Below are positions 1 through 12,920 of a DNA stretch of 12,920 nt, piece after piece. The DNA is taken from assembly GCA_963833125.1 (NCBI GenBank), contig CAWHWX010000029.1:1-12920 (forward strand), written 5' to 3'. The stretch is from Candidatus Bathyarchaeota archaeon (lineage in GTDB: Archaea; Thermoproteota; Bathyarchaeia; 40CM-2-53-6). The notes under the pieces were generated by a model that worked only from the letters and a program-made list of their open reading frames with translations, had not been told where the DNA came from and made no database searches. Position 1 is the first letter of the stretch; each line of letters begins with the position of its first letter. The translations under genes were made by a program, and so were the position numbers.

Positions 1-73
1 TCGGAGAGGAAGACCGAGTAAATGAGATTTGCCCGCACCTCTGTTAGGTCAGCACGTCTGCAACCATCGACTC

Positions 74-1177
74 TTACTCTTGTCTGATTCCTTTCAAGTC
101 TTCTTTGTTCAGTTGTATCTCGTCTTCATGATAGGTTTGATCCGTCATCTTTACGACTCGGAGAAACCTGTTAGTCTTTTTCTGTAGGGTTTTCTCGTAG
201 CAGTTGATTCGCCCTTCGAATAGTTCTGCAAGGAGCGCTTGTTCTTTCTCCTCATGCATCTTGGGTTCGAAGACGACTAATGTGGTAAAACCTCGAGCCT
301 TGAGCCGTGAAGTTAATTCTGAAAACCATTTTCTTGTTACTACCGGCCCGTGTCGGATCATGATGTCGGACAGAATGTCGAGTCTACATCTTGCCGTTTT
401 CCGCGCTTCTTCTGGAATCGAGTCCAGAATCCGGGTCAGGTCAAGATTGAGTTCTGTTAGATTCTCAAAGTTCTTCACCAATGCTAAGTTCGAAAAAGCT
501 TCTTTCGCCAAATCTGCTTCAGGGCCGCAGACAACCCCGAAAAATCTCGTTGGAAACTCATTGTTAAGCTCGGCTACTTGGGCGTACTTTCGTGTGATTA
601 GGACGCCTGCCGATGCATGACGCAGCCCGGTCTGAAGGAACGCCTTAGCTAGGGCATCTCTTTCATCAAGCGGCGGAGATTCCAGACTCACTACAGATCC
701 CTCGGGCAGCCCTCCGAATAATGCTGCGTCCAGTTGCTTCAATCCAAAGGGCAGCCTAACTCTGAAGGCGTAGACAGGTAAAGGTGCACCCTTGGAGGCA
801 TGACCGTGAACAATCCGCCATTTTCCCTTCTTCTTGGTTAGGACGAATGTGTATCGGTACGCGGTTTCGATCACTTCTCCATTAGAGCGGACGTATCTCC
901 AGCTACCTCTCTCGGCAACCCAAGCAAAGTCGTCGTGCACTCGCACGTACCTGGCCGTAGGCTGCCGTTTCTTCTCCCGGAACGATTCTTTGAGTTGACT
1001 TTCGATCCAGCCCATCTGGGCTTCCCAGCTCGTGTGAAATTCAATTTCACCGGTACCAATCCAGACGAGTGACTTGTCACGGTCCGTGGCATCTCCAACA
1101 GCGCTCACGTCACTGTTTTCCATTCCGCGATGAAATCGATCAACGACCGCTAATACGGCGTCCTCTTCTTTGGGCAT
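74..1177 (-). CDS. SnoaL/NTF2-like domain fused to a degenerate KaiC-like (RecA-superfamily) ATPase domain
   Basis: First ~130 aa have the NTF2/SnoaL pattern (DFAWVAERG...RYTFVLTKKKGKWRIVHGHAS). Then FGLKQLDAALFGGLPEGSVVSL, Walker A replaced by SPPLDERD, Walker B-like RLDILSD, and C-terminal RFLRVVKM. Confidence 0.8.
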   Translation of the reverse strand: MPKEEDAVLAVVDRFHRGMENSDVSAVGDATDRDKSLVWIGTGEIEFHTSWEAQMGWIESQLKESFREKKRQPTARYVRVHDDFAWVAERGSWRYVRSNGEVIETAYRYTFVLTKKKGKWRIVHGHASKGAPLPVYAFRVRLPFGLKQLDAALFGGLPEGSVVSLESPPLDERDALAKAFLQTGLRHASAGVLITRKYAQVAELNNEFPTRFFGVVCGPEADLAKEAFSNLALVKNFENLTELNLDLTRILDSIPEEARKTARCRLDILSDIMIRHGPVVTRKWFSELTSRLKARGFTTLVVFEPKMHEEKEQALLAELFEGRINCYEKTLQKKTNRFLRVVKMTDQTYHEDEIQLNKEDLKGIRQE

Positions 1178-1405
1178 CTCTCTGACCAGGCACGGCTTAT
1201 GGTACTGTGAACCTACAAGGCTTTCGCAACAACCATAGGACAGATGAGCTCAGATTCTCCGTTAAACCAACGTTCAACGTTAGCTCTGAATCAAACGTCG
1301 TAACGGCGCAACGCCTCATTCTTGTAAGCTACAGCGAATCCTCGTGTAGGGAGGAGAAGTTGCGTTGCAAGAGCTTTTCTTCTCGGGGCTTGATATTATC
1401 CTCCC

Positions 1406-2968
1406 ATGTCTGCCTCGAAGCGCGAACTTCGGACGCAATACTTGCGGCTCATTGCTGCTAGAATTGCAGCTGTAATTCTGATACTTTTATCGACTGTTAT
1501 CTTCGCGGATGGCGTCATAATGGAATTCGGGCAAATTTTCTACGTCGCCATCGATCTGATCTATTTTGTCGTGTTTTCAACGGTAGCCTTGATCATCATC
1601 ACGCGCAAGTCTGACAATTACATGGTACTTGCGGTGTCTGCAGCTTTGGTTTTGTACGGGACCACCGTTACCACGGGGTTCGCTCGAATCTCCTCCGTGC
1701 TTCCAACGGCATGCTCAGGCCCGGGGATTCTCTGTGTCGGGCCACTAGACTACTGGAGTTTGACGATCAACTTTCTACTCTCCGCAAGTACGGTTTCTGT
1801 CCCAATTCTCGCTTACCTATTCCCAGATGGGAATTTCATTCCTCATTGGACACGCTGGGTTGCTGGGCTTTGGGTCGCATGGGGGTTTCTATCATTATTC
1901 ATCCCACATCTCAACCCTTACAATTGGCCGTTCCAATACCTGGCGTTGCTCTATGTCTTCGGGCTTTCTACCGGGATCTACGCCCAGGTCGTGCGGTACC
2001 GTACCGTTTCGACGCAGGAACAGCGACAACAGACTAAATGGGTAGCATTTGGATTCGCGGCAGCAGGTATCTGTTTCAGTATACTCGTTGCCTTAGTCAT
2101 CTCGATAGCGTCTTTCTTTCCGTCTCTGGTTACCTATTCGTTTACCGAAATTTTCTCCGCAGCATTCCTAGTCTCCCAATCAGTAGTCCCAATATGCATA
2201 GGCCTTTCAATTCTTCGACGTCGTTTGTGGGACATTGATGTGATTATCAACCGCACGCTGATTTATACGCTGTTAAGCGGTTGTTTGTTTCTGCTGTTTT
2301 GGGTCGGTGACAAGGTGCTTGAGGAACTCGTCGGATCCGTTCTAGTCGCGCTTACTGAGTTCTCGAGCCTCTCACGGTACTCTTCACAGTTTTCAGGCGT
2401 TGGCTCCGCGTTGATCGTCGGCAAATCTGTTTCTCCGATACACAAACGAAGCGAGGATTTCATCAACCGAATGTTCTACAAAGACAAGATACATCTTCGC
2501 CGCCAACTTTCGGAATTCGCTCACGAAATTCGCAACCTGAAGAACCTCTCTCAAATATTGAACGAAGTAGTTGAAAGAACCTGTGAACTCTTGAAGATCC
2601 GATGTGGCGCAGTATATCTTAGTGACCCGAGTGGACAACTAAAACTGGCCAAGGCGCTGAACCTACCATCGAAACCCACCCATCTTCCAAAGGACAAAAC
2701 CAGCTTAGGCCATCTCATGGATGGAACCCCAGTCTTCAGGTCAGATGATAAAGTTCTTCCTTTGATTCTACCATTGACTTTGCCTTCGTCAGTCAGTGGG
2801 GAATCGGAGAGTTCTCGGTTGGTTGGCCTCTTTGCTCTTGGCCCCAGAGAATCAGGCATGGGCTACTCTAACGAAGATCAATCGATGTTACAGGAACTTG
2901 CTGACGAAGTAGCCCCAGCGATTTACTTCGCCCGCAAGAAGAAACGGAGAATAAAGAAGCTCATCTGA
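1406..2968 (+). CDS. Multi-pass membrane sensor with C-terminal GAF domain and no output domain
   Basis: About 10 hydrophobic segments with motifs typical of bacterial sensor N-termini (YLFPDGNFIPHWTRW, RQQTKWVAFG, LWDIDVIINRTLIY). GAF-like end (LVGLFALGPRESGMGYSNEDQSMLQELADEVAPAI), then a stop ~15 aa later. Confidence 0.75.
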   Translation: MSASKRELRTQYLRLIAARIAAVILILLSTVIFADGVIMEFGQIFYVAIDLIYFVVFSTVALIIITRKSDNYMVLAVSAALVLYGTTVTTGFARISSVLPTACSGPGILCVGPLDYWSLTINFLLSASTVSVPILAYLFPDGNFIPHWTRWVAGLWVAWGFLSLFIPHLNPYNWPFQYLALLYVFGLSTGIYAQVVRYRTVSTQEQRQQTKWVAFGFAAAGICFSILVALVISIASFFPSLVTYSFTEIFSAAFLVSQSVVPICIGLSILRRRLWDIDVIINRTLIYTLLSGCLFLLFWVGDKVLEELVGSVLVALTEFSSLSRYSSQFSGVGSALIVGKSVSPIHKRSEDFINRMFYKDKIHLRRQLSEFAHEIRNLKNLSQILNEVVERTCELLKIRCGAVYLSDPSGQLKLAKALNLPSKPTHLPKDKTSLGHLMDGTPVFRSDDKVLPLILPLTLPSSVSGESESSRLVGLFALGPRESGMGYSNEDQSMLQELADEVAPAIYFARKKKRRIKKLI

Positions 2969-3039
2969 TTCGCAAACTCTAATATTGGTTCTGACGGTGC
3001 GCGCATCGCAAATTGAACCGTCGTTGTTAGTCGTCAGAA

Positions 3040-3069
3040 GTGTGTGTGGGTCTTTTGGTGCGCACACAC
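3040..3069 (+). repeat. Palindromic repeat R1 (9-bp arms, 12-nt spacer), att-like
   Basis: GTGTGTGTG-GGTCTTTTGGTG-CGCACACAC. Matches the reverse complement of 3611-3640 at 29/30, and 3040-3062 matches 4440-4462 at 21/23. Confidence 0.9.
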
Positions 3070-3121
3070 ACACGAAAAATCCATAATCTCCTCTAGATAT
3101 TTGTGGTTCGAGTGGTTAATA

Positions 3122-3556
3122 GTGGGAGCTTCTTTTCAGGTAACGTTTGACTGCTTGGACCCTGACGGGCTGGCGAATTTTTGGGCGCAGGTATTGCATT
3201 ACAATGTGCAAGATCCACCAGCGGGTTTTGGGTCATGGGAGGAGTTTCTGAGAGCGCAGGGGATTCCGGAGAGTGAATGGAACTCTGCCTCTGCAATTGT
3301 TGACCCTGAAGGAAAGGGTTCACGGGTGTACTTCCAGAAGGTGAGTGAGCCGAAGACGGTCAAGAACCGCGTGCACTTAGATCTTAATGTCAGTGGCGGA
3401 AGGGCAGTTCCTGAGGAGGAGCGCAAGAAGAAAATTTACGCTGAAGCCGAACGCTTGATCGGTCTGAAGGCCACGAAGCTGGATGTCGTTCAAGAGCACG
3501 ACGAGTTCTGGATAGTTATGTGCGATCCAGAGGGAAACGAGTTCTGCCTTCAATAG
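3122..3556 (+). CDS. VOC / glyoxalase-bleomycin resistance family protein
   Basis: FQVTFDCLDPDGLANFWAQVL...FQKVSEPKTVKNRVHLDL...DPEGNEFCLQ. GTG at 3122 is the likelier start, because the called start at 3044 lies inside repeat R1. Confidence 0.9.
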   Translation: MGASFQVTFDCLDPDGLANFWAQVLHYNVQDPPAGFGSWEEFLRAQGIPESEWNSASAIVDPEGKGSRVYFQKVSEPKTVKNRVHLDLNVSGGRAVPEEERKKKIYAEAERLIGLKATKLDVVQEHDEFWIVMCDPEGNEFCLQ

Positions 3557-3610
3557 AAACAGGTAGCCGTCAGACACAACAGAAGCAAATCGTGGTCAAT
3601 GTTTCCAAAT

Positions 3611-3640
3611 GTGTGTGCGCACCAAAAGACCCGCACACAC
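3611..3640 (-). repeat. Palindromic repeat R2, inverted relative to R1
   Basis: GTGTGTGCG-CACCAAAAGACC-CGCACACAC with perfect 9-bp arms. The outer flank ACAACGACGGTT (3642-3653) is also the exact reverse complement of 3016-3027. Confidence 0.9.
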
Positions 3641-3706
3641 TACAACGACGGTTTCACCGAAATCCACAACTTGAAGTTCTATGCATCATAGACATGTGTT
3701 TCTGTA

Positions 3707-4418
3707 GTGCCCCGGATTCCCTTAGTTGACGACTTGACTACCGGAACGGTCCCTTCAGGATCCAATATCTTACTGGAGTTTGCAGGTGCGTCACAATGGT
3801 ATAATGCCTGCCTAGCCATAGCGGCAGGATGGCTTAGGCAAGGCGGAAGCGTAAGCTACAACGCCGCACGTTCGTTTCCCAGACGATGTTCGTTCCAAAC
3901 TAAAGCGAGCGAAACTGAATGTCGAATCGCTTGAAGCGGAGGACAAACTCAGAATCTGGGACTGGTACACAGCCACACTCGGGAAGAAATCCACCGAAAA
4001 ATACGCGTACGACTCCCTGAAGGTCGCCGATCTTAGCATCCGATTTGCACGTGAAGACATGGGCGCAGCCACGTACCAAATCACCGGCTGGATTAGAATT
4101 GCTGATAACATTGCTACGCTTGGAAGGTTCAACGATGAGAAGATTTGGACTGAATTTTTCCTAACTAGAGGTTTCCCAAGTGTTTCATTAAGGGGAAGAA
4201 CAACGACGCTTCATGGCATTCTTCGGGGTATTCATAGTAATTGGGTGTATGAGCAACTCGAAGCCGCGGCAGACGGCGTTATCGACTTGAAAGTTGAAGA
4301 AGTTGACGAGGAAGTCAGCAACCTAATCCGAGTCAGAAACATGCGGGATGTTGAATTCGACTCACGATGGCATCGACTCAGGATCGACGAGAACCTGAAC
4401 ATTACCCTGCAGAAGTAG
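3707..4418 (+). pseudogene. Stand-alone degenerate KaiC-like/RAD55-type ATPase, +1 frameshift near 3875 (or sequencing error)
   Basis: MPRIPLVDDLTTGTVPSGSNILLEF...YNAARSF continues in the +1 frame as PDDVRSKLKRAKLNVESLEAEDKLRIWDWYTATLG..., in frame with ORF 4059-4418 (EAAADGVIDLKVEE...LIRVRNMR). Confidence 0.8.
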
Positions 4419-4439
4419 CCAACGGTCGCCCTTGGTTTT

Positions 4440-4462
4440 GTGTGTGTGGGTCTGGTGGTGCG
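4440..4462 (+). repeat. Half-site repeat R3 overlapping the tRNA 3' end
   Basis: GTGTGTGTGGGTCTGGTGGTGCG: left arm and spacer of R1. The right arm is replaced by the tRNA acceptor stem. Confidence 0.8.
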
Positions 4463-4616
4463 GCCGCCGGGATTTGAACCCGGGCGTCTTCTCGCCCGTT
4501 TTCTGTGCCGGGCGATCAGAAGCGTGGCAGGCTTGCGCCAGCAGATATTCTCTGCTGTTCCCGTCCTAGACCAGGGTATCCAGGCCTTTACGATTGGCCT
4601 TCTAGACTACGGCCGC
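4456..4616 (-). tRNA. tRNA-Gly(GCC) with three introns (4576-4601, 4533-4558, 4486-4516) and encoded CCA
   Basis: Removing the introns gives GCGGCCG UA GUCU AGCCUGGUCUA GGAC G GGAGC CUGCCAC GCUUC UGGC CCGGG UUCAAAU CCCGG CGGCCGC A CCA, a complete cloverleaf. Anticodon at 4526-4528. Each intron is a hairpin inside a bulge-helix-bulge-like motif. Confidence 0.93.
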
Positions 4617-4645
4617 AACCATAAAACAAGAGCGTTGCAACGCCG

Positions 4646-4652
4646 TATAAAA
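4646..4652 (-). promoter_or_regulatory. TATA box of tRNA-Gly
   Basis: TTTTATA on the minus strand, 30-36 nt upstream of the mature 5' end. Confidence 0.55.
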
Positions 4653-4735
4653 CCATAAGCCTATCGGATAAGAAAGGCGGGGTGGCGCTCCATGGTGGGC
4701 ACAAATACAACCACGACAGTTTTCGACGTGAGACG

Positions 4736-5842
4736 TTAGATGTTTTCCGGGTTCAAAGCTTTACGTTTGATTAATCCGTAGGCGATCATCATGAAGATGG
4801 CGAGCATTGCTAATCCAAGAGGATACTCAGGAATCGGAGGAGCGGTAGTAGTTGTGGTCGTAATTGCGGGGTCGCCGAACTTCTGAATCCGGTTATTGTT
4901 CTTGTCGACTACGTACACAGAACCCCCCACGGCTACCCCAAGTGGACCATTGAATTGGCCGTCGCCAGAACCAGACGAACCCCACTTCAATAGGAACCCG
5001 CCTTGGCTGGTGAATTTCTGAACGCGAGCGTTGCCAAAATCGGAAACGTAGACGTTCCCCGAAGAATCAACAGCAATACCACTGGGTCTGTTGAATTCCC
5101 CGTCACCACTGCCGGTCGATCCCCACCCCTTCACGATCCCAAACCCATCAATTGCGCCGGTACGCGTAAACTTGCTTACGCGGTCATTGTTTGTGTCGGC
5201 TACGTAGACGAAGCCCGCGCTGGAATCGATGGTGATGCCTAGTGGGTTGTTGAAGGCACCGTCCCCGCTACCAGTGAACCCCCAACAACCTATGAAAGTG
5301 CCGGTGCTTGTGAAGTATAGGATACGATTGTTGAAAGTATCCGCAACGTAAACGTTCCCTGTACTCGCGTCTACGGCCAGAGCTGCAGGGTCATTGAAGC
5401 CTGGATTGCCGGTGGAACAGCCGTTAGAAGATTCAAAATGACCCCACTTGGTAATGAAAACGCCGGAACTCGTGAACTTCTGTATACGTTGATTGACTTG
5501 GTCGGCGACGTAGACGTTGCCCGAAGTCGGATCTACGGCAACGCCTTCTGGACTGTTGAACTGGCCGTCGCTGGAGCCAGAGGAACCCCACTTCGTAACG
5601 AAGAGCCCGGTGCTAGTGAATTCTTGGATGCGGTTATTGCTAGTGTCGGCTACGTAGACGTTTCCCGAGGAATCAACGGCGACGCCCCAGGGAAAGAGGA
5701 ATTCGCCATCACCAGACCCGCTTGAGCCCCATTTGAGTTCGAATACACAGACGTTGCATCCCTCAAATGCGTGAACAATTGTAGCCGAGGTGCTCATTAA
5801 TGTCACAAGGAGGAGTCCTACCGGAATCATCTTTTTCAGCAT
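4736..5842 (-). CDS. Secreted NHL-repeat (six-bladed beta-propeller) surface protein with PEF-CTERM-like anchor
   Basis: Signal peptide ending VHA, six F-x-x-P-x-G-[VI]-A-V-D...VYVAD..N.RIQ repeats, poly-Thr linker, then IPEYP, a TM helix and KRK. Confidence 0.92.
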   Translation of the reverse strand: MLKKMIPVGLLLVTLMSTSATIVHAFEGCNVCVFELKWGSSGSGDGEFLFPWGVAVDSSGNVYVADTSNNRIQEFTSTGLFVTKWGSSGSSDGQFNSPEGVAVDPTSGNVYVADQVNQRIQKFTSSGVFITKWGHFESSNGCSTGNPGFNDPAALAVDASTGNVYVADTFNNRILYFTSTGTFIGCWGFTGSGDGAFNNPLGITIDSSAGFVYVADTNNDRVSKFTRTGAIDGFGIVKGWGSTGSGDGEFNRPSGIAVDSSGNVYVSDFGNARVQKFTSQGGFLLKWGSSGSGDGQFNGPLGVAVGGSVYVVDKNNNRIQKFGDPAITTTTTTAPPIPEYPLGLAMLAIFMMIAYGLIKRKALNPENI

Positions 5843-5973
5843 TCAATGCGCAGCTCGGGTTTCGGCCCAAATAATCTGCGGTGAACCCAAGCATATATTG
5901 TCTTCTTGTCCAAGAAACCGCGCCAATATGCTTGCCAAAGCTTTCGGGATCAGAGGCTGTTGAAGTAAGAAAG

Positions 5974-5991
5974 CTCGATCTAAGGATCGAG
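5974..5991. terminator. Perfect 7-bp hairpin with T-rich flanks on both strands
   Basis: CTCGATC-TAAG-GATCGAG, followed by GTTGTTTTT on the plus strand and CTTTCTT on the minus strand. Confidence 0.3.
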
Positions 5992-6256
5992 GTTGTTTTT
6001 CTGGTATTGAAGGTTAGACCGCTGGCGGTTGGCGTACCAATGCTACCACCATTCCCTCCTGCGAAGACGATTATGACATCGTTAGGGTTTGAGGTTGTCA
6101 GCGTCGCCGAGCAGGAAGCTGGCTCGAGGCATCTTCGCTTGAGGCTACACCGTCTAGGGTAAGGGTTGGCGGCGCATGAACAGGCAACGGCTCCAAAACC
6201 AAGAAAAACGTAACCAAGACTACTAGTAATCCAAATCCAGCCGTTACACGTCTCAT
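5985..6256 (-). pseudogene. Frameshifted, apparently truncated secreted protein
   Basis: GAGGAG then ATG at 6256: MRRVTAGFGLLVVLVTFFLVLEPLPVHA-PPTLTLDGVASS (signal peptide). The frame shifts near 6130 into SCSATLTTSNPNDVIIVFAGGNGGSIGTPTASGLTFNTRK. The 3' boundary is approximate. Confidence 0.6.
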
Positions 6257-6297
6257 GAACACTCCTCTCACCTTCTAGACTACCATTAGGCTTCAGG

Positions 6298-6349
6298 TAA
6301 ACCGGGTTGTCCAAACCGAGTTATGATCGGTCTTCTAGACTACGGCCGC
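6298..6349 (-). pseudogene. Isolated 5' fragment of a tRNA-Gly-like gene (positions 1-21) with its own 15/16 intron (6307-6334)
   Basis: GCGGCCGTAGTCTAG [AAGACCGATCATAACTCGGTTTGGACAA] CCCGGTTTA. 6332-6353 is identical to 4599-4620 (22 bp). No anticodon or T arm follows. Confidence 0.85.
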
Positions 6350-6375
6350 AACCGAAGCAATCGTAGGCTATAGGA

Positions 6376-6390
6376 ACATAAAGTGCTTTC
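6376..6390 (-). promoter_or_regulatory. BRE/TATA-like promoter upstream of the tRNA fragment
   Basis: GAAAGCACTTTATGT on the minus strand. TTTATG lies 28-33 nt upstream of position 1. Confidence 0.4.
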
Positions 6391-6442
6391 TGGATATCCT
6401 GCATCCCGAGGCTCGAAAATTCTGTGAACTTGTCGTAGGTTG

Positions 6443-7528
6443 TTATCGTTGTTTTAGACTCGCTACTTGTGTTGTGGCTGTTGCGGTCTGTTCTTCGATA
6501 AAGAAGCGCTTCCTTGCCCAAAGCGCCACGTTGACTAAGCCTATGAGTACGGGGACTTCGAAGAGGGGTCCAATGACTGCGGCGAATGCTTCCCCAGAAT
6601 TGATGCCGAAAACGCCGACTGCGACCGCTATGGCGAGTTCAAAGTTGTTACTGGCTGCCGTGAAGGATAACGTGGCTGTTTCTGGGTAATTGAATTTCCA
6701 TGCCTTAGATATGATGAAGGATAGCGTGAACATGATGAGAAAATAGCTTACGAGGGGTATTGCGATTCTAACAACATCCCACGGTAACGCCAGGATGTAT
6801 CCTCCTTTCAGAGAGAACATTACCACGATTGTGAATAGCAACCCGATCAATGCTGTTGGGCTCAATTTTTCAACGAATGTTCCATCGTACCAATCCTTTC
6901 CCTTCTTCTGTACTAGCACAAATCTAGTCACAATTCCCGCGATGAACGGTATGCCGAGATAGATGAAGACGGTTCGGGCAATGTCCCAAACGGAAATGGC
7001 CACGGTTACCCCGGAGCCATGTGCCACCCAGGAGGACAGGAGTGTTATGAAGAACCACGCGTAAACGGAATAAAGTGCGACTTGGAAGATTGAGTTTAGA
7101 GCGACTAGAACGGCGGCGTACTCGTTGTCGCCTTCTGCGAGCATATTCCATACTAAGACCATGGCGATACACCTGGCCAGCCCTACGATGATTATTCCAA
7201 TCCGATATTCGGGCATGTCGGGTAGGAACAGCCATGCCAGACCGAACATCAGGAAAGGGCCAACCAACCAGTTCTGGAACAAGGAGACCCCGAACATCTT
7301 CCAAGCCTTTCCCACCTTCGAGAGTTCATCGTACTTCACACGAGCTAAAGGCGGGTACATCATCCAAAGCAGGCCGACTGCGATTGGAAGCGAAATTGTG
7401 CCTACACTCAACGTCTCGAGAAGCTTCGGGAGCTGTGGAAAAACACTACCTGCGCCCACCCCGATAGCCATCGCTAGAAAAATCCACAAGGTAAGGAATC
7501 TATCTAAAACCGAAAGCCGCTGCGTCAT
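6443..7528 (-). CDS. acr3: ACR3-family arsenite efflux transporter
   Basis: [38 protein letters not shown] and GPLFEVPVL signatures. Confidence 0.97.
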
Positions 7529-7580
7529 CTAGGGCCGCCCCGGATCACCGATTCGTGCGGTAGTATTCGAGTGGAGTTGG

Positions 7581-8315
7581 TTAGGTAGGCTTCGTAGCCG
7601 TCCATGCCACGCTTTTCACTTGGAGCCCTTTCGAGGTCATTTCGTCGTTTATGGGGTGTGACTCATCCGACCCTTCGATGCCTATGAATCCTGACTTTTC
7701 CAGTAGACCTCTATACTCGTTAAAGGTGACGGCGCCCGCAATGCATCCCGCCCACTCTTCCGGGTTAACCTCCTTTCGACTTTCCTGTGTTGCCACCATG
7801 TCCGACACAGAGATTCTGCCACCGGATTTGAGAACACGGTAAATCTCACGGAATGCTGACTGCTTGTCCGGGACCAAGTTCAGGACGCAGTTGCTTATGA
7901 CTAGATCCACCGAATTGCCTTCAATGGGCATGTGCTCGATCTCACCTAATCGAAACTCAACGTTCGGGTAATCATACTTCTTGGAGGTTTCACGGGCTCT
8001 GAAAATCATCTCGGGCGTTGCATCAAGGCCAATAACTCTCCCCTTCGCCCCAACAAGTTTCGAAGCACGAAACACGTCAACACCCCCGCCGCTGCCCAAA
8101 TCTAGCACGGTTTCGCCTTCGCGGACCTGTACGTGCGTTAGGGGGCTTCCACAGCTGGCGACAACTTGAGCCGCCTCTTCGGGGAGATCGGTTTCAGTTG
8201 CCGATGTGCTGCAACAGGTTGCACTCTCGTCTCCGCAGCAGGATTCATTCAGTACGGCTAGTTTGCGGTATCTTTCTCTAACGGCATTCTTGATTTGTTC
8301 CTCGTTCAGCGTCAT
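7581..8315 (-). CDS. arsM: Arsenite S-adenosylmethionine methyltransferase
   Basis: SCGSP, VLDLGSGGG, ISNCVLNL and WAGCIAGA with the conserved cysteines, plus N-terminal CC pairs, in ars context. Confidence 0.92.
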   Translation of the reverse strand: MTLNEEQIKNAVRERYRKLAVLNESCCGDESATCCSTSATETDLPEEAAQVVASCGSPLTHVQVREGETVLDLGSGGGVDVFRASKLVGAKGRVIGLDATPEMIFRARETSKKYDYPNVEFRLGEIEHMPIEGNSVDLVISNCVLNLVPDKQSAFREIYRVLKSGGRISVSDMVATQESRKEVNPEEWAGCIAGAVTFNEYRGLLEKSGFIGIEGSDESHPINDEMTSKGLQVKSVAWTATKPT

Positions 8316-8341
8316 GCTTCTTCAGCTCTTAGAATACGAAG

Positions 8342-8365
8342 TAACATATTTAAGAATGTTAATAT
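8342..8365. promoter_or_regulatory. Divergent arsM/arsR promoter with putative ArsR operator
   Basis: AT-rich 70-bp gap. Inverted repeats TAACAT-N8-ATGTTA (8342-8361) and ATATT-N10-AATAT (8346-8365) overlap TATA-like TTTAAG/TTAAATA. Confidence 0.5.
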
Positions 8366-8385
8366 AATCTTTACTCCTGATCAAC

Positions 8386-8784
8386 TTGAGTTCCGTTATC
8401 GCCCAAGCTCGAGTCAAACGCCTAGTAACATTAGGCTTAGTGGATACTACCTGCACGCCAACCGAACGCATTAACGAACTGAAAGCCAAACTTGACTTTG
8501 ATGATCCCAAATTCCGAGAATATGAAACATGCTTCTCATCACTAGGTGACGTAACAAGATTGAAGATTCTGAAAATCATAGGCGACGAGGAATTATGTTC
8601 ATGTGAAGTTATGGCTGCGCTGGATTTAACACAACCAACTACCTCGCACCATCTCGGAATACTGGAGAGAGCAGGTGTTCTGAGTTCCAGGCGCAACGGA
8701 AAATGGGTATTCTACCGAATATCCAACCCAAAGATCAAGGCGTGGCTCACCAAGAGTTTCGATTTGATGGAGGATCTGGTTTGA
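8386..8784 (+). CDS. arsR: ArsR/SmtB family metalloregulator
   Basis: LGDVTRLKIL, ELCSCEV (alpha-3 cysteine site), QPTTSHHLGILERAG, RRNGKWVFY. Confidence 0.93.
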   Translation: MSSVIAQARVKRLVTLGLVDTTCTPTERINELKAKLDFDDPKFREYETCFSSLGDVTRLKILKIIGDEELCSCEVMAALDLTQPTTSHHLGILERAGVLSSRRNGKWVFYRISNPKIKAWLTKSFDLMEDLV

Positions 8785-9174
8785 CGAAACGCTGTTCTCT
8801 TCGTCTGCATCGAGAATGCGGGTAGAAGCAAAATGGCTGAAGGCTTCGCAAGAGCATACGGCTTGGATGCGTCCAGCGCAGGCACCGTACCGGCAGAGAA
8901 AGTGAACCCGGTTGTGGTTCAAGCGATGATGGAGAGAGGCATATCTGTTCCTGGAAAGCCGAAGGTTCTGACGGAACAAATGATCACCGAGTCTGACCTG
9001 GTTGTGACGATGGGATGTTCTGTTCAAGAGGTCTGTCCCGCACCATTAGTTCGGGAAATGCAGAAGAAACTTGTAGATTGGCAAATCGAAGATCCGAAAG
9101 GAAAAGGAATCGATCAGGTTAGAAAGATCTCCTCGGAGATCGAAAGGAAAGTCTTGGAACTATTGAAGCGCTAG
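8781..9174 (+). CDS. arsC: Thioredoxin-type arsenate reductase / LMW-PTP family; 5' end affected by a 1-base shift
   Basis: P-loop VLFVCIENAGRS lies at 8794-8829, upstream of the called ATG at 8833. Also SAGT, VVTMGC...CP and DWQIEDPKG. TTG at 8781 (after GGAGGA, overlapping the arsR stop) is one base out of frame. Confidence 0.85.
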
Positions 9175-9246
9175 TCAGGATCGCCAGAGTCCGACCCCAT
9201 GTGCTGTAGCTGCCATGGACACCCCTCTGTTTCCAATTTTGGGTAG

Positions 9247-10163
9247 GTGAATGCTTTGCTAAGGCGTTCTGCACTTTTTATGGTGCTCGCCGCGGCCTGC
9301 TGGGGTTTCGCAACAGTCATGAGCAAAGGAGTTTTGGCATATATCCCACCGTTGACTTTGCTCGTAGTTCAACTGACCGCGAGTATTGCCTCTCTCTGGA
9401 TTGTCATCTTTGTGGGGAAGGTAAGGATTCATCTTGACAGACGGATTCTTTGGCCCGCATTATTTGGTCTGCTCGAACCTGGCCTTGATCATACGTTAAG
9501 CCTGATTGGTTTGACTTGGACTACTGCAAGCATGTCTACGCTGATTTGGGATGTCGAACCAATTATCATCATAGCTCTGGCATTAGTTATTCTTCGCGAG
9601 CACGTGACCTTGCCTCTCTTGACATTTTCAGTTATCGCCATTTCGGGCGTCGTATTGGTGGCTGACGTTAATACGAACATGCAGGGGAACAGTGTTCTCA
9701 TAGGCAATTCGCTTGTTCTTGCAGGTGTCTTCTGTTGCTCCCTCTACGCGGTGTTAACCCGTCGAGTTGTGATTACTCTGGACATACTGCCGCTAGTGGC
9801 TTTGCAACAGACTGTCGCATGGATTTGGGCGTTGGCGATATGGCCGACAGAACTACTTCACGGAGTCATTCAGAACCTCTCAACCATCAGCGTGATCGGA
9901 TGGGGCTGGGCTGCGCTGTCAGGCATATTGTACTACGCGGTTGCCTACTGGTTCTACGTTAGCGGTTTGAAGAGGACTCCCCGAGCTTTGCTGGATTCTA
10001 CTTCAATCTAATCCCGATCTTTGGGGTTACGGGAGCTTACTTTTTCCTCGGTGAACGGTTAACAGCAACGGAATGGTTAGGGGCGATAATCATTCTATTC
10101 TCAGTCGGCAGTTTATTCTGGTTACAAAGAGGAGAAGCAAATCTCACAACTGCGTCCGTGTAA
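9247..10163 (+). CDS. EamA/DMT family transporter, frameshifted near 9981
   Basis: Two EamA repeats. After KRTP the other frame reads SFAGFYFNLIPIFGVTGAYFFLGERLTATEWLGAIIILFSV... to TAA at 10161-10163. Confidence 0.88.
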
Positions 10164-10354
10164 CTTACGACCCGTCAAAATTAGACCGTTTCAATGTAGA
10201 ATCCGACCAGGGTGTTTTGCAGGATGGCAGCCACAAGGGCCACTTATACCAGAGCATAATCATCCCAGATGGGTCGTTGCGGACCGAGTGACTTACAGCG
10301 ACTATGGAACCAGTCAATATATGCCGAACTCGCCCAAGATGGATGGTGAAATGA

Positions 10355-10771
10355 TTGTTGGATGACGAGCACTTCCTTGACGCTTTTCAAAAGGGGACAC
10401 TTCCCGCTGCTGAATTCAACCACCAAGGTCACTTACGCTTATCCTGGCTAATTCTTCGGCGCGACGGTTTCAGTGAGGGTACCCGCAATATTTCAGAAGG
10501 AATCAAGCGTTTCGCGACGTCAAAGGGAGCTTTCAAGAAATACCACGAGACGCTTACTCAATTCTGGCTGCGGCTCATATTCCACGCAATCGAGACCAAA
10601 CCCGACATCTCCAATTTTGAGGATTTTCTCAACTACTTCCCATTTCTTCGTAGCAAAGTCCTCCCACTGAGACACTGGCGCTCCGAAACCTTGCAAAGCG
10701 AGAGGTCTCGTCAAACGTGGGTTGGACCTGATCTGATTTCACTCCCTTCGATGCGTGCCCATTGTGATTAA
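10355..10771 (+). CDS. Conserved hypothetical protein (F-x-H-x-x-H-L-R...YHETLT-x-FW type)
   Basis: Intact ORF after a GGTGA site. The motif pattern resembles a widespread uncharacterised family, and I cannot assign a function. Confidence 0.7.
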   Translation: MLDDEHFLDAFQKGTLPAAEFNHQGHLRLSWLILRRDGFSEGTRNISEGIKRFATSKGAFKKYHETLTQFWLRLIFHAIETKPDISNFEDFLNYFPFLRSKVLPLRHWRSETLQSERSRQTWVGPDLISLPSMRAHCD

Positions 10772-10831
10772 GCTCTCGCTAAGCATAACCGACAAGCAAC
10801 GCAAGTGCGCGGACTGGCCGAGCAGCTTCTA

Positions 10832-11241
10832 CTATGCCATACCCATCTTAGCCAATTTCTGGAAATCAGTCATACTCTGAACAAGATCTGTTTGACTGAC
10901 TATTCCAATTATCTTATCGTGTTCGGTTACGACCAGCCTTTTCACCTGCTTTTCTACCATCCGGCGAGCCCGTCAATTAGCGGAGCCGTAGCATCAATCG
11001 TGACCAAGGGCGCAGTCATCATCTCTGCAACGGTGACTTTCGATGGATCAGCGGCTCCGGCCACTATCTTGTCAACCAAGTCCCTTTCGGTGACTATTCC
11101 GAAGGGTAAACCATCTCTATTAGCTATCAAGGAGCCGATCCGTTTTTCCACCATTAATCGTGCGGCCTCTCGTGCCTTGGCTTTGGAATCTATCGAAATG
11201 ATCGTTCGCATGATTTGGCGTACGGTGATTTCGGATGTCAA
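10832..11241 (-). CDS. Tandem CBS-domain protein, frameshifted near 10969
   Basis: First CBS: EAARLMVEKRIGSL...GIVTERDL. The second CBS continues in another frame as ARRMVEKQVKRLVVTEHDKIIGIVSQTDLV...MGMA* (stop at 10832-10834). Confidence 0.88.
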
Positions 11242-11433
11242 CTTAGTGCCCCTACCGTTAATTGGCTGAATCCAATTAAAGCATTCTTGTGGTATTCAAG
11301 TAGCGGCGGAAGGCCTATTCCGAAGTCCCCGACCGATCACACGAGCCAAGATAACAAAGGATGCACTCCAGTGGCGTTTAGTTTAACTGAGAATCTTTGA
11401 GCGCTAGATTCTTGGTGCGTATTTGTTGGGTTT

Positions 11434-12798
11434 CTAGAAGAGCTTGTCCTTGTCCAGTATTAATTCGGTTTCCTCGTATTTCCTTCCATGCATTTTCTTG
11501 ACGATAAGGAAGCGTCGGGATCTTCCCTGCGACTCTTTCTCGTAAATGTCAATGACACCATCGAAAAGGTCGATTATCGTTTGGCTCTCTTGGGAGGATG
11601 AGATTAAAGGGTTCAGAGTTGCGAGAATCGTGAAGCCTTCCGATTTACGCCTAGCAATGAAGTCATCTAGCCATTTGCGGGTTGTGAGCGCTTTGTGTTC
11701 GAGTAGTACGTCTGAGAGCAAGTCTATGATGAGTATTTTTCGCTTGCTAGGATTAGGGGTCGCGCCGAGGGCATCGCTGGAAGATATGTTCAGATCGTTG
11801 AGGTTCATAACATTCGATATTTTGTAAAGGTTGTTTGGACGAGGAACGATGTTGTCCGCCTGGGTGGTCAGGACATAGAAGTTGCTCGTATACATCTTAG
11901 CCAGATCTTGACTCCTCGCCAAGTCACGAGACATGAAGAAAACGGAGTTCCCTGACGACAAGCTGGACTCAATAATCTTTCTGAAGAGTAGATCTCTTTC
12001 GTCGCATGGAGGCGACAGTATCAGGATTGCGTAACCATATGACAGACCTCCTCCTAGAAGGTTGTCTAATTCTAGATATCCCGTAGAGAAGTTGTTCGCG
12101 GTTGATGCATTTGCAACGACCTCGGCGGACTCAAGTTGTGAGCTGCCGACAACCTTAGCGGTTGCTCGTTCCCGCTTTCTACGCCTCATCATAACCATCA
12201 ACGCGGCAAATATGGCCAAGGCGACGACTAGCCCAACGGCGCCGACGACTCCAAGGTTAGACGAGTTTGAGGAAGCTGTAGTGTTTCCGGTCGAAGTTTG
12301 ATTTAGTTCAGTTGCTGTCGTCGATGCAACTTGTGGTTCACCTACTTGCACATTTATGAACTGGCTACCGTTCGCGATGGCGCTGGGGCCAGCGAACACC
12401 CATGCTAAGATTTGCAGTTTCCAATTGATGACTCGCGATGGTGCTCTAACGGCATTCAGGATTGTAACGTTTACAATCTTAATGTAAGGTGGGTTGGCGA
12501 CCTGAATAGCGCCTATCCCGGTACTATTGCTTGTGATAATTCCGCCCGTTTCGTTTGATATGACGTCAACTCTCGCAATCACGTTCTGATTGACAGGATT
12601 GCATGTTAGCATGAGATGCGTTGAGATGAGGAGGGTTTGATTCAATTGCACGGTCGCAGGATAATCGATTCCCGTAATCTCCACCTGACAAAGTGGAGCG
12701 GCGCTAATGTTGGGAATCCATACTTGCCCGGCCACACCCAACGCCACTAGAGCGATTAGAAGTAAGATGAAGAGCGGCTCGGCCCGCGGTTTAGACAT
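11434..12798 (-). CDS. Membrane receptor-like protein: extracellular beta-rich domain, Ser/Thr linker, TM helix, cytoplasmic degenerate KaiC-like domain
   Basis: Signal/TM at the N-terminus, two Cys and several N-x-S/T sequons, TM followed by RRRKR. Then FSTGYLELDNLLGGGL, SPPCDERD in place of Walker A, LIIDLLSD, DLFDGVIDIYE and RRFLIVKKM. Confidence 0.85.
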   Translation of the reverse strand: MSKPRAEPLFILLLIALVALGVAGQVWIPNISAAPLCQVEITGIDYPATVQLNQTLLISTHLMLTCNPVNQNVIARVDVISNETGGIITSNSTGIGAIQVANPPYIKIVNVTILNAVRAPSRVINWKLQILAWVFAGPSAIANGSQFINVQVGEPQVASTTATELNQTSTGNTTASSNSSNLGVVGAVGLVVALAIFAALMVMMRRRKRERATAKVVGSSQLESAEVVANASTANNFSTGYLELDNLLGGGLSYGYAILILSPPCDERDLLFRKIIESSLSSGNSVFFMSRDLARSQDLAKMYTSNFYVLTTQADNIVPRPNNLYKISNVMNLNDLNISSSDALGATPNPSKRKILIIDLLSDVLLEHKALTTRKWLDDFIARRKSEGFTILATLNPLISSSQESQTIIDLFDGVIDIYEKESQGRSRRFLIVKKMHGRKYEETELILDKDKLF

Positions 12799-12920
12799 GT
12801 AAATACGCCAAACTTTACAAGATTATACGAGATTCGTGAATATGTGCCTTTGTAAGCTCCACGAAAGTTGCGCCTCTAAACGAACAAACCCTCACGTCAT
12901 TCTAGGAAATCGGGAAGTCT

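Follow-up and report, generated by a model that had tools for sequence, protein, structure and literature searches.

Probable casposon junction scars at a tRNA-Gly gene in a genome of the Bathyarchaeia

Why should a short repeat that mimics the tail of a tRNA recur between the genes of a bathyarchaeal contig? The stretch analyzed here, which we call the window, comprises 12,920 nucleotides of contig CAWHWX010000029.1 and holds three such repeats (R1, R2, and R3), which a first-pass annotation had read as the attachment (att) sites of an integrase. Its description of the repeats themselves holds up well. R1 (3040-3062) and R3 (4440-4462) are direct copies matching at 21 of 23 positions (91%), and a search of the whole window with the 23-mer, allowing up to 3 mismatches, returned exactly three sites (3040-3062, minus strand, 0 mismatches; 3618-3640, plus strand, 1; 4440-4462, minus strand, 2), with 0 matches in 200 dinucleotide-preserving shuffles. 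Read on the minus strand, R1 is CGCACCA-AAAGACC-CACACACAC and the tRNA end is CGCACCA-CCAGACC-CACACACAC, which bears out the shared CGCACCA. The annotation was also right that only one arm is present at the tRNA: R3 lacks the left GTGTGTGTG arm and has the tRNA acceptor stem in its place. R1 and R2 are inverted copies, 97% identical over 32 nt, and both form 9-bp hairpins (-10.5 and -10 kcal/mol; z scores of -2.8 and -4.1), unlike R3, which gave no such fold in the same test.

Assembled read contigs from one run, X1, which may be the source sample, bridge R1 (2855-3194) and R2 (3552-3702) without differences. The read-derived data are short Logan contigs from 2 runs that leave most of 3755-4440 uncovered, and an apparent joint of 3072 to 4440 in the other run, X2, is an artefact of the repeat, one of its sides being 23 nt long. 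The features of the window around the repeats, several of them built on a 14-bp segment (14-mer), are the following.

2988..3016, minus strand: landing-pad-like unit beside the GAF gene, followed by unique DNA and common to the C18/C6 versions of the locus
3016-3002, minus strand: leader TCAATTTGCGATGCG of this unit, read from the sequence
3001-2988, minus strand: degenerate 14-mer CGCACCGTCAGAAC of this unit, read from the sequence
3017..3048, minus strand: putative solo end of an element, facing away from the VOC gene and of the same design as the terminal inverted repeats (TIRs) of the Cas1 elements L181 and L183
3048-3040, minus strand: tip CACACACAC of this solo end, read from the sequence
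3039-3017, minus strand: ACGAC-rich subterminal stretch of this solo end, read from the sequence
3049..3062, minus strand: R1 14-mer CGCACCAAAAGACC, of the target-site-duplication type
3063..3073, no strand assigned: putative end tip CACACACACAC (plus-strand reading) on the VOC side of R1
3104..3556, plus strand: VOC/Glyoxalase_6 gene, candidate cargo (Pfam PF18029, E value 3.2e-25), start codon uncertain
3610..3617, no strand assigned: putative end tip TGTGTGTG on the VOC side of R2
3618..3631, plus strand: R2 14-mer CGCACCAAAAGACC, the same as in R1 but inverted
3632..3652, plus strand: KaiC-like cassette, putative left end with tip CGCACACAC and TACAACGACGGT
3692..4418, plus strand: KaiC-like gene, candidate cargo, frameshifted (matches of 57% over 49 aa and 52% over 179 aa)
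4440..4448, minus strand: putative end tip CACACACAC right after the R3 14-mer, where homology among the locus versions stops
4449..4462, minus strand: R3 14-mer CGCACCACCAGACC
4456..4616, minus strand: tRNA-Gly(GCC) with introns and encoded CCA (Rfam RF00005, 34.3 bits)

The 14-mers of R1 and R2 are thus identical in inverted orientation, and that of R3 differs from them at 2 of 14 positions. The annotated pair R1/R3 bounding 1.4 kb is indeed direct, but because of these two differences it is not a duplication pair left by one insertion of 1.4 kb. The N terminus of the KaiC-like protein lies in the frame of 3692-3934 and the remainder in that of 3855-4418. Both window cassettes have terminal tips of only 8 to 11 nt; the interior of the VOC piece lacks ACGAC-rich DNA, and the VOC cassette has no DNA homologue or second copy in 22 genomes of the genus. 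Homology between the window and C18 ends at 3025.

The tRNA-Gly gene was missed by ARAGORN on the window and by an Rfam scan at gathering thresholds, and was recovered by the Rfam model with permissive filters (4459-4616, minus strand, full model, against a gathering score of 29). It has the anticodon loop CUGCCAC (GCC), two insert blocks of 58 and 32 nt, a CCA encoded at 4456-4458, and a T-loop TCAAATC at 4477-4471, or positions -15 to -9 relative to the 14-mer. The 14-mer itself opens with 7 nt of the tRNA: the final three of the acceptor stem, the discriminator A, and CCA. ARAGORN run with introns on the whole genome missed or mis-called multi-intron tRNAs, and its call in the window, a tRNA-Phe with an 1820-nt intron, is spurious. 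Brute-force intron deletion followed by ARAGORN gave Gly(gcc) as the commonest outcome (91,477 of 519,503), a procedure that is unsound as a test and is not relied on here.

The content of the locus next to this gene is variable. Four locus versions in all (C29, C18/C6, and two metagenome contigs) have the tRNA, the 14-mer, and the tip in common and diverge right after the tip, and a search for related loci with the GAF protein returned only distant bacterial relatives. In relatives, the tip is missing behind the orthologous tRNA-Gly at 7 of 13 loci, and the downstream genes are not syntenic. The first-pass annotation had named a fixed ancestral trailer with syntenic downstream genes as fatal to its proposal; the CACACAC trailer is not of that kind. 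What we retain from that proposal is an insertion junction at R3, placed at the very 3' terminus of tRNA-Gly and clear of the introns; the att crossover we set aside.

The three repeats are not a private att pair but part of a dispersed family. The composite site, GTGTGTGTG / CGCACCA-NNNN-ACC / CACACACAC, occurs in about 60 to 70 copies per genome across one Bathyarchaeia genus. In the genome under study (G000), a 20-mer search with up to 3 mismatches found 52 copies, versus 5 in the reversed genome, and a census gave 60 sites, of which 27 carry the right tip only, 16 the left tip only, and 17 both. Sites were found in 17 of 18 same-genus genomes and, outside the genus, in 1 of 12 genomes from the same order; reversed-pattern controls gave 0, and exact matches among 185k species come almost entirely from Bathyarchaeia MAGs. 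TCAAAT starts at -15 in 13 of the 60 sites, 12 of them right-tip-only, and at any other offset in at most 2; most of the T-arm-type sites have no matching 5' acceptor strand within 400 nt. ACGAC-rich subterminal DNA lies 3' of the 14-mer at 10 of the 60 sites and 5' of it at 6, against a background of 1.3%. A loose landing-pad pattern gave 181 matches, mostly noise, and we kept only those matches that have a tip and ACGAC upstream.

The 14-mers pair up across intervening DNA. Adjacent sites in G000 are identical at 14/14 positions in 5 of 32 pairs, versus 37 of 1770 for all pairs; four pairs have direct 14/14 repeats, and the 32 adjacent pairs comprise 20 direct, 6 inward, and 6 outward orientations. 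A KaiC-like cassette of 0.82 kb in L201 is flanked by direct repeats identical at 14/14 positions, and among 11 KaiC-like cassettes with sites on both sides, 5 have 14-mers that are inverted and face inward.

Cas1 genes occur in 12 of 22 relatives, and larger elements with these ends that carry such genes are seen among them. The Cas1 open reading frames (ORFs) are about 405 aa long, one in L177 having 409, and give E values of 1e-49 to 1e-52 with PF01867; one matches PDB 6opm at 7e-71 over residues 9-403, with the best CRISPR Cas1 at 3e-25; from sequence, this solo Cas1 with a C-terminal extension is a predicted casposase. No other cas genes were found among 63 ORFs in five Cas1 neighborhoods, and none of these ORFs (at least 70 aa) matched a PolB or other polymerase family at an E value of 1e-3 or below. 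Family B DNA polymerase (PolB), which makes the elements self-synthesizing, is a hallmark of described casposons. In L180, an HNH_3 gene adjoins Cas1.

Borders could be resolved for 4 of 11 Cas1 loci. Three of these intact elements (10,965, 8,615, and 7,144 bp) are each flanked by direct 14-mers identical at 14/14 positions and have inverted ends and TTCAAAT in the left flank. CACACAC or CCGCC opens their inverted ends, CGCA opens the 14-mer, and TCAAAT occupies bases 15 to 10 upstream of it, an arrangement shared with published casposase targets; the inverted repeats span 17 nt exactly, and more with gaps, in L183, about 17 nt with a 1-nt offset in L180, and 9 nt in L177. Another Cas1 element, that of L181, has 27-nt arms and is flanked by inverted 14-mers. 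Because Rfam (E value of 0.01 or below) found no tRNA beside the Cas1 elements of L177, L183, and L181, the leaders there may be tRNA look-alikes or missed intron-rich tRNAs. A casposase gene is absent from the window and from the 88%-complete assembly of G000, in which the only trace is a relic of 41 to 46 aa (C1:351565-351751), enclosed by one of the identical adjacent site pairs.

We consider it highly probable that R1, R2, and R3 are casposon junction scars and not classic integrase attachment sites. Since the Cas1 elements of relatives have perfect 14/14 flanks, inverted ends, and a target of the published type, we interpret the 14-mer as the target-site duplication and the GT/CA runs as the tips of element ends. 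The casposase of this genus would recognize a tRNA 3' end, or a sequence resembling one, with the leader TCAAAT 15 to 10 nt upstream; insertion would duplicate a 14-bp segment, CGCACCA-NNNN-ACC, and the element ends would begin with CACACAC or, in a second type, CCGCC. R3 (tRNA, 14-mer, CACACAC) would then be the left junction between tRNA and element. R1 and R2 (GTGTGTG, 14-mer, CACACAC), previously described as full element-side sites, would instead be tip-duplication-tip junctions at which two stacked elements meet. Each of the two genes, VOC and the frameshifted KaiC-like one, could be the single-gene cargo of a non-autonomous mini-casposon or DNA trapped between ends, and an array of cassettes placed by a casposase would have grown at tRNA-Gly. 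With the C1 relic as the only casposase trace, the units of the window are at best non-autonomous or scars, and the array in this genome is probably inactive, given that it has no casposase gene, one relic only, and a frameshifted KaiC-like gene.

Several observations stand against the casposon reading: neither the window nor the 88%-complete assembly has a casposase gene, the 14-mer of R3 is off by 2 of 14, the VOC piece has short tips and no ACGAC-rich interior, the L181 Cas1 element has inverted 14-mers, and the PolB hallmark is missing from the five Cas1 neighborhoods scanned. A further one is that R1 and R2, which share their 14-mer, are inverted relative to each other, a layout that simple insertion would not produce. 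Inverted 14-mers could not be derived from simple casposition, and in our derivation intramolecular replicative transposition yields a different layout. We tentatively suggest, at somewhat less than even confidence, that R2 became inverted when the 1.4-kb block from one outer tip to the other (3063-4448) flipped once; before that event, the AAAG duplications on the two sides of the KaiC-like cassette would have been direct and identical.

Inverted repeats around a variable center can be read in other ways, and we weighed three. In the reading developed from the first-pass annotation, small circles enter the 3' end of the tRNA through a tyrosine recombinase, R3 being a hybrid attL, R1 and R2 attP-like, and the crossover falling within the terminal ~7 nt of the tRNA. 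The site does resemble a recombinase core, with two inverted arms and a center that changes from copy to copy, the target is a tRNA, and the genome has 12 PF00589 matches, the one nearest to any cluster (C28:133234-133731) lying ~5.4 kb from the C28 139-kb sites. We nevertheless judge this account highly improbable: the window encodes no recombinase, most PF00589 matches lie elsewhere in the genome, and Pfam on 150 of 229 repeat-cluster ORFs (79 of L009-L015 left out) gave only one such integrase (L008:3207-4205), inside no cassette and ~5.4 kb from the nearest site. Elements of relatives with these ends encode Cas1 and not an integrase, and they show exact 14-bp duplications and terminal inverted repeats; their leader motif and CGCA start agree with casposase targets. 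What had been taken for an att crossover core corresponds in them to a 14-bp duplication (CGCACCA plus 7 nt) and an end tip. A 13-6-13 tyrosine-recombinase core site and REP-like palindromes were our own first readings of the repeats, and both were dropped after the Cas1 elements with 14/14 repeats were found.

Alternatively, the site could be a self-spreading, free-standing palindrome (REP/MITE-like, or a terminator or regulatory hairpin) whose likeness to the tRNA is incidental or tRNA-derived. It does form an imperfect 32-nt palindrome between genes, often occupying each gap along an accessory stretch (C1 96-104 kb), and the R1 and R2 hairpins fold better than shuffles. Yet 43 of the 60 sites have one arm without the other, which is what halves of junctions should look like but a unit repeat should not, identical centers pair across whole genes and around Cas1 elements, and a second, unrelated arm type (CCGCC) sits on the same center, all of which leaves us giving this account very little credence. 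More can be said for treating the VOC piece with R1 and R2 as one mobile unit, its inverted repeats being the whole 32-nt junctions and the 14-mer part of the end, since R1/R2 are near-identical inverted copies with identical 14-mers, the L181 Cas1 element has the same layout, and inward-pointing 14-mers flank those five KaiC-like cassettes. Outside R1/R2, however, lies again an element end (tip plus ACGAC) pointing away, with no duplication beyond it; the VOC DNA occurs nowhere else in the 22 genomes, leaving no second insertion to show its borders, and inward and outward pairs are equally frequent in G000 (6 and 6), as expected if single 14-mers flipped. We regard such a unit as improbable.

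The junction-scar reading finds close parallels in described casposons. The relatives' solo Cas1 matches best the casposase (PDB 6OPM) of the Methanosarcina mazei family 2 casposons at tRNA-Leu (e.g., MetMaz1FA1A3-C2), and published accounts of that system report a 14-bp duplication that starts with CGCA and overlaps the tRNA 3' end, a target reaching ~30 bp into the tRNA, tandem elements sharing one duplication, and solo TIRs, which adjoin CGCA sites (PMC6977970, PMC4779613). The M. mazei system differs in that the tRNA here encodes CCA, placing 7 and not 4 tRNA nucleotides in the duplication; in the remainder of the duplication (NNNN-ACC here, AT-rich there); in the ends (CACACAC or CCGCC here) and the host; and in the absence here of PolB from the elements examined, many units being one cargo gene of 0.5 to 0.8 kb. 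Targeting by the Aciduliprofundum boonei casposase (AciBoo-C1, tRNA-Pro) is described as dependent on TCAAATC at -15 to -9, with no more than the 5 terminal nucleotides of the TIR being required (PMC6614799); TCAAATC occupies the same position in tRNA-Gly, TCAAAT recurs there in the 13 sites noted above, and the short TIR requirement fits tips of 8 to 11 nt. From the same description, the A. boonei duplication is 14 to 15 bp with a border dinucleotide CC, unlike the CG start here, and AciBoo-C1 is a single 9-kb PolB-bearing element and not a cassette array.

Two other systems invite comparison. The islands work like integron cassette arrays, with single promoter-poor accessory genes, imperfect palindromes between them, and a fixed chromosomal entry point, but they have no IntI-type integrase at the arrays, no attC architecture, and mixed orientations, and their junctions consist of a duplication and transposon tips. 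CRISPR arrays are the evolutionary relative of the mechanism, with a Cas1-family enzyme, leader-dependent entry, and a short repeat duplicated per insertion; new DNA probably enters next to the leader, here the tRNA. Unlike CRISPR spacers, the inserts are genes (0.5 to 11 kb) that bring inverted ends of their own; the repeats measure 14 bp, and there are no Cas2 or effector genes.

Casposons have been studied mainly in Methanosarcina, Aciduliprofundum, and Thaumarchaeota. A literature search on casposons together with Bathyarchaeia, judged by title and the start of the abstract, found no report, and the loci described here place putative casposon activity in soil and peat Bathyarchaeia. They explain a tRNA-tail-mimicking repeat as transposon footprints, and for annotation the sites mark island borders and probable pseudogenes. 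Casposons seem to build variable islands of small accessory genes in these genomes (VOC/glyoxalase-type, KaiC-like ATPases, and others), and the occurrence of elements without the casposon-defining polymerase and of many one-gene units bears on Cas1 integrases acting on short-ended DNA and on the origin of leader-plus-repeat arrays. More speculatively, and in our view rather doubtfully, this genus may keep a casposase-run store of gene cassettes, in which polymerase-less and single-gene mini-casposons enter beside a tRNA-like leader, the 14-bp repeat is duplicated each time, and many ends carry a leader and 14-mer pad that seeds new entry points. If true, the proposed step from casposons to CRISPR arrays would have a living analogue here, and integrons a Cas1-based counterpart.

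The repeats that copy the tail of tRNA-Gly(GCC) are most probably junction scars left by casposons, transposons inserted by a Cas1-family integrase (casposase), at a tRNA-Gly target. The window is the entire 12,920-bp contig C29 of a Bathyarchaeota genome (G000; 3.07 Mb in 39 contigs, completeness 87.8%, contamination 7%) and contains the following features:

1406-2968: GAF-domain membrane protein
3040-3062: repeat R1
3104-3556: VOC gene (PF18029, 3e-25)
3618-3640: repeat R2, inverted relative to R1
3692-4418: KaiC-like gene, frameshifted
4440-4462: repeat R3, direct relative to R1
4456-4458: encoded CCA of the tRNA-Gly
4459-4616, minus strand: tRNA-Gly adjoining R3 (34.3 bits, anticodon GCC, two long inserts)

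R1 and R3 share 21/23 positions and R2 matches R1 at 97% across 32 nt (window repeat search); with ≤3 mismatches allowed, the 23-mer has these three sites alone in the window and none in 200 shuffles, so the direct repeats first reported at the tRNA tail are real. The tRNA was seen by neither ARAGORN nor a default Rfam scan of the window and was recovered with the Rfam tRNA model under permissive filters. Each repeat contains a CGCACCA-NNNN-ACC segment (the 14-mer), which we read as a target-site duplication, and a CACACAC/GTGTGTG run (the tip), which we read as an element end. Read outward from the tRNA, the 14-mers run +, -, +; those of R1 and R2 are identical but inverted, and that of R3 differs at 2/14 positions. 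Bacterial proteins were the nearest relatives that a search with the GAF-domain protein recovered (Ktedonobacteria/Chloroflexota, Rubrobacter, Paenibacillus; ~25-35% identity), which suggests that this gene beside the array may have been acquired.

The R1/R3 repeat is a dispersed family rather than a private pair. Its 20-mer core occurs in 52 copies at ≤3 mismatches across the whole genome, against 5 in the reversed genome, and their profile has ~32 conserved positions, (GTGTGTGTG) CGCACCA NN AGACC CACACACAC, with the two central positions free. A looser rule gave 60 sites (right CACACAC arm alone, 27; left GTGTGTG arm alone, 16; both, 17), which are clustered, some stretches having a site in each gap separating small accessory genes. 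The pattern recurs in 17/18 other genomes of the genus and 1/12 from other families of the order, with no match to the reversed pattern in these genomes. Exact matches in one genome per species (185,579 species) numbered 69 stretches, nearly all from soil or peat 'Candidatus Bathyarchaeia/Bathyarchaeota' MAGs, plus a small number of short contigs assigned to bacterial bins. Two other readings of the repeat, a REP-like palindrome and the core site of a recombinase, were set aside in favour of the casposon reading. TCAAAT starts at -15 in 13/60 sites, 12 of them in the right-arm-only class, and in at most 2 at any other offset. Beyond the tip, ACGAC-rich subterminal DNA is found in 10 cases on the 3' side and in 6 on the 5' side of the 14-mer (60 sites; background 1.3%), as inverted ends at both sides predict. 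Identical 14-mers occur in 5/32 adjacent site pairs versus 37/1770 of all pairs, four of the five being direct; one of these direct pairs (C1:349732/352831, on contig C1) surrounds the only trace of a casposase in the genome, 41-46 residues from its C-terminal tail.

Two further versions of the locus in the same genome (contigs C18 and C6) are 92-98% identical to the window in three blocks:

up to 3025: GAF gene
4440-4620: tRNA, R3 14-mer and tip
from 6321 on: ars genes

Window 3026-4439 (R1-VOC-R2-KaiC) corresponds in C18 to 856 bp that carry a different KaiC-like gene together with a 56-nt solo end and a further 14-mer, and two metagenome contigs share the tRNA end, 14-mer and tip before two other, differing continuations. 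In all, four locus versions diverge at the tip. The first-pass annotation was right about the insertion junction at R3 and about the mobile cassettes. Relatives do not show a fixed ancestral CACACAC trailer with syntenic genes downstream: of the orthologous tRNA-Gly genes in 13 relatives, 6 have a core-like trailer behind them and the other 7 unrelated DNA, and synteny of the flanking genes among relatives was found solely for the ars operon, in one. In two of these seven, CCA is succeeded by (T)CAGACA, which makes the CCAGACC half of the 14-mer look native and CACACAC foreign.

That the ars operon - tRNA-Gly - GAF locus occurs three times within one MAG (the window contig C29, C18:122-132 kb and C6) reflects either mixed strains or true paralogy. 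A 1.7-kb segment (4621-6320) encoding an NHL-repeat secreted protein (4736-5842) and a 183-aa ORF is missing from C18 and C6; direct copies of the tRNA-Gly 5' end (33 nt, 91%; 4588-4620, 6321-6353) bound this segment, which contains no recombinase. The 183-aa ORF opens with a ~100-nt stretch (6153-6262) that has 74-80% copies in C32 (4 places), C28:109348, C26 and C18:187 kb, perhaps a signal-peptide region common to them or a further repeat.

The direct repeats had originally been attributed to att-type recombination, a reading that Cas1 elements in related genomes speak against. Cas1-family genes were detected in 12/22 relatives and not in the G000 assembly. Their ORFs are ~405 aa, and one aligns from end to end with PDB 6opm (7e-71; best CRISPR Cas1, 3e-25), the casposase of Methanosarcina mazei (PMC6977970). 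The 63 ORFs in five Cas1 neighbourhoods included no other cas genes and no DNA polymerase; an HNH nuclease adjoins Cas1 in one of the five. Borders were read in 4 of eleven Cas1 loci (three clear, plus locus L181). The three elements with clear borders (10,965, 8,615 and 7,144 bp) are each flanked by perfect 14/14 direct 14-mer repeats (CGCACCAGCATACC, CGCACCACTATACC, CGCACCAGCTGACC), their left flanks contain TTCAAAT, and their inverted ends begin CACACAC or CCGCC; in the L181 element the inverted ends are good, but the 14-mers are inverted too. At loci L180 and L183 of relatives and at C5:90362 and C1:352831 of G000, ends of the second type, (CCGCC)n, sit at the 14-mer target that the CACACAC type also uses, and two casposon lineages therefore have a target in common. 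In the 11-kb casposon of L180 (relative G014), the casposase is immediately followed by a gene for a TIR-domain protein (10396-11157; PF13676, 3e-19), possibly cargo with a role in defence.

The target also resembles those of published casposons. In M. mazei (PMC6977970, PMC4779613), the duplication is 14 bp with a conserved CGCA start and takes in the final 4 bp of tRNA-Leu, ~30 bp of the tRNA are required in the target, and solo TIRs lie beside CGCA sites. The 14-mer at R3 likewise begins CGCA, but it includes 7 nt of tRNA-Gly, because CCA is encoded. The Aciduliprofundum boonei casposase (PMC6614799) requires a TCAAATC leader at -15 to -9 and just the last five TIR bases; the window tRNA-Gly carries TCAAATC (4477-4471) at exactly this position. 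From this fit to published targets, three site classes follow:

R3 and tRNA look-alikes: leader + duplication + left end
R1, R2: right end + duplication + left end
third class: right end + duplication + unique DNA

R1 and R2 are thus not the full element-side sites proposed in the first-pass annotation.

The KaiC-like gene is one of a large family of ~235-aa genes. Of 24 copies examined, 11 lie between two sites (direct in 4, inward in 5 with the window copy among them, outward in 2), and one 0.82-kb KaiC-like cassette has a perfect 14/14 direct duplication. No DNA homologue of the VOC gene turned up in 22 genomes of the genus. A single inversion of the block from the R3 tip to the R1 tip could tentatively account for the observed layout, starting from a regular array in which identical duplications in direct orientation would have flanked the KaiC-like cassette; such flips might be mediated by the short 9-11 nt tips or hairpins they form. 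Inward and outward site pairs number 6 and 6 in the genome, as flipping of single 14-mers predicts.

At no fewer than 10 places in the genome, a tip and ACGAC stretch leads directly into a leader-like TCAAAT + CGCACC unit. These units (tip + ACGAC-rich stretch + TCAAAT leader + CGCACC 14-mer) include:

C4:66585
C11:5787
C32:23300
C39:135
C18:126877
window 2988-3048

Several then run into unique or element-specific DNA. This arrangement suggests that element ends may carry their own landing pad. The array in G000 looks inactive, because the assembly has no casposase, a cargo gene is broken and the ends are degenerate. The four locus versions show turnover in the population's recent past.

Follow-up and report, generated by a model that had tools for sequence, protein, structure and literature searches.

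A stranded 5′ piece of a bathyarchaeal tRNA-Gly gene, very probably the relic of an insertion that swapped the gene's promoter

Split and tri-split tRNA genes of Nanoarchaeum and Caldivirga are reportedly the subject of work by Fujishima in 2009, and Zhao and Williams are said to have dealt in 2002 with 5′-distal integration into tRNA genes. Split and tri-split tRNAs exist in Caldivirga, as outlined in PMC4033280. Stray partial tRNA fragments in Aeropyrum pernix and Thermosphaera aggregans are read, where Chan, Cozen and Lowe (2011; PMC3218864) discuss them, as by-products of integration or rearrangement, and synteny breaks beside tRNA genes are described there as common in those organisms. 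Among 39 elements that target tRNA genes in the survey of Krupovic et al. [quoted passage not shown] In Caldiarchaeum, a tRNA-Thr gene with two introns is preceded, at a distance of 1.8 kb, by a 5′ fragment of tRNA-Thr, and a clone with the empty site exists, according to the description of that locus (PMC3293823).

The locus that we compare with these systems lies in the window, i.e., the whole 12,920-nt stretch of bathyarchaeal DNA that was analysed (contig C29), and was set against two sister contigs (C18 and C6) from the same bin, which is 87.8 % complete with 7 % contamination. On the minus strand, 6353-6298 reads as GGTT, positions 1-15 of tRNA-Gly(GCC), a 28-nt intron-like stretch and a D-loop, and ends at A21; beyond 6298, the 3′ strand of the D-stem, the anticodon arm, the T-arm and the 3′ strand of the acceptor stem are missing. 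An intact gene for the same tRNA lies 1.73 kb downstream of this orphan piece. GGTT and positions 1-15 of the orphan (6353-6335) match 4620-4602 of the intact gene with no differences, and the exact identity runs on to 22 nt (6353-6332 = 4620-4599), forming a direct repeat within a 56-nt homologous segment. The 15-mer GCGGCCGTAGTCTAG is present exactly twice in the window, where 0.16 copies would be expected even if three mismatches were allowed. The two copies differ in intron 1 (28 nt, AAGACCGATCATAACTCGGTTTGGACAA, in the orphan versus 26 nt, AAGGCCAATCGTAAAGGCCTGGATAC, in the intact gene) and in the D-loop piece (CCCGGTTTA versus CCTGGTCTA). Over the whole piece, the orphan is identical to the intact gene in 44 of 58 aligned columns and to the genes of two congeneric genomes, G016 and G019, in 51 of 56; GGTT also stands before the genes of these two and of G015. 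The initial annotation had reported the identical exon 1 and leader, the homologous yet diverged intron, the different D-loop and the stop at A21, and our reading of the minus strand agrees on each point.

Table 1. Coordinates of the features discussed, in the window unless another contig of the bin is named
Feature	Position	Strand	Remark
TATA-like box, CTTTATGT	6383-6376	-	In promoter block U1; direct reading
GGTT leader, orphan	6353-6350	-	Opens 22-nt exact direct repeat
Orphan tRNA-Gly positions 1-15, GCGGCCGTAGTCTAG	6349-6335	-	Sequence comparison
Intron-1-like stretch, 28 nt, AAGACCGATCATAACTCGGTTTGGACAA, allele B′	6334-6307	-	Differs from allele B in 3 loop bases
D-loop piece, CCCGGTTTA (positions 16-21)	6306-6298	-	tRNA likeness ends after A21
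Orphan D-loop variant, CCCGGUUUA			
Joint of 35 nt, filler	6297-6263	-	Third copy of GTAGTCTAGAAGG at 6283-6271
Secreted-protein family gene fragment, promoterless, frameshifted, 3′-truncated	6262-5843	-	Paralog comparison
NHL-repeat protein gene, intact, 368 aa	5842-4736	-	Pfam NHL 1e-55, six repeats
Promoter block U2, TATA TTTTATAC at 4652-4645	4621-4663	-	Now ahead of intact gene
GGTT leader and intact three-intron tRNA-Gly(GCC)	4620-4456 (gene 4616-4456)	-	CCA encoded
Intron 1, intact gene, allele A	4601-4576	-	
Introns 2 and 3, intact gene	about 4562-4537 and 4520-4488	-	Each forms a hairpin
ACR3-type arsenite carrier gene	6443-7528	-	Pfam SBF; conserved flank joined to U1 and orphan
Other tRNA-Gly genes, all contiguous	GCC, C18 125837-125996; GCC, C6 3539-3380; UCC, C16 463744-463649		
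tRNA-Gly(CCC) gene	C7 about 90313-90480		

The orphan intron had also been described as covarying, with its pairing and 3-nt bulges kept. Minimum free energy (MFE) folds of the intact, G016 and orphan introns share one shape, with a helix GUCU(A)/(U)GGA(U/C), a 3-nt bulge and a hairpin of 5-6 bp, and the G-C to A-U change is located in that hairpin. The helices and the base-pair change thus stand; of the bulges only the 5′ one appears in the predicted fold (4-5 bp helix, 3-nt bulge, 5-6 bp helix), and a clean 3′ bulge is not predicted. The covarying difference is real, and its source is a natural allele. We found that allele A is carried by the intact gene, C18, C6 and G015, and that allele B is present in the functional genes of G016 and G019, which answers the earlier question of which allele the relatives have: both are natural. 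The orphan has five private changes (three loop bases and two D-loop bases) and a private 3-nt deletion in its promoter. Each of the 27 intact genus Gly genes that were inspected and lack intron 1 reads GGTCTA in the D-loop, in contrast to CCCGGTTTA in the orphan; two members of another genus, G071 and G073, have GGTTTA in working GCC genes.

The intact gene received no ARAGORN call on the window and no Rfam match at the gathering score, and was seen in Rfam only as a weak tmRNA-clan match at a permissive threshold. When its three inserts were removed in silico, ARAGORN called tRNA-Gly(GCC) in 233 of 350 boundary combinations, and relatives that lack intron 1 align exactly across the intron-1 site. 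For annotation, the relic and the three-intron gene alike escape standard tRNA finders. A bin-wide ARAGORN search that allowed introns mislabelled several multi-intron genes, and its Gly(tcc) call at C7 6131-6769 and its Gly(ccc) call on C9 were discarded; sequence comparison located the true UCC and CCC genes. The intact gene is 97.8 % identical to its counterpart in C18 and 97.2 % to that in C6. Together with U2, the promoter block that now precedes it, it is 92 % identical to the G016 locus, and U2 also stands ahead of tRNA-Gly(GCC) in all four metagenome contigs found with the U2 pattern (L096-L099).

The promoter block ahead of the orphan (U1) has a different history. The 51 nt ahead of GGTT are identical in C18, C6 and G019, where sequence comparison identifies U1 as the promoter of a complete gene for tRNA-Gly(GCC). 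In C29 alone, 3 nt directly behind the TATA-like box are missing; these bases are present in a contig from a soil run (X4). The box itself is kept in C29, 26 nt ahead of the orphan GGTT. In C18 and C6 the site is empty, i.e., U1 leads straight into the complete gene, and C18 125833-125857 directly joins the two parts that C29 separates (C29 4440-4620 = C18 126012-125833; C29 6329-9177 = C18 125857-123008). G019 likewise has U1 and a complete gene without interruption, and the X4 contig, of 880 nt, passes directly from 4573 to 6305, leaving out 1,731 bases. The flank on the U1 side is collinear with C18 over 6329-9177 (94.7 %) and with C6 over 6321-9177 (92.1 %), and matches G016 at 84 %. C29 and C18 differ in five variable segments within 12.9 kb, which shows the region to recombine often. 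The initial annotation had proposed that an element integrated at the 5′ end of the gene and supplied a replacement promoter and 5′ exon, a proposal that called for an empty site in relatives. These results bear out the empty site, the insertion and the promoter swap, and leave the word "element" without support: the inserted DNA carries an NHL-repeat gene and the fragment of a broken gene, and no integrase was found in it.

The insert spans 4621-6331, or 1,733 bp if the 22-nt repeat is counted once, and contains the promoterless, frameshifted gene fragment, the NHL-repeat gene and the second tRNA-Gly promoter, U2. It occurs once in the bin, and its GC content (0.52-0.53, against 0.48-0.50 in the flanks) gives no clear sign of foreign origin. 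Two features next to the orphan had been overlooked. The third copy of GTAGTCTAGAAGG in the filler is identical to 4610-4598 in 13 of 13 positions, and the ORF that follows the orphan is what remains of a broken gene, frameshifted and truncated, whose signal-peptide frame runs from an ATG at 6256 to a stop after 52 codons. Homology to the fragment's paralogs begins only about 8 nt ahead of the ATG. Seven paralogs were inspected in the bin: five are ORFs of 268-281 aa, four of which end in a PIPEYPLGL-type C-terminal signal, and the remaining two reach only 74 and 112 aa. A conserved upstream region, absent ahead of the fragment in the insert, is shared by six of the seven. The NHL-repeat protein has a signal peptide and a C-terminal sorting signal of the same type as these paralogs. 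It has no close ortholog in species-representative genomes (best 58 %), and among the 80 loci listed for it no ortholog adjoins a tRNA-Gly gene. Pfam scans of 20 window ORFs returned no integrase, and a six-frame search of the whole bin with PF00589 gave no match on C29.

The end point of the orphan recurs in the genus. Among 37 intron-1-less 5′ pieces, 27 belong to complete genes, eight stop at 21/22, one breaks later and one lies at a contig end. In addition, the metagenome contig L097 has U2, allele A and CCTGGTCT, followed by unrelated DNA. Ten pieces (C29, L097 and the eight genus pieces) thus end within 2 nt at 21/22 and are followed by at least five unrelated sequences. The end point is found in 8 of the 23 genus genomes, the bin included, at both GCC and UCC genes, and this recurrence points to position-specific recombination. 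The orphans of G004 have no tRNA score in Rfam. Around the arrays of such pieces in G004, G011, G014 and G018, Pfam found no integrase among 30 ORFs (of about 80-100 aa or more, with ATG starts except in G004), and six-frame searches with PF00589 found none on G004:C8, in the fetched arrays of G011 and G014, or anywhere in G018; the cargo there comprises restriction-modification genes, a STAND NTPase and metabolic genes. We also considered a second tRNA-Gly-like box after every orphan and dropped it as a general feature: in local alignments compared with shuffled arms, C29 reached 0.016 and six other orphans 0.042-1.0.

We hold with high confidence that the orphan is a non-functional relic of the insertion. 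The rest of the tRNA is missing, and the orphan is changed at positions that are fixed in working copies. Its decay is seen in the two D-loop changes and in the loss of 3 nt from a 51-nt stretch that is constant in C18, C6 and G019. By itself the orphan is an ordinary scar: a tRNA gene served as the insertion point, and the working gene stands on a swapped promoter. We propose that U1, the leader and positions 1-21 with intron 1 were the original promoter-proximal end of the tRNA-Gly(GCC) gene beside ACR3, and that the 1,733-bp block recombined into the 5′ end of this gene. The right end of the block would supply the natural tRNA-Gly promoter U2 with a 5′ segment, so that the gene would be rebuilt as U2, the 5′ part and the resident body (4616-4456), and the old 5′ end would be left stranded upstream of the rebuilt gene. 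The use of the 5′ end is the rare orientation, so the incoming DNA was forced to bring a promoter.

Recombination would have been position-specific, at the border of D-loop and D-stem (21/22), and we judge a site-specific recombinase with a 5′-distal att site to be the most likely agent, with strand exchange inside the shared 5′ segment; the recombinase would act in trans or have since been lost. The orphan intron is B-like while the closest flank relatives, C18 and C6, carry allele A, as expected of strand exchange inside the 22-nt identical core. Of the features of an attL-type site, the locus has the direct repeat with a rebuilt gene, the empty site and the recurrent end, and lacks an integrase in the insert. 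Several observations speak against a recombinase. The cargo is ordinary (an NHL-repeat protein here), the arms that follow the break differ among loci, unlike those of one element family, and the left insert end, a patchwork of the 35-nt filler and the gene fragment, resembles illegitimate joining or later decay rather than a clean att arm. Viral contigs, scanned three times for the 5′ segment of tRNA-Gly (intron included or omitted), gave no match in any scan and no attP-bearing free element. For the account as a whole, i.e., a relic produced by a site-specific recombinase, our confidence is evenly divided.

A break at or near 21/22, repaired without a recombinase from the foreign or sister DNA of a relative and with the far end joined illegitimately, is a less probable but substantial alternative. 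The tRNA body would then be the sole homology, and one-ended homologous or break-induced copying would proceed through the donor's 5′ part, U2 and the upstream genes. Such repair accounts for the absent integrase, the ordinary chromosomal cargo, a rebuilt gene whose promoter is native in relatives, the varied sequences after the break and the messy left joint, where a 35-nt filler meets a fragment cut about 8 nt before its ATG. Templated insertion could account for the 13 nt of the filler that copy the nearby gene, and the five variable segments against C18 fit frequent recombination. It offers no reason, however, why ten ends should fall within 2 nt at 21/22, unless some nuclease cuts there, and no donor with an NHL gene beside a U2-tRNA was present among 22 genus genomes or four metagenome contigs.

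A broader and rather speculative possibility is that the tRNA-Gly genes of the genus have a dedicated gene-capture site at 21/22, with promoter-bearing 5′ pieces in arrays. Each array piece would mark one captured block of ordinary genes. With no recombinase encoded in cis, the system would be integron-like or dependent on a site-specific nuclease. Lineages would exchange promoters and alleles of intron 1 through it, and intron 1 itself may have spread in this way. Since the 21/22 end point recurs in 8 of 23 genus genomes without a nearby integrase, the question of the responsible enzyme is directly testable.

It is improbable that the orphan has been put to new use, with U1 and a tRNA-like leader driving or processing the transcript of the inserted genes, for instance by cleavage at the bulge-helix motif that it has kept, a reading compatible with either origin. 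The TATA-like box is kept 26 nt ahead of GGTT, no other such box is evident between the orphan and the ATG at 6256, an AGGAG lies 5 nt ahead of that ATG, and the intron helices are untouched while three loop and two D-loop bases have changed. Five changes that all miss the helices have a chance of about 4 % by our own estimate, which is weak evidence. Against new use, the first downstream ORF is the broken fragment, with its stop after 52 codons, the NHL gene starts 500 nt farther on, and 3 nt are gone from a promoter stretch that is invariant in working copies.

We consider it still less likely that the bin mixes at least three versions of the locus and that the assembler made the joint between orphan and insert. 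The contamination of the bin is 7 %, and three versions of the locus, 92-96 % identical, are present in it. This junction is seen in this contig only. Among public sequencing runs that match the stretch there is no RNA run, and seven DNA runs contain only small shares of it; of the four whose reads were compared, none covers 6163-6243, and only X4 reaches 6244-6324, in the empty-site form rather than the C29 form. The junction 22-mer has no match in metagenome contigs. However, the two sides share only a 22-nt repeat, below the usual final k-mers of assemblers, and the orphan extends 34 nt beyond that repeat before the joint. It also copies no allele of the bin, being B-like with five private changes and the private 3-nt deletion. 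The same architecture is found in eight other assemblies, and another run (X1) gave error-free contigs for two parts of the insert, 5420-5688 and 5706-5856.

The proposal that the orphan functions as the 5′ part of a tRNA-Gly made by trans-splicing of split pieces, which could draw on its own promoter-like box and defined end, has next to no probability: the genes for all three isoacceptors are contiguous, including the UCC and CCC genes, whose possible absence the initial annotation had listed as a check, with three complete GCC copies, one of them only 1.7 kb off, and no partner piece was found in the 87.8 % complete assembly. We therefore rejected it. All five Gly-type 3′ ends in the assembly lie within complete genes, the 15-nt complement of the trailer (up to three mismatches) has 72 matches, of which one is the window itself and the other 71 have no T-arm within 140 nt, and the orphan is changed at positions that are fixed in working genes.

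Returning to the relic, which we favour, the promoter-bearing 5′ piece that ends internally is shared with the split genes of Nanoarchaeum and Caldivirga as outlined in PMC4033280. There, each piece has a partner whose flank is complementary to its own, and the tRNA in question lacks a contiguous gene, whereas the orphan has no such partner and the contiguous GCC gene is present. The fragments described by Chan, Cozen and Lowe (2011) are likewise stray pieces of tRNA genes; they come from hyperthermophilic Crenarchaeota, and neither a recurrent end point nor an array is known to be reported for them. Elements that integrate 5′-distally resemble our locus in the flanking direct repeat of the tRNA 5′ part, in the need for incoming DNA to supply a promoter, and in the short block of identity (22 nt exact here, against the median of 17 bp in PMC6563490). 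Elements of the CalSub-E1 type are known there by an integrase and mobile-element genes, none of which is in the C29 insert.

The tRNA-Thr(GGU) locus of Caldiarchaeum subterraneum is a close precedent. It differs in that its insert, as described by Sugahara et al. (2012), is found at six sites of the genome and contains a gene for a DNA recombinase, whereas the C29 insert is unique in the bin and has no recombinase. Its fragment covers positions 1-27 rather than 1-21 with an intron, and a new intron lies at its junction, whereas both C29 copies have intron 1, in different alleles. In both loci, a 5′ fragment with its own upstream region precedes a complete multi-intron copy, fragment and complete copy differ in intron content, a co-occurring strain has the uninterrupted form, and the case came to light through the heterogeneity of a metagenome population. 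A model in which recombination at tRNA genes moves introns was proposed from that single Caldiarchaeum locus (Sugahara et al. 2012, PMC3293823); the duplicated segment in C29 includes a tRNA intron in two different natural alleles, so such recombination can carry promoters and intron alleles from one lineage to another.

The orphan 5' piece of tRNA-Gly(GCC) lies on the same strand as the intact gene, 1.73 kb upstream of it. Direct reading bore out every sequence letter that the initial annotation had quoted for the orphan, and reading the strand beyond 6298, downstream of its D-loop, revealed no tRNA-like sequence. Exact identity to the intact gene covers 22 nt, and 44 of 58 aligned columns match over the whole piece. 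Standard tRNA finders did not detect the intact gene; at a permissive setting Rfam aligned its acceptor stem and T-arm, the MFE fold paired both and gave every insert a separate hairpin, and ARAGORN called tRNA-Gly(GCC) in 233 of 350 boundary combinations when the three inserts were cut out by coordinates.

Features of the tRNA-Gly(GCC) locus in the window, and arrays of 5' pieces in related genomes
Feature	Position	Strand	Basis or remark
GGTT leader of orphan	6353-6350	minus	direct reading
tRNA positions 1-15 of orphan	6349-6335	minus	direct reading
Intron-like stretch of orphan, 28 nt	6334-6307	minus	direct reading
D-loop of orphan, CCCGGTTTA	6306-6298	minus	direct reading
35 nt directly after orphan			third exact copy of GTAGTCTAGAAGG inside, 6283-6271
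Fragment of secreted-protein gene family			starts about 8 nt before ATG 6256
Intact NHL-repeat gene	4736-5842
72-nt stretch			between NHL-repeat gene and U2
Promoter block U2, 43 nt	4663-4621
Complete tRNA-Gly(GCC), three interruptions	4616-4456	minus	Rfam permissive run, MFE fold, ARAGORN after insert removal
Intron 1 of intact gene	4601-4576	minus	after G15
ACR3-type carrier	6443-7528
ArsM-like methyltransferase	7581-8315
Low-molecular-weight phosphatase/ArsC-like ORF	8833-9174
Array of tRNA-Gly 5' pieces, G004:C8	L108 12129, 9132, 6309
Array of tRNA-Gly 5' pieces, G014:C3	L109 10134, 5402
Array of tRNA-Gly 5' pieces, G011:C2	L110 12069, 5914
Array of tRNA-Gly 5' pieces, G018:C2	L111 4082, 12376; L112 5550

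The window is the whole of contig C29 (12,920 bp), one of 39 contigs in a 3.07-Mb bin (87.8% complete, 7% contaminated) that holds three versions of the locus, on C29, C18 and C6. C6 is 96% identical over its full length to C18 121437-129370, and C29 aligns collinearly with each of them at 92-95%, several replaced segments excepted. Identities of 92-96% among the versions suggest that at least two strains were binned together, or a segmental duplication. Five segments in 12.9 kb are replaced in C29 relative to C18 (1-1311, 3026-4439, 4621-6328, about 9178-10835 and 11320-12920), the second beginning 18 nt past the CCA of the intact tRNA. This second segment contains a 32-bp inverted repeat (31/32; 3039-3070 and 3610-3641) flanking a glyoxalase-like gene (3044-3556); related stretches of 40-80 nt occur on C1, C4, C11 and C28, so that this may be a small repeated element.

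On C18 and C6, the end of the ACR3-type gene and U1, the promoter block that precedes the orphan on C29, lead directly into a complete tRNA-Gly(GCC). C29 4440-4620 corresponds to C18 126012-125833, and C29 6329-9177 to C18 125857-123008, the two abutting with slight overlap. U1 and a complete gene are also uninterrupted in the related genome G019, and an 880-nt contig from an unrelated soil metagenome run (X4) links 4573 to 6305, skipping 1,731 bases. Because the uninterrupted form is present in C18, C6, G019 and X4, C29 must hold a 1,733-bp insertion (one repeat copy counted). Beyond U1 lies an arsenic-resistance cluster (6443-9174); in the relative G016 the interval from ACR3 to the tRNA gene additionally contains a MIP-channel-like ORF (by sequence reading) and a KaiC-like gene.

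Within the insert, the secreted-protein fragment lacks the upstream region common to six of seven paralogs and reaches a stop after 52 codons, followed by another frame. The NHL-repeat protein and paralogs on C32 and C18 have in common a PIPEYPLGL motif at the C-terminal end, after which come a hydrophobic stretch and basic residues; we take this arrangement to resemble a putative archaeosortase-type sorting signal of the bin's secreted proteins. U2 precedes the gene in G016 (92% identity, gene included) and tRNA-Gly(GCC) in all four metagenome contigs found with the U2 pattern, and TTTTATACGG-type boxes lie upstream of most genus genes; judged by sequence comparison, U2 is a natural tRNA-Gly(GCC) promoter. 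These results show that DNA was inserted into the 5' part of the gene, that the gene was rebuilt behind a different natural promoter, and that its old 5' end was stranded and decayed. The initial annotation had proposed a 5'-end integration that supplied a replacement promoter and displaced the original end, and the empty sites and the native U2 of relatives uphold this sequence of events; the integrating element itself is less secure, as neither Pfam scans of ORFs nor a search for PF00589 in six frames turned up an integrase or any other gene of a mobile element on C29. Elsewhere in the bin, C28 109348-110556 is a classical integrase-tRNA arrangement, in which a truncated secreted-protein paralog (74 aa) adjoins a tyrosine-recombinase gene (109710-110138) and a tRNA gene (110482-110556).

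Intron 1 is found in only part of the genus. A survey of relatives, as the initial annotation had advised, placed allele A in the intact C29 gene, C18, C6 and G015 and allele B in G016 and G019; eight further genes of the genus are without it, and G070, from another genus, has a longer intron at the same place. The orphan is of the B type: of 56 positions compared it shares 51 with G016 and G019, and its five differences from them are all transitions (three in the hairpin loop, two in the D-loop). The compensatory change described as covariation thus distinguishes two working alleles and gives no sign of selection on the orphan. The orphan's promoter has a private 3-nt deletion inside a 51-nt stretch identical in C18, C6 and G019, and its D-loop has two changes from the GGTCTA of all 27 intact genus genes inspected, although GGTTTA occurs in working GCC genes of another genus, a caveat on D-loop changes as a mark of decay. 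Signs from these private changes at otherwise fixed places point to relaxed constraint.

The likeness to tRNA-Gly ends after A21, at the D-loop/D-stem border (21/22), and this end point recurs. Metagenome contig L097, one of the four with the U2 pattern, carries a second orphan, in which U2 and positions 1-15 lead into an A-type intron and CCTGGTCT; unrelated DNA takes over from there, and the contig ends 121 nt after the break. A pattern search of 59 family genomes returned 43 intron-1-less 5' pieces in the genus, of which 37 were inspected; the six left out were this bin's UCC gene and five pieces that adjoin matches to the 3' part of the GCC gene. Complete genes accounted for 27 (16 UCC, 11 GCC), while eight ended at 21/22 (two in G004, one each in G002, G010, G011, G014, G018 and G019), one broke later, inside intron 2 (G018), and one was truncated by the end of its contig. 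Counting C29 and L097, ten pieces therefore end within 2 nt of each other. In G004, G011, G014 and G018, pieces that each have a promoter of their own precede an intact tRNA-Gly(UCC) by 3-10 kb, and the DNA in between encodes restriction-modification functions, a STAND NTPase, metabolic proteins and a secreted repeat protein. Among the 30 array ORFs scanned, which are part of the total, there was no integrase, and searching all six frames for PF00589 gave no match within the arrays or next to them, nor anywhere in G018. Post-break sequences belong to five or more unrelated types. At the UCC locus, those of G004, G011, G014, G018 and G019 are mutually related, and in two G004 pieces they finish in a T-arm-like and acceptor-like stretch.

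We infer, at about an even chance, that a site-specific recombinase with a 5'-distal att site produced the orphan. Such a recombinase would leave a common end point at the D-loop/D-stem border; duplication would extend from the region of the crossover up to the gene's 5' end, and a promoter would have to come with the incoming DNA. Strand exchange would fall within the 22-nt identical core, which the allele pattern fits because the orphan is B-like and its nearest flank relatives carry A. The main rival, which we entertain only tentatively, is that DNA of a relative was used to repair a break near 21/22; homology would have been confined to the tRNA body, and the far end would have been joined illegitimately. 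Such repair explains better than a recombinase why no integrase is present, why the cargo is ordinary, why U2 is of a native type and why the left joint is a patchwork, but leaves the fixed end point without explanation. Under either origin, the downstream genes may now use the stranded promoter and leader, though this is improbable. The junction between orphan and insert is attested by a single contig, C29; an assembly chimera is very unlikely.

That the orphan is a trans-spliced piece of a split tRNA, as the initial annotation alternatively suggested, is scarcely credible, being contradicted by contiguous genes for all three isoacceptors and by the lack of a partner 3' piece in this incomplete bin. 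UCC and CCC genes, whose possible absence the initial annotation had raised, are both present and contiguous (C16 463744-463649 and C7 about 90313-90480) beside three GCC copies, in a census from a strain-mixed bin that may combine close relatives. Exactly five Gly-type T-arm and acceptor 3' ends occur in the bin, each within one of these genes. The complement of the orphan's 15-nt trailer matches 72 places in the bin at up to three mismatches, one being the window itself, and a T-arm follows at none of the 71 others. Several inserts interrupt the CCC gene (plus strand), which lies 5 nt from a contig end and whose T-loop, UCCCAAU, is unusual. Another multi-intron tRNA gene, C16 326836-327018 (plus strand; GGGGCCGTCGTCTAG...), carries an intron in the position of intron 1, after CTAG, and the ends of the two are similar (AAGAG...CTCTGGACAA), as if one intron type occupied two tRNA genes.

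A limited search of the literature on integration and tRNA gene fragments returned no case in which the end point 21/22 recurs throughout a genus and no recombinase is encoded in cis. Integration of the 5'-distal kind into tRNA genes is documented but uncommon, and att sites in thaumarchaea are short (PMC6563490). The closest case is the tRNA-Thr(GGU) locus of a Caldiarchaeum subterraneum population, where a 5' fragment that covers positions 1-27 and retains an upstream region of its own precedes a two-intron tRNA-Thr by 1.8 kb, and a co-occurring clone has the uninterrupted form; its authors proposed that mobile-element integration led to intron gain and fragment scattering (PMC3293823). Unlike the C29 insert, the Caldiarchaeum insert carries a recombinase gene and occurs repeatedly across its genome (PMC3293823). 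Partial tRNA fragments in Aeropyrum and Thermosphaera have likewise been noted as by-products of integration or rearrangement (PMC3218864). As far as these accounts describe them, such precedents place the orphan in an already known class of tRNA-gene scars.
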